A stretch of DNA of 64,000 nucleotides, taken from NCBI GenBank assembly GCA_965644295.1, contig CBFFRP010000283.1:17799-81798 (forward strand), given 5' to 3'. Numbering within the stretch: the first letter of the stretch is position 1; each line of letters opens with the position of its first letter. The translations under genes were made by a program, and so were the position numbers. The notes beneath the pieces are model-generated. The model did not search any database, was not told the DNA's origin, and worked only from the letters and a program-made list of their open reading frames with translations. Positions 1 through 64,000 of this stretch are shown here, piece after piece. Source of the DNA: Paraphysomonas bandaiensis (lineage: Eukaryota > Protista > Chrysophyceae).

Positions 1-242
1 ATGTATCATCACTCATAGTTCTCATCATTATTCTTCATATATAGTTCTCAATATAACTGTTATCAGTTATAACTTTGTCCATTTCAGTTAAATCAATTCA
101 TATATCAATATATAGAATATAGTGAGTTCATCTTAGCATTGCTATATAATGTCATTGTGCTCACGAACTGTGATTTCAAACTTATGAAATGTACAAGATC
201 AAGCACATACAACGAGAGATCATGGTATAAAATAACCCAATA

Positions 243-692
243 TTCTGGGGAAAAATACCGGAGATATTTCTCCGGGAAACTAACGTGAGCCGCAAACATA
301 GACAGCAGATATTGTTCTGCCCACTCACAGCTGAATGCTTGTGTGGTACAAGGGGCATAATAGTGTCAATTGTGTAGACGTCTTTGGGCCTTGACAAACA
401 GGAATAGGGGAATGGACCCACCTCAAGGGTAACGGTATTGGGATGCCTGCTGAAGTCAAGCATCCAGGATGTCCACCTTAAGGACTCAAAAAACCGAAGT
501 CAACAGATGTCAGGTATATCAACATGCTGCTTGCTCACTGCGTTTGAGTCTTTGATTGATAGAGCGGAGGTGATTGCACCTTGATGCTTGCGGTGACGCA
601 TAATCAGCTTTTGTAGCGTTAAATAGTAGGATATCAAAGTTAAGCACTGACTCATAAACGCCTACAATGTATTGATAATAAGAAGACATTAA
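243..692 (+). mobile_element. SINE-like non-autonomous repeat: ~250-bp hairpin-rich body plus LINE-derived 3' tail
   Basis: 243-488 is closely similar to 31733-31962 (e.g. GGGAAACTAACGTGAGCCGCAAACATAGACAGCAGATATTGTTCTGCCCACTCA is shared). 562-640 matches the 3' UTR motif of the LINE at 4161-8631. Confidence 0.7.
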
Positions 693-1941
693 CTGCTATT
701 GTTATCAACTTCATAATATTATATTGTTCAATACTGTCTGCTGTAAATACTGTATTCTTCAAGTAACGGCTATAATTCAAAACCTTAATATACACCTTTT
801 AATACTCAAAATTGCTATTCTCAACATAATTAATTTAAAATTATGCTAAACTTTCTCATCGTAATCATTGCAACTTGATACTTTGATTAACTGTGTTTCA
901 ATTAATTAGTAATAATAATTACAATAATATTTAACTGTCACAACCTTTTAGTTTAAGCTACAGTATTTAGTTTATTAACTTTAAGCACGACTCTTAAATT
1001 TTTACTCGTTTTGTTTCCAGATATGAGTATATATACACTACTAAAGAAACGCTAACTGATGAAATTCTGCTTGTCATACTCCATACATTATTTTATGGTC
1101 AAATACCTCCATTGAAAACACATATAGCGTTAAAGTTCTTTGCTACATTTTTCAACAAACTACGATATATATGGCATGACTAATTACTTTTATGAGACAA
1201 CTATTTACGATAGTATAAATATTTAACCACGGGAAATAAGGAGGCATGAGTTTTTGAAAACTTAAGATTAGATTGTATAGCTATTAGTAACTTGCTCACT
1301 GTAAGAAGAAATAGATGTTTCCTGATTAACATTAAGAAAGAAAATGAGAAGTCATATTGTTTTAAATCAATGGTATGTACACTGTGTGTAGATCAACTCA
1401 AACAATAAACCCCCAAATTTATATATATATTAGCTTCAACAAAATGTAATACAATTTGGAGTATTTGATGGTCAGTTTTGAATAGTTGAGCGAGTCTACA
1501 AATGTGTAATGTGTAATATAATGAAATCACATACAAATGACTGTCAACATTATAATTAAGACAGAAAAGGGCTTCTGTTGAACCGAATATTGAAGTTGAA
1601 TTTCTATATTTGCCCGTGCTAATATGAGCGTTCTGTTGATACAAAATCAGGTCAAAGAAAAGCTTTTTTGAGCCAAAATGGGGATAAGATGTTAACGTAT
1701 TTTAAAATAATTTTCTTTCCAACTACATTTTGCTATTAATAACTTACTATCTTACTATCACAACATACAGAGCTCAGTTAGAAAGTATTGATTTTCACCG
1801 TAGAAATTGTGCATATTATGTAGTGTGCGAACATATCTCTTGAGTATAACATAACTCTGTAACACAATACCAATCATTTCGTTTATACAAACATTTGTAC
1901 ACAAACTCTAAATACAATACGATAAGTGCTAAACTTTATGA

Positions 1942-2760
1942 TCAAGTATCACTACTGCAGGAATCGTCTGACGCAGTACAATTATTTTCGGGTGCAGCAA
2001 AGCAAAAAACAGTCCTTTTCTGGTGTTGAGAATCTGTTTGCACAGAAGGACCAGTCCCATTCGCCCAGAAGGTTAGAGCCATTCGCTCTCTAAAGCAAGG
2101 TAACACAGCATGATCGACCAATTCGCTGCGAAAGACAACCAGTCTCCCAAATAGCGGATCTATATCGTAGCCATTAACTCCCCAGAAATTGAATGGCGCG
2201 CCAGTATTATCAAGTAGTATACCGGGCTTCGTGAATACCCGCAACCTACCCCCATCCTCTGGTTCCCAATCCTTGTTCAGGTAAAACAAACATGTGAGTT
2301 GGCGGGAGCTAATAACTTCAAGTGAATCCGAATGATCGGACTTAGTGGAGGACGACTTAGGGAAGGCGTCTCTGTGTCGGTTATACCCCTCACCTTTACC
2401 CGGATACACTGCAAATTGTATACTATAATCAGAAGTAAGACCAAGAGTGTCCTTCATAACACTACACTCATTAATTATAGTACGAACAAATCGATCCACA
2501 GCAGAGAGCCTCAGCTCCTGACACAACTCTGGTGTAACCCAGCATAAAGAATCACCACGGATATTCTCATCTCCCCATATCTGATCCCCTTTATTCATTC
2601 TTGCTTGATGTAAGTGTTGTTTTAACAGCTGGACCTCATCCAGTACACTCTCTGCTAAATCGTCAAAAACATTGTCCTTTATGACTACACATGGACTTGT
2701 ATCAGTTGATGATGCGGTAAGAACATCAATATCCTCATTGGAAAACATTTTACCGCTCAT
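1942..2760 (-). CDS. 2OG-Fe(II) oxygenase, EGLN/PHD (SM-20)-like prolyl hydroxylase family
   Basis: Motifs RGDSLCWV, YNRHRD (HxD), RQLTCLFYLNKDW..GGRLR, PLFGRLVVFRSE..HAVLP and RMALTFW. ATG taken at 2760. Confidence 0.85.
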   Translation of the reverse strand: MSGKMFSNEDIDVLTASSTDTSPCVVIKDNVFDDLAESVLDEVQLLKQHLHQARMNKGDQIWGDENIRGDSLCWVTPELCQELRLSAVDRFVRTIINECSVMKDTLGLTSDYSIQFAVYPGKGEGYNRHRDAFPKSSSTKSDHSDSLEVISSRQLTCLFYLNKDWEPEDGGRLRVFTKPGILLDNTGAPFNFWGVNGYDIDPLFGRLVVFRSELVDHAVLPCFRERMALTFWANGTGPSVQTDSQHQKRTVFCFAAPENNCTASDDSCSSDT

Positions 2761-3944
2761 GACTATATAGCAGTGTCTGTAGACGGCGCTTCTCACTGCA
2801 TGTTCTGAACGACATAATCAGCAATCAGTCATATGTCTAGATGTCCAGTATGTGTATCTATCACTATACTACACCAGTACATAGTTATGGGTTTATGGTA
2901 TACTGTTGTATACATATACGGCATACTGGTATACGCACACCTTCATGCCAACACCACAGCACAACAACACTGCTATATACATGTACATATCCCGCTGATA
3001 TATGGACATCATATATTGAGACGGTCTAGTCTACAAGGCAGTAGATACCAAGGCACAGTAAGTTTACTACAGCAAAGCATCATCATAATCTGAAGATTGT
3101 GAAAGCAAGGTTCTAGCTGCTTTGCTATAGTAAATTTACAATGCGTGACCTTCTACTAGCCCACATACATTCCTTACGTAGCATTATTGTTGTGATTTCA
3201 ATGACCTGAAAACAAGATCAGGGAGTAGACATGTGGTAAAGCCGTTACCACACATGGCCTCGGTCATTGACCATACAGGTACTCGGTATGACATAGTGAG
3301 CAAGTAGAGGAGATGGTTTATACTCTGACATTTGTGCTGACTTCAGGATTGTTGAGCCCTTCAGGTGAACTCATCCCGTATGCTTGTTTTGTCAAAGCCC
3401 AAAGGAGTTACACATGATATACTTATTTGTGTATCTTGCAATATATAAGCATTTATCTGTGAACATGTGAACTAGTATCTGCTGTGTTAGTTTTCCAAAT
3501 AGAATCATTTCCGTACGTACCCCAGAAAACTACGAATAGTTATGACTCCCCATTTATACTTGTCTCACACAAATGGTGTTGTCGAGGTTAGCACTTGTCG
3601 AGCATGTAGAAGTAACTGTTAATTTTTCTATTGTAGCATTTCATGTTTAGATATGTTCTAAATTTCTGATAAGTCCTTCAACTTACATTTTCGAATATTT
3701 CTCTGCTTCTTCGTTTTGGTCAATAACGTGCTTGTACTCGTACTTGTATCACTGTATGTCTTCAACGTATAAGTCGAATATATACGTGTACTTTTGGACT
3801 TCTGCAGATCAACTCGTGATGGTTTCCCAGGGACATTGGTTAAGAATAGGTGATTTTTGCTTCTGTATCTTGTTCTTATTATTTATTTTTTGAGAATATA
3901 TCTGAAAAACATTTTAATTAGAAGCAAGTTTGTGCGTCTAAATT

Positions 3945-4115
3945 TAGTTCACCTTAAGGACAGTGAGCGAAAGTGGTTGCCTTTGGTGCTTGTGGTGACG
4001 CACAAGCGCAAATAGTAGGATATCAAACTTGAGCACTAGTTAGTTAAATTGTTTTGCTACATTAGTTCTGACTCTTACACCTTACACGCCTGTTGCTAAT
4101 AATCAGACATTCATT
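3945..4115 (+). repeat. Isolated LINE/SINE 3' tail copy
   Basis: CACCTTAAGGA..GAGCGAAAGTGGTTGCCTTTGGTGCTTGTGGTGACGCACAAGC..AAATAGTAGGATATC..ACGCCTGTTGCTAATAATCAGACATTCA matches the tails at 562-692 and (reverse) 4161-4347. Confidence 0.7.
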
Positions 4116-4160
4116 ACTCAGTAACTGAGTAAATTAAGCCGTTTAAAGACTTGAATTATT

Positions 4161-7100
4161 TATTGAATGTCTTTTTATTTAGCAATAGGCGTTAAAAACC
4201 CGTTCCGATATAGCGGCTAGTTGAATACTAGTCTACTAGTTAGACCTCTACCCATAACTAATCAGCGCAAATTCTATTATCCTACTATTTAACGCTACAG
4301 AAGCTGCTTGTGCGTCGCCGCAAGCACCAAGGTGCAACCACTTCCGTTCTTGATGTTGTGTGTGAGTTCGCCCTGCTCGTGTGTCTGAGGACTCACTGGC
4401 GCGTGTTGTCCGGGGGTCTCCCCTTGGGATACGGTTCCGCCTGACTCTGAGGTACCGGGTTCTGTATTAAGGTCCTGAGTGTACCGAGCACTAGATGTGT
4501 GGACTGAGAGGTTGATGGTGTGGTGGAATGTGGCGGTGTCGCCATGCACCGTTTGGGCGTTGGGCATAGGTGGAGTTGCCGGAGACGTCGTCGCCTTTGT
4601 CTAGGGCCTGTTGGTTTCATACGGTCCGTTGCTATGGTCCTCTGTGTATGGTTGGTAGGGTTCAGAGGTACGGTGGGCGGTGTTCCAGTCTCGGTTCGTC
4701 TGTGGATTCCTAGTAATCTTAGCACCCTTGGGCGTTTCCGTTTCTGTCTGTGGTTTGGACTCGGCCGCGGTAGTAGCCTTGGGGGGCCTTTCCGTAGGGT
4801 CACGTATCTTCTTCCGCGATCTTGGATCATGAGCTTTGCTGCAGCGAACAGCGGTAGCAGTAATTTGATGATCGCTGATTCGATGCTGCGCAGTCCTTGG
4901 GATGTCAGTGATTCATGGATGTGATCTCCAAAAACCATTTCAAGCTGTGTCATTGTGATGGTACCCGTCCAGAATCTCTCCACCTGTGGCACGGAAGGGT
5001 TCCAGGCCCTGCTGGAGAGTCGCTGGAGTACAGTGGTGGTCCATTGGGGTAATTCCGGATTCCTCATTTCTTCTAGGAGCGCGTTTTTGTGGCTGTGAAA
5101 TGCAGACTCCCTTATCTGCGTTATGGTGTCGTTTGTGCAGTCTAGACACATATGCTTGAGTGAGTCTAGTCTAAATCCGCAGTCAGAGCATACGGCTTTA
5201 GCCATGTCGAGTCCGTGTTTGGTTTTCGCCCGGTTTCTTCCTATGCTGAAGGATTTGTCCCATGTCAGTGCTGCATTTAGTACTCTTTGGCGCAGGTGGG
5301 AGCTCACTTTGTCCTTTGATGGTCCACCATCTGCTTGCGCCAGTTTGCGCGGAAGTAGTGCTCCGCTGTCTTTCCAGTATCCAGGAGCCCGGTCGGGATT
5401 GTGACCGTAGCGTTGGTCTCGGAGAGCTGTATATGCCTCCAGCGTCCGTTGATTACGGAGGGATTGGAAATCCGTGAGCAGGGGGCTAGTGCGATACGGC
5501 CGTCGTTCCCCAGTTAGGCGCCAGTGCCATAAACCCTCGGTGAGTATTCTCTCGATGGCTTGGTCCACTTCCATGTTACAGACAGTGTAGTTTTGTCGTC
5601 CGAGTAGTCGATCTACCTCAAGCCAGTCCCCTCCTGCTACTGCGTCGGCAATGTAAATTCCTTTGTCTTCATATGTCCATTCAGACTCATCAGAGGTGCG
5701 TCGTTCGGGGTGTGATCGGACCCAGGCTACTGTCCTTGTGCAATCGTTATTTGCTGCAATGCTTTCGAGCAGTACACCTTTGGCACGATGCCCCAGTGCC
5801 CGACGTCTGGCGGAGAGTGCTTCGTGTGTGCGTATGCAGACGGCCTTACAGTCCGTATTTATCGGTATGTGTGATGGGAGTCGCGCAGACAGTATAAGCG
5901 CCATTGCTGCTCCCATGAGCTCGTATGCATACGGGCCAAGTCCAGGCACGTCGCTGAAGGGTGTCTCTAATCGCAGTATTTTTGTTGTACCGTTCTTCCA
6001 TTCATCCTCCGGGGGGAGCCAGACTGCCGCCGCTCCTCCATAATGTGCCCATCTTGTACGTGGGTTTACATGCGTAATGCGGCGCGGGGATAGGGCTGTA
6101 GGCGTGTATGAGCCGTCGGTGAAGATTGCCTGATATGTATCCGCGGTTACATCATCCAGTTCTAATGTGCGGATAATGTTGATCAGGGTGTTGGTATCTT
6201 GAGGTTCCGGACTGTCGGGTTGTTGGAGAGTAAGGCCAACCTCCGTACCCCATTCCCGCAGAATTAAGGCAAAGTGGTGGTAGTTTGGGTACGGCGCGAT
6301 AGTCTGTGTTAGGAGAAAGTGCGCTGCGTCACCGGCATCACCGCCTAGGATTATGGCGCGCTGTAGGGAGCCCCATTTTTGTTCTTGAGCGGAGTCTGAG
6401 AAGCGTTTCATTCCAAGTCCATTATGCCTGAGAGAGAGGTAGATCATTTCCGTGGGGTAACCAGGACTCAGGCTTAGTGCTTTCCTGTAAAGGTTTGCGC
6501 ACGTTGAATCGATGTTCTTGTAATATTGCAGGGGCCAAGAAGCCTTGGTGGCCTTGTAAAGTAGAGTGGGTATGATTTGGGTCTCTATAACCATGACTTT
6601 GCAACCCGCTGAGGCGTGCCTGATCCCAAGGTGTGTGCCCGCTGCCTTTAGGTAGTTTGTACACCAATTGTATGAGTCCGTGTCTGTAGGTGTTAGTGGT
6701 AGATCCGCCCCCAAATAGTGTATCGATTCATGAGTCGTTTGTATTGGTACAGGTTGGGGTCTCCAATACCAGTCATATAAGGTAATGTGTCCGGTTTGTT
6801 TGACCTGGGCTAGATTTTCCCGTAGGTGAGGGAAAAAAGTGCAGATAACCTTAGGTACCGAGAGTTCCATTCCCGAGAAGCTGCAGAACGCCGACATTCG
6901 TATCGCCGTTTCCTGGGCTTGAGTGATAGACACATCTATGGTGGTGATGTCATCCGCGAAGGAGACTTTTTTCTTTGAGTTCGGGGTCAGTAGGAGTGGT
7001 GATGGTGTAAGACAGATTGCTCTAAGATCTAGGTCTAACCATGTAAGAAGGATATCGTGTAGCGCCACCCAGGCACAAGTGGATTCGGTTCCCCCCTGTG

Positions 7101-8631
7101 TGATTCCTCTCACGGCCTCAAATCCGAGTACGAACTGTGCAAGGAAGTGTCCGTCGGTAGCTAGAAGTTCTGCCAACGAGCGTGGCTCCATGTTGTTCGC
7201 CATGAACGGCGTCCATGGGAATGTGAGACCCCCAGCGTCTAATTCTCCAAACCATTCAACCACAGCATCGGGGACACCTAGCCGAGCCCATGCAAGTTTC
7301 ATTAGATTAGGTGTTATGGAGTCGAATGCTTTTTTGAAGTCCCAGAGCGTGCAGATGTGTTGGGCATTGTGACGTCTGGCTGCCTCTGAGGCCGCTAGAA
7401 CCCTTAAAATGGCCGTGTCTGTGCCATTTCTCCAGCGATATCCATGTTGGGACGGGTGTAGGATCTGCTGTTCCTCCCACAGACTGTGAGTATCCTGTGG
7501 GAGATTATTCTTGTCAGAATTTTCCGTGATATTTCGAGCAGACCGATCGGTCGAAGGTTGGAAAAAGAGGGTTCTCCTGGTTTCTTGAGTATGGGGGTCA
7601 TTACTCTGTCTCTCCACCAAGTAGGCACGTGTTTGTGCTTCCAGAGCGACTTGATAAGGGTGAATGCTTCCTGTTGTATGGCTGGAGGCCAGGATTTGAC
7701 CATGTTGGATGAGACCATGGAGGGTCCGGGAGCCCGGTTGAAGGATATGGAATGTAGGGTGGAGTAGAATTCTTCGTGCGTGATGTCCTTCTCTAAAGCC
7801 TTTCCGAGTAGGTCCGCCATTTCTGGTTTAACTTTAGTGCATAGTGCACGTCGTAGTCCGTGTTGTAGGGTAAAGGGTATGTGCGAGCACGGATGGAGGG
7901 GCTCCTGGGAAGTCACCGATTGAGGGTCAAGGAGGGTTTTCCACCAGTTGGGGTCGTCCTGTAGTCTTTGTGCGACTGGGTCCAGTCCTGCAGGTTCCGC
8001 GTGGTGGTCTCGAAAGTGTTTGTTGATTCCTTCGTGGATGTCTTGCGGGGTAGTGAGAAGTGTCCCGTCAGTAGTTCTCACTGTCGTTAGTCGAAGTGGC
8101 GTTTTGATTTTGAGTCCTATCTTCTGCAGTACTGCTTGTAGTCTTCTCTGTTCTAGTAATGCTTCCATTTGGTTTGTACGGTCTGTGAGCCTCTTGCGCA
8201 TCTCCGTCCTGTCTCGTCCGTGCAAGAGTCCTCGCATTCGAATCACAATGTGTAGAAGGTTCTTCTTGGTGACTTGTTTGGCAGTCCAGCTCAGAATGGC
8301 TCTGGGGTCTGCTGATCGGTAATCATTCCTGAAGTTGATGTCGGCTATTCCTTTCGCAGGTCCCGTGGAGTTTTGGAGGTACGAGTTCCCGCGCTCCTGC
8401 CAGGCGGTGATGAGCGCGTGGATCGGATTGCGTAATGGGGATCCACGCCATCCGTGTCTTTTATATCCAGCTGAGTTAAACATTTTCTGAACTATCTTTA
8501 TTACCATGACCATCCCTTCTTGAATTACCCTCATTTCCGGGGAGAAACCATCTTTAAAATGTGAACGAAGTCGCTGACACCGGTCATGGAGCCTCGTGCG
8601 ACGGCTGTAGCGGGGACCCTTTGCTGTAAGC
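4161..8631 (-). mobile_element. 5'-truncated non-LTR retrotransposon (RT + RNase H + CCHC finger) with 13-bp target-site duplication
   Basis: GACTTGAATTATT occurs at both 4148-4160 and 8632-8644. The interior is GC-richer than the flanks and encodes RT and RNase H motifs. Confidence 0.9.
4393..8534 (-). pseudogene. LINE ORF2 (reverse transcriptase-RNase H), single frameshift near 7480, endonuclease domain missing
   Basis: RAPGPS, PILKK..NLRPIGLL, SQHGYR, WDFKKAFDSI, RGITQGG, SFADDI and YLG are RT motifs. IFTDGS, YAYELMG, NTDCKAV, WVRSH and ADAVA are RNase H motifs. CSDCGFRLDSLKHMCLDC is the CCHC finger. ORFs 7404-8534 and 4393-7620 join as HRILTV/WEEQQILHPSQHG after removing a 2-nt insertion. 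Confidence 0.88.
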
Positions 8632-9096
8632 GACTTGAATTATTACTATGAGACATAAGACTATAGATCCGTCACATTTTATTTCATATGTAAGGCTAAT
8701 CGGGTAATCTTGCCAATCCTTTTAGTACCTGATGATTCTATATATAATAAGTCCGTAGAGTTACATGGAGTAATGATTCTTCGTACATGATGGTTTAACA
8801 CTTAACACAGTACACAGAACCGCTATAGGCATATATATTATATATCTATTGAGGTTGTCCGTAGTGTTCCATCAACTTATTGGACATTGGACACCCTCAT
8901 CAGTCCTTAGCACATTCAGATTTTTGCACAGATAAACTACATTTGCGGTTAATAAGTTAAGATATACTTCTCTGTAAAAGTTGCAATCCATCATGACAGG
9001 CACGTAAAGATAAACAACAACATAAATCAACAGCAGAGAGTCTCTACCCAGAACAAATATAGCAGTCAAAATATTTCACTAAATATAAACATGAGT

Positions 9097-12000
9097 CTAA
9101 TCGATGGATCGAGTGCTTTTACTCATACCACTACTAGTCTTTGCATTCTGCGGGACAGGTAAATTAATTTCTCCAAGAAATCCAATTCCTGATGCAGAAG
9201 TCGCACCCTTGTTTGAGTTAGCAGAGAATGAATTCAACACTCCTGTTGCTTGTTCTATGGCGCGCTGACTGACTGGTACTGATGATCCCCGCCCGGTGCT
9301 AAATACATGACCGACCTGCAGTCTTTCTGGAGGACAAGCTCTGGGAGGTGACGGCGATGCGTCAGCTTTACGACTGATAGCATGTCCAACGGCTTCCATA
9401 CCATTGGAATTCTTTGATATCGAAGTAGCTGTAACAGGGCCTGACACAGAGGAACCAATCCCTGTGACCGTCTGTTTGGCTAAAGCCCTTGCTCGCTGTT
9501 TCTCTAGCGCGCGGCGCCTATTCTCCTCTATACGAGCCATGGTAGCTGGAGATAGAGGCCTATCGACGGCATTACTAGGAACACTTGAACAAGGAGGAGG
9601 CACTGAAGAAATATAAGTGAATCCCTGCGAACCCGTGGCATCTATCCTACTCGAATTAGATCCCATATTGACATGAGTATTACCCCCACTGTTCACGGAA
9701 TTCGTAATGGAAGCATTGCGTACTCCAGGTTCACCGTGGTCACCGGTCGAGGTGCCCACTGCGCTATTGCTAAAGGAGCCAGTCAAACTGTTACTAAACA
9801 TACTTCGGCTACAACCAGCATCGCCACTATTTTGAGCTGTAGGAATAAACCCATTGCTACTAGCAGCATTCGTCATGGTCTCAATACCATTCTTAGCACT
9901 ACCAGTGGCAGTATTTGTCCCAGTAATATTACGTGCATCTGCATACGTACTACTATCACAACCGGATCCATTATGGATGATATTGACAGATCTAGAGGAA
10001 GCCGAAGGCGGAGCAGGTCCATACACAGCAAAAGGGTTCGCACAAGGAGCGGTAGTTCGCGATACCACAGATGCCGTCTGCTTCTTCTTTTCCACCTCGG
10101 TATTTTTACATGGAGATGTCGAACTCATAAAACTGTCAATGGTCTTTTGTACACAACTATTTCCACTGCTATTGCTATCCTTTACGCCCGTCCGCGTCCC
10201 TGCTACAGACGTTCCATCTCCATCGATACCTGTTGTAGGTCGTCACGTAATCCCTATGTGACACAAAAAACATACCTACTGTAGCTGCTAGCGTCTTGTT
10301 TTTCCGCTGAATTTGCTCCCATCTAAATCATACAAAAGCCATTACCATAATAGGAGATATATGTCAACACAGAGGAACACTCACACGATATCATCCGAAG
10401 TACCTTCGGCTAGAATGTACACTATACGGACACTATCGGATTTCTGACCCAACCTGGATAGAAACCACGTCATCAAACGCACACTTTATACAGCATAAAC
10501 GCAATCACCTATGTATTCTATCCTCTGCTTGCAGCATGTGTCCAGCTCCCCAGTGAAGCTCGGCAAAAACAGCTACGTTGGCGCTGGTGAAGTTGAGACC
10601 CATACCGCATGCCGTAATGCTGAGAAGTGCCACCTCGGTCTACAAAATAACTTGAGCCAAATTGGCAATGCTAACGATCATAATGGACATTGTACACATA
10701 TAGGATACTGTAGTCGTACCTCTCTGTCCGTCTGAAACCGCGATATTAACGCCCCTCTTGCAGTAACCTGAACTGACCCATCTATTCGGATGTAGCGGAC
10801 ATCCATAGCACGCAGGCCCGCCTCTATTGCGTCCATTACTTCAGAATGGTGAGCGAAAACCAGGACTTTACCCCCAATGCTACATGCAGATGGTGTGGTC
10901 GCTGGTGATACAGTGCTGCATGTATCTCTTCGCCCTTTCTTTCTAGGTCCTACACTACTGTTGGAGTAATCCAGCACTTCCCGCCAACTCTTTATAGACT
11001 TTACGTTCTCTTTCCTCTTTGATGTAGTTTGAAAACACTTCCGCCTCCGAGATCGCTGCATAAAAAATATGTCTCCATCATCATCATCGCCTTGCAGTCG
11101 ATGTTTTGATGCCTCATCTTCTTCGTCAGTGTCCTGCAGGCCTTCGTCATCAGCAGAAGGTAAAACTGACGGGGTGCCACGGGGTTCAGTGAGAATATCC
11201 TCCTCCAGCTCAGATACCACGCCCTCCGTTTTGTCTTGCTGATGTATAGACATCTCCTCTTCGTTGCTATTGTCCCATATACCCAGACTATCTCTATTTG
11301 TCAGGTCTATACTAGTGTCGGCCTCCACAGTATTTTCGATTACTTGCTGCAACTGTTCATTCTCCTGTGACCGACGCGCATCCCTTGCCTCCTGCAACAA
11401 GTTTCGCAATTCCCCCATAACTTTCTTGATCTTGCTCATACCCGTGACTCCGCAGAGCTGATTCATCAGTGTTCTACTCTGAGTACGAAGTATTTCAGCG
11501 GTTTCAGCACTATTCGTCGGGTCTTCTGCTGCGGCCTCCGCAACCCTCATCCGTTCCCGCAACTGTTGCAGCTCCCCGACCTTTTCTGCGTCAGGTTTCA
11601 CCCGACGAACTTCGCGCTTCTTGGGAGGTAAACCACGAATTACCTCAGACTTGAGTCGCCGAATCATCACCATGCCTTCTAATACATTTCTGAGCTCCGA
11701 TTCGTTACTCGATCCAGACACGTCCATCTTTGTCCCAAACCTGGGCTTCTTGGGATCGCAGTATCTCGAGGTGAACGCATCATAGTCATTAAATACGCCA
11801 GGTAATAGGCCATTGAGTTGGGTGTACAGTTCAACTGGACGATTTACTGCCGGTGTGCCCGATAGACATATCGCCACCTTGGCTTGCTTTAAAAGTGGCA
11901 AGGCTAGAGTAGTCCGCTTGGCTTCCTTAGACTTCAGTTGATGAGACTCGTCCGCTATCACAATACCGAATCTGCAGGCACTAAAAGTGCCTTCAGAGAC

Positions 12001-12947
12001 AAGACGCTCCAGAAGTGTGTACGAGGCAACACACACTTTCCCGAACACCCGATCTCCAGCTTTACGTACTACACATACATCTTTAGGCAATAGCCAGCCC
12101 GCACTGTATGCAGCTATCTCGGACTCCCAGTGCTTCAGAATAGATGGAGGGGTCAGAACTAGTGCTGGTAAATGAGCTCTATACTGCTGCATCACCGCTA
12201 ATGCCTCAAGTGTCTTTCCACAACCCTATGCACAACATTCGATTATAATACCATGGAAACCGCAAGCACTCACCATTTCATCTCCAATCATCGCCCTACC
12301 CCCTCGTCGGATGACGAATTCCAGACACTCCATTTGAAAAGATAAAAGGGTGTCAGCAATGCTACCAAGAAGATCTACGTCTGGTACCGTCGTAGGAAGC
12401 GATGCAACAAACTTTTTAATTCCGCGTACCAAGAATTTAGGTAATTCTGACACAACAATTCGAGAAGAAAATTGGCTGGAAAGAAGCGTCGATACAATTT
12501 GGTCATACATTGCAAAATCAAAGCTCCACATCCTTAAAGATTCGGTGTATTTCCTGTGCTCTTGTGGTATGGTTTGAAAGAAAGCTACTAACTCTGGATC
12601 AACAGGACATTGGACATTGAACCATACTCTAAACGGAGGACCTGAAATACCTCAAGTCAATAGAAATTCCACAAAACAAACAGAAATATATAACCTTCTT
12701 CAAACTCGCCACATATCATCTTAGCTGTTATCTTCCCCACCCCGGCTGTTCCCTGAGGACCTGAACTCGACTTGATGCGCTGATATCTGGAAGTCGGTAC
12801 GCCGCCGCGTATGGAGTCTTCCACCCAGCAAAAGAACCCACACATGGAAGCTGCACAGGAGTAAAATTGACGACCAAAATTTGGGCTATTCGATTTGGCC
12901 ACAGTGCGGATAACCACTGGTTCAGGAGGGCTGCAAGAACAGTTCAT
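9097..12947 (-). CDS. SMARCAL1: SMARCAL1/HARP-like SNF2 annealing helicase with N-terminal GRF zinc finger (multi-exon)
   Basis: GRF finger ([18 protein letters not shown]); HARP-like segment ([29 protein letters not shown]); spliced GDEMGCGKT; IADESH; [17 protein letters not shown]; MIRRLKSEV; KVLVFAHH; YIRIDGS. Confidence 0.8.
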
Positions 12948-13409
12948 ATCACCACTGGACGGGTGTGAAGTGGACTACAATGAAGGGGATTCGTATATGT
13001 ACATATAACTCCGCGATATTATACAGTTCTTATCTACACAATGTCTCCTTATGTCTCCTAATGAACATCTCTATATGTGATATATATATCAATAATTAGC
13101 ACTGGATCTGACCATTTGCTCATTGGGACAGTATACTATGGTTATACCGCATATTCAATGACCTGTAGAAGAAGTTAGAAGTGATTCGAAATATTATCCA
13201 ATGATATATGTATATTTTTTATTGATTGGTCATAATGTGCAATGTCGAGAGTTTTATAGTATATTTTTAGAGGCCGAAATGATGTCTCATTGTGGTGTCA
13301 TCTATAGGCACCTGTCGATCACATAAATGTTTTGGTAACCGTTCACATCGCGCTGCATATGTTTACTCTTTATGTCCTGCACTCGCTGCTATACGCCTGA
13401 TCCTATAAG

Positions 13410-14822
13410 ATGATCATCTTGCAGCTGAACGTATGCGTTCCCATACTATTAACACTCTCACTAGCAGCTGCATTGAGGCCTAACATTATTATTATCCTAG
13501 TCGATGATGCTGGATATGATGATATCAATGGAACTCATAGCCCCACCCCTCATATTAATTCGATAGGAAATAATGGCGTTATTTTTTCTAATGCTTATGT
13601 CACTGCCCCACAATGCAGTCCGTCGCGACTGGCGCTTCTCACTGGTCGTTATCAACAGCACTTTGGCCATGAAACTAACCTTGAGTTTCTTGTTGGAATG
13701 TCAAATGAAAGCACCAAGATTATTCCGCAGTTTTTGCCCCATGACTACGCAACCGCCATGATAGGGAAATGGAATCTAGGCGATATACCTAATGCGCCGG
13801 GGAAGCATGGTTTCAATGAAACATTTCTTTATCGACATTGCGATGAAGCTTTTGCTCGGAATGAATCATTAATGATTGGCGATATTCCTGTTCGTGGACG
13901 GGAATTCAGTACTAGCCTAATGTTTTCCCGCGCTGAGCAGTTCATAGAACGACAGGTTTCTCGCACTGTACCATTCTTCTTGTATTTAGCTCCAATGTCT
14001 CCACACGTGCCCCATGTGTACCCACCCTGGTATGCCTCTGTGTTCGAGGCACAGGATCCGTCTCTTCCTCTTCCCCGTCGGCGGGTTCTTACAATGATGA
14101 GAGAGATAGACGATGGGATTGGGAGAATCTTAAAGAGTTTGAAGGACCAAGGGGTTTTCCATGACACGATGATTGTATTTGTTAATGATAACGGTGCCCC
14201 GCACTTAGGAGGTGGGTCAACTACTACTTCCCCTAATCGACCGTTCAGGGGTTTCAAAGGCGATACCTTGGAAGGTGGGGTGCGTGTCCGGATGCACGTA
14301 CAGTGGACCAAGGAAATATTAAAAGGCCAAGTTGTAAACGACCCGGTGAGCTCACTTGATATACTTCCTACTATTGTAGATATTACCCGTTCAAAGCAAT
14401 CTGCTCTCAGTGTGCGTGATGGTAAGAGCTGGATAGAATACATCCGTGCTTTCCAGAGGGTTCCCGTGAAGTCACACTGGGACCGAACACTCTTTTGGAG
14501 GTTCCACATGGAGTGTCGGGAGGAAAAGCGGGCAGTGAGAGAGGGCGATTGGAAATGGGTCTGGTATGACCAACAGCAAAGTGACCAGCAACTGTATAAT
14601 ATTACTGCGGACGTAAGTGAGTCCCGAAATTTGGCTGCTATGTACCCGGATATTGTCGCAGAAATGAGAACGAAGTACGAGAGGTGGCAAGCTCAGTTTC
14701 CTCCTATTCCACGGAAGCCCAAGTCACAAATAGAGTGTCAGCAGCAGCACAAACATCATATTCACCATGTAACCGTTGCCACACATAACAGGTTTCACAC
14801 TACAATGCAGAAGGGTAGTTAG
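13410..14822 (+). CDS. Secreted arylsulfatase-family sulfatase (intronless)
   Basis: Signal peptide, RPNIIIILVDDAGY, catalytic CSPSR (CxPxR) with LLTGRY, GKWNLG, NDNG, GFKGDTLEGGVRV and LYNITADVSESRNLA. Confidence 0.92.
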   Translation: MIILQLNVCVPILLTLSLAAALRPNIIIILVDDAGYDDINGTHSPTPHINSIGNNGVIFSNAYVTAPQCSPSRLALLTGRYQQHFGHETNLEFLVGMSNESTKIIPQFLPHDYATAMIGKWNLGDIPNAPGKHGFNETFLYRHCDEAFARNESLMIGDIPVRGREFSTSLMFSRAEQFIERQVSRTVPFFLYLAPMSPHVPHVYPPWYASVFEAQDPSLPLPRRRVLTMMREIDDGIGRILKSLKDQGVFHDTMIVFVNDNGAPHLGGGSTTTSPNRPFRGFKGDTLEGGVRVRMHVQWTKEILKGQVVNDPVSSLDILPTIVDITRSKQSALSVRDGKSWIEYIRAFQRVPVKSHWDRTLFWRFHMECREEKRAVREGDWKWVWYDQQQSDQQLYNITADVSESRNLAAMYPDIVAEMRTKYERWQAQFPPIPRKPKSQIECQQQHKHHIHHVTVATHNRFHTTMQKGS

Positions 14823-16070
14823 TTAGACCAGCAGCCATGACTTTGAATATTGTATATATTTTTATCACTTTTAGAAAATATATTTATGGACTTTGTTGAG
14901 TACATATCATTGTATTCGTATCGGAGATGTTTTGCTTGCGATTTAATAGTACAATACCTTCCATCTATGTATTTGTGTGGTATTTCTTAATAGTATGCAA
15001 TAGTTCCTGCCACCTACAAATCCGTAACCGTGTTAAATTATACTTGGTTTATAATGGTTGGTTACAGCATATTAAACTGCACACGGCAACAGAGTCTGGA
15101 AAACGACAGCTGTACAAGACCAACAAACAAGTATGATCAAGTAAGAATCCGAGAACCAAAAATAACATTTTGAATATTACCCCAAAGTAATAAAACATAA
15201 ATAGTGTGGTACTTCTTTCATTTACTACAAATAAAACGCTAGATCAAGCGATAAAAGAGACGTGGCCACGAACTAAATTCTTTCCTCTGTGAAGCTGAAA
15301 TCAAAGTTTACGTATCTGTACACGATAACCAATAAATGATAAATGGATCTACGATATACCCTGCCTAGGAGATGAAATTATTCGGTTCGTCGAAATTATG
15401 CAATCGCTGGACTGGTAAATAGCCATTAAGGCGCCAAGTGAAAGACTCTCTGGTATGTGTCACACGTATACCCAATATCTGTTACACAACTTTCAAACTA
15501 GATATCTCGCTTGGTTTTCCCGAGTTCAGAGCTGTTTGCAGTGATAGGTGTTGTAGTATATTGCCTGGATAGTCAGAAGTGTATCATGTACCACATAGAA
15601 GGATATATAGATGATAACGAGAGAGTCAGGATGATTCTGAGTGTGTGAATAATTCCTCGGATTGCATTTTCACTCTCGGAAACAATGCTATAACCATTGA
15701 GAGTGAAGGAATAATTAAATATCTGGTCGCCTTCAGGAGATCTGCATGGATGTGTAGCATGTTCTGTACTCCATACTCCCTCTGCCTGCTATACGCTATA
15801 GAGCAGACGAGTACATATGACACCAAGTGGTATACATTGGAATACAGCTCGTCCTACATTCATATCTAGCGTATCGTTACATCGCTCAGTTGTATACACT
15901 GATAGATAGAGTTCAGTATGTAAACTGCAGCTGCAGGAGCCCCTCAACTTGAAAGAAAGTGAAGAAGTTGTCATAGGTATGTAGATATCTAGACATCATA
16001 CGGTGATAAGCTTACAGTAGAGTCTGTCTGAACAATATCTCATTAATATATTTACATAGACGATAGAGGA

Positions 16071-18067
16071 ATGGGTGGGGGGGTATCTCAACCTCAAGGT
16101 GATGATATAGACAAAGAAGTGGTTGAGATTGGGATCAAAGGGCTTCCTGAGGCGATAGAGCAGGCTATATTTGTCCATGAGAGGTATCCAGTTATAATCG
16201 ACCCCACAGGGAAAGCACGGATGTTTTTGAAGTACCAGCTTGGTTCCTATATACGTCATAAGGAATTCTCTCAGACGAATTTGAATCGATCATTAGCAGG
16301 AGCGTTACTTCATGGCAAGACTTTAACTGTCGCATTTGAGGACTTGAATGGAATATCATACGAGTTTTTTGAGCCAGGATATTTTCCTAAAGAGGTTTTA
16401 AATCGTGCTGAGCTTTACAAAGATGGTGTGTGGCAGACGATATTCAAGCCGGAAGAAGGGGATCCCTGCATTGAAGATATTACACCATCTCCAGAGTTTG
16501 TCTTTGTTTTATGCACTGCTTCTGATTTTGTTCCGGCGGAACTATTCGAGTATATGAGAGTTATCAAAGTTGTAGATCAAGACAATAAAAGCGACGATCA
16601 AGCTGACAATGAACTGGAACAAATCGCTGGTCTGTATGGTGCGACGGAAGTAATTAGGTGATATTTTACTATGGGACGTGGTTCGTTTAGAATAATGTTT
16701 TTTCTATTATATATAGAAATAGCACCGCAGTGGTGGAAGCAGGATTCGATGGTGACATCGAAGAATTGAGCTCACTAGTCGAGAAGGGTTATCACATTGA
16801 GTCTCGAGATGGTCGGAAGCACACAGCCCTATCTGAAGCCGCTTGTCAGGGCCACATTCCTATGATACAGCATCTCATTTCACAAGGTGCTGACCCGAAT
16901 ACTGCCAATGACACCGGACGCACACCGGTGTGGCGGTCCTGCTTTAATGGCCACATGGAGGCCGTCAAGGTGCTATTAGAGGCTGGAGGAGACCCAGACT
17001 GCCGCGATAATACATCAATGGAGACTGCTTATGATGTTGCAAAGACAGATGAGATTCGTGAGCTCATTGTAAGTAGTATACACTGACAATTATATTTTGA
17101 CTGTGTGGACTCAGGGCGGCTGGGATAGGAGTATCACAGAAAAACTCAAGGAAAAGCGCCGACAAGAAATACAGGCCAGTGCCGAAGCTCGTATTCGCAC
17201 GTCAGCGGAGAGAGAAGAATTAGCAAGACAGAAGCTCCGATGTGAGGCAGTTGAGCTAGCAACCGCTAAAGATCTTCCTGGTCTCAAAGAATTCTTCAAT
17301 ACGATAGTAAGCGAGGCAGAGCAGACATCCACGAAACCCAGGTAAATAGACCACGTGGTGCGTTGTATGCTATAGCTTATAGTGTGTAGGTTGACAGTAG
17401 AATGTCGGAATAACACTGGTCAATCACTTCTCTCCATTGCGACTCAAAACAATGACGTGCCTATGGTCGAGTTCCTGCTGACCCATTGGAAGACTTGCGA
17501 TATGGATCGGTGGGATTTGTCGGAGGGGGAGATGAGTGTCGAAGCGAAGGTGTACAAGACCAACCCGAATTCAAGAGATCTCAAGGGGTGGAGCTGCGCG
17601 TGCATAGCAGTATTTCACGACTCACGAGCAGCATTGGCTCTCTTATTGGAACATGGGGCTGACCCTAACCTCCGCTCTTCCTATAACAAGAACGCATGGG
17701 ACCTTGCCAAGGTACGACGCTGTATATCAGAACGAATGTATCGTAAATTTCATGGAAATAGGACGAACTGGATGCAGCAGAAAAAGTAGTTCGCAGTCGG
17801 AAGGAAATTAGGCAGGTGCTAATAGACCACGATAACTCTTCAGCTACTTTATTCGGGAGGAGCTCATCCCAACAAGCAAAAGAATGTAACATGTACAAAG
17901 ACCTAGGGGAAGATGGCAGCCCTATTGTGATGCAGCAAGAAATGGAGAAAGAGATGCAAGGCTCTACAAGTAAGCCTGCCTCAAATAAAGGAAAAGGAAA
18001 ACCTACTAAGAAAGACGGGAAAAAAGAGTCTTCTGTTAGTAAAAAGAAGAAGGGTGGGAAGAAATAG
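16071..18067 (+). CDS. Ankyrin-repeat protein, IQANK1-like (about 6 exons)
   Basis: Ankyrin repeats (KHTALSEAACQGH, GRTPVWRSCFNGH, GQSLLSIA, LLEHGADPN), an N-terminal YPVIIDPTGKA segment and a Lys-rich tail. Short GT-AG introns link the ORF pieces. Confidence 0.7.
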
Positions 18068-18519
18068 TTTAATAGTGTTTCATGTGTGTTCTACTACAAT
18101 ATTTTGAAGTGAAGTCCTCTGAGCTGTGTTTAGTTCTGCTGTTTGATACGTATTGTGCGATTGAAGAGAGTTAACAGTGTGGAATAGGTGTGACGAGAAC
18201 ATTGTAGAAAAGGGTGAATTTAGTTACGAAGGAAGTAAATTCAGTTACTGATGTATGTCTAATGTTTACGTATTACGATATTTATGCATGTGCTGTTGAC
18301 TCAAGATCATATGATAAACATATGTGACGGAAAGATTTTCTCCAGATATTACATGAATATTATGTGCAGTGTTTAGACCAATGTTTTCAATACTTTCATG
18401 TATATGGATATCTTAGAATTTAGCGTTGTGTGCAATAAAGCAAGTTAAATGTTGATATTAATTTTTTATAGTACAAAACCAACTGCCATGACATGACATG
18501 CTCCAAAGCAATGCATCTG

Positions 18520-19580
18520 AGAGGGCGTGCTGCAAGTTGTATGAAGTGAAATCATTCAGCTCAGCCTTGGTCGAAATAGAGCCAAAACAATATGTGGCCT
18601 TGATCCCGACAAGACTACATGCACCGATTGTAGCTACCTGCTAGATTCTCTAAAACATAATAATATGTTCCTTGACTGCACCCGTGATTCTGTCACTCTA
18701 ATACGAGATTCGGCCTTTTAGATGCACTAAGAAAGGCGTGAAGAATCCTTACGACGCGAGACACTGCCGCCTTGGATCACCCCGGTGTATGAACGATCCT
18801 CTCCAGTAAAGCGCGGGACTCATCATTCCCTCAAGTTGAAAGATTCTGGACAGACACCATAACTCAAACCTCAAACTCTACTCAAAGCTGTCTGTGGCTC
18901 ACAAATTCACTGCAGTCTGACCTCGTTTGCAGCGGCCAAACAGATGCTTCAAGGTCGCAGTTAACGCAACGCTGCTTTTTTACTTGAGGGTTCCACACAG
19001 ACTTCCTCCCAGAGGACGTAGTAATCAGTGACTCAGGCAAAGATATCCGCCATCTACAATTCGACTTCCAACTATCGCCACACAACCACACTTCGGACCC
19101 GATGGTGCCTCAGCAGAGAATCACAGCTGGGCGAAGGAACACATCCCAGCTCTATTTACATGACACGTCCAATAATGTATATACTGCAGTCAGCGGTGCC
19201 CCGAGACTCTACATTGCACCATCCATCACTCCCTCGGAACACTATCCTCTCATCTACATAACGCTGACCCTCCCTTAAGCTTCGTGGAACCTTACCCAAA
19301 GGGCGCCCCCCTGATCAACCGCACGTTGACACCGAAGGACTATACGTCCGTGGGCAGCTCCCACACATACTCAAGAGCGAAAGTGGTTGCACCTTAGTGC
19401 TTGCGGTGACGCACAAACAGCTTTCGTAGCGTTACATTATTAATAGGGGATGAGAATTTGTACTTGTTAGTTGCAGGTAGACGCCTATCTAGCCTGACTA
19501 GTTTTCATCTAGCTTCTTATCTAGTGCAGATTCTTGACGTCTATTGCCGCTAATAATACGACTAGAATAAAGACTGTTCA
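18520..19580 (+). mobile_element. Decayed 3' fragment of a related non-LTR retrotransposon
   Basis: Interrupted translations LGRNRAKT, MFLDCTRDSVTLIRDSAF, PQVERFWTDTIT and FAAAKQMLQGR mirror the ORF2 C-terminus at 4393-5300. The 3' tail motif is at 19376-19445. Confidence 0.8.
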
Positions 19581-19866
19581 GGTAGCATTTTATATTTGTT
19601 AGTAAGCTGACGCAGACTTCTACGTCATGCATGATATGTATACACCAGTGCAGGGGCGCCCATAGACTCTACTCTGCGTTTATATGTCTAATCTGAATTT
19701 ATAAAACCTGGAAAATATCTTCTACCAGCTCTTCAAAACTGACATTTATGGGCACTATAATGTAGCAAACACTTGTCGATTACAACATTCGTCTGCATTC
19801 ATTAACAACACGACACACCGCAAAAGCCTGAACTACAACTAGAACTCTGTCGCTGCCTCTTAGAAT

Positions 19867-21678
19867 CTAAGCACCTCCACGTCCCTTAAACTTGTTAACA
19901 CCTTTTCTCATCCCTCTACCCATCATTCCAGCCATACCCCCGCCACCCATGGCTTCGGATACCATGTTCTTTCCTCTACCCCCTCCACCAGGACCTAACC
20001 CTACGCCTTGCGATGGGGCGCCCGGCTTCTCGCTTTGTGGATTTCGAACGGTCTCATCTATTCCCAGTATACAGCACGCAGCCTCGGTTGCGGCAGCAAT
20101 TGAATTGAGCTTGTTGGAAGCGGGCTCCCACACTCCCACTTCCAGTGTATTGCAAATGCCTTCATTGAGCACATCCACTCCCATCCATACTCCTGAACCA
20201 TCAACACCAGTGGCATGCTCTTTGCGTAAAAGATTGAGAACATCAGTACTATCAATACCAGCGTTGTCTGCAAGCTGTCGTGGGATCACCTCCAGGGCAC
20301 GGGCAAAAGAAGTCACAACCAGCTGCTGTTTGCCCACAATTGTCCTTGCATGCTCCCGCAGCACCTTTGAGAGTTCTAGCTCTATCGCTCCACCACCTGC
20401 AACGATGGATCGGCTGGCCAGAGTGCGCTTGACAATCATGATGGCATCGTGTACAGAGCGTTCAGTTTCCTCGAGGAACTGTTCACCTCCCCCACGCAAC
20501 ACAATGGTGGCGGTTTTTGCCTTCAGACATCCTTTGAAAAAGTTGTACCTCTCATCACCGAGACCTTTCTCCTCAAAGAGAGCACACTCGCCAAGGACAT
20601 CGCCTGTGAGCCCATTTACAGAGGTTTGTACAGCAGCGCCAGTGGCCTTGGAGACTCTATCAAGGTCATCCGTTGCCACTCTTCCTGCACAAAATATTCC
20701 CCTATCGGCGAAGTACTGTGTAGCAAGATCACCGATTGGTAAGCGAGAGAGAACCACATTGGCGCCACACTTTACGCAGTTATCAAGCTTCTCATAAATA
20801 ATATTCCACTCAGCATCCACAATAGACTGGTACTGGTCGGGGTCAGTGATGCGTACCTCAGCATTTTCTTTCTCGCTCTTTAGTTCCAGCTCTACATTTA
20901 GCAAAAGAATCTTCGGTTTGTTTAAGTGCTTCGGCTGTTGTTCAAACCCCGCATAAGCAAATGTTTTCTTAAAGGCCACACCATCGATGAGCTGGGAGTC
21001 CGTTACAGATCCACCAGTAATTTTCTTAATCCCTATGAGCTTGATGTCGCAAAACTGCTGATCAAGAGACATTACCGCATCTACAATCATTGGGGAAAAT
21101 ATGTGTTTCTGTCTGGCAATAAGTTTAGAATTTAAGGCAGTACCAGCACACTTCTCCAGTAATGCGCGGAACTCTTCACCCTCGCGCTTAATCGCTAACT
21201 TCTCTATAGTCTTGCATGCAAGGAGGGAGGCCTCGCGCAGCCCGCGAATAACAATACGGGGATGTAAGCCATCCTCAATGAAGTCCTTGACTTCCTTCAA
21301 TATCTCTGCTGCAAGAAGCACCACAGAGGTTGTTCCATCTCCTACCTCAGCATCCTACTCAATGCACAATATATTAACACAGAATAAACGAACACCCTGA
21401 ACAGTGCCTCTGACCTGTGCCATGCTGATATCCACAAGCGTCTTAGCGGCCGGATGAACGATATCCAGCAATTTCATTATAGTTGCACCATCATTGGATA
21501 TTGTAGTTTTCTGACCATTACTCATCAGTTTATCCATCCCTCTTGGTCCCAGTGTTGTGCGTACAGTCTCTGCCACAGCCATACAAGAATTAATATTTGA
21601 CACAATTTGAGACTTTCCCTGACTGGTGTCAGTTCCCTCTCTCAACAGGATTATCTGGGGTTGAAAAGCCGTATTCAT
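19867..21678 (-). CDS. CCT7: T-complex protein 1 subunit eta (chaperonin CCT7); one 60-bp intron 21355-21414
   Basis: [17 protein letters not shown]-terminus, [18 protein letters not shown], spliced [28 protein letters not shown] and [17 protein letters not shown]. Confidence 0.95.
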
Positions 21679-22184
21679 GATGGTATCAAATCACTATATC
21701 AGCCTCTCTAGTGTATAATTCGATTTAAAATGCATGTCTGATGTGCACCTCATAATTCCTCAGTGCCGAATAGGGTGAAAGATGGAATACTGTATGTATA
21801 CAGTTCAAATACGTTTCTGGACATGAATAAGATAGAAGATGGGTGTACAGTTGCTGTGTGTACACTCCTTGTAGAGACATTTTCAGTATATTGAAAAAAT
21901 TTCAGTCTTCAGTTTTCCGTTTCATTTCTATAGGCTGGTATGAGTTGCAGTGTGTCGTATATAGCAATGGAATGATATTTAAGCTGGTAATGTTTGTATC
22001 ACATCATGATGAATTGCTTGAGTAAATAGTCTATACCTCACCAACCTCCAGATTTGAGTATTTTATTGTCGTTAATTAGATATCGTTATTGTCATAATGT
22101 CTTGTGTTACAAATGCATTAATGTATTGTTACATCAGTGACTGAAAGTTGAGTATATTCATCCATATCTCCCCATTCATAAAAT

Positions 22185-25100
22185 ATGAATCGACCATTGA
22201 CGACAGACGAGAAGCCGTTTTTCAAGCCTAGAAAAACGCCCTTTGTTCCTCAGTCGCCATATGGAAGGCCGATGACGTCGTCTATAAAAATTGACAAGTC
22301 GTCCATCATATGGAGAGACTTTTTGAATGGGGTTAAGCGACGAAAACGCCTTCTGAATCATATCAGAAGCGTAGCGATAGATGAAAATGACCTTACATCT
22401 ACTTTGAAAAGGCTTTTAATGGAGGTCCGTCAAATTACACTTAAGGTTATAGAGGACGCATTGGAGATAGAGTATCGTTCTCAGTTTGGTGAAGTAAAAG
22501 CCCCAATACGCGCAGGAACTGCGATGCAATTACCACCATTGTCGAGTTTTAGAGGCTTAGAAGGGAAAGAAGACTTATATATGCTATCTGACATCGTATC
22601 GGACTGCGACGACTTATATAAGATGCCTAACATACAGGCATTTTTGCCTCTCGACTTTCCACATACGCGCAACCCGTTCATTTTAGGGAAGGATGTGGAC
22701 GCCCTTGCGGTACTAGACTGCCCTAGACCTGAAGCGGGAAACATGGCTATGGAATTAAAGGCTCTTGAGTTTCTACGTTACAAGCGCGCCGCAAAGGCTC
22801 TTTTGCGGGCAGAAGCACAGGTGATGAATAGAATGCCCCTCACACTCGAAGACGTTGAATACCTCTGGCAGCAGCTGCCCAAGGACAGGAACGCCAGCAT
22901 TCTTGTTCGTTCTGTCATAACGCTGCTTCATGAGGATAACACTCACCACTCTCAGCGTGGTCCAGAGCTTCGATATCTTGTGGACGATGCTATATATGTA
23001 GATCCACCGGAGTTTCTTCGTCTGCTGAATAAGTACGAGAAGGGGGTTGTATACAGTATCGATCTCCTTGCTGCTGTGCGCCACGTTCTCAAAGAATGCT
23101 CGACTAAAAATTTTACTGACATTGCGTCAGCATATCTTACAGAATGGGTTAGATTAATTGTGGGGATCAATTGTTTCAAGGGAGAGGGCCCCGGAATGCA
23201 CCCGGAGAGGGCGGAACAGAGAAGTTCCAGTCAGTCCCCGAAGAGAAAGAAGCGGGCACAGTCCACATCTCCTCCCAAAAAAGGAAAGTCTTACAAACGG
23301 GAAGAGTCATCAGATGCGGAATCGATTGGCTCTACATCGAAGTCTACGCGTCGTGGTAAGAGAAATGACGAGGGAGGGTTTGGAAAAAAGAAATCGGGGA
23401 TGAGGGCTTCCATTGACTCTCAGGATAGCATTAGTGTAGATGATAGCACTCCACAAAAGAAAACTTCTAGTAAGCCATCACCTGAAAAAAAGAAGAAGAA
23501 GAAAAAGGAAACAGCAGCTGCTTCCTCAGATCCACTGAAGGACCTTATGAAGATAGGGCCTAAGAAATCGAAAAAGGGGCGTGTCGACGATGAGGATGTA
23601 TCCATGGACCAAATTAATGCACTTAAGTACGAGATCATTAAGATGCAGCAGGAATTGCTCAAGCGTAAGATTCTTGACCCAAAAAATTTCGGCGTTCTTC
23701 CTGCGAAGATGTATGGTCCAACTGTGGCTGCTGCTGATGAAAAGGATTCCTCAAAGAGTGTTGGCATTGGAAAGAACGCCGCGAAAAAGGTGGACCCGAT
23801 GGAGCTTATGGCTAAGGTAGAAGTTGAAGAAGCTGGAGAGGAGCCAGAGTTTGTTATGGAACTGCGGAAGAGTGCGGAGCGATTGAATGCACTGGTGCTG
23901 CTGCGTGAGCCGATGCCTCTTAGATTTAGCAACGGTGGATTTGTGGAGGTTTTGGTTGATTCCAACAAGTCCACCATATACACCCAATACCGACGCACAA
24001 TAGAAAAAAATGAAGAGGAAGACGATTCTTATTCGGACGACGGACTGGAAGAGCCAACCAAGGAGCAGCAAATCATTGTTTTTAACGCACTCAATAAACT
24101 CCTCTTCGACAGGCTTACGGGGCTAAAGATTGACCCCATTGTGGAGATGCCAGAGAAGCTTAGGGCTAATCAATTGTCCGGATTCTTGGGAACTGTTCAA
24201 CGGCACTTGGACCGACTGGGAAAACCAGATGTTCTCCGACAGCAACTGGTGTACGATATAGACATGTGCGTTGTTAGCGAAGTTCTTTCTTCAGGCAATA
24301 TTGCTGTAGATGTAACTATTGAAAGAGTGGAAAGTAGCCCAGGGCTTGCTGTGCGTGCCATACCCCGGTCAGGTTCTCTTTATTCCGCGGAGAGAATGGA
24401 CAATACACCAATAACTCTATTCGTTCATGACCGGGAGCTGATGGTTCTCCTCATCAATCAGAGGGGACTCTACACATTGGCACTCACAAAATGGAGCTGC
24501 TTGGAAATGGTGGCAAGGTGGTTGCTAGGACGTATCAAAATCAATAGAATTCCATTTCCTATATATAAAAGCCAGAACAAAGTAGGTTTCGACAACACGG
24601 GACGAATTGCAGATGCGACAGAAATAGATGACAATGTTACAAAAACTTATTTTGAAGTAGATATTGACAGATCAGTTGATTTGATGCCAGAGGTGAAAGA
24701 CTTCTGGAGGGCTCGTAGTGTACCAACTCTGAATGGCGTAGTTGTGGAATGTGATGTGACTGCTCACCAAGACCTCGAAATGTTGTACATAACTGTAGAT
24801 GTAGAGCTCTTGTTTCTTCATCCTTCAGTAATAGAGCGCAGGAAGAAAGAAAAAGAAATAGCGAATGCCAAGAGAGCAAAGTTGATCAGGTTTGTGACTC
24901 CTTATGATGACGACCACGCGCTGGACCAGGAGATTGAAAACACCTGGGACATACCGTTCGAGACTGATCCAGAGGTCGAACGACATCACCTGAAATTCTC
25001 GTTTGGTCTCACTGGTGACGAACTCCTAATGTTTGGTTGTGGAGAATCGTTGGACGACAAGAAGATCAAATCAAAGGATCAGGGATACCAGTCGAACACT

Positions 25101-28100
25101 TTCATGAAGAATGTCCTTGGACGGCTGTCCTTACATTTTCTTGGATCTAAGAATCAGCCACATGATGAGGAAAAGAACTGTATTGCCGAAGAGAATTGGG
25201 AATTGAAGTACAACCGCCGTTTGATGAGAGACGTCCGTACGATATCTGGCGGTGTAATGGTGGTCATAGCGTCCGGAGTTGGAGGAGAAATTCTCTTTGA
25301 GGCAACGCCCACAGATTCACTGCTGTATGGAGAGGTTCGTTCAAATAGTGTGTACTATTTGCAATCATTTAATGTGTTTTGTTGGTAGGTGGGACCAAAG
25401 TTGTTTTCTGTATCTGAACTTGACGAAATCGTTCTCTCCGAAGGCTGGTCAACTGACTTGTTGGAGCCATCCAATCGCGTGAATTTGGCTCATCGTGTAC
25501 TTGAGAAAATGAAATGCGTCTTTGATAATGAGAGGTATCGACTGGAGTTCTATACTTTCCCAGAGACAAGATTGCTAGAAATAGTAGTACAAGGTACTGT
25601 GAACAAAAGCGAAAACTCTATTGGCAGCGTAGAAATCGACAGTCAATTGACATTGAATGATCTTCGTGTAGTACTGAATCACGAACTTGATCGTGATTTA
25701 CTTCCGAAGTTATACAGATTTATGTATAAAGGCGCCGTTTGTGCGCTGAAGCAAGAACCATTTCGCAAGGCATGGGATTGCTTGCCGAAGTGTTTTCTTC
25801 AATCCAAAACTGTTCGAGAAGTAACTAGAAGTAAGGACACGACTGATAAGGCTCAAGAAGCTATAGATAGAGCTGTTGCCAAAGCCAGGAAAGCTGAGGA
25901 AGAAGCACAGAAAAAGAGCAAAGCTGGAAAAAAACTTGTTCCAGTTCCCATACAGACTCTTTGCTTGGCTCAGGAAGGGGTTTGGCATATATTAACACGG
26001 CACGACATCACCGGTATTATTTTTCCTGGTGATGTATTGCGCATAGGCCACATTGAAAGTTCTGATTATATTGTTCCGATGACGTTTTCCCGCACACTTG
26101 AACTGGCTTCAGCGGGCGCGGAGCTACCTGATGGTACAATAAATGAAGCAGCTAAGCCTGTAAAGACTATTCCTATCGACAACTACTTCCTGACTTATGG
26201 GGAGTCAGATTTATTTATCACCGGTAATATTCCCTTTTCTGAAGTCCCGGTGCCCACCCCAAGGGATGAGGACATCCCCGAACCTGAGGTCTATTTTGAT
26301 GAAGAGGGAAATGCAGTGGTAGTCGAAGCCCCGAAGGTCGACCCGGAGACGCTTATTGATCCTGTGTTTCGGTACCCTGCGATTGAATCTGAGGAGTCCA
26401 AGGAGGAAGAAGACACTGTGCCGGATATGGTTGCGCCTTCGAAACAAGTTTCTAAGTCTTTAACCAGATCATTTTCTGATATGAATATGCGAAATGATGA
26501 AAAAGAAGTGATTGCTGCATCCCTTCGTAAGGAGAAGGACAAAGCAGAGGCCAAAGCTCGCAAGGAGAAGTCCACCAATAAACGTCCACCTGGAAAAATA
26601 TTTAAGGATTTGTGGCTGTGGAAGTGCATTCCGCGATCAGAAGACAACCGCCCAAGATGGCGCCAGCAATACGACAATGGAGAGATATCATATACGTACC
26701 TATACCGCGAGCGTCCTCCTGTACCAAACCCAACATATTTCCATGTAACTGTGTCATTGGCGTTGATGGAAGAGTATTGTAAGGATACTCGATGTCAGGA
26801 TATGTCGCCATATACTCAGCGAGTAAATCTTGTTCCCCAAATTGCTATCGACTTCTACACGGAGCAAATGTACGACCACCTTGTTACCATGGCACCTCCA
26901 AGTACAACGAAGGGCATCGACGAAGATAAGTTTATGGCGATTATGAAAACGTTGAACATATTTCCTGATATGCATAAACCCCAGCGACAGTCTCAACTAA
27001 GCCTTGCGTTCTTCCGCGAAGTGAACGGCAAGGAGGGTGATGAGACATACTTAAACTACTACGGTTTTTGCAATCTAATTCAAGAAATAGCTTTGATTCG
27101 TTTTCCGGCTGGTATGTTTGATCTGGATGGACCGGAGGCAAGTCACAACAATATATACGCAGCTCCTGGTGATGGTCCGCCAGTTCCTCCCGCAGTAGAT
27201 GCCTCGGATAATGCTAGTGTAGACAGTTCAGCTGCTGACAGTACTGCTAGTGGCAGTTTGAAACGCCCAGCTCTGACCAAACGAGCCCAAGTGAAAACCA
27301 AGAAGAAGACTGTGACGCAAAACAAGAAGAACAAGCTTCTTGCAATGGAAAACTCACTTCTCTCACAAGTGGATCCAGCTCATGCTGCAATAGCGTACAG
27401 AAAGTTTGTCACCGATTATTTTATTACTGTGAAGAAAATATCGGATGCTGTTTGGGAGCACGCCAAATCCTTGGCAATGGATATTGAAGCTGTAAAATAC
27501 GCTGCTGCCACTCGCATCATGACTGTTTGGCGAAGAGGATACCATCTTTCGAACTACAAGACGTTCAGGAAGGGTATGGTATTCTTGCAATCGTATATTC
27601 GGATGAGACAAGCGATTGTGCGAATTAGAAATCTACTTCGACTATACACCGAGGACTGGCTATTTCGACTAAGGTATCATGCTGCAATACTGGCACAGAG
27701 TTCAGTGAGGAGATATCTCTGCCGCTGCTGGTATATTAAGACAATGACGAAGATTAGAGATAGAGAAATAGTCGTGGCAAAAGCACGAAGGCAGCGACAG
27801 AGCAAATTGCGTAAGAGAGAGCGAAAAGGCATTGTGTTTAAACAAATTCGGCGTATCAATGGAATTATGGTTATGCTAATTCTACGACGTAAAGATCAGA
27901 GAAATTATAGCAATGATTATGGAATGAAACTTGAAGTCTACAATCCAGATTTTCAGGCCATCAGTGTTTTCATCATTGAGGAAGTTGATTTGCGAAAATA
28001 CATGCAGGAGATTTTACAAGTAGATGCTTTGAGCATCGGAGACCTTTTGAACAAAAATAATCTTGAAAAGGTCATTTCAGTTCGTCTACTGTGTCGACGG

Positions 28101-29717
28101 TCGAAGCGAGTAGGAGACGCTCCAAAGCTTATTCTTAGCAGACAAGCGCTCGGACAGAAGGGTCCTAAGATAATGACGAGGGGACGAAATATCAAAGGGG
28201 AGCTGTTCATGTGTTCATTGTACGAAACTGGGTACGACATTGTTGTACAGTGCTATCATCAGCGTACTAGCAAAATATTTCCATGTACTATCCTTCACTC
28301 TGCAATGACAGAATGGGTGACGAAGGAATATATTAAAACATGTAGTTCTGACATTGAGAAGCAGCTTCAGCCACCACTTCTACGGTCTGAAAATAGGAAT
28401 CAGTTACACCATTGGCTTATCAACAACATTGTTGTCGATAAGAGATATGGAAAATTTCAAGTAATGTTTGCTTTCCAATTGAGAAAGGGTGTTAAGATGG
28501 ATTCGATTATTAAGATACAGTCAGTATTCCGTATGTGCATACAACGCATGAAAATACCCAAAATAGTAGATTCATACAGCCTGAAGGTTAACTCAGATAG
28601 TTTTGAAAGCAGTCACCCTTATTATCTCAATATATATACTGGGGAGTCATCATGGTACAAGCCATCCCTATTGAAAGAGCACCAGGACCTCCCGACGCAA
28701 CCCATGTATAAGTGGGTCCAATTACCATACTCTGTTGACCCCCTCTATGTTAACCCGCTCACTGGAAAATACACACACTATACGACTGACGGCGCCGCTC
28801 GAATAATACAGTCATTAGTAAGGAACTGGTTGATGAAGCCTTTCCGTCTCCCGAAAGACAAGTTTATAAGAGCTGCGACATTTGAAAGAGAAGTACAAAG
28901 TTGTTACGAAAGAGAACCCCGTAGACTTGCTTTCATTCTTAACTATGCTCTTATTGCCTTCTGCGTCCGCCTAGATTATCGACTTGCGCGCCAGCTAATA
29001 TTAGAGGCACTTGATCTAGCTGACACGAATCCGCTCACCACGAGGCTCCATGCCGTATTCCTAATATCCACTTGCGAAGCTCCGCTTGCTGTGAATCGTG
29101 CCCACGCCGACAGCTTGTTGCAGGATGCAGCTAGGCGAGATCCTGAGGGCCTAAAGTTCAGAACAGCGCTGAATTTGTTCTTCAAATATGGTTGCTACAG
29201 ACAGCCTCGTAATGCGCGGACGTTACTGCACCTAGGTCTAGCAGAGTATTACGTGTATAAGAATATGGTCAATGCTGAAGTCTGTCTCCGTCGTGCTGTT
29301 TCCCTTGCACCTTTTGACTCTTGTGTTATGGAGAATTGGAAACGTCTTCGAGATGACTTTCCTGAGAAAAAGCTTGTTTATAGACCTAGAGGCCGCTTGG
29401 AAAAAATTAACGCAGAGGTGGGTGGGAAACGGACGACTATTCATGGGCGTCCAGTGGTGGAAAATCCCGAGTGGGCAGGATGGGTATTTGTTGAAACAGA
29501 CCCGATGTTCAAGGATAATGATGCTGAAGAATACTGGTACAACCCTGCTACGGGTGAGTCACAACCGTTTATACCAGAAAATTGGCACCGTCAATGGGAA
29601 CTCAGGGTCCTTCGAAGTGTGTTCGAGGGTGAAGTGAACGGCCTCGAGCATTACTTTGACCCAGCCACGTCCACATATTTTCATAGGCATGTGCTGACAG
29701 ACACTTACCAGTCGTAG
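22185..29717 (+). CDS. Very large (~2500 aa) uncharacterised protein with IQ-like motifs, WW-like motifs and TPR-like helices; intron ~25334-25388
   Basis: Two long ORFs are joined by a GT..AG intron. IQ-like: FLQSYIRMRQA, LAQSSVRRYLCR, KIQSVFRMCIQR, IIQSLVRNWL. WW-like: YYLNIYTGESSWYKP, YWYNPATGESQ. Confidence 0.7.
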
Positions 29718-29969
29718 GCGTTAGTAAAACCCAATGTACATGATGTTTTTTAGTGCAGCAATTGTGTTTGTGTTATGGTTTTAGGTTATTAATAAATATT
29801 TGGTGTCATTCTGCTCTAACTCTTCTATAATGCTATGATGCACCTTGGACTAAAATAGAGGATCTTATGGTCAATGATTATGTACAACTGGTTTTGAAAT
29901 TGTTGTACAATGACAATACGGGACACTAACCTAACCCGTTACAGCTATCAGACGTTAGGTTATTTTCAT

Positions 29970-31701
29970 CAGGGCTGCGTAACTATTAATTGCAATTTAA
30001 TTGCCAATTATTGTGTAAATAAATTAATTACTCATTACAAGCACGAATAGCATCTTCAACTGTACTTGCATTCCACTAAAGTCTACGCAAGCGCAAGAAC
30101 ATAAGGGCCTCCAATCAATAAGGTGCATATTCCGTTTTTAGGCTATTAACGGCCTTAATCCTAAATCATTGTACTGACGATGTATTGAAAGTTCTCCGGG
30201 GCTTCTGGGAAAATTAGTAGGGTAGTCGACTTGTTAGGATTTATTGATTTTTTGATTTCGCTTTTTGCTGACATTGCCCTGTTTCAATGGCTGATGTTAT
30301 CATTAATTATTAGTATATTATTATATATTATATAGTAGATTACTCATTTAGTGAATGCTGCATTGTTTACACAAAAGTTCTCATCGAAAAAATTGTGTTG
30401 CTGTGAGAGCTCACTGCTGGGGAGACTTTATGATTGTGATTCAGCGTGATAATGTATGATATGTATATATATAATTATTATCATATATTATATTATAATA
30501 TTGCACCGGTATGTAAGTATATACTTAGTTGACCTATGTTGCTATATCTGCTTCCCCCTGATATCTGTATAAATGCTGCTGTATGCGATTTTCAAAGTCA
30601 CTGAACTCAGTAAGAAACCATTGAAATACTAAACATATAAAAGTAAAAATGCTTGTAGCAGGGTCGCTGTAACAATTAATTGGCGCAGGTTGTAGTTATT
30701 ACTTGTTGCTGTCCCAATTAATTGATACTAAAATGTTTACTCAAGCCAAATAGCTATACATCAGCTGTCAACGTAGCTTGTTCAACTGTTATTTCAACTC
30801 TGTTGCGACTGTATATATATTGATTCGACCCTTTACCGTCCGGGTATGTGATGCTTTGTTGCCAGCTTGAATTTTTACGACTGCCTTCTCGAAGCAGCAT
30901 TGTTCACCTTTCTCCTGTAATTCTATTGACACATATTGAAGTCGTCCCGTAATTGCACCAGCTTGACATTCTCCATTTCACTTGAAATTAGACTCAACAT
31001 GGAAAAACCAAACCTGCATGATAGTAATTAAGTGGCCAGATATATAGCGGTCAATCATTACAAAAGTGGAGTCTCTCCTGCTGATATCCTTGACTACTGT
31101 TTATGAAAGTTCTTTCTTACGGAGCTTACTAGCATTCTTTAGAGTTCACAACTGCCGACACGAATCATCAAATAACTCTCGTTCAGACATCTGGCACACT
31201 ACGCTATAATCGCCCATACTATTATATTGATAAAAACAATTGGATTTTCACAACAAAAAGCTGTTTTATAACAACAACATATGCATGCAATAAGTGCAGT
31301 TATCATCATTATAAAAACAATTTCGATGTTAAAAATGATTATTCACTATCGTGAATGATTGAATTTTGATTCTGTATTGTTGTCTGACTTTCTGGTAGAC
31401 GTTGTCAATAAAGCTTTCTTCTAGAAGCCCGCCTAATTGTATAACCTATCTATCATTTGAACACATACATGCTAATGATCATATAGCAGGTTAATCTTGT
31501 AACTAGTAAGAAGGTATATATGTTAACCTTTTCGCTAGCTACATGCGTTTGTACCGTTTATGAGTATGTGTAATAACTCATAGAAAACCACTCCAACTAA
31601 ACCTGGCCAGTGCAGATTGACGGTATTTTCTATTTATTAACAATTAAATAAAGCAAGCTGTAGTAGTCAAGTATAATTGCAATTATGATTTACTGGCCCT
31701 C
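29970..31701 (-). mobile_element. Decayed hAT-like DNA transposon
   Basis: Imperfect TIRs: CAGGGCTGCGTAACTATTAATTGCAATT and the reverse complement of AATTGCAATTATGATTTACTGGCCCTC. Minus-strand remnants TLKNASKLR..RDSTFVMIDRYI (~31040-31150) and KRNMH..LEALMFLRL..WNASTVEDA (~30047-30140) resemble hAT transposase motifs. Confidence 0.6.
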
Positions 31702-31732
31702 AACAAAGTCGGACTCGTACCTTTTCGTGGTG

Positions 31733-31986
31733 TTCTGGGGGATAAGTACCGGAGAGATTTTCTCTGGGAAACTAACGTGAGCCGCAAACATAGACAGCAG
31801 ATATTGTTCTGCCCACTCATAGCCAAATGCTTGTGTGGTACAAGGGACACCAATAAGTGTCACTTGTGTAGACGTCCTTAGGCCTTAACGAATAAACCGA
31901 CATCCGGGGTATTGAGCTGCCTGCTGAAGTCAAGCATCCGGGATGTTCACCTTAAGAACTCAGAGCGGAAGTGGTCGCACCTTGGT
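31733..31986 (+). mobile_element. Second copy of the SINE-like repeat (tail truncated)
   Basis: Colinear with 243-488 and followed directly by GAGCGGAAGTGGTCGCACCTTGG, the start of the LINE tail motif. Confidence 0.7.
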
Positions 31987-32272
31987 AAGTTGTAGCTGCA
32001 GGAATGTATATTATGTAATACAGCTTAACCTTACATTGTGTTGCTTGCCTATGTGATGTTGATCCAAATCTAGGAATACAAGCTAAAATGTATATTTTTC
32101 ACTTTTTAAGTCGGGGAGCTAAGTTGCAGTTGCCTATAACAGGCATTGTGCAACACTTCTCCAGTATTCACTGCAACTACCAAACCAAATGAAAAAACTA
32201 TTAGACACTCGTGATGTCTCTTCTTCTATAACTAGGATGAATTAATGTAAATAGTACATCCAGCACTACAAA

Positions 32273-35117
<2,845 letters not shown>

Positions 35118-35246
35118 ACTCTCCTTGACTAAGAGAAGAAGAGCAATAGGTGGGGTTATACTGCCATGCAAGGGGAGGTATGGTTGTGCAGTGTTTACTG
35201 CAGGGTGTGTTTCTCACTCTTGCCACTTGACCATACCATCCCACCG

Positions 35247-35488
35247 TACATACATACATACATACATACATACATACATACATACATACATACATACATA
35301 CATACATACATACATACATACATACATACATACATACATACATACATACATACATACATACATACATACATACATACATACATACTACATACATACATAC
35401 ATACATACATACATACATACATACATACATACATACATACATACATACATACATACATACATACATACATACATACATACATACATAC
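35247..35488. repeat. (TACA)n microsatellite, ~60 units
   Basis: Directly visible, with one internal phase slip near 35385. Confidence 0.99.
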
Positions 35489-35572
35489 GTACGTAGTACA
35501 GCAGTGTACATATGCACTGTCTCATAAGATGTGGATATGTATTTTAAAGCGCTGAATATCACTTGAAGTTTA

Positions 35573-36206
35573 ATGGTAGAAAGCGTCATTCCTCCGGTTG
35601 CGTTTGCCACTGTCAGTAATGGGGTACACCGATCGAGTCATCCAAGTACTACTTCATACCCTTTTCTACAGACTTTACAACTAAAGACTGCAATGTATGA
35701 CTATTGCAATATATATGCTCTATTTGCTTATATAAATTACAGATGTGTTGATAAGTGTGATATTCGAAAAGAGTTTAGAGAGTTTTGTGTGAGAAATGAT
35801 ATAGTGTTGATAGAACGTGACGTCGGCTTCAATCAGGAGCCATTTATAGTTATGTCACAACCTGTTGTTCAGGATGTTATAAACGTCGCACTTGGTATAT
35901 CTGCGGCCTGCTATTCGTTTTTATTTGACTCTTTGTCATTGCAGATCCAAAGTACCAACCCTGCCTTATTTTTTGTGGGAATGGAAAGGTATTACTTCTG
36001 TTCCAGTTTTTATTTTATTTTATATTATGTTCTAGTTGAAGACAAGCACTGTCATTGGGTGTTTGAGAATGGCTTTAAACTGGAGTTTTACGTCGACAAT
36101 AGATGAGTTTGTTAGATATGCAGGGCCCGAGGGTGGCTTGCATGATATCCAGTTCATAGAAAACTTTCGACCATCTGAAGTTTGTAGACAGAGTGATTCG
36201 AGTTAG
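35573..36206 (+). CDS. Siw14/OCA-family atypical tyrosine phosphatase-like protein (3 introns)
   Basis: VIPPVAFATVSNGVHRSSHP..FLQTLQLKT; spliced QPCLIFCGNGKLKTSTVIGCLR..NWSFTSTIDEFVRYAG..DIQFIENF. Confidence 0.75.
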
Positions 36207-36839
36207 TATATAGTTGTCATTTTTCTTGTGTAAGTGGTACCTATGGTACTAAATAGTTGTATTAGTTTACAAGCTGTTGCTCTTATGAATTGGTCAATGT
36301 ACAATGTAGAACTAATTCTTGGTAGTAATATCCCTCCGAAAAGAGTATTGCACAGAAATGAAAATGTGTGTATATATATTATATATAATGCGAAGTACTA
36401 GGAAGTAGCAATGGTGTATGTCGCAACTATAGTGCTGTAACAGTAACAATGCTAACTACGTAAACCACGATCATGGTCCAACAAAACAACACCCAATGCT
36501 GCCACATTTCCTTGAGATTGAGCACTTGCAGATAATCGGATAATGCATTGCAGCAGCAATTAAATTCAAACAACACAAAATTTCGTACTCTTCTTTGAAT
36601 CGTTGTAACTTTATTTGAATAAAAATACAACATATGATGTATAGACGAGCAACATTTTAGTATCACTAACATCAATATCAGCGCGTCATCAACAGCGTAT
36701 TCGTCATTGAAACACCACGGGATGTCAATTATAGCGCCTTGGTTGGTGCTATTGCACAATTTCCTATATTCTATATATTGGATTGAGGTGAACACAAATG
36801 TATCGTATCTCAATACTAACGACGGGTATATACAGCACT

Positions 36840-39800
36840 CTACCAGCATTGTTTTGTAGATGGTACAGGTATTTCAACAATGCTATTCAATTTATTTTCT
36901 TCTTCCACTTTGTCACGAGAAAATATTGCTTGTACTGGTTCATGAGGCTCGGTAGTTTTGGAGCCCAGGCGCTTATACTCTCTGCTCGCCATTTTCAACA
37001 CTTTGGTCACTGTTCCGCCCTGCACGCCAGAACGAGATGATCTCTGTTCTTCCAGCATATCTTCCCGTGCTTTCGAGGCAGCCTTGACTTTCTGGCGTAC
37101 ATGCGTTCTATTTTCTCGATAATACTTTCCCATGTCATGAACAATCGACAAGAATTCGGAGAAATCTATCAAGCCACTGCTATTATTGTCAGCCTGCAAG
37201 ACAATACCCTTCAGATGAATGACGCACATGAATCACACTCACCTTCATAAACATATTCATAATATCACTTTCATTGGGAATAACCATTTCTACAATAGGT
37301 CTAAGTTCATTAAGCTATGTACACGTTTTAGACAACGGTAGAAACGGCACATGGTATTTCGTACCGATATGGTTCCATCCCCACCCTGGTCCACCATTTC
37401 AAAAATTTCAAGCATATTGTTTACTGATACACTGTCCATATCCAGTTCGTTCTGACGCTGGTACACTTTTCGCCACACTGACTGCTCCTCCTTGATGCCT
37501 TCCCGCAATAAGTCCATGGATGCAATTATAATACCGAGAAATAGTTGTACGAGAACGAAAACACCAAATATTATGAATATAAGGAAGTACCAGGCTGCTA
37601 TCCAACCCAGGCCTCTCGGATCTTTACATAATGAATCATACTCAGGTTTTCCGAGGTCATACCCATACAAATCGCAGCCTGAGGAGAGAATAAGCAACAG
37701 AATTGTAGAATCGAAATATCCACACTAACCGTACATATTTGTCCGCGCCACATCGCTCCAATTCGCAAGCGTACACACCTAAAACACGTAAGCAACGTAG
37801 TTGTCATACAGTATGTCTCATACATACTTGAAACAGTGTTATAAACGACCGTCTGAGAGAACCAAAATGGTAGAAGTCGTTATTCTGAAAAAGAAACACC
37901 CCAGCAACGGCGAAGTTGTAGAAAAATATGCACATGAGAACCACCACATAGAAGAGTGCCTGAGCAGAACTCGATATAGCTCGTAGAATTATAGTTAAAT
38001 TTTCGACCCACGTAATCAGTCGAAGTACTCGTAAAATGCGCAGCACCCGGAGCAATGCTGTCGTGTAATATCATGTAATAGTTAAATCATTTAATAAGAC
38101 TCGACGAAGCAAATCTTACCGAAAGTTGAAGCGAAGGTCGTACCACGAGTAAACAGCGGAATGCATGTGAGTGGCACCAACACAAAGTCGAATACGTTCC
38201 ACCTGTTTATGAAAAACGAAGAAACATCTGGGAACTCTGCAACAACTCGACAGTACAGGTCGAGCACGAAATACACTTGCAAAAAGATCTGAACCATATC
38301 AATCATCGAGTTCTCCGCTTTCATTTGAAGCGATATCATTTCCAACAATGCAGCGATTACAATAACGACCGCAAAAACAGCACCGTATATCTGGTGTCCC
38401 GTTATGTATCTCATCATAATGCTCTGTCGCCGTATGTCAGTAGCACTGTGGAAGACCTTCAACAACGTCGAATTGACAACAATCAATTCGGAATCGCAGC
38501 TAGTACTAACAGACTCTGAAATCTTCTCAGGATGTACACGCTGTTCAAGTGGTTTGATTATATTACTGTCGTTGTTATCATCCCAAACCTAAAAACAAAC
38601 ATCAGAAAGCCAATGATGAGATGATGTGGGTACACCTGAGCAAGAAGCATGATTACAAACTCAGGATCGAACTTCTGTACGAATAATTCCTTGTCATTCT
38701 TTACTGTCTCACCCTCCACAGCTAAGATCCTTTGTTGGCCCCCTACGTCTAAAGACTCTATCCTCTCATTTATACCAGCCGTCACCACAGCAACAGTTAG
38801 TGCCACAAGAATGAATCCACATATTAGTATAAAGGATATGAATAAGACTGCGGCAAGTGCTGGACGGGCCTCCGAGTGTCGACAAACAGGTAAAACCATC
38901 TCGCCGTACCTTTCAAAGGAGTAGTTGTCCTCAATGCCTTCATATGGGGAGCCGGTCAAGTCATTTTCCTGGTAGTAGTAGAAGGGGCTCTCTTCACACC
39001 CATACATATTAATGTACATAACCTTTTCCCAGTTCTACAGTCAGAACATTAATGTGGAGATCATTGGATACAAAACTTGGTACTTACATCAAGAGTGCAC
39101 ATTTCAAATAGGCTCCACACACTCAACGACATCGTGCCAAAGTGAAATGGGTCATTGTGGCCGAAAAAATGAAGGCACCATGCACCATAAACCGCAAACA
39201 CAAGAAACATTAATATCCATGTGGAGAACAAGGAGTGTAAACCTAAGCTGATTCCACTCTATAAACGAATGTATTAGATAAAACACAAATATATGCAGGG
39301 TATATATACCATCAACACATCCAGATGAGGAGCTTGCTTCACAAACGTTACGGAAATAAGAATAATCCGAAGCAAGCGACTCCATGCGCCAACTTTCGAG
39401 TCTCCGAAAGCAAAACTGAAGGATGCAATACCCATTTGAACAACACCTGAATTCGATAAAATGTCGAGAGTTTTTAGCTTGTCACCTATATCCCTTCGAA
39501 TCATAACTTTAGAAAATATCGAACACAATTTCATCAGTCCTTCGAAAAGAAAGAATATATCAATAGTTTGATCGATTACTGTTATCACCTCACGCTCTTT
39601 GTCTGATGCAGTTCCAGAAGCTGACAGTGATAGCGTGACAAATGCCACTGCAAAAGCAGACACCCTTAACGCCACCATAGCATGTGACTCGAGCAGTAAA
39701 TCAGCGTCAGACGACACGACCATCGCCGAAGACACTTTAGACGAATGAAAACTGTGTTGCTCTAACCCAGCGCTAGACGAATTTGATTTAACTGATATTT

Positions 39801-39972
39801 GATTCTGAGGCTCGAGTTGTTCTCCGTCAACTGTTTGGGGTGACTTCGGGTCTTTGAGCATCGAGTGTACCGCTTGAAAGTATTTCTTTTCACTATTCTG
39901 CAGTTTCTTGCGTTCATTTGCTGCCTTCGTGATTAGTTCTGAGAAGTTTGGTCGATGTTGTACAATAGGCAT
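36840..39972 (-). CDS. Two-repeat (2x6TM) voltage-gated cation channel with C-terminal EF-hand pair (multi-exon; 3' end uncertain)
   Basis: Repeat I pore NDPFHFG..LFEMCTLD/NW; repeat II S4 LRVLRILRVLRLI and pore NDFYHFG..LFQ/VCTLANW; EF-hands DQGGDGTIS and DNNSSGLIDFSEF. Confidence 0.8.
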
Positions 39973-40479
39973 TGTCAGTAATTACACAACAGAAAATTTT
40001 AATGATAATTCGAGCAGTGAGCTCGCATGCTAATAGAGTAACACATAAAGTGCAACATCGACATCAACATGTAGATAAGAGGATCCACTTTTCCATTGCA
40101 AAGATATATGAATGTATATATTCGATATAGTATATAGTGGTCATCTATAGTAGTTGTTTGAGGACGACATGTGTCCTTTAAGTTCATAACTGATACACGA
40201 TAGCATGATATGGAATGAAACAAACTCACTCCACTGATCCTCCCTGCTGCTACACTCCTGGCAGATAAGTACGTACAAAATCCCCATAAACGGGTTACAC
40301 TCGCCCCTTAGTAGCCCGCTCCGCATGAACTTGAACCAGATACAGTATATATATTCCTCCCATGCCAATCATAGCCATATGAGCCTCTTCTACTATCTAC
40401 TATACAATCATTATATTGCTGGTATATACATCTTACACTGGGTTAATATTTTGAGTGGCGGAAACCAAGGAAGAAAGTA

Positions 40480-41205
40480 ATGAGCGTATACGACGCATAT
40501 ATATCAGAAATTACTTCATTGTGTGATAGCATAAGGACCAATATCGATGAATTCAAGCACAGAGAATCAGGCACAGGTTAAAGTCCATTGTGAATCCATT
40601 CAATTTATAATTAATGCTATACTTGTATATTAGAATCATGTGAAACCCGTATCGATGCGCTCTTCTCTCAGGCGAGCAATCTTGTACGTGAATTAGAGGT
40701 GGAAATCAGAAGTATGGACGCTGCCACGAGGAAAACGGCGTCCGATGCTATAGGGAAGCACAAATCAGATATGTTAGCTCTACGAAGTGAATTTGAGAGT
40801 GCTCGGACATCGAAACAGCGTTCAAATTTAATTGGAACTAAAAGTAGTGCCGAGCAGAACAGATACCTAAGCACGAATGAGAGGTCAGTATATTAGTGTC
40901 GTAAGTTAATTTCTATGAAGCTTGACGTAACTGGACATCAGGTTGAATAAACAAAGTCAGGCCATAGCCAATATTACTCAAACTGTTGCTGAGACCGAAG
41001 AGGTGGGGCTGAATATAACGCAGCAGCTTGGGAGCAACAGAGAGAAGATAGGAATGGTTCATGGCAAGGTATTAACAATATTGCTTGCTGCCTATATCAA
41101 TTCAAACCATGTGTCTTCTAGGTAAACGAACTGGATGGAGACTTGGATAGAGCAGACACCATAGCAAATGGAATGCTAAAGAGAGAAAAGTGTTCTATCA
41201 TGTGA
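40480..41205 (+). CDS. VTI1: Vti1-like Qb-SNARE ending in a CaaX box (4 exons)
   Basis: Habc-like N-terminus (MSVYDAY..LEVEIRSM) and SNARE motif AETEEVGLNITQQLGSNREKI..VNELDGDLDRADTIANGMLKREKCSIM*. Confidence 0.75.
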
Positions 41206-42648
41206 TGAACGATGAACATACGCGTCAGTGTATCTCACATATTAGGGTAGTTGATACGTCAATATATGTGATAGTTATCAAATAATCTATTTGTCATGAC
41301 TGTATTTGACCTACTTCATTGTAATATTCTGTAATAGCACGTTCGTAATAAGTGTAAGTTTTACTTAGATTATTGAATTGAAAACTCAGTACACAACCTA
41401 TTTTGAAGGTGCTGTACGTTAAGTAAAGCTACTCCCTCATTCATCGCCGTCTGTATTGTTATCTTGTAAGGGTATTCTAAAAACTTTGTCACCACCGGTA
41501 TTTATACTATTTGAAATGTGCATACACACAGGCTAAGTTGTCAATTCGATTTCTGCTTCACTACCATTAGACTCCAGATACATACGATCACACAATACGA
41601 AAAATATTCAGTAAAGTAATTGCAATTTTAGTATTTTTCTGCTTATATTTGTGACCAGAAGTACAGAGTAGTAGATCTAAAACTTGCAAGGTTAACTGGG
41701 GCTAGATATCTGTACATTTTAGATATTCTCATCGAATCATGCATGCTTATCTTGTAACTAACCGGTACAAGTTCACACAAATTTCCGATTTATATTACTG
41801 TGAGTCTAAAAAAAGCATATGTTACTTGAAAGACATCGGAACTGAATATATATTGGAAGTATTCTCCACTCGATCAAACTGCCCACAACTGCGTCAGGAA
41901 GTACCTGCATCGACGTTAGCTTCGATAGCAATGAAAACACGAGTGTATCAAGTAATAGACTCCGTCTTGTGTAGAGACAACTGTGAAAGTTGTTATATCG
42001 CGGAAAAGTAACGGCTATTCTACATACTCATCACCAGTAAACTACACGAAATACACGAATATATATCAATGAAAATCAAATTAATCTACATTTATGGAAT
42101 GAGGGATTGCAATAAAATTTAGTAACAATCAGTTCTGGAAACCTCAACATCTAGATATCCATTAGTTATATATCTACTAGATATGCAGCATATCTATGCA
42201 GATACTTTCATGATGCATATGATCACACTGTTTTCAGTGTACAGCAAGTCATACAGCAGTGTATACATTGTAGTCTACAGCAGCCCTACAAGGTGTACTG
42301 ACTACGACTACACCCCCTACACCCCACAGCAGTTGATGTCGAGCGTTTGCACTGAAGTGTGGAGCGAAGTGGAAGGAATGCATGGATTACTTCCTGAATC
42401 AAGAATGCAGTCAGTGAATTCATTATGCATACCTTACGATGCTGAAGTAGAGACCCCCCTCTATAGAGCTCCATAGTAACAGCACTATACATACATTACC
42501 ACACATATACTTTTATCAACACATACCTCAAACCAACCACTCCACCCTCCTGATAAGAACACATTGTTTATCCCCTACAGTTTACTGACTATCTGCGCTA
42601 ATATGCCGAAACAAGTAAGCGATTAGAAGCGAGTATTGGGGTACGGAG

Positions 42649-45600
42649 ATGTCTAGTCACGCCATTGATTATTTCGCTACTCTGGGAAAGCTTCCGGGCA
42701 AGCTGGTGTGCAAGTCTCTGCCATCGGCGACGTGTGAATCATCGGTTTCGCCATCTGAGATTTGGTTGGATGCAATAACTGATATAACTGTGATATTTTT
42801 TGGTATGTATATATATGAGTATGTATGTATATTATTTATGATTGTATGAACTCAATCTATGTATGCATACAGATAGCGAAACATCAATACCCGATCAGTC
42901 GACGCTCTTATCCACAAGTGATGGCAAAAAGTGGGAACTCATTAAATATACTGTTGATGGCCTCCTGGCAAATTGCAACGCCGGAGACCCATCGCGTGGT
43001 GTGGCCCTTCTCGCTGTGCAACGACGGCGTCAATCGAAACGTCGTGATCATATTTGTGAGGTTGTACAGCAATGTCTTGTATTATTTATAATTGTGCATA
43101 TTATACAGATTACTGTCTTACACAAAGGCGATTCTGTGCCTGAAGGTTTCGAGCCATTGAACAAGTCCATGTCATGCGAACGCATTGTTGACCTGTATCC
43201 ACATGCAAGCAGTCGCCTCGCAGTTCGCCGAGCAAGTGAAGGGGACTCGGCACTAATCAATGGATATCCTATTGTTGACGATATAGTTCTGGCTGATATT
43301 ACTGAGGGTGAGGAGGCACCAAGGGAATATGTACTTGTAGACAAGCCGCTCAATCCGAAGGTCCCTGGGACAGGGTCACAGCAACCACACAAAGTGGTAG
43401 TCAGCTATCACCGACGGTCTCCCCTTGGTGTGTGTGACATGCGGTTCGAGGCGTGTACGTTAGATCGATATCCTAGTGAGGACCACGATGGGCTGGCTCT
43501 TCCTGTGGTCGAACTCCCGATGTTTGTTTTCCCTCATGATCTGCAACTGAAGTGTAGCCTAAAACACGATTTCCCTCTTCCAGACTTCTTCACATTTGTA
43601 TTCACAGATGTAAAAGGGCAGCACCTCTATACGACGTGCCTCAGATTCTATGAACTGCTGGAAAAAGAGGACGTTGAGCTTGCACTTTCTGAAGTAGTTG
43701 GCGCAGAGTGGAGCCTCCGAAGCGAGAAAGATGTGGAGTTTTTTGCACCTAAGGTGATATGCGTAGTGTCGCAGTTTCCATTCTACAGGTATTGTCCCAT
43801 GTTGGATCACGTATGTATATGTGAACAGTCTGCAGGGCTATGGAACGGTATCTGAAGCAGCTATATTCTCTTTCTCTATCTCCTTCTAACTGCCCTCTTG
43901 AGCACTTTATTGCTTCAGTGGTGGGACAGGTCCCTCTTCCTGTCCCCGGTGGGCGTCCATTCCACGTAGTTCTAGATGCCGCACTAATCTCCCAGTCATC
44001 TCGAGCTATGGCTCCTATCTGCTTTGATCTCCCTTTTCGGTACTTCTTTCCTCCAATGGACCTTGACTTTGCGGGGCCTATGCGGTGCTTGTCTATTGAT
44101 CACCTGTTGGCTACCTTTTGTCTTCTGTTGATGGAATCAAAAGTTACATTTGTATGTTCATCCAATGCTCTACTCACAGAGGTCATGGAGACATTCCGCT
44201 CTCTATTATTTCCACTTACCTGGTCTTCTTGTTTTATTACACGGTTGCCCGATGCTCTCTCAGGTGTGTTGCAGGCACCCGGTGGATTCATGATAGGCAT
44301 GCACATTACCGGTAATTGCTTCACTCCCACGTCTGTAACTTATTTAAATCACACTACCCCGCGAGAAGGGGGCCCTAGTGCAATGAATAGTGCATGGATG
44401 CATTCCCTACAACCTGGAACTTATATTGTGGATCTCACTGAGAACAGGGTCAGGTACTTTGATGGGGTTCGGGCGGAAGTATTGCCACCATCGAAGGTGC
44501 AGCAGTTTGTTAGGATGCTCCCCAGCGGTCCAGGCCGCAGACTTCGCTCTAAGATACAGGCGATCTCGCAACAATACCTTTTATGCCCCCAGAAATTCGA
44601 CAAATTCGGTCTTGCAGAGTTTGATAGTGCGTTCGAATGCAAATCGTTCGAGGAGGATTTGCTGCCTCTCGGAAGAAAATGGTCTGAATTTCCTAGTTTG
44701 TGGGTCAGAGATGCGTTTCTTACGTTCATGTGTGATCTCATCGGGGACGTTACCAAGTACATACGGCCACCCATTCCGATTACATCAGGAAGCTGTTTTA
44801 ATCGAACCTTTGGGGAGCTATTTATGATTGAGGTAAGAAGCGTTGTGAACAACTTTTGCAACTGACGGATATGCAGGAATATATCCGTGATTCTGATAAA
44901 TCTGCGAAGCGCCTGTTGAGGTCGATGATGGACACCCAGATGTTTGCGTACATGGTACAAGGGCGCACAGAGGATCCCACATATGCCCTTGTATTTTTTG
45001 ATCAAGCTGTGCATGCTCTGAAGAACCTTGGTCTGAGTGCATTACCCGCTGACCGACGTGTACCGTTATCAGTCGCTTCCTACCCCGATCTCGAATCAGT
45101 CGTCTCGGCGGGGTGTGAAAATGATGGTGACTTACCGCTGTATGAACTCGTGGAAAGACTCGCTTTACTTTCAGCTTCTTTCTCGGTAACTTCGATCAGT
45201 CCTACAATGAAATTGAATGATAATTCTACGCAATATTGGAAGAGCGTCGTGATACATCCATTACCCAGTGTCAGTACAAGGAGTTGTATAGATACTTCTG
45301 GATTCCGTACTCTTGATATGGCTGCAAAGAGCATAGAAAGTAGGAAAGAACTGTGGAGTCACGTTGAGTTACAATTGGATGACAAAACTAAGGGCGCGTT
45401 AATTATACCTGGCCCTCTGAGGTATGAGGTTGTAGATGAAATTGACGAAGTTAGATTCAGGTATGAATCCGGTTGGCCGCATCTTGATGCGACTCTGTTG
45501 GGTGGGGTTAAAGAGAATACGGTAAAGACGGGCCTGCACGACCTGAAGCAACTAAGAGCAAAGTCTATTGAACAAGTTGATTCGCGCTGTCTTCTCTTTT

Positions 45601-48600
45601 TACGGCCTCCGACTTCGCGTCTTAGCTATAAAGTCAACGGATGTCTGGTCCGCGCAGTAAACATGAACATGTACGCGGAGGCCAAGGCTGCCACCGGAAT
45701 GGTGATAGATGTCTTCAGTAATTCACTTTTGATGCTAGCCCTGCGTGCTAGCCGGAAGGTGAATTCTGTTGGAACTGTGCTGCAAATCTTTGGCATACTC
45801 TCTCATTTGCATTCTATAAATATGCTGCCCCTTGTGGAAAGCACTTTGTGGAGGGCGCTTCTTGTGGCGTGCAATAGTATAGAAGAACTCGAATTTGGCC
45901 ACAAGGCAACATGTATTATATATAGCACAATGAGATCCGCTGGCGTCAATCCTGATGCATTTTCGTATTGTACATACTGTAAGAACTTTTCGAGGACAGC
46001 AAAAAAACAGTCTATAACTGCAGAGCGAAATATCTACTGGGACCCCTATTTTCATTTAGAGCAGATCGGACTGAGTTGGTACTCTCAGAAGTCTATTCCT
46101 TACGATGAAGATATTGAAACAAGAACAAACACTCCAGTGTGCAGCACTCCCTCGACTCCAATACGTACCTCCGGGGCAAGTAGTGTTCACCTCACTCCTC
46201 CACAATCGGTGTCTCCCAGCCCTCCAAGCCCTGTCCCAGGTTCCCTTTGGGGACTGCTTCGGGGGAAAAAGAAAACTCCAGTGGAGGTAGTGGGGCCCCA
46301 TACGCGGCGGATGTCGGCTCAAGCGTTAACTGTAAGTGTGGACCATGCGAAAGTGCTGGGTCTATGCCGCAGCTATTCACCGTTTATGATGTGTATACCC
46401 AGTGGATGTGAGTCCCTTTCAACGACTTTAGTGGTACTTGAACGAGCAAACGATGCGGATGAGACATGGGGGCCGGTAATGTTCTCAGACAACAGGATCT
46501 CAGAGAGGGTAGGCGAATTACGACAAATATTCAACCAATTTAGTTCCAATGAAGATAATGTGAATGCGATGACGATACAACAAGGGGCAAACAAAGCACA
46601 CTGTCCAATGGATGTTGACACTACTCCCATTAAAGGTTGCAATGTAATGTGTTCTTGGCATATCACTCATATTATGTACAGGGAAGCTGGAGGTGGCGGC
46701 AATAGCTATAAATGGTCTTACGAGCCCTGAAGATGATGAAGGTGTTGTTTATACCCGTAATATTTATGTCCGGATGTGGTTGTCATCGAATGAATCTCTT
46801 TTTCTTAAGACTCAACCTGGTATCAAGATTATCTCGGATGATTGCTGTGGCAACCTTCAACATTTCCATGACGATGAGTATGTTACGTTTTACTCCACTA
46901 TGACCAGTGATATTACGCTCAATGTCGAGGCGTTTGGTGATTTTTCCAGGGAAAAGGAGGGGGTTTGCTTTGCATTCGACCAGTCTCTAGGTTCAGGCCG
47001 GTTGAGCGTTGATGGAAATCTGATAGAGTCGAAGAGGCGGTGGGTCACTGTGAAAGACTCGAGCGGTCGCGAGTTGAAACTACTTTTATCAATAAAGCTG
47101 TCCGATTACTACGAACACGACAGAGTAAGAAGACTGACCACAGGCGGAAGTCAGGAAATAAAGCCCCTTAAGTCCACAACCATTGAGGTTGACACCCCCT
47201 GCAAATCTCAATCTAGCGAAGTGTTTAATGACTCGACTGAATGCCCAGAAGACTCCAAATCCGGTTGGAATTGGAATAAACTCAGCTTTGGCCTTTACAA
47301 GCCGAGAAAAAGTTCATCAATGTCAATGGGAAGCTCTCGATCAACCACTCCACCACTTCGACGTGACGTAATAGGGCTCAATAATCAGAGGGATGATGTA
47401 CAAGTCTCTTCGTTGCAGTTCCAAGAGTTTTCCGACAGTGATGACGAGGCCACCAACTCTAACACCACGGCATCGTGCTCACCGGTGCTCTCTCCTCAAC
47501 AGGTCGACTCCTCGTTATCTGTCCTAACATTGACATCAGAGTCAATGTCGCCTAAATCGTGCACTGCTACTCAACAAAATGAGGCTGTATCGATACCAAA
47601 CTCTTTGTCCGATGATGCTATAGGAGATTCAGAAAAACGTACCGTTAAAGCTACCACTCGGCAGAGAACAAGCCACGAGAACATGCAAGCAGAGGTTTCG
47701 AATATGGATAGTAGTCGAGTATCGTCTCCACTGTCCACTGGTAGTTGGAGTCCCGACAAGAGAATATCGTTCAAAGGTTTCATATCAGCCACTCGAAATA
47801 GCATAAGCAGTAGACTGGAGGTTATATTACCTACGTCGGAGGTACCGCCAATAGAGTCCACAGATTGTGAAGTCAACGAGCACAGAGACACTGGCAACGG
47901 TACTGACAATGCAGTCCATATGACAGCGGCGACAACAGCTTATGCTGATAGTACCCGAAAATGTGGTACCAATGATAGACGTGTGCCATATGACTGTGGG
48001 ATTGAGGTTAGAGAACACATTTGTGTTGAAAAAGAAAACTCTTTCATCACCGACAGATCTTCGACTGACGAAGTTAGCAGTCAGAATGTTGCTGCAATAT
48101 CGGGTTCATGCCAAGAACCTTCGGACATCGAGAATCATCTTTATCCTTCATCTGCATCTGCTACCTGGACAAAGAGTTCAGACAAGGACAAGGGGAGAGA
48201 TGGCTGGGCAGGAGAGGGGATAACTGTCAATAAACAGATTGGTGTGGCGTGCATTGACTCAGAGAAGCGATATTCGAATCGCTCTTTAGAAATCCAATCC
48301 CGGCTCCGAGGAGAGACTGGTCTTGGCATATTTTCTGCCTCCCCCTGCAAGTGCTGTGGTTTTGTTTTCTTGGACGATGAGGTTATGGCATCATGGGCGG
48401 GATTTACTGAGGCAAGACGCGATATGATAGATGATATTCTCTCTGCACATAAAATAACCTGTCCGGAGTGCGGTGGAGATATTGTTCCTGTGCTTCATGT
48501 GCGACAATATAGATTTACCCCCGCGGTATCGAACCCCGGGTGCTTGCCGGAGGAAATTTTGGAGTCTGAAGAAGTGATATGGGGAAATGTGGTCCAACAC

Positions 48601-49363
48601 ATTAGTCCCTTTGGACTTCGGTTTATGATAGAGCACATTGTGGAAGAAAATGGGCTGGTAATCTCCGATGCACAGTGGCTATTTGAGAATGCTCCTACCA
48701 TCTACTGGAACATTATCTGGTACTCCTCCAGGTTCCACCTTCCAAGTGGTCTGTTTATGCTACGAAGTGATATCAGTGATAATGACTCAAGTGTCGCGGA
48801 GTCTTTTCCATGGACAGGTCCAGTAACCGTGGGCTGGCGAGAGTGCACCGTTGTGTCTAGGATTAGGCGTTTACTAAGGGGGTCGGAATGTAATATACCA
48901 CTGAATGCAGCTGAAATTTTTCCTGGGGCCTCTTTGGAGGATCTCGAGACCGCCGCTGAGATTGTTTCCAATATTGATGATTCGCCCTCCAGTCTTGCGA
49001 AAGGCCTTACCCGAATATCGTCGCTATCGTCTATTGTAAATTCTTTTTCTGGCCCTTTAGCTAGACAATTATATTTAAGTTATTTGTTTTTAATTCACCA
49101 GTTTAATTCAGAGCTGATTCAGTTCTCAACAGAACTTCCTTCGGGATTGTCCAAGGTTTGTACAGGCTGGCATTTTTGCATATGATCTATATGACGTTGC
49201 CACTCAGGGATCTGTTTTTGACAAGGCATTCATTGAGGCGATATCTATAGCACTCTCCACCAATGATTTCAAGAAATTGTCAGTTACTGATGTCGATTTG
49301 AATAGAGCGTCGTCTAATCGAGCCGCACAGGCAATTAGAATTGCGTATGGACTTTTGCTATAA
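42649..49363 (+). CDS. DENND4/CRAG-like Rab GEF (MABP, uDENN-DENN-dDENN, PPR-like, C-terminal Cys-rich domain; multi-exon)
   Basis: LDRYP..LPMFVFP..FTFVFTD..YTTCLRFYE, PKVICVVSQFPFY, LLFPLTWS and DTQMFAYMV. C-terminal CKCCG..DDEVMASW..CPECG..ISPFGLR..PTIYWNIIWY. Confidence 0.85.
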
Positions 49364-49938
49364 GGATTGATCTTTATTAAAAAAATCAACCTGCTAACCA
49401 TCGCGGTCGGGTATATATACACACCGCATGTGTGCTTTCGAAATATATTCTAGTTTTTGGTAAATACTGTGTTTTAGTTTTTGGTAATTTTGCTTTGCGA
49501 TTGCATGAGTATGTAGAAACTGTCATCCTGTGGAAAATATAGAGTAAAACTAGAAGATAGATGAGTAATCAAAGAGATTATGATGCATTTACATATAGGA
49601 GATAGCCCATTTCTTGTTAGATAGAACAGTTCATGGCTCATAAAAACGTCTTCAACAGCTACACGGTAATACGCATTACTCGATTAAATAAGATGGCATC
49701 AATAATATGTTGTAGGTAAAATCAAGCTAAATATTCAGATCAGGAAGTTCATATGAGCATGATTGATCAAGATGCAGTGTGTTCGTACTCAGAATGCAAT
49801 TAGAATTACTGGAACAAGAAGAAAGACTTCAAGATTGCTCGAATCATAAGGAAGTGGACTACTCAAGAGGGAAGAGGAGAGGAATAATAGGTGAACTGAG
49901 GGTGAAAAAGGGCCGCTTATGAGTAGTGGCTGAGATGG

Positions 49939-51966
49939 GACAAACCTGAACCTCAAGATGCACATACCCTGACCAACATTATACGCACATTAGGTCTCGA
50001 TGATGTCAACCCTGATACGTACCAAGCAATCTTCACAGATGGATCATACACGCCCGGAGCTCTTTCCCACGCCGCCTTACGCATTTACACCCGCGCACAA
50101 GATGGACACATCTCGAAGGAGCGGCGGCTGTCTGGCTCCCCCCGGAGGATGCCTGGGAGAACGGCACCACTAAAATCCTGCGTCTAGAGACACCCTTTCG
50201 AGACGTTCCTTGACTTAACCCGTACGCGTACGAACTCATGGGAGCTGCTATATGGCACTTATACTCTCTGCGTGACTCCCTGCGCACATACCGATCAACA
50301 CAGACTGTAAAGCCGTATGCATCCGCACTGACGAGGCACTTTCCACCAGACGTCGGGCCCTACGACATCGCGCCAAGGGTGTACTGCTTGAAAGCATTGC
50401 GGCAAATAGAGCTTGTAAAAGCGGAATGTAGACTGGGTCCGATCACACCCCGAACGACGCACCATGGATGAATCTGAATGGACATATGCAGACAGAGGCA
50501 TCTACATTGCAGACGCCGTAGCCGGGAAGGACTGGCTTGAAGTTTACCGACTACTGGGCCGACAAAATTACACACTGTCTGTGATATCGAAGTAGACCAA
50601 CAAGCCATTGAGCGAATACTTACGACGGGTTTATGGCACTGGCGCCTATCCGGGGAACGACGGCCGCATCATACGAGTCCCCTGCTCACTGACTTCCAAA
50701 CCCTACGCAACCAACGGACGCTGGAGACCTACACTGCACTTCGAGATCAACGTTATATGGCCACAATCCCGACAGGGCGCCTGGATACTGGACAGACAGA
50801 TAGCACTACTTCCGCGCAAACTGGCACAAGCAGATGGTGATCCATCCAAGGATAAAGATAGTTCCCACCCTGCCTACGCCAGAGAGTACTCAATGCAGCA
50901 TTGGCATGGGACAAATCTTTTAGCATAGGGAGAGACTGGGCTAAAACCAAACAAGGTCTTGACCTGGCCAAGGCCGCATGTTCTGACTGTGGCTTTTGAC
51001 TAGACTCACTCAAACACATGTGTCTAGACTGCACAAATGACACCATCACCCAGATAAATACAAGAGACTGCCTTTCAAAGACACAAAAACGCGCTCCAAG
51101 TGATACTGAGAGATCAGGATCTACCCCACAGGACCACCAATGCGCTAGAGGCTCTCCAGTAGGGCCTGGAGCCCCTCCATCCCGCAGGTGGAGAGATACT
51201 GGACAGGTACCATCACCACAGCTCAACTCGAGATGGTTTTTGGAGATCACATCCATGAGTCCCTGACACCTCAAAGTCTGCGCAACCTTGAGGTAGCGGT
51301 CATCAGTCTGCTTCTCCCGCTTTTAGCTACAGCAAAGCTCATGATCCAAGATCGCAGTCGCCGCTATATATTACCCTACACAAAGGACCTCCTAGGCTAC
51401 TCCCGCGACCGCGTCAGAAACGTAGTCCGTCATGGAAGCGCCCAAGGGTGCTACGATTACTAGGAGTCCGTAGACGACCCGAGACTGGACCACCGCACAC
51501 ACGAACCCCACCAATCATATATACCCACAGGAACATATCACCGCCCCTCAAGAAACCCTCAGGTCCTCGACTACGACGCCGTCTCCGGCAACTTTACCTG
51601 TGCCCGAGGCCCAAACGGTGCACTGCGACAGTGACACATTCCAACTCTCAATCCACCTCTCAGCCCACACACCTAGCACTCGTCGGTATACTCAGGACCT
51701 TACTACAGAACCCTGCACCTCCACAAAAAGCCCAGTGGAGTCTCATCCCAAGGGGAGACCCCCTGATCACACGCGCCAGTGAGTCCTCACAATCAACATT
51801 AAGAACGGAAGTGGTCGCGCCAACAAGCAGCTTCTGTAGCGCTAAATAGTAGGATAATAGAGTTTGTACTGATTAGTTATGGGTAGAGGTCTAAATAGTC
51901 TGTCTAGCATTCAACTAGCCACTACATTGGTGCAGATTTTTAACGCCTATAATAAGACTATCAATA
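49939..51966 (+). mobile_element. Decayed 5'-truncated copy of the RT-RNase H LINE (RNase H to 3' end)
   Basis: PEPQDAHTLTNIIRTL..YQAIFTDGSYT, YAYELMGAA and LKHMCLDCTNDTITQI match the 4393-7620 ORF, with many stops and frameshifts. It ends in TTTTAACGCCTAT..AGACTATCAATA like the 4161 end. Confidence 0.9.
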
Positions 51967-53216
51967 TACGAGAGGATGATACAGCTGTAATCAGAAACTC
52001 TTAATGTGTGTCTACACAGTAAATTTGGGATTACAGGTAGCCTTCTGTAGCCACTTATCCAGATCGTTCTTAAAGCTCACAGAAGGCTGCATAAGTCTTT
52101 GTTCCAGTCCTATATGATTTAGATTTGTGCGTGTATTAGCCATATCTTGTTACAACATTTAAAACTGACATGCCTAAGATAGTTTAAAATATTAACTGAA
52201 CGATAATCAATTATTTGAAATTGTGATAATCATTTCTCGTCATTAATAGTCATTCGGTATTACACTGATGTTGTCACTTTTGCCAACCAATATTTTACAA
52301 TGATAGACACGATCTTGCACAATCAAAGTATTATTTTATGTTTCTCAGTATTATTCAAACAGCGGTTATAAAATCCGTAAAACACAGCTTTCAATTGATT
52401 ACAAAAGAGTAACACTCAGCATTATCTAAAAATGGACCTTAAATGTGATATCCCTTAAACCCAAAACTATACTTTATGCTGTTTGGTGTCACAGTGTTCA
52501 AGAATAACGTGTACAGAAACCTTAATATGCTAGCCACATTTAGAAAATCTGTTCTTAAACAGTGTGCAATCATGTTTACTGCATGTTTGATACAAAAAAT
52601 TAGACCCTCGGGTTTAATAGTTGATGCTACAGTAGTAATAACAAGTAGCACAAACGAACCTGTTATCATCCTCCTAATGATTGATGAATGGATATGATAG
52701 TGATATTATTACTGTCACTACCATCTTTGAAAAAAAACTATAACCGCAATGAGTAGTGTATGCAGAATCAAATCATTCAGAGCAAAAGATTTTAAGTATT
52801 GACTGACTAGATTAACACTAAATAAAATGTTATGGGCAATAAATAATAAATTGCAATGTATTGGCGCAGTAGTTTCAATTAATAATATTACAATACTTTT
52901 ATATTCATCCCCATAGGCAATCCGCAATAACAAAATTGTGTTACCTATGACTGAAAGTTATAAATCTGGCACAAATGCTGTACATAGTGCATAAATTTAA
53001 ATTATAACGTACATTTTCGAATCGTGCAGAATTGACGTAGGTTTAAAATTTAAAACTTAATAATAAAGTATAGCAATGAAAGCAAGTTCCTTATGTATTA
53101 CAAAATCTACGCTAGTATATGCTAGCTAAGCATATCAGAATACACATGGGAATATATTTAACTAAAGGAGTATGCCAATAAAGCAAGTGACTATATTGCA
53201 TGCTCCCACCGGCGCT

Positions 53217-54003
53217 TTATCTCTTGACCCACTGCTTCCTCTTGCGCGCCTTCTTGAATCCAGCCTTCTTTCTTTCAACCATTCTGGAGTCCCGAGTCAA
53301 TAATTTATCTACAAGTATACCACACAATTATTTTACTTAAGAAAAGCTCGAAAGGCACTTACGGCGCTTCAAGATAGGTTTAAAAAGCGGCTCAAATGCC
53401 TCAATGGCACGGGCTATACCATGTCTAACCGCCCCAGCTTGTCCTAATAGAAATTACTCTAAGCTAATAATTATTACCTTACTTACCCATACGGCCTCCT
53501 CCCTTTACTGTGCACCAGACATCGAAAAGCCCGGCGGTGTCGGTCGCCATAAATGGTTCCAGAGCATGCATGCGTGCACCAGATTGGAAATACTCTGCAA
53601 AATTTTGACGATTGACAATAAATTGCCCCACACCCTGCTTAATCCATACTCTTGCAACAGCTGTCTTTCGTCTTCCTGTCCCATACGCAGCACCATATTT
53701 ATCAATACTTTTGGCTCTAAATATTGTTGGATGCGGACGATCATCAATAAAATCCAATGGAGGCTCTTCACTGCCTTCGAGACCATTCTCAGAAAATTCT
53801 GATTTATGATTATTATACCCTATCTCACTATTGATTTTCGAGCTAACTGGTGTGGCGATACGTGTGTCTGTGTTACTACTACAGCAGCGGATGAGACTGC
53901 TCGACACATTTCTCTGAGAGCTCTGAAATAACATGTTATGAATATTACTGAGAGGGTTAGTGGAACGCACAAGGCGTGCACACGCTAGCCCGAAGCGCTT
54001 CAT
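53217..54003 (-). CDS. MRPS9: Mitochondrial ribosomal protein uS9 (2 introns)
   Basis: Arg/Ser-rich presequence, YGTGRRKTAVARV, VKGGG..QAGAVRHGIARA and LLTRDSRMVERKKAGFKKARKRKQWVKR*. Confidence 0.92.
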
Positions 54004-54067
54004 CGCAGCAGGTGAAATAGACGTAGTGCTCAATAGTTATCAGATTACAACAAACCCCACCCACATA

Positions 54068-54375
54068 TACATACATACATACATACATACATACATACAT
54101 ACATACATACATACATACATACATACATACATACATACATACGTACATACATACATACATACATACATACATACATACATGCATACATACATACATACAT
54201 ACATACATACATACATACATACATACATACATACATACATACATACATACATACATACATACATACATGCATACATACATACATGCATACATACATACAT
54301 ACATACATACATACATGCATACATACATGCATACATACATTCATACATACATACATACATACATACATACATACA
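54068..54375. repeat. (TACA)n microsatellite with TGCA/TACG variants
   Basis: Directly visible. Confidence 0.99.
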
Positions 54376-54569
54376 ATACGGATGGGCACAGTCGGTTTGT
54401 TCCAATAGTCGTACTGCGGCAGTTTTCTATTAACGTCTGCATGTATGTCTGCTCTGTATGAGTGTTTATAGCTACTCATATATAACACTCCTCTTCATAC
54501 CAGCACGACCCTATCTCATAACATGTATTATCCTCTTCATTAGTTATATTATCAGTCATATCTGTACCA

Positions 54570-55913
54570 ATGGAAGCGAAGAATACACTCCCTGCTATCC
54601 CAAGTGCACAACAACCAGAGGAAGTAGAAGACGACGACGAGGACTTGTTTAATTCATCTGATGAATCAAGCGATGACGAAGATGGAAATAGAAAAACAAA
54701 TCTTCAAAGTGTGAATAGTTATTTACGAAAGAAAAAGAAGAACTTTCTTAAGATGTTTATCGATTATGGACCGCCTTATACAAAAATGGAAACTGGTATC
54801 ACTTTATTGGATGAATGTGCACTGCCAGAGCCATCTTTATTTGAGATTCATTCAATGTTGAATGCTAGAATTACTCCTAATTTCCAGGACCCTGAAGACT
54901 ACTATAATTCTGCAATGCATTGGTGCGCGAGACATGCTCATTTGCGAGCTATGAAACTTTTGAAACGAGCAAAAGTTGAAATGAACCCACAAAATGAGTT
55001 CGGCCAGACTCCATTGCATATATTATGCATGATGGTTTTCCCGGAAGACAAGAGGAAGCGCCAAATGAAGACATTTAACTGGATGTTATCTCAGGGCAGT
55101 AATATAAATATTCGCGATAAAGGCGGCTATTGCCCGATAGATTATGCCGCAATGAATGGCCATGAGCTTATGGTGGAAATATTACTTGAGCGCGGAGCTG
55201 AGGTGCTACGTGACAATCACACTTTTGTTGCCACTCGTCAGCAGCTTTTACATGTCACAGTGGGAGAGAATGCGAAACGAATGATTCAAGACCGCATTCG
55301 TAATGTGGTCGCTGAAAAGGAAGCTGAGGTAGAGCGTAAACGCATAGAGAAAGCAATTGCAGAAGAAGCTGCGAATCTTAAAAAACGACATGCTCGTTTG
55401 GCACGTAAGAGACAAGAGGCGATAGAAGCCAAAGCGATCGCTGACGAGCGCGAGTTCCAGGAAAAAAAGGAAGCAGAGAAGAAAAAGAAGCTCGAAGAGG
55501 ACGCACGGTTGCTGCGACAAGAGCGAACTGCGAGCAATAAGCGTTTAGGGGGATGGAAAAAGAAGGGATATAATGGTAGGTGGGAATATCAGAACAGAGA
55601 AGGGCCTGTTGACAAGAAAGCTGAGAGGGACGAGTTGTATCATAGTAATCGGAGATTGATGAAAACACTTCGTGATAAGAATAAATTCGAAGTATACAAC
55701 GACCGATGGAAACGCACAACAGGAGGAAGTGAGTTAGAAGTTGTCTGGACGAAGCAAGCAGTGTTTGACATACCTGATTTGGATTCAGATGATGAGAAGA
55801 GCGACACAGTTCAGAAGAGAAAGCCTAAGGTCATTGACAGTCTGGCCTATCATGATGAAAATGATGCCGAGCTAGAAGGGGAAGACATAGATGATTTACT
55901 AGAATTCACTTAA
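54570..55913 (+). CDS. Ankyrin-repeat plus coiled-coil protein
   Basis: NSAMHWCARHAH, GQTPLHIL and GYCPIDYAAMNGH..LLERGA, followed by an E/K/R-rich helix. Intronless 447-aa ORF. Confidence 0.8.
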   Translation: MEAKNTLPAIPSAQQPEEVEDDDEDLFNSSDESSDDEDGNRKTNLQSVNSYLRKKKKNFLKMFIDYGPPYTKMETGITLLDECALPEPSLFEIHSMLNARITPNFQDPEDYYNSAMHWCARHAHLRAMKLLKRAKVEMNPQNEFGQTPLHILCMMVFPEDKRKRQMKTFNWMLSQGSNINIRDKGGYCPIDYAAMNGHELMVEILLERGAEVLRDNHTFVATRQQLLHVTVGENAKRMIQDRIRNVVAEKEAEVERKRIEKAIAEEAANLKKRHARLARKRQEAIEAKAIADEREFQEKKEAEKKKKLEEDARLLRQERTASNKRLGGWKKKGYNGRWEYQNREGPVDKKAERDELYHSNRRLMKTLRDKNKFEVYNDRWKRTTGGSELEVVWTKQAVFDIPDLDSDDEKSDTVQKRKPKVIDSLAYHDENDAELEGEDIDDLLEFT

Positions 55914-56657
55914 ACAATGATATTGTGTAGTTTATTTGTAACCGTATACGGTTCACTGAAATATTTTAAGTTGTGTTTTGTATATACCTAGGCTTTAGCA
56001 CAAGTTCTTGTATTATATTCGACCTGTAATGAATACAGTACCTTCATATTCACAGTATAGAAATCAAAGAATTGATACATTGATATATATTTAGACTAAT
56101 TTATAATGCACTATTAAGTGATACAATACTATGTGATCCTTACGTCGCGCAACACAGCTACGAAAGCATAATGAACAACAAGCAGAAAGCTAGTGAATCT
56201 TAATTAAATTAATTGATACTGTTACTATACGTACCACAGTATTCGTTTTTAACTTCCAACATTAAACTCATAACATAGTACGCTACCACGAACCTGCACA
56301 CACACAGAGAGAGGGGGGGGGGTCTTCGACCCTAGCCGTGTTAACCGTGACCATAAAAACTATTAATTTATACTGACCCTTACCCCTATGGTATCGCTGT
56401 GTATCACGTACAAGTGCTTCCAATATTGTACATTACATTTTTTTATACACTTTTTTGCATAAAAAATGTCGTGTCACCTTTCACAATAAAAAATGCAAAA
56501 AAAATCTTATTTTCACAAATTCTGTAACAGTATACACTACATTTTTTACAACATTTTTCTTAAAAAAAAACTTTTTTCTAAAAAATAAATATCAGAAATA
56601 AATATTTTCAACAAAAATGTCAAAAAAAATGCAATCAAAATAAAATAATACTATACA

Positions 56658-56733
56658 TATTAACCCCAGCGATCAACCGACCCTATTAACCAAGCGATCA
56701 ACCGACCCTATTAACCAAACAATCAACCAACCC
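56658..56733. repeat. Three tandem 25-26-bp subterminal repeats
   Basis: TATTAACCCCAGCGATCAACCGACCC / TATTAACCAAGCGATCAACCGACCC / TATTAACCAAACAATCAACCAACCC. Confidence 0.95.
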
Positions 56734-56873
56734 TGACTTAAACACCGAACAATTACAACAGATAGACGGAACAACAGACCTGTTTAACACTATATATAGA
56801 CATGCCGTATTTTACTCCCTGTTTTACATATATAAGAATATAAAATAATAAAAAAATATATAGTTATATTATA

Positions 56874-57305
56874 ATGTCAAAAGAAATAAAATATTTCAGT
56901 TGTTGTGAAAATGTTGATTCCGAGCGTAACGGTAAGTACTATTACAAACATAAAAAGTACATTCATAAAAATCCTTCTGACTGTTTAAAACATAAGTTAA
57001 ATAGGCCAGCTGATGAAGTCAATGATATAATAAGCAAACGGTTTAAAAAGGATGCTATATATAGTAGTCTTCTTAGTTTTGTACCATGTAACAATTCACC
57101 TGAATGTTACGAATGGCATGATAAATTTATTATTGATTCAGGTTTAAGAGAAAATGAAGATGATGATATTCAAGATGAATTTTATCTTAAAAATAAGTTT
57201 TGGGATTCAGTTGTTTATATTATTGAAAATGACGGCAATAAAGAGAAAATGGAAGCGGATAAGTGGACATATTCAATGAATATTATTGATAATATAATTT
57301 GTTAA
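56874..57305 (+). CDS. Viral hypothetical protein, family A (paralog of 58094-58540)
   Basis: Shares IKYFxCCENVD, SDCxKHKL, DEVxDxIxxRFKK and YIIENDGNKxKMxxxKWxYSxN with 58094-58540. Preceded by the element promoter motif. Confidence 0.8.
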   Translation: MSKEIKYFSCCENVDSERNGKYYYKHKKYIHKNPSDCLKHKLNRPADEVNDIISKRFKKDAIYSSLLSFVPCNNSPECYEWHDKFIIDSGLRENEDDDIQDEFYLKNKFWDSVVYIIENDGNKEKMEADKWTYSMNIIDNIIC

Positions 57306-57344
57306 AAACATTATAGAATTATTTTTTTGTAATGATACATTATA

Positions 57345-57674
57345 ATGTCAAAGGCCGAAAGTAATAAATTTTTCTTTATGGAAATGGAAGGTAAAATTTT
57401 TAGTGTTAAACGTGATTACAAAACAAACGTACAGAACGAAATAGAACAAGGCAAAAAGGAAATGAACATTTTAATAGATAAACAGAATAACATAAATGAA
57501 GAATTATTAAAACTTAACAATAAAATAAGTGATAAAAAAATGTCTTTGTTAACTAAGAGGCAGCTATTAGAATTATACTGCGGCAAGAAACGCATACCGT
57601 GCTTGGATTTTTTCAAAAAAAATGTTACCGATGTTTATATTGATGATGACACAGACAGCGACGAGGACTGTTAA
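57345..57674 (+). CDS. Viral hypothetical coiled-coil protein, family B
   Basis: Intact ORF with TATAATG start. Similar layout to 57773-58057 (hydrophobic-xGx-F/Y head, heptad stretch, RQL motif). Confidence 0.7.
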   Translation: MSKAESNKFFFMEMEGKIFSVKRDYKTNVQNEIEQGKKEMNILIDKQNNINEELLKLNNKISDKKMSLLTKRQLLELYCGKKRIPCLDFFKKNVTDVYIDDDTDSDEDC

Positions 57675-57772
57675 CAGCAATAAAACATTGACTATTAAAT
57701 TATAATTTATTTCAATTATTACATATGTAAAAATATAAAATAATTAAAAAAAATATATAGTTATATATTATA

Positions 57773-58057
57773 ATGAGTGAGTATTTATTAAAGTTGAAAG
57801 GAGAAGTGTACTGTATTAGAAAAACACATATGCCTAAAATTCAGGAAGAGATAAGAAATTTAGACAGAGAAATAGAAGACATGAAAATTACATTATCAGA
57901 ACTTCAGAAACAAAAGAAAGAGTTACAAGTAGAGCTATTAAATGAACGGCAATTAATCATATATGAAAATAAAGACGAAGATAAAAGGACTGAATTATTA
58001 AGAAAATATGATTTTCTACACGGTGAATATCGCAGTGATTCTGTAGGATGGAAATAA
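57773..58057 (+). CDS. Viral hypothetical coiled-coil protein, family B paralog
   Basis: Intact ORF. Its upstream ~55 bp is nearly identical to that of 56874. Confidence 0.7.
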   Translation: MSEYLLKLKGEVYCIRKTHMPKIQEEIRNLDREIEDMKITLSELQKQKKELQVELLNERQLIIYENKDEDKRTELLRKYDFLHGEYRSDSVGWK

Positions 58058-58093
58058 AATATTATAATAATATAAATATATGCTGTTATTATA

Positions 58094-58540
58094 ATGCCAC
58101 ACACAGATATAAAATATTTCATATGTTGTGAAAATGTTGATGATGAAGCAAAAGGTGAATGCGTGGATGATAACGATATAATATATAAACATCGTGATTG
58201 TTCTGACTGCAAAAAGCATAAATTAAGTAAAACAGTTGATGAAGTTCAGGATGTAATACACAGACGTTTTAAAAAACGTTTTGATGTCGCTATGTTACAT
58301 TATCCTCATGAATTTTCTACATTTTTAAATAATTGTTCAGAACAATATATTAACGATAATAATTTAAAAGAAAGAAAAAACGAAGTTATTACCAAAGATG
58401 GCCGTTATTTATGGGATAAACTCTTAAATGCAATTGAATACATCATAGAAAACGACGGAAATAAAAGAAAAATGAAAACAAAAAAATGGAAATATTCATT
58501 AAATGTTGTTGACAAACTAATGGATGATGATGATGATTGA
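58094..58540 (+). CDS. Viral hypothetical protein, family A paralog
   Basis: Colinear conserved blocks shared with 56874-57305. Confidence 0.8.
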   Translation: MPHTDIKYFICCENVDDEAKGECVDDNDIIYKHRDCSDCKKHKLSKTVDEVQDVIHRRFKKRFDVAMLHYPHEFSTFLNNCSEQYINDNNLKERKNEVITKDGRYLWDKLLNAIEYIIENDGNKRKMKTKKWKYSLNVVDKLMDDDDD

Positions 58541-58811
58541 TAAACTGATAAGGTAAATTAAGGGATAAAAACGCGATAATTGTTCGCGAAATTATCCCTT
58601 AGATGTAAAATATATAAATATATTATGTGATATACTTATATATGGTGAATATCGCAGTGATTCTGTAGGATGGAAATAAAATATTATAAAAAAATGCAAT
58701 TGATAAACTGATAAGGTAAATTAAGGGATAAAAACGCGATAATTGTTCGCGAAATTATCCCTTAGATGTAAAAAAATATATAAATATATTATGTGATATA
58801 CTTATATATGG
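58536..58811 (+). repeat. ~110-bp direct repeat (58536-58645, 58699-58811), each copy containing a 43-nt hairpin
   Basis: TAAGGGATAA-AAA-CGCGA-TAATTGT-TCGCG-AAA-TTATCCCTTA at 58559-58601 and 58722-58764. Confidence 0.95.
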
Positions 58812-59038
58812 ACGGCCTAGAATGGGAAATAAACTATGATAATTATGAATTTCCAAAGAAAAATATTATAGACTTAGACAGAGTAATTAACTTAGACACA
58901 CCAAAATTAAACAGAAATAATAATATAGATACAGACATGTTGACTTATGATTTTGCAGAAATAAAAATATCTAATAATGTTAATGGAGAAAATACAGATT
59001 GTTCTAAACAGCAAGACAGCAAACCAATACCTAAATAA
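58808..59038 (+). CDS. Small viral hypothetical protein
   Basis: ATG at 58808 after TATATATG. Its 3' end overlaps the minor capsid start. Confidence 0.45.
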   Translation: MDGLEWEINYDNYEFPKKNIIDLDRVINLDTPKLNRNNNIDTDMLTYDFAEIKISNNVNGENTDCSKQQDSKPIPK

Positions 59039-59714
59039 TAAAACTACTGATTGTATTTTTATATTACCAAAGATAGATGTTAAACGACGTCATAAAGCCT
59101 ATATATCAGTAATTGATGCCTCTATCCCATATTCATTTTATAATGTTAATTCAACCAATAACACACTGAATTATACATTAAATAGTATCCCATATTCACT
59201 TACAATTACAAAAGCCAATTATAATATTAGAACTTTAATAAGTTTTTTACAGTCCAATTTAGAGCCAGGATTTACAATAACTTATAACTCATCAACTAAT
59301 AAATTACAATTTACCCATAGTACTTATGATTTTTCTTTTTCAAATACTTCAACCTGTTTTGAATTATTAGGATTTGAAGATAATATACCCTATTATTCAG
59401 ATTCATTAACATTATTATCAACAATTGGTATAAATTTATTTACAATAAGAAACGTTTTAATAGCATCGTCAAATTTCGTTTTAAATAATATAAATAGTGC
59501 TACACCTAATAAAGCCTCTATTATTACCTCTGTACCTGTTGATGTTAATGCAGGATCTATTATTAATTATAAAAATATTAATAATATTAAGAGCTTAGTA
59601 CATGATATACATAATATAAATACTTTACATGTCCAATTATTAGACCAAGACGCAGATGTATTGGAATTAAACGGTTTACATTGGTCTTTAAATTTATTAT
59701 TAACTATTGAATAA
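58977..59714 (+). CDS. Putative minor capsid protein (penton, single jelly-roll) of PLV
   Basis: Beta-rich 245 aa with IVLNSK, SIPYSFYNVNSTNN, NYNIRTL, ELLGF, IITSVPV and LHVQLLDQD..LELNGLHWSLNL, the pattern typical of Polinton/PLV pentons. Adjacent to the MCP. Confidence 0.72.
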   Translation: MLMEKIQIVLNSKTANQYLNNKTTDCIFILPKIDVKRRHKAYISVIDASIPYSFYNVNSTNNTLNYTLNSIPYSLTITKANYNIRTLISFLQSNLEPGFTITYNSSTNKLQFTHSTYDFSFSNTSTCFELLGFEDNIPYYSDSLTLLSTIGINLFTIRNVLIASSNFVLNNINSATPNKASIITSVPVDVNAGSIINYKNINNIKSLVHDIHNINTLHVQLLDQDADVLELNGLHWSLNLLLTIE

Positions 59715-59744
59715 AAAATATTTCTCTCAATATAGTGTATATAC

Positions 59745-60185
59745 ATGTCAAAACTAGGCAAAAAGCTAAATCGTAAATTTCGTAAACTAGGACGCAAGGC
59801 GGACCATCGCATACATAAACTAGGACAAAAGACGCACGACGTATTAGATAAGGTCCAACATGGAGTAAATAAAGGTCTTGATAAATCAGCAAAAGCAATT
59901 AACGTAGCAGATAAAATATTAGGCGTCGGCGATAAAACTATACACGCTATTAATAAAGCAGGATTAAATACAATGCCCGTTGTTGGATCAGCATCTAGAC
60001 TATTGGAAGCAGGATTACACGAAGGACATAAAGGAGTACATAAGCTACATAAGCTCCATAATAAAGCCGATAAACACAGTAAAAAAGCATTTAAAAAGGC
60101 TCATAACGCAGGTAATAAATTAGAAAAACACAACACAAGAAAAGCTTTAGCTAAGTTAACACAAGATGATAGCACATTTATATAA
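59745..60185 (+). CDS. Highly basic Lys/His-rich viral protein (putative core/DNA-condensing protein)
   Basis: KLGKKLNRKFRKLGRKADHRIHKLGQK and HKGVHKLHKLHNKADKH repeats around a PVVG amphipathic segment. Lies between minor and major capsid genes. Confidence 0.6.
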   Translation: MSKLGKKLNRKFRKLGRKADHRIHKLGQKTHDVLDKVQHGVNKGLDKSAKAINVADKILGVGDKTIHAINKAGLNTMPVVGSASRLLEAGLHEGHKGVHKLHKLHNKADKHSKKAFKKAHNAGNKLEKHNTRKALAKLTQDDSTFI

Positions 60186-60233
60186 ATTATATTTTATTAT
60201 ACTATAAAAAATATTTATCTATTTATAGTATAT

Positions 60234-61589
60234 ATGTCAGGATTACCAAAAAACGTATTATATACAAATAATATAAATTCAAGTTACGCACGTAATTACC
60301 AGAATAATATAGCTCCACAGAATGGTTTAGGGCCATATGGTGCAGGAGAGACCATAATTATTAATGTTCCTACCGGTCGTAATCTCGTAATGTCGGGTGC
60401 TGATTCACTTTTAAAATTAAGCTTAATAGTAAACACAGAAACATCTGACCCTGCGACCACAGCAGAATACGTCAGACTAGATAAGGCGGGTATTCATTCC
60501 CTAATTTCTAGAGTGCGAGTATTTCATGGCTCTACTTTACTTTCAGATATTCAGAATTATAATAATCTAGTTGGTCAGTTAATGACTTTGCAACAGTCCA
60601 ACGACTCTTTTATTAACAAACACACAATTTTATCAGGAACGGAATGTTTCAGCCTTATTGACACCGCTACAAACACAAACGAGGGTTTAATTGTTGGTGA
60701 AAGACTTAATGAATTCACACAAGTTGCGAATGGGGGCAGTACAACTAAACGATATTATACAGTACCAATAATGAATTTTTTAAGCTACAGTGATAAATAT
60801 ATCCCACTGTTCGCAATGACTGGCGCGCCTTTACGACTAGAAATAGTTCTGGTTAATAATCCATTAGAGGGGATAAACTGCGATAAAGCCATAACATCAA
60901 TAGCTATTAATGACGTTGAATATGTTTGTAATTTTATGGAGTTATCAGATGACGCAATGAATAAAATTAATTTGGCATCAAATGGACCTTTAAGGTGGGT
61001 TGTACAAGATTACAGAAATTATTCACATACTGGAAATATTGCCGCTAACGTTGAACTTAGTGTACCCGTACCCGCTAAATATAACTCTTTAAGATCTCTA
61101 TTTTTCAGTATGCGCGATAAACACGCTGGAGAAGTCACCTATTTCCCGTTGTCATCAAATCATTTCGGTCTAGAGTCATACAGTGTTAGATTAGGTAGTA
61201 AGACCGTACCAACTAAAGCACCTAGTTGCCTTCCTGAATTTTTCGGCGAATTGATCAGAGCAATTGGAAGCGTAAGCGATTTGAATCATGAACCAAGCAT
61301 TAATATAAATACTTATGATATGCAAGCGTCAGCAGCCAATAGCGAGACAGCAGCCGATTATAACGGGTGTGCAGCATCATCCAACTTTTATTTAGGTTTA
61401 GATTTAGAAAGTTACAGCAGCTCAGGTATGGAAACAGTATACCAGGGTTATAATTCTAGCACTGACGATATATTTTTTATGCCTCGTTTTTCCTCAAGTG
61501 CCCCCACTGTGACCGCACGCATAGATACATACGCTTATTTTGATCAAGTCATTTTGATTGAAAACGGTTTTGCAACATTGCAATATTAA
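60234..61589 (+). CDS. Putative double-jelly-roll major capsid protein of PLV
   Basis: 451 aa, beta-rich. MSGLPKN..IAPQNG..GETIIINVPT, LISRVRVFHGSTLLSDIQNYN, KYIPLFAMTGAPLRLEI, KYNSLRSL and FYLGLDLESY motifs recall PLV MCPs. Confidence 0.8.
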   Translation: MSGLPKNVLYTNNINSSYARNYQNNIAPQNGLGPYGAGETIIINVPTGRNLVMSGADSLLKLSLIVNTETSDPATTAEYVRLDKAGIHSLISRVRVFHGSTLLSDIQNYNNLVGQLMTLQQSNDSFINKHTILSGTECFSLIDTATNTNEGLIVGERLNEFTQVANGGSTTKRYYTVPIMNFLSYSDKYIPLFAMTGAPLRLEIVLVNNPLEGINCDKAITSIAINDVEYVCNFMELSDDAMNKINLASNGPLRWVVQDYRNYSHTGNIAANVELSVPVPAKYNSLRSLFFSMRDKHAGEVTYFPLSSNHFGLESYSVRLGSKTVPTKAPSCLPEFFGELIRAIGSVSDLNHEPSININTYDMQASAANSETAADYNGCAASSNFYLGLDLESYSSSGMETVYQGYNSSTDDIFFMPRFSSSAPTVTARIDTYAYFDQVILIENGFATLQY

Positions 61590-61672
61590 ATTTATAAAAA
61601 ACCTTTAGATTTTTAAAAAAATAAAAAATTAAAAAATTTATTATTTAAAAAATAATATATATTTGTATATTA

Positions 61673-63235
61673 ATGAGTACAAAAGAGAGTTTTGAAAAGT
61701 TTGATTTAGAACACCTTGATAACCTGACTTATGAACAGTCAAAAACTTACGTAACAAATTATTTTTTCCCACTTACAAGCGGTGCACATGCATATAGAAC
61801 AGGACATAAAAAATTTAGCATTATGGAACACAAAAAAGTTAAAGAAACGTATTTTAACAGAATGGATAAACGGATAGCAAAATATTATTTCACTGAATTT
61901 AAAGGGCTTCGTGAAATAGTTTATGAATTAGGTAAAGGTATATTCCCTGATAAAAAGAAATTAAATTTAGCCGCTCAGTTTGCACATGACTATAAACCAT
62001 ATGAAGACTTTGATGATGAGAGTAAGGAAGGTGTACAGGCGTTTTTATCATATATTAAAGAAATATTGGCATCCAATGATCAGGCGCAATATGAATATTT
62101 ATTAAAGTGGTTTGCAAACATGACAAAGGGTAATAAAAACGAATCTATCATTTTCCTAAAAGGCCCTCAGGGTATAGGTAAATCAACCATATCCCTATTT
62201 ATGAATACTTACGTGCTTGGCCGTGACCTGTGTTTAGAGGCTGGCGCGGACGTGTTGACATCTAAATTTAATTCAGATCTGGGAGGTAAATTATTTGTAT
62301 ATTTTGAAGAATTAGAAAAACAAAGCAGGGCTGATTGGGACGCAATCAATACTAAATTAAAACGATATACGACGAGCGACGTTTATATAATAAATCCAAA
62401 GCATGAGTCAACATATCAGGCTACAAATATTAATAATTATTTAATTAATGCAAATTATAGTTTAAATGAAGAATGCGGAAGAAGGTATTTTATTTGTGAT
62501 ATTTGTTGTAAAAAACGCAATGACTTAAAATATTTTGGATGGCTACGTAATCTATGCTTTAATAACGAGGTTGGACATGCTTTTTACTGTTATTTAATGG
62601 AATACAACACAGAAAAATTTTATAGTCAAAATTTTCCCATCACAAAAAACAAGTTAGATGCATACGCCAAGAGATTGGGAAGCGTTGAAATGTTTTTAAA
62701 GGATGAATTTATATTAAAGAGATTGGATATAAATAATATACTTGTTAAAGAAATATTTAACCATTATATCCAGTATTGTACTCAAAATAATATTAAACCA
62801 GTTAAACATACAATTGATTTTAATAAGGTCATGAGTGAATTAAATTTTATTCACAAAAAGAATAAAGATAGGCGTAATGTGTACAATGTTACATTAGACG
62901 AATTAAATAAAGTTTCTGAATCTTTACATTGGGTTCATGAATTAGATGAATATGATGATGGCCCTGATGTAGAATATAACATTAAAGATACAATTAAAAA
63001 ACGTTGTAATAATCAAAGTAATAAAACAAATGATAACACCATTGCAAGCGCTATTAAAAAGCTTAGCAATAAAAAAAGCGATAAAACAGATGAAGATACA
63101 GATGATGATACAGATGATGATACAGATGAAGATAAAGATGAAGATACAGATGAAGATGATGATGAAGATGAAACACCCCGTGTAAGTCAGAAGACAGTGA
63201 AAGATATAATGAAAACTTACGGAATAAATATTTAA
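61673..63235 (+). CDS. Superfamily-3 (D5/NrS-1-like) DNA helicase with acidic tail
   Basis: EYLLKWFA, Walker A GPQGIGKS, SKFNSDLGGKLFVYFEE (Walker B), INPKH and GRRYFI arginine finger. 12-bp GATACAGATGAW repeats at ~63086-63172. Confidence 0.85.
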   Translation: MSTKESFEKFDLEHLDNLTYEQSKTYVTNYFFPLTSGAHAYRTGHKKFSIMEHKKVKETYFNRMDKRIAKYYFTEFKGLREIVYELGKGIFPDKKKLNLAAQFAHDYKPYEDFDDESKEGVQAFLSYIKEILASNDQAQYEYLLKWFANMTKGNKNESIIFLKGPQGIGKSTISLFMNTYVLGRDLCLEAGADVLTSKFNSDLGGKLFVYFEELEKQSRADWDAINTKLKRYTTSDVYIINPKHESTYQATNINNYLINANYSLNEECGRRYFICDICCKKRNDLKYFGWLRNLCFNNEVGHAFYCYLMEYNTEKFYSQNFPITKNKLDAYAKRLGSVEMFLKDEFILKRLDINNILVKEIFNHYIQYCTQNNIKPVKHTIDFNKVMSELNFIHKKNKDRRNVYNVTLDELNKVSESLHWVHELDEYDDGPDVEYNIKDTIKKRCNNQSNKTNDNTIASAIKKLSNKKSDKTDEDTDDDTDDDTDEDKDEDTDEDDDEDETPRVSQKTVKDIMKTYGINI

Positions 63236-63284
63236 AAAAATAAAAAATAATTTATTTAAAAAATTAATATATAAATATATATTA

Positions 63285-63539
63285 ATGAGAGATAAATTTA
63301 TAGTAGAAGTATATGATAGTAATAATAATCTGATTACATCACAAAACTTTACATCCTATAAGGCAATAGCTCAGGAATACGATATACAATATTCAGAAGC
63401 TAGGAAACTTAACGCTTTATGTGAGTCACGTACAACATGTAAATACTTACATCCATCATTAAAGCGACTGATTAACAGAATAAAAATTTATGATATTAAT
63501 AATATAAATAATTATGATATTAAAAAAATAAAAATTTAA
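63285..63539 (+). CDS. Small viral protein, NUMOD1-like DNA-binding fold
   Basis: IVEVYDSNNNLITSQNFTSYKAIAQEYDI resembles NUMOD1 helix-turn-helix modules. Conserved promoter motif upstream. Confidence 0.5.
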   Translation: MRDKFIVEVYDSNNNLITSQNFTSYKAIAQEYDIQYSEARKLNALCESRTTCKYLHPSLKRLINRIKIYDINNINNYDIKKIKI

Positions 63540-63571
63540 TTATTTAAAAAATTAATATATAGTTTATATTA

Positions 63572-63904
63572 ATGGACAAATATAAGTTTTATAAGATTGA
63601 TGAGAAGGACTTTAAAAACTCAGTTGAAATTACGACCAGATTCAGACACAGAAAAAAAGGTAAAGAATTAGATGTACCCGATATGCACTTTTTATATGAT
63701 ATGATTGAGGAAAACTTACCAGAAGATGCTAATATAATGGTTAGAGCGTTAAATGGTCACAGATACTTTACATTTAAAGGGTATACTAGTTACCATCTGA
63801 ACGTTCAGGATTTTGATGACTATTATAAAAGCTCAGTCAAGAATACTGAGAAATTTGAGAAGTTTGAATTTATTGATATAACGGTGTTCATGTCTACGAC
63901 ATGA
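63572..63904 (+). CDS. Viral hypothetical protein
   Basis: Intact 110-aa ORF with the conserved upstream motif. Confidence 0.7.
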   Translation: MDKYKFYKIDEKDFKNSVEITTRFRHRKKGKELDVPDMHFLYDMIEENLPEDANIMVRALNGHRYFTFKGYTSYHLNVQDFDDYYKSSVKNTEKFEKFEFIDITVFMSTT

Positions 63905-63963
63905 TCCATACGTTAACTCCTGTATTTCTCACAAAATAAAAAATTAAAAAATTAAAAAATTAA

Positions 63964-63997
63964 ATATTTAAAAAATAATATATAGTATATATTAATG
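63964..63997 (+). promoter_or_regulatory. Element promoter motif and ATG (63995) of the next viral gene, cut by the window end
   Basis: TATTTAAAAAAATAATATATAGTATATATTAATG matches the motifs before 61673, 63285 and 63572. Confidence 0.7.
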
Positions 63998-64000
63998 AGC

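Follow-up and report, generated by a model that had tools for sequence, protein, structure and literature searches.

The gene and its exons

The window, by which we mean the whole 64-kb stretch of DNA that was analysed, contains short introns of eukaryotic type with GT-AG boundaries, and its minus strand can be read between 12947 and 9097 as a seven-exon gene, all introns of which are likewise GT-AG. The spliced exons total 3507 nt, corresponding to 1168 codons and a stop, and the frame is kept at every junction between the start codon (ATG, 12947) and the stop codon (9097-9099). Searches and folding were carried out exon by exon. In the order of transcription the exons are:

12695-12947, minus strand: exon 1, with the start codon and a GRF zinc finger (about 12941-12816); the GT donor at 12694 splits a Gly codon, one base of which stays in this exon
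12274-12641, minus strand: exon 2, with a single candidate HARP domain (about 12621-12487), then the opening part of the SNF2 ATPase, including FQME and the first half of the Walker A region
10720-12225, minus strand: exon 3, with the N-lobe of SNF2, a long acidic insert and the beginning of the C-lobe (Pfam SNF2-rel_dom, E 6e-24)
10509-10639, minus strand: exon 4, with the helicase C-lobe up to motif VI (Pfam Helicase_C, E 3.7e-6); phase taken from the sequence
10385-10453, minus strand: exon 5, with the remainder of motif VI and downstream residues, the spliced reading agreeing with orthologues past motif VI
10276-10322, minus strand: exon 6, a short linker exon ending with one base of a Gly codon
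9097-10229, minus strand: exon 7, a low-complexity tail of 376 residues and the stop codon, without a Pfam domain

The identification of the product as a SMARCAL1-like helicase, proposed in a first-pass annotation of this DNA, is supported by the closest named relatives of its SNF2 ATPase (exons 2-5), which are SMARCAL1 and chromatin remodeling factor 18 (CHR18), at 33-42% identity. A search with the ATPase exon recovered a clade of metagenomic and EukProt proteins (38-49% identity), many of which combine GRF and SNF2, and a second search, starting from the relative P0011, yielded full-length proteins of 1000-1360 residues; the nearest named organisms in the clade are Ochromonadaceae sp. CCMP2298, a chrysophyte assembly and Ochromonas danica, which makes the source of the window a probable ochrophyte close to the golden algae. 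The genome itself holds one further SNF2 locus matching the ATPase exon (C123). The GRF zinc finger previously noted at the N-terminus is real, since Pfam PF06839 (Zn_ribbon_GRF) matches exon 1 above its cut-off (E 1.9e-9, 37.9 bits versus 25.9), and it recurs in the orthologues P0122, P0124, P0125 and P0128. In other proteins this finger is a binder of single-stranded DNA.

The assignment of a HARP domain is weak but concordant, four lines of evidence agreeing, each of them weak. Pfam HARP matches exon 2 at E 1.5e-4 with 21.6 bits, under the cut-off of 25, and a HARP profile built from the orthologues finds the HARP structure of SMARCAL1, 4O66, at E 0.15. For the AlphaFold2 model of the region (pLDDT 81.8) Foldseek returned nothing significant, 4o66_A having a probability of 0.38 and a TM score of 0.63 by target, while VIA-align placed 4o66_A first (Z 4.9, rmsd 1.8 A over 51 residues). 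There is one candidate HARP copy here compared with two in animals.

The tail and the motor belong, as judged from the genomic sequence, to one gene, and a separate transcript for the tail is very unlikely, since in the orthologue P0125 the GRF finger, SNF2, Helicase_C and the tail motifs are all contained in a single uninterrupted ORF of 3681 nt and 1226 residues (L022:2001-5681), since the junction between exons 6 and 7 is conserved, and since five contigs (L010-L014) preserve the order of a helicase ORF followed by a tail ORF, on the same strand and within a few hundred bases. At this junction the joining of exons 6 and 7 completes the split Gly codon to give TVGI.D, which runs unbroken in P0121, P0123 and P0124. 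The union of tail exon and helicase, for which the first-pass annotation had envisaged cDNA, is instead supported by the splice phases, this conserved junction and the uninterrupted ORF of a relative, the latter two of which also contradict the separate transcript that it had named as the case against its reading. The opposing view, that the tail forms a gene of its own or is untranslated, and is only an incidental neighbour of the helicase, could draw on the fact that the model for this species is read from genomic sequence, on an ATG at 10128 from which the tail ORF (9097-10128) could start, and on a word search in which exon 7 alone found no relatives. This last result is uninformative, as the tails have only short motifs in common and the candidates were limited in length. 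Against this view, the frame remains open above the ATG to a phase-compatible AG acceptor that completes the split Gly codon, and the evidence from the orthologues, in which the junction is unbroken, points the same way; we regard an incidental neighbour as highly improbable.

Conserved islands in the disordered tail

A Pfam search of exon 7 found no domain in the tail. When 11 whole orthologue tails were aligned with MAFFT and the columns scored, motif patterns being left unused, exactly four islands rose above background, and the stretches between them could not be aligned. These islands are:

10126-10155, minus strand: island 1, a PIP-like box (QKTIDSFM, Q at 10149; peak 1.42)
9481-9561, minus strand: island 2, a predicted helix of the RPA32C-binding type (the profile A2 matches solved RPA32C-binding peptides)
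9232-9315, minus strand: a BRC-like repeat containing island 3 (9315-9265), with F at 9303, an FSTG hairpin core, VS, and VL at +21/+22
9100-9120, minus strand: island 4, a conserved C-terminus of basic residues followed by RS[IV]D-COOH (peak 1.87)

Two of the four fall on the two peptides singled out by the first-pass annotation, which had assigned both to one tail; the RPA-like peptide (9555-9487) and the BRC-like peptide (9303-9232) are indeed encoded on the minus strand, within the same open frame, and both motifs are conserved islands. The PIP-like box and the C-terminal RS[IV]D had been absent from that reading. With respect to the PIP pattern Q-x-x-[ILM]-x-x-[FY]-[FY], the last aromatic is Met in the window; the canonical form, QKPLEHFF, is seen in L012 and L014. 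The RS[IV]D sequence stands at the extreme C-terminus in all 11 aligned tails; a 14-3-3 mode III site, a kinase site and a nuclear import signal were each considered for it, and each fits poorly.

When compared with solved structures, the window peptides and the tail half alone gave chance matches only, such that profiles built from orthologues were needed. The profile for the RPA motif, A2, comprises 16 orthologue segments and was searched against 177635 PDB sequences. Its top four matches are TIPIN 192-223 (E 4.1e-7), the SMARCAL1 peptide 4MQV_B (E 9.4e-6), XPA 20-45 (E 0.0033) and yeast Rad14, all of them known RPA32C-binding helices; the earlier attribution of the peptide to the RPA32-binding motif of SMARCAL1, XPA and TIPIN is borne out by the retrieval of all three. 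The same profile matches residues 1-35 of 11 animal SMARCAL1 proteins, in agreement with the N-terminal location that had been given for the animal motif. Since A2 also picks out these N-termini, the tail motif is, on the evidence of the profile, the same element as that of animal SMARCAL1 moved to the opposite end of the protein, which would mean that an RPA32C motif can shift from N-terminus to C-terminus within one enzyme family. In animals it is through the RPA32C-binding helix that SMARCAL1 is recruited to stalled forks, where the DNA is coated with RPA.

The BRC-like repeat and its candidate partners

The resemblance of the second peptide to the BRC repeats of BRCA2, which the first-pass annotation had claimed from the letters alone, is supported at family level by an orthologue profile and by a match to the BRCA2 of the organism itself. 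The profile, A1, was built from 13 orthologue segments and searched against the same 177635 PDB sequences; its segments were found through a permissive pattern, F-x-[TS]-[AG]-x-G, which biases the first six columns towards BRC, although the tail alignment in which the island emerged was free of patterns. The three best PDB matches of A1 are all BRC peptides of BRCA2 (8C3N_B at E 2.8e-5, 6HQU_I at E 0.31 and 7QV8_D at E 1.3). The organism's own BRCA2, on contig C312, has about 20 near-identical units of 66 residues, and the best ungapped match of its BRC core anywhere in the 376-residue tail is the BRC-like motif, with 12 identities in 26 positions and a BLOSUM62 score of 58 that none of 20000 composition-preserving shuffles reached (mean 20, sd 4.4, maximum 51). 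The Pfam BRCA2-repeat model (PF00634), put forward earlier as a check, gave a divided answer: it is the only family matched by the window copy, but the match lies below the cut-off (E 0.03-0.046, 13.6-14.2 versus 20.3 bits). The same model detected 2 of the 13 orthologue segments at E<=10, the best at E 0.0098, and nothing at E<=0.1 in seven full-length orthologues and the whole tail.

Within the clade the motif varies at positions that matter for its interpretation. The window core reads FSTG rather than FxxA, and Gly stands at the fourth position also in L010, L011, P0124 and P0139; FxxA is found in L012, L014, P0122, P0125-7, P0128 and P0133. The second hydrophobic module is VL at +21/+22 in the window, LF in L012 and FF in P0122 at these same positions, and LF at +22/+23 in P0133, so that the distant orthologues L012, P0122 and P0133 combine FxxA with an LF or FF pair spaced as in BRC4. 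In P0124-P0128 this second half of the repeat is without conservation. Since A1 matched none of the animal and plant SMARCAL1 proteins retrieved, the repeat appears specific to the clade among the sequences compared.

A short motif rich in Ser, Thr and Gly, lying in a low-complexity tail and scoring below the Pfam cut-off, might resemble a BRC repeat by convergence or by chance and be kept for some other reason, such as a phosphorylation cluster, a beta-strand addition motif or a bipartite signal formed together with the RS[IV]D end. The weak conservation of its second half in several orthologues would agree with such an origin, as would P0128, in which the motif continues straight into the C-terminal RSLD. 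Yet the top three structural matches of the profile are BRC peptides without exception, no shuffle scores as high as the motif does against the BRCA2 repeat of the organism itself, and FxxA with the canonical LF spacing is present in L012, P0122 and P0133; moreover, the motif adjoins the RPA32C motif on a fork remodeller, a setting in which contact with RAD51 has a precedent. A fortuitous likeness consequently seems to us quite unlikely. A genuine docking motif leaves the choice of partner to be considered. The genome encodes RAD51 (C559), a DMC1-like gene (C269) and an RPA32 C-terminal domain (C17), and the polymerisation motifs of the two recombinases themselves are FQSA in RAD51 and FRTG in the DMC1-like protein. 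The latter means that Gly at the fourth position is natively used in this same kind of motif, and either recombinase could be the partner of the BRC-like repeat. It is conceivable, if unlikely, that the island is a real docking motif whose partner is not RAD51 at forks; that partner could be the DMC1-like, meiotic protein or a RAD51 paralogue, or the repeat could act as an anti-recombinase handle stripping or capping RAD51. The FxTG of the window's subclade does resemble the FRTG of the DMC1-like protein and not the FQSA of RAD51, and BRC-variant motifs on other helicases restrain RAD51, according to two reports (PMC7949153; PMC12526125). Against a partner of this kind, the recombinase pocket is common to RAD51 and DMC1, the distant orthologues read FxxA, and in human cells RAD51 stimulates SMARCAL1 (PMC9371921).

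A proposed fork remodeller with a docking-motif tail

The interpretation that we favour, with somewhat better than even confidence, is that the locus holds one gene, of a stramenopile clade, for a SMARCAL1-type annealing helicase and fork remodeller, the tail of which would bind PCNA, RPA and a recombinase. The folded part would consist of the GRF zinc finger, a single HARP domain for substrate recognition and the SNF2 ATPase, and the disordered tail of 376 residues would serve as a string of short docking motifs. In this string the PIP-like box would dock PCNA, an amphipathic basic helix would dock the winged helix at the C-terminus of RPA32, and the Phe of the BRC-type repeat would enter the pocket through which a recombinase of the RAD51 family oligomerises, either RAD51 or the DMC1-like paralogue. 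The conserved RS[IV]D end would be a fourth docking site. The contacts with RPA and PCNA would then recruit the motor to a stalled fork, the repeat keeping a recombinase monomer beside it, and this recombinase might either stimulate fork reversal or be placed on the regressed arm for protection. We infer from sequence every physical interaction and every functional outcome of the tail motifs in this scheme. A more ambitious version, which we put forward tentatively and rate below an even chance, is that the remodeller carries a RAD51-loading handle of the BRCA2 type, whereby a single enzyme would sense RPA-coated DNA and PCNA at a stalled fork, carry out the reversal, and bring RAD51 (or DMC1) to the regressed arm or keep it there without BRCA2. 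If this were true, the protein would be a natural fusion, and as such an argument that the RAD51 requirement of fork reversal depends on a direct and ancient contact between motor and recombinase.

The need for RAD51 in fork reversal, and its dialogue with SMARCAL1 and ZRANB3, is an active question. Human SMARCAL1 and ZRANB3 both bind RAD51 directly; in SMARCAL1 the contact is an FxxA motif at F446, which is required for the cellular effect and through which a single motif within the protein constitutes the sole contact mapped in human cells, and RAD51 in turn stimulates SMARCAL1 (PMC9371921). In the helicases RECQL5 and MCM9, RAD51 is recruited by motifs of the BRC-variant type (PMC7949153). 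An anti-recombinase role has been proposed for the variant in RECQL5. A literature search found no paper combining SMARCAL1 with a GRF zinc finger; where SMARCAL1 and BRC repeats are mentioned together, the repeats are BRCA2's own, as judged from titles and abstracts, and within the same bounds no paper describes an RPA-binding helix and a BRC repeat in the tail of a SMARCAL1-type protein. The suggestion of the first-pass annotation that the architecture lacks a known description is in keeping with this search, but the idea of a coupling of RPA and RAD51 by SMARCAL1 is an older one, human SMARCAL1 being known to bind both, RAD51 through F446 (PMC9371921). What is new, as far as it can be predicted, is the architecture, namely a SMARCAL1-type motor that combines a GRF finger with a BRC-type repeat in its tail, and not the principle.

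Animal SMARCAL1 is of the same SNF2 subfamily, with HARP upstream of the ATPase, where the present protein has its candidate HARP domain, and has an RPA32C helix of the same class, one profile fitting both. It differs in the position of this helix (N-terminal there, near the C-terminus here), in having two HARP domains rather than one candidate, and in being without the GRF finger, the PIP-like box and the BRC-type repeat; its direct contact with RAD51 through F446 is known, whereas the contact in the present protein is predicted from the BRC-like repeat. ZRANB3 (AH2) is similarly an SNF2 fork remodeller that docks on PCNA through short motifs, its PIP box and APIM, and it contacts RAD51 (PMC9371921), both contacts being predicted for the window gene. 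In ZRANB3, unlike the window gene, the HARP-like domain follows the ATPase, an NZF finger and an HNH nuclease are present, and an RPA32C motif is missing. The repeats of BRCA2, RECQL5 and MCM9 share with the window motif a core of the form FxTA/G-G-x-x-hydrophobic-x-hydrophobic-S and a hydrophobic pair some 21 residues further on, for which VL is the candidate in the window, and in RECQL5 and MCM9, as here, the host is a DNA motor and the motif lies in one of its disordered parts (PMC7949153). By contrast, the present repeat occurs once and its host is an SNF2 motor, where the others sit on BRCA2, a RecQ helicase and an MCM protein; it has Gly for Ala in the window's subclade and a Pfam score below the cut-off, and is without the linker that the BRC variants of RECQL5 and MCM9 insert between the two modules. 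With TIPIN, XPA and UNG2 the protein has the class of docking helix in common, the host proteins being otherwise different.

A SMARCAL1 orthologue bearing, throughout a clade, a BRC-style repeat near an RPA32C helix and a PIP-like box would amount to independent evolutionary evidence that contact between motor and recombinase has been selected, and would extend the known range of BRC-type repeats beyond BRCA2, RecQ helicases and MCM proteins to SNF2 motors. The locus would also offer a compact natural test system, with one tail, four peptides and the candidate partners encoded in the same genome. The idea that the tail repeat replaces a lost internal FxxA was considered and rejected, and the position is uninformative either way, because the equivalent of F446 reads FQxE/D in nearly all relatives, those of animals and plants included; it is FQME in the window gene, and Ala occurs there in only 3 of 150 relatives.

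FxxG in a recombinase and the BRC array of the same genome

A DMC1-like recombinase is encoded in the organism's own genome (locus L018:1253-1480; G000:C269, about 10431-10658), with DMC1 proteins as the top PDB matches (E 1.4e-17), and it carries FRTG at the position occupied by FLTA in human DMC1, which makes FxxG the polymerisation motif of this recombinase itself. In the RAD51 gene (contig C559) the motif is FQSA and is split by an intron. The BRCA2 homologue of this genome (G000:C312:23322-27161, loci L001-L009) contains a tandem array of BRC units, about 20 in number and almost the same in sequence, each of 198 nt (66 residues), within an open frame of 1722 residues; the array is reminiscent of the BRC expansion described in Trypanosoma brucei (PMC3553974).

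Further features of the helicase and a second SNF2 locus

The two RecA-like lobes of the helicase-gene ATPase are separated by a highly acidic, Ser-rich insert of ~200 residues (exon 3, window about 11560-10900, minus strand), and in relatives of the gene the SNF2 and Helicase_C matches likewise lie far apart, with a long gap between them. At the carboxy-terminal end of the protein, basic residues followed by RS[IV]D-COOH (window 9100-9120, minus strand) are kept in all 11 aligned orthologue tails; in the orthologue P0128 the RS[IV]D-type motif directly follows the FxxA core. To our knowledge, this carboxy-terminus matches no known docking motif.

Only one other locus in the genome matches the ATPase exon (L021, G000:C123:61361-61795), with 43% identity across 130 residues. 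It may represent an SNF2 paralogue, ZRANB3-like or of another kind, and the in-frame stops within the match may be introns.

ORFs flanking the helicase gene

Two neighbouring features lie in the window:

4393-8534, minus strand: a pair of long ORFs, of 1075 and 376 residues, immediately downstream of the helicase gene
13410-14822, plus strand: ORF of 470 residues in which the sulfatase signature C-x-P-S-R, here CSPSR, lies close to the N-terminus

The downstream block is GC-richer (about 51% versus about 45%) and its translation contains a FADD motif of reverse-transcriptase type; judged by sequence, the two ORFs look like a non-LTR retrotransposon. The 470-residue ORF, divergently oriented with respect to the helicase gene, probably encodes an arylsulfatase-type enzyme.

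Follow-up and report, generated by a model that had tools for sequence, protein, structure and literature searches.

Left part of a Polinton-like virus, likely integrated recently behind an ankyrin-repeat gene in a marine protist chromosome

The window, i.e., the whole stretch of 64,000 nucleotides that was analysed, ends in a low-GC element (56,297-64,000) whose GC content, computed along the window, was 28.9% in comparison to 43.4% for positions 1-56,296. The + strand of the element, on which all genes described below are located, carries 11 complete co-oriented ORFs of 76 to 520 aa with unbroken reading frames and the ATG of a twelfth at 63,995, and these ORFs fill 90% of the interval 56,874-63,904. 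Counting both strands, 12 ATG-initiated ORFs of at least 75 aa were found in the element, in comparison to a mean of 0.76 (maximum 3) in 100 shuffles. A common A/T motif was located within 40 nt 5' of the start in 7 of the 12 ORFs; it had 7 occurrences in the element and none in the host part of 56 kb, with an average of 0.18 in 500 intergenic shuffles, a contrast that is inflated because the pattern was derived from the same upstream regions. These counts agree with the original prediction of an AT-rich region with co-oriented, uninterrupted ORFs and shared start-proximal motifs. The element is the left part of a Polinton-like virus (PLV) in the broad sense (Polisuviricotina), adding a member to a class already well documented. 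Among the 34 long loci of related elements, 7 (6 distinct ones) are bounded by terminal inverted repeats and span 15.7 to 18.4 kb, so under half of the element lies in the window, and by analogy its full length is predicted to be 15-18 kb.

The left flank, outside the element, is occupied by a host ankyrin-repeat gene (54,570-55,913, +; Pfam Ank_2, E 1e-16), which showed single-copy depth in sequencing runs X1 and X5, was covered by a contig in the RNA-type run X15, and encodes a protein whose exact sequence is present in eukaryote transcriptome collections. The left boundary of the element was placed at about 56,289-56,298, and the non-coding left end (56,297-56,830) begins with (CA)n(GA)n followed by a G run, and further on has three copies of 25 nt in tandem at 56,658-56,734. 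We regard this left end as a candidate terminal inverted repeat whose opposite end would be outside the window; a terminal hairpin as in Halocafeteria elements was not found in it (z +1.1 and +1.4).

The flank contigs of two runs were informative about the junction. The X1 contig had zero base differences from the window and stopped 26 letters beyond 56,292, and the window itself may derive from this run. The X5 contig (depth 90.6, 4 differences) extended 1,043 letters past the junction without fitting the element, and this continuation into other DNA is likely the empty site. Occupied and empty sites were read from contig ends because no run contig spans the junction by 31 letters in both directions. 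Indirect as it is, this reading fits the earlier claim of a recent integration in a protist chromosome, and the element was likely inserted recently into the chromosome of a marine protist behind the ankyrin gene; the host may be a stramenopile. The accompanying statement that host transposable elements of the window are decayed is limited to the only one checked, a LINE at 4,393-8,639, which is indeed broken across two frames.

ORF1 (56,874-57,305; 143 aa) contains Cys and His residues, had only 2 matches among 1.84 billion representatives, and is 41% identical to its paralogue ORF4 (58,094-58,540; 148 aa). ORF2 (57,345-57,674; 109 aa) and ORF3 (57,773-58,057; 94 aa) are both coiled-coil-like; the former had no Pfam family and no homologue in any of 127 related loci, and the latter gave sub-threshold coiled-coil Pfam matches only. 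ORF4 is present in only some copies of the element, as its contig depth was below that of ORF3 in X5 (529 and 646 versus 1,430) and X10 (21 and 12 versus 48), and an X15 contig fuses 58,057 directly to 58,588, thus skipping it. Behind ORF4 is a duplicated spacer (58,536-58,811) with a strong hairpin (z -5.7), whose two 110-nt copies (58,536-58,645 and 58,699-58,811) are 97% identical and flank a duplicate of the 3' end of ORF3 (58,644-58,689, equal to 58,022-58,067). It is followed by ORF5 (58,808-59,038; 76 aa), a conserved gene which overlaps the penton start; its homologues in 6 of the 127 loci were all located between ATPase and penton, and it had no profile match (0.6%) to the other small gene found there in relatives.

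The spacer sits in the slot where relatives carry their packaging ATPase. An A32 ATPase was present in 69 of 97 penton-bearing related loci, with 24 of the others being too short; in 66 of 73 informative relatives it preceded the penton by no more than 2 kb, in 3 of the 73 it had been relocated, and in all six of the closest loci reaching that far it was the gene immediately 5' of the ORF5 homologue. A search of the element with 12 profiles found no remnants of ATPase, lipase, fibre-type, PolB, RVE or GIY-YIG genes (best E 0.04), in line with the expectation that ATPase, polymerase and integrase lie outside the visible 7.7 kb. The ATPase-less slot is not peculiar to the window copy, because an X10 contig of typical depth has the same arrangement of duplicated spacer, ORF5 and penton. 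The ATPase and fibre-type genes have likely been relocated to the right half rather than lost, a preference that we hold by a narrow margin.

The penton, or minor capsid protein (58,977-59,714; 245 aa, or 243 from the second Met), matched DUF5901, and its AlphaFold2 model (pLDDT 93.5) had the mavirus penton 6g42 as the best Foldseek match (E 4.7e-10), followed by Sputnik and adenovirus pentons, so that as modelled it is a single jelly-roll protein. The major capsid protein (60,234-61,589; 451 aa) was modelled as a double jelly-roll (pLDDT 90.4, pTM 0.89), with iridovirus and PBCV-1 capsids as Foldseek matches in the PDB (E 7e-18, TM about 0.6) and the Sputnik capsid ranking below those of NCLDV. 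Its identity comes from folding; by sequence, there was no match in Pfam, PHROG, the PDB or a phage collection, and neither sequence nor profile matched any solved chain, virophage capsids included. All six of its homologues that were rescanned pass Pfam Capsid_N, and the protein atlas returned unnamed viral clusters; scans of viral and genome contigs with the single capsid protein, and with the left-end DNA pattern, gave no matches. Between penton and capsid, ORF7 (59,745-60,185; 146 aa) is Lys/His-rich, has BLAST homologues at this position in 18 of 127 loci, and, by profile (probability 92%), matched the small gene that other relatives carry at this position; it is likely a DNA-condensing core protein. 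The gene located 3' of the capsid in all eight closest loci is missing from the window element, and the post-capsid slot held one of three conserved clusters in 92 of 103 informative loci and the helicase in none. Assignment to the PLV group Trimcap is unlikely, as the conserved cluster behind the capsid gave no match (0.35%) to the profile of the capsid. The description of the element as apparently intact is thus unsupported, because neither the ATPase nor the post-capsid gene is found in the slot it occupies in the closest relatives, and the ATPase slot shows duplication and deletion.

The replication module starts with a stand-alone SF3 helicase (61,673-63,235; 520 aa) with an acidic tail, 186 homologues, a DUF5906 match (E 8e-15), and the Walker A and Walker B motifs GPQGIGKS and FEE; a primase domain is lacking, as the PHROG primase-helicase match (E 8e-23) covers the helicase part only. 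The predicted set of double jelly-roll capsid, penton and SF3 helicase was thus borne out by folds, Pfam and motifs. ORF10 (63,285-63,539; 84 aa) is a small NUMOD1-like gene with a weak Pfam match, and its best locus matches (E 1e-4 to 0.1) were located between the helicase and the ORF11 homologue in loci L035 and L093. ORF11 (63,572-63,904; 110 aa) is, judged from its sequence profile and gene order, likely a separately encoded terminal (primer) protein. Its profile matched the terminal-protein-like N-terminal domain of four long PolBs with a probability of 63% and a score of 31.6, where none of 41 control clusters scored above 16.0; this was obtained after the N-terminal part had been excised, with whole PolB profiles giving only 0.3% and 2.5%. 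Its Tyr84 is invariant, its homologue was found upstream of the short PolB in 4 of 4 loci and was absent from all 4 loci that have long PolBs, and the protein atlas gave no usable match.

The ATG of ORF12 (63,995-64,000), located behind the common upstream motif, would begin a short, palm-only PolB, as predicted from the gene order in L035, L093, L133 and L115. Helicase, ORF10 and ORF11 match a mavirus-type module which continues with short PolB and RVE integrase. In L035 and L093, the helicase is followed by homologues of ORF10 and ORF11, the short PolB and a converging RVE-type gene. L034 and L133 are one viral contig of 17.6 kb, on which a capsid of the window-type family occurs together with a helicase of the window-type family (43% identity), and which also encodes a homologue of ORF11, a short PolB and a fragment of RVE. 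Synteny in relatives thus agrees with the expectation of polymerase and integrase downstream. The PolBs of relatives are labelled by motifs A, B and C in the alignment only, with no Pfam or PDB match, and in the short ones (404 to 469 aa) the vOTU-like part has no DC motif. The RVE integrase of syntenic relatives was recognised by Pfam rve.

The family is extensive, comprising 236 homologues and 127 loci. A midpoint-rooted FastTree capsid tree, built from 92 of 122 sequences without reference groups, grouped the window and P0001 with L048-L055 in a clade of 23 members (support 0.96). The named PLV groups considered were Gossevirus/GKS1, TsV/TVS, GKS2, GKS3, PgVV and Trimcap; none of 12 related contig names was found in the 2021 group table. 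Pfam searches, which divergent proteases may escape, found no cysteine protease in the window, in 41 cluster representatives or in 53 further ORFs of five relatives bounded by terminal inverted repeats.

A CroV-type promoter was also considered, as TCTA is located 16 nt before the first ATG of both penton and capsid in the window. Among relatives, TCTA was not enriched before capsid (14 of 101, versus 9.3 in shuffles, maximum 19), penton (11 of 79, versus 6.2, maximum 13) or ATPase genes, and the motif was not counted as support. Enrichment was confined to the upstream regions of two small-gene clusters (20 of 76 versus 5.6, and 15 of 50 versus 4.4), with a marginal excess ahead of GIY-YIG and helicase genes.

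The run contigs showed a multi-copy, variable family of elements with numerous sequence variants and a depth far over that of the flank. Single element contigs reached depths of 217 to 1,548 in X5, and in X10 they were at 12 to 48 with the flank at 0 to 3; the summed contig depth of the left end was two- to fourfold over that of the capsid genes in X1 and X5, such summed depth not being a copy number, and free virus DNA could contribute to it. The window element is likely one of tens of related copies. Of 14 differences between copies in penton, ORF7 and capsid, 10 were synonymous, in comparison to 21-22% expected, as would fit a capsid module that is still used; in ORF1 and ORF2 together the proportion was 2 of 10. 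In X15, contigs covered the left end, ORF2 and ORF3 (contig depth 100 for the last) and none covered penton, ORF7 or capsid, where missing contig cover is no sign of silence.

We consider it probable that these 7.7 kb are the left part of a recently integrated and likely multi-copy PLV of 15-18 kb with double jelly-roll capsid, penton and SF3 helicase that replicates by protein priming. Its linear genome would be copied with ORF11 as the terminal protein for an exonuclease-less PolB starting at 63,995, and the SF3 helicase would unwind the DNA in the manner of mavirus. Insertion, with a short target duplication, would be carried out by an RVE integrase encoded further right, and packaging ATPase and fibre-type genes would have moved to the right half. 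The element may be mostly silent until turned on by an external trigger, most plausibly a co-infecting giant virus; by analogy, we hold this to be about evenly balanced. That the element might be inducible, parasitise giant viruses or protect the host against them, as first proposed, is likewise drawn from analogy.

The same empty slot can be read differently, namely that the family in this host is a reduced, helper-dependent derivative which has lost ATPase and fibre genes, spreads within the genome like a Polinton transposon, borrows packaging from a related PLV, and retains, besides capsid, penton and core protein, the genes for its own replication and integration. The position of the ATPase in relatives (66 of 73, and 6 of 6 closest loci), the post-capsid clusters (92 of 103) and the X10 contig all speak for such loss; however, the mostly synonymous differences suit capsid genes still in use, the ATPase has moved in 3 of 73 relatives, and over half of the element is outside the window, so that we hold this derivative to be rather unlikely. 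Still less is expected of an assembly chimera joining host DNA to a free or contaminating virus. The lack of a formal bridging contig and the other DNA behind the same flank in X5 would allow it, but the X1 flank contig ends in the first letters of the element, as expected on entering a repeat, the element occurs as numerous variants instead of a single genome, and element and flank were found together in runs of different organism labels, which makes a chimera very improbable. A true virophage (Virophaviricetes, a mavirus-like EMALE) is suggested by the penton fold and by the mavirus-type module found in relatives, in which a stand-alone SF3 helicase is joined by an exonuclease-less PolB and RVE; it is hardly credible, however, for a 451-aa capsid that matches no solved virophage capsid and folds nearer to those of iridovirus and PBCV-1 than of Sputnik, in a family with no cysteine protease in the scanned ORFs or conserved clusters.

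The preferred reading of an integrated PLV agrees with the reports on endogenous protist PLVs (PMC10120064; PMC12220804; 10.64898/2026.07.28.741278), which describe elements of 15-30 kb with terminal inverted repeats in many non-identical copies per genome. The low-GC insert with capsid, penton and helicase is similar to these, many groups of which are protease-free, and differs from them in that the ATPase does not adjoin the penton in the window copy. Mavirus and the EMALEs of Cafeteria burkhardae (PMC8547959) and pMVRE group 1 (PMC13215967) share the stand-alone DUF5906 SF3 helicase; the exonuclease-less pPolB and RVE integrase of mavirus and pMVRE group 1 were seen in relatives and are predicted for the window element. 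Insertion sites that are likely strain-specific and the penton fold are further likenesses to mavirus and EMALEs (PMC8547959), while the non-virophage capsid, the protease-free relatives and the lack of a family-wide TCTA late promoter are differences. Mavirus has terminal protein, vOTU and palm in a single chain; the short PolBs that neighbour ORF11 homologues are without both N-terminal domains. Separate terminal proteins are described for adenovirids, PRD1 and one coral polinton in PMC11071308; judged by eye from its pattern, ORF11 would resemble them as a small alpha/beta domain in which a putative linking Tyr precedes the final strand, and the difference is that their polymerase keeps vOTU and exonuclease, while the short PolBs of the window's relatives are without the DC motif. 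A literature search, with subscription journals and preprint supplements outside its scope, covered separately encoded terminal proteins and PLVs that lack the ATPase, and gave adenovirus and the coral polinton as the only precedent. For Tetraselmis PLVs reactivated by TetV-2 (10.1101/2025.10.09.676808) and for Gezel-14T, a giant virus reportedly switches on an integrated PLV and its own yield falls; for the window family these serve as a model only.

One more integrated PLV would be modest news, because such elements are common in protists. It is quite unlikely that this is a spreading PLV family without ATPase and fibre genes, with capsid and penton under selection, packaged by a helper, and with a palm-only PolB primed by a separate terminal protein of 110 aa; such a family would therefore need the packaging of a helper PLV, as a satellite of a satellite. 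If the terminal protein is split, as is likely, it would be an independent case of adenovirus-type fission, here with the vOTU domain lost, and the missing ATPase poses a testable question on helper-dependent PLVs. The element is present in cultured strains, its insertion likely differs between strains, and close variants occur in marine metagenomes, making induction by giant viruses directly testable.

The GC content fell from 43% to 29% at about 56.3 kb, 380 nt past an ankyrin-repeat gene, and from 56,874 to the window end 11 complete plus-strand ORFs and a twelfth start (ORF1-ORF12) were found at 90% coding, far above shuffled sequences, which bears out the original observation of an AT-rich block with 11 or more co-oriented ORFs after a host gene. 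An A/T motif, its pattern drawn after inspection of the data, was common to seven of the 12 element starts and did not occur in the host part. The host part genes were eukaryotic (CCT chaperonin, CDC48-type AAA, DENN, sulfatase and ribosomal S9), the flanking ankyrin-repeat protein had an exact match in eukaryote transcriptome collections, window words were found in runs of four organism labels, and marine metagenomes from three studies contained 0.40-0.48 of them. The host part also carried a LINE-type retrotransposon with reverse transcriptase (4,393-8,639, minus strand) broken across two frames, a related-looking fragment near 51 kb (about 50,750-51,850), and long GTAT microsatellite arrays (34,921-35,637 and 53,957-54,382) between or inside host genes, from which spurious MYVC-repeat ORFs arise.

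The 451-aa protein (60,234-61,589) had 236 homologues, and its model from 120 sequences (pLDDT 90.4) matched double jelly-roll capsids, among them those of iridovirus and PBCV-1; the model of the 245-aa protein (58,977-59,714) had a fold like mavirus, Sputnik and adenovirus pentons, so that both folds agreed with the capsid and penton proposed previously. The relatives, 127 loci from profile-guided scans, kept the gene order ATPase, small gene, (lipase), penton, small basic gene, capsid and one of three clusters, and inverted repeats bounded seven of 34 long relatives (six distinct) at a length of 15.7-18.4 kb. Since no cysteine protease was found in the conserved relative clusters or the TIR-bounded relatives scanned, the element does not count taxonomically as a virophage. 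Two close capsid relatives (L054, 5,300-8,445, and L057, 7,400-7,881) continue into higher-GC DNA, with a protein-kinase-like ORF in L054, suggesting that they are also integrated in a eukaryote genome. On one viral contig (L007/L008) the capsid module occurs twice in inverted orientation, probably as an assembly mirror.

Contigs of four sequencing runs were aligned to 53,300-61,600. In run X1 the flank depth was 25-32 and the flank contig stopped 26 letters past 56,292, while in run X5 the flank contig (depth 90.6) extended for 1,043 letters without fit to the window, an extension which we read as the empty allele. None of the four runs' contigs formally bridged the host-element junction, and X1 may be the source of the window. 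Single element contigs in X5 reached 2.4-17 times the flank depth and their summed depth was higher still; because such sums do not give a copy number, the figure of tens of copies is estimated. The X5 element contigs had 195 reported variant sites, and among the 40 variant rows shown, 33 inside ORFs, 10 of 14 differences in penton, ORF7 (59,745-60,185) and capsid were synonymous versus 21-22% expected, and 2 of 10 in ORF1 and ORF2. In the RNA-type run X15, where a host intron is seen spliced, contigs derived from other copies covered ORF2, ORF3 and the left end. The element is a real multi-copy Polinton-like virus (PLV) and was probably inserted recently, as proposed at the outset. One 4.2-kb X15 contig ends in a variant left end, with the terminal G-run motif immediately before a match to 56,627-56,663 and then poly(A); transcription likely ran on into a copy with an internal deletion or into a small derivative that is not autonomous.

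For the A32 ATPase, 66 of 97 penton loci had the gene within 2 kb upstream, three had it elsewhere, four had none within at least 2.7 kb and 24 were too short. Among the eight closest loci, of the same clade, the ATPase stood directly before the ORF5 homologue in all six reaching that far, and a low-complexity gene without Pfam match, which we infer to be fibre-like, followed the capsid in all eight. The window has neither gene, and a profile search of the element returned no remnant; the ATPase slot before ORF5 (58,808-59,038) is taken up by ORF4, which is paralogous to ORF1, and by a hairpin spacer present in duplicate. The description "apparently intact" is thus not supported by the visible part and hinges on the half beyond the window. 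To judge from contigs of other runs, ORF4 is present in some copies and absent from others, and the junction of spacer and ORF5 appears to be common across the element family. The strong hairpin (58,559-58,601 and 58,722-58,764; z -5.7) directly after the ORF4 stop is reminiscent of the hairpins that direct transcript 3' ends in Mimivirus and Sputnik. The ORF1/ORF4 family (56,874-57,305; 58,094-58,540) is nearly private to the element (2 matches in 1.84 billion representatives), and its N-terminal Cys/His residues could bind metal.

The 520-aa protein (61,673-63,235) contained SF3 motifs and no primase, as expected from its earlier assignment to SF3 helicases. A 17.6-kb viral contig joined the window's capsid and helicase families; after the helicase came a homologue of ORF11, a 428-aa protein that carries PolB motifs A, B and C, and an RVE fragment. 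In two further loci (L035 and L093) the helicase was followed by homologues of ORF10 and ORF11, in that order, then by a short PolB and an RVE-type gene in converging orientation, an arrangement which the window shares as far as ORF11 (63,572-63,904). Nine PolBs were tabulated, one cut by a contig end: the four long ones (618-695 aa) carried an N-terminal domain as well as the DC...HY residues characteristic of the vOTU domain, and had no ORF11 homologue; the four short ones (404-469 aa) were without the DC motif and all had an ORF11 homologue upstream. ORF11 matched the long-PolB N-terminal domain with a probability of 63% and a score of 31.6, whereas 41 control clusters scored no higher than 16.0 and four other blocks of PolB no higher than 12.4; matches to whole PolB proteins were 0.3-2.5%. 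The (CA)n(GA)n left end would presumably suit slide-back protein priming. Since the N-terminal domain of long PolBs was identified as the terminal protein by Krupovic et al. (PMC11071308), ORF11 is, judging from sequence, somewhat likely to be a free terminal protein. The same paper gives TP-vOTU-palm as the architecture of mavirus pPolB, the SF3 helicase being separate, and reports a split terminal protein in adenovirids and one coral polinton. The helicase family also occurs on many contigs with other gene sets (25 loci, L128-L152, among which the 17.6-kb contig, L133, is the only one with a known copy of the window's capsid family), which indicates module swapping.

That replication modules move among lineages with different capsids is well documented (10.64898/2026.10.13.758929 and PMC13215967), and so are endogenous PLVs at tens to thousands of copies (PMC10120064 and PMC12220804). 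PLV group definitions appear in PMC7805220 and 10.64898/2026.06.19.733378 (see also 10.64898/2026.05.28.728513). PLV reactivation by giant viruses in Tetraselmis is documented in 10.1101/2025.10.09.676808. TCTA, the late promoter of mavirus and CroV (PMC8547959), stands before two element genes but was not enriched in relatives, and giant-virus dependence therefore rests on analogy. What sets the element apart from a routine case is an insertion that varies between strains, an ATPase that has been displaced or lost, and a terminal protein that is likely split off.

Follow-up and report, generated by a model that had tools for sequence, protein, structure and literature searches.

Two genes near one end of a low-GC segment of the window (the window being the whole 64,000-nucleotide stretch of DNA that was analysed), termed A and A', have about an even chance of being two older versions of an orphan gene that is carried, in accessory cassettes bracketed by repeats, at one end of an integrated Polinton-like virus (PLV). 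The product of each is likely a small protein, stabilized by zinc, which would bind a host or helper-virus protein via a variable central patch.

A and A' belong to a group of four open reading frames that had been listed by the first-pass annotation; all four are on the + strand and were confirmed to have an ATG and a stop codon. Gene A (positions 56874–57305, 143 aa) and gene A' (58094–58540, 148 aa) are members of an orphan Cys/His family, as seen from the open reading frame list, their alignment to each other and, for A', an AlphaFold2 model. Between them are gene B (57345–57674, 109 aa), which is predicted to be helical with an acidic tail, and gene B' (57773–58057, 94 aa), whose structure model displays a predicted long helix (aa positions 3–65) and a short helix (69–82). 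The blocks CCENVD, SDCxKHKL, RFKK, IIENDGNK and KWxYS are each found once in A and once in A'. A pairwise alignment of the two proteins shows 58 identical residues out of 141 (score 277, z = 34), with no score as high in 2000 shuffles, and confirms their paralogy. Overall aa identity is 41%; the DNA displays 70% identity over 223 nt and 72% over 94 nt.

B and B' had been described as related small coiled-coil proteins. Judging from their alignment, kinship is probable but not certain. The two show a weak similarity of 20 identical residues out of 81 (score 66), a score that none of 2000 plain shuffles reaches but that is matched by 3 of 5000 heptad-class shuffles, 45 of 5000 shuffles of 7-residue blocks and 319 of 5000 shuffles of 14-residue blocks; the reversed protein scores 44. 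The N-terminal parts alone score above all 5000 shuffles. Near-identical proteins to B' are P0019–P0021, and the scan of IMG/VR, which needs near-exact words, yielded no relatives of B. The B' model (pLDDT 85, pTM 0.50) was built from three sequences and has no BFVD match at E ≤ 0.001, a long helix being uninformative as a query. All six listed variants of B are non-synonymous and three of the four of B' are synonymous. Summed contig depth relative to the core is 0.17–0.47 for B (4/4 runs) and 0.18–0.62 for A', although these values cannot rank the genes, and diverged alleles drop out. B' looks like the steadier helical gene; its probable relative B appears to change faster and to accompany A.

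The mirror arrangement A-B-B'-A' holds as a gene order but not as the outcome of one inverted or single tandem duplication. A single inverted duplication is ruled out by the + strand that all four genes share, and a recent in-place duplication of A and A' by their location in separate clades of the family tree (see below). In addition, A+B and A' have direct repeats of their own, and the mirror order is thus not the result of one duplication. These direct repeats, which bracket A+B and A' separately, had been overlooked in the first-pass annotation, as had the membership of A and A' in older, separate clades.

The first A+B bracket is P1 (56824–56876), in the AT-rich region upstream of A, and the second is P1' (57719–57775), in the region upstream of B'; the two are 89% identical over 57 nt, a similarity that is in part due to a shared promoter type. 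S1 (58014–58073) comprises the 3' end of B' with its stop codon and is 92% identical over 60 nt to 58636–58695. S2 (58536–58645) supplies the stop codon of A' and contains a hairpin at 58559–58601; it is 97% identical over 113 nt to 58699–58811. A comparison of the junctions shows a second S1-S2 unit (S1'+S2', 58636–58811), which has a few bases where A' and the region upstream of it would be. All of these repeats are direct and are given on the + strand. The layout is P1-A-B-P1', then S1-A'-S2, then S1'-S2' without A'. Repeat scores are 72 bits for P1/P1', 87 for S1/S1' and 189 for S2/S2'; the maximum in 100 local shuffles is 38.

In a multicopy element, an S1-S2 doubling may be an artefact of assembly. 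A related joint from S2 to S1 (58608 to 58026), whose short sides span 21 and 37 letters, is present in contigs of runs X1 and X3 and gives weak support to the doubling not being confined to this assembly. If the 50–110 nt repeats are sites of recombination among the many related copies, cassettes would be added, removed and moved by it. The brackets may also be plain recombination scars.

A second example of bracketing is seen with a distant homolog, P0024, which is 27% identical to A'. It is bracketed by a 73-nt repeat (92% identity) in contig L001 and by a 63-nt repeat (90% identity) in contig L002, and no B-like open reading frame is found inside the bracket in either contig. The two contigs share a 587-nt block at 97% identity and have different neighbouring sequences; L001 also encodes an SF3 helicase related to that of the window. 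A DUF5710 gene in L001 lies between 45-nt repeats (751–795 and 1299–1343 of that contig), so that bracketing is a trait that the A family shares with other accessory genes of these elements. These 45-nt repeats copy the 3' end of a gene that is whole in L002 (614–871), as if the DUF5710 gene had been inserted into a truncated gene.

The location of the array at the left end of a viral element, as first proposed, holds. Host-flank contigs (runs X1 and X6) align up to position 56292, depth jumps past that point, and GC drops from 0.43 in the rest of the window to 0.29 in the segment, which reaches the window end. The array starts about 0.6 kb inside the left end of this segment. Before it is a terminal non-coding region (56293–56850, not assigned to a strand, with an edge uncertain by a few bases), which is likely a terminal inverted repeat: summed contig depth at 56435–56848 is 1.7–3.4 times that of core bins in 4/4 runs, and a terminal depth about twice that of the core is a hint, and only a hint, of such a repeat. 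No second copy of this region is found within the window, where about 7.7 kb of the element is present. Inside the terminal region (56665–56740) there are three copies of a repeat with 25-nt spacing; X1 and X3 have a form that skips 71 nt.

Following the array are open reading frames of viral type, all on the + strand. ORF C (58808–59038, 76 aa) is from the open reading frame list and belongs to no family in Pfam. It is followed by a DUF5901 protein (58977–59714; Pfam E = 3.9e-8), which we take to be a likely minor capsid protein. The open reading frame at 60234–61589 likely encodes a double-jelly-roll major capsid protein (Atlas feature matches 0.97–0.98, which are a lead given without alignment). 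The Atlas clusters listed for it are all 90%–100% viral, and some have Capsid_N, DJR-like or Sputnik MCP annotations on 10%–29% of their members; the Sputnik MCP families occur on one of six listed rows, a weak sign of a virophage-type capsid. Pfam and PDB sequence searches show no direct match for it. A D5-like SF3 helicase is encoded at 61673–63235 (DUF5906, E = 7.9e-15; phrog_1156, E = 8e-23). Because of the double-jelly-roll capsid features, the SF3 helicase and the integration in a protist among related copies, the low-GC segment fits an endogenous PLV in the broad sense, of which any packaging ATPase, integrase, cysteine protease and right end would be located beyond the end of the window.

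Several other observations concern this segment. Between the capsid genes (59745–60185) is a 146-aa open reading frame that is very basic and Lys/His-rich, possibly a DNA-condensing core protein. Two small open reading frames are located 3' of the helicase (63285–63539 and 63572–63904), the former with a weak NUMOD1-like match (E = 0.01). In the capsid gene (60400–61500), some contigs have joints and dissimilar loose ends, an indication that segments of the capsid gene vary from copy to copy.

An ankyrin protein encoded in the flank (54570–55913) has matches in MMETSP and EukProt, and the host is thus a marine microbial eukaryote. Half or more of the sampled words are present in 10 of the 24 listed runs, which represent four coded organisms and one marine metagenome. 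Contig mapping covers positions 55400–61600 in 4 of the 24 listed runs, of which X1 may be the source of the window itself. Each of the four runs displays 291–3278 contigs with many variant letters over the mapped stretch, as a family of related element copies would give. The depth of the element relative to the flank is 23- to 105-fold, which is not a copy number. A contig of X6 at flank depth runs 1043 letters beyond 56292 and is likely an empty site, i.e. the insertion appears to be polymorphic between strains or species; the element start is near a CA/GA/G-run (56293–56330).

Searches with the A family gave four matches among 12 candidates, six at E ≤ 0.001 among 1.84 billion representatives, and seven among 820 candidates. 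The family consists of nine distinct 90% clusters, none of them named for a function; their sources are ENA, Logan, JGI, NCBI and Tara. That these are orphan genes and not well-known core genes is borne out in a comparison with Pfam and PHROGs profiles: A, A', B and B' are below the Pfam gathering score and the best PHROGs match is E = 0.009. Pfam gave no match better than E = 0.007 for 22 members of the A family, a PDB sequence search with the A profile gave none at E ≤ 10, and the Atlas search with A' had no usable match. Scans that require near-exact words were negative, both in IMG/VR (with A', the A-family alignment, the MCP, P0025, B and both helicases) and in JGI metagenomes and prokaryote genomes (with the A-family alignment). 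One candidate relative, L003, was dropped as a chance match in a phage-like contig, and a homing nuclease reading of the family finds no support in family or fold searches.

In a tree of 16 rows, one clade (support 98/96) holds A', P0001 and P0002 and another (support 100/100) holds A, P0004, P0018 and P0023; the tree has a midpoint root and long branches among the distant rows. By this alignment-based tree, A and A' belong to older, separate clades.

The A family has conserved residues that had been noted as possible metal ligands. Conservation in the aligned rows points to a predicted zinc site formed by Cys11, Cys12, His33 and Cys39 of A' (58124–58210, + strand). C11 is present in 19 of 22 aligned rows, C12 in 22, H33 in 21 and C39 in 21, many of the rows being close relatives. 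These residues are kept out to 21%–27% identity, and the Cys/Cys/His/Cys set is likely a zinc site, although this role stays a prediction from sequence. The AlphaFold2 model of A' (pLDDT 86.8, pTM 0.83; five models 75–87) shows short N-terminal strands followed by helices at aa positions 48–58, 65–68, 76–88, 105–120 and 130–142. Foldseek finds no PDB or BFVD match to it at E ≤ 0.001, and the best VIA hit among 48,161 chains has Z = 3.3 (rmsd 4.1, 68 aligned residues), with none at Z ≥ 5; this is not proof of a new fold, and residues 1–32 are barely covered. Bromodomain chains align to A' residues 72–147 at background level (Z 2.0–2.7, rmsd 3.6–4.3, 63–71 residues). The Tyr-Asn pair of the bromodomain motif, whose acetyl-lysine-binding Asn follows helix B of a four-helix bundle, is not matched, A' having Tyr-Ile there. 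Both proteins are acidic, with a net charge of −5 for A and −4 for A'.

Differences among alleles of both genes are clustered. In A' the variable patch is at residues 66–85 (58289–58348, + strand): 14 of the 15 differences between A' and P0001 and all 13 between A' and P0006 are in this segment (p = 0.0002). In A the patch is at residues 58–88 (57045–57137, + strand), with at least three allele types. A and P0023 have 14 of 25 differences within one 30-residue window (p = 0.001); in the A clade as a whole, 27 of 37 columns are variable at positions 53–89 vs 26 of 106 outside (p = 3e-7), and the window with the highest density of differences is at 54 or 57 in 9/9 pairwise scans of A (p 0.0008–0.015). 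An exception to this pattern is the pair P0001 and P0005, which differ mostly in the N-terminal third. Variant letters in the contigs cluster at 57052–57122 in A and at 58306–58337 in A', and an X1 contig shows no differences over 58105–58260, outside the A' patch. Two patch types are present together in one run for A' (X3 and X10) and for A (X1, X3 and X6).

The patch overlaps the segment that is best conserved among the distant homologs. Residues 60–69, with an RYISS(K/R)TL-like motif, show 61% identity in five distant homologs, whose mean is 31%, but only 26% in six close homologs, whose mean is 55%; the contrast has p = 0.002 and is also seen without P0003. The conservation in distant homologs may be in part a search artefact, because P0003 was in the search profile and three matches are at E 4e-4 to 9e-4. 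The A clade is mosaic by the four-gamete test, which 104 of 496 column pairs fail; such failures can also stem from repeated mutation or from chimeric metagenome contigs.

The proposal of arms-race selection is upheld in part. Allele differences are localized to one patch, as would be the case for an interaction surface under selection, but no non-synonymous excess is seen: of the 17 patch variants listed, 15 change the amino acid vs a neutral expectation of about 0.8 (p = 0.28), counts that come from 40 of 607 variant rows with each variant classed singly and are not a codon-level dN/dS. It is about as likely as not that the patch, carried in accessory cassettes, forms a binding surface on which diversifying or balancing selection acts. 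A loop with loosened constraint or a tract exchanged neutrally could also account for it.

Both could be part of a wider alternative, which is possible but on the whole doubtful: the A genes would be dispensable accessory genes with a loosened middle, in which the A and A' lineages have lost an RYISS(K/R)TL-like working site, the patch drifts or is swapped neutrally, and the repeats are scars. The patch variants fit the neutral non-synonymous share, the motif of the five distant homologs is absent from the six close ones, genes unrelated to the A family are bracketed too, and the six listed variants of B are all non-synonymous. However, drift alone would not leave the flanks of the A' patch near-identical (0–1 residue differences vs P0001 and P0006), nor does this alternative fit well with the same patch being variable in both clades or with the open frame and the Cys/His set being retained in all full-length alleles.

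A quite unlikely alternative places the A proteins between copies of the element, in self-recognition, superinfection exclusion or regulation of the element's own genes, and the patch would serve to distinguish kin from non-kin. One run does contain several related copies whose alleles differ, the genes are terminal, and an upstream motif is common to the A genes and the replication genes; on the other hand, A and A' are acidic, unlike typical nucleic-acid binders, and no co-varying partner sequence was identified. Less probable still is the obligate effector-partner pair (A with B, or A' with B') suggested by the first-pass annotation. A and B are within one bracket and B and B' are probably related, but A' is bracketed without a B gene, the adjoining S1-S2 unit is without A', and the P0024 brackets of L001 and L002 do not carry B. 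The profiles of A and B, when compared, are unrelated. A complex prediction of A+B with zinc gave a score of 0.00, was run without alignments and says nothing for or against pairing.

The AT-rich motif AATATAT is found within 40 nt upstream of A, B', A', C, the helicase and three later starts; it is not found within 40 nt upstream of B, D or the capsid genes. Since A, A' and B' share this motif with the replication genes, the A-family proteins and B' may be made alongside them. The word TCTA is present upstream of two capsid genes and occurs 20 times in 7.7 kb; according to PMC8547959 it is the CroV late and mavirus promoter. The hairpin after A' (58559–58601) has an RNA fold z of −4.6, reached by none of 200 shuffles, and is the strongest of the 11 genes scanned. 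It is duplicated before ORF C (58722–58764) and resembles giant-virus 3' end signals. Hairpin polyadenylation signals terminate 16 Sputnik genes, according to PMC6723459. TCTA and the hairpin would be weak hints, by analogy, of helper dependence of the element.

In the proposed process, the patch (about residues 58–88, with two predicted helices) would set partner specificity, and old patch alleles would be kept while recombination homogenizes their flanks. As the partner, a co-infecting giant-virus factor would be somewhat favoured over a host defence factor, from weak hints. A broader form of the proposal appears unlikely: that protist viruses keep a swappable library of bracketed cassettes of this zinc protein, possibly with a new fold, whose allelic patch decides which giant virus is parasitized or which host defence is blocked. 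If this were true, a host with many copies would carry a panel of antiviral specificities.

The closest known systems share the setting of the A genes. EMALE04/mavirus virophages of Cafeteria burkhardae have hypervariable accessory and terminal genes, according to PMC10945749. As described there, EMALE04, like the element here, is a small DNA virus that is integrated in multiple copies in a marine protist and has small optional open reading frames and a variable terminal region, which exists in several gene variants, at times two per genome. Unlike the Cys/His orphan family here, its terminal gene encodes an unrelated FNIP/FGxxFN repeat protein, and variation in one 20–30 residue patch and direct-repeat brackets are features of the present case. 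EMALE04 is also a virophage; the element here, which may or may not be one, is PLV-like by its capsid features and helicase. Endogenous PLVs of protists, according to PMC10120064 and bioRxiv 10.64898/2026.06.19.733378, likewise show a low-GC insertion, a double-jelly-roll capsid, an SF3 helicase and many related copies with variable gene content; in the parts surveyed, neither text describes the A family or repeat-bracketed genes. A third, looser comparison is with the genomic accordions of poxviruses (PMC9973261), in which terminal accessory genes are also gained and lost by recombination and paralogs are raw material for new specificity. These are transient, near-identical arrays under experimental selection, in contrast to A and A' with their 41% identity and separate clades. 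The A genes work in a similar way to the EMALE04 genes and, loosely, to the accordions, and are a member of neither. The literature surveyed, mostly open-access texts taken without their supplements and including portions of PMC12220804 and bioRxiv 10.64898/2026.07.28.741278, holds no description of the A family or of bracketed PLV genes. The A genes thus form a new orphan family, marked by its allelic patch, whose setting is a known one: the variable accessory genes at the ends of virophages and PLVs. The profile and genome sets that accompany PMC10120064 and bioRxiv 10.64898/2026.06.19.733378 may already contain the family as a conserved hypothetical.

According to PMC10945749, more isolates are needed to study what sets the match of a virophage or PLV to its giant virus. 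A direct handle on partner matching is offered by a short gene that is found in cultured protist material and comes in discrete alleles, told apart by a single 20-residue patch. The brackets also suggest a simple route for the gain and loss of accessory genes in these viruses. If the patch merely drifts, the A family would be no more than a common orphan family located in a variable region.

The host DNA of the window also has mobile sequences. Positions 4393–8639 (− strand) display open reading frames of a non-LTR-like retroelement, with reverse transcriptase and RNase H-like regions recognized by eye, and a partial second copy is present at 50753–51849.
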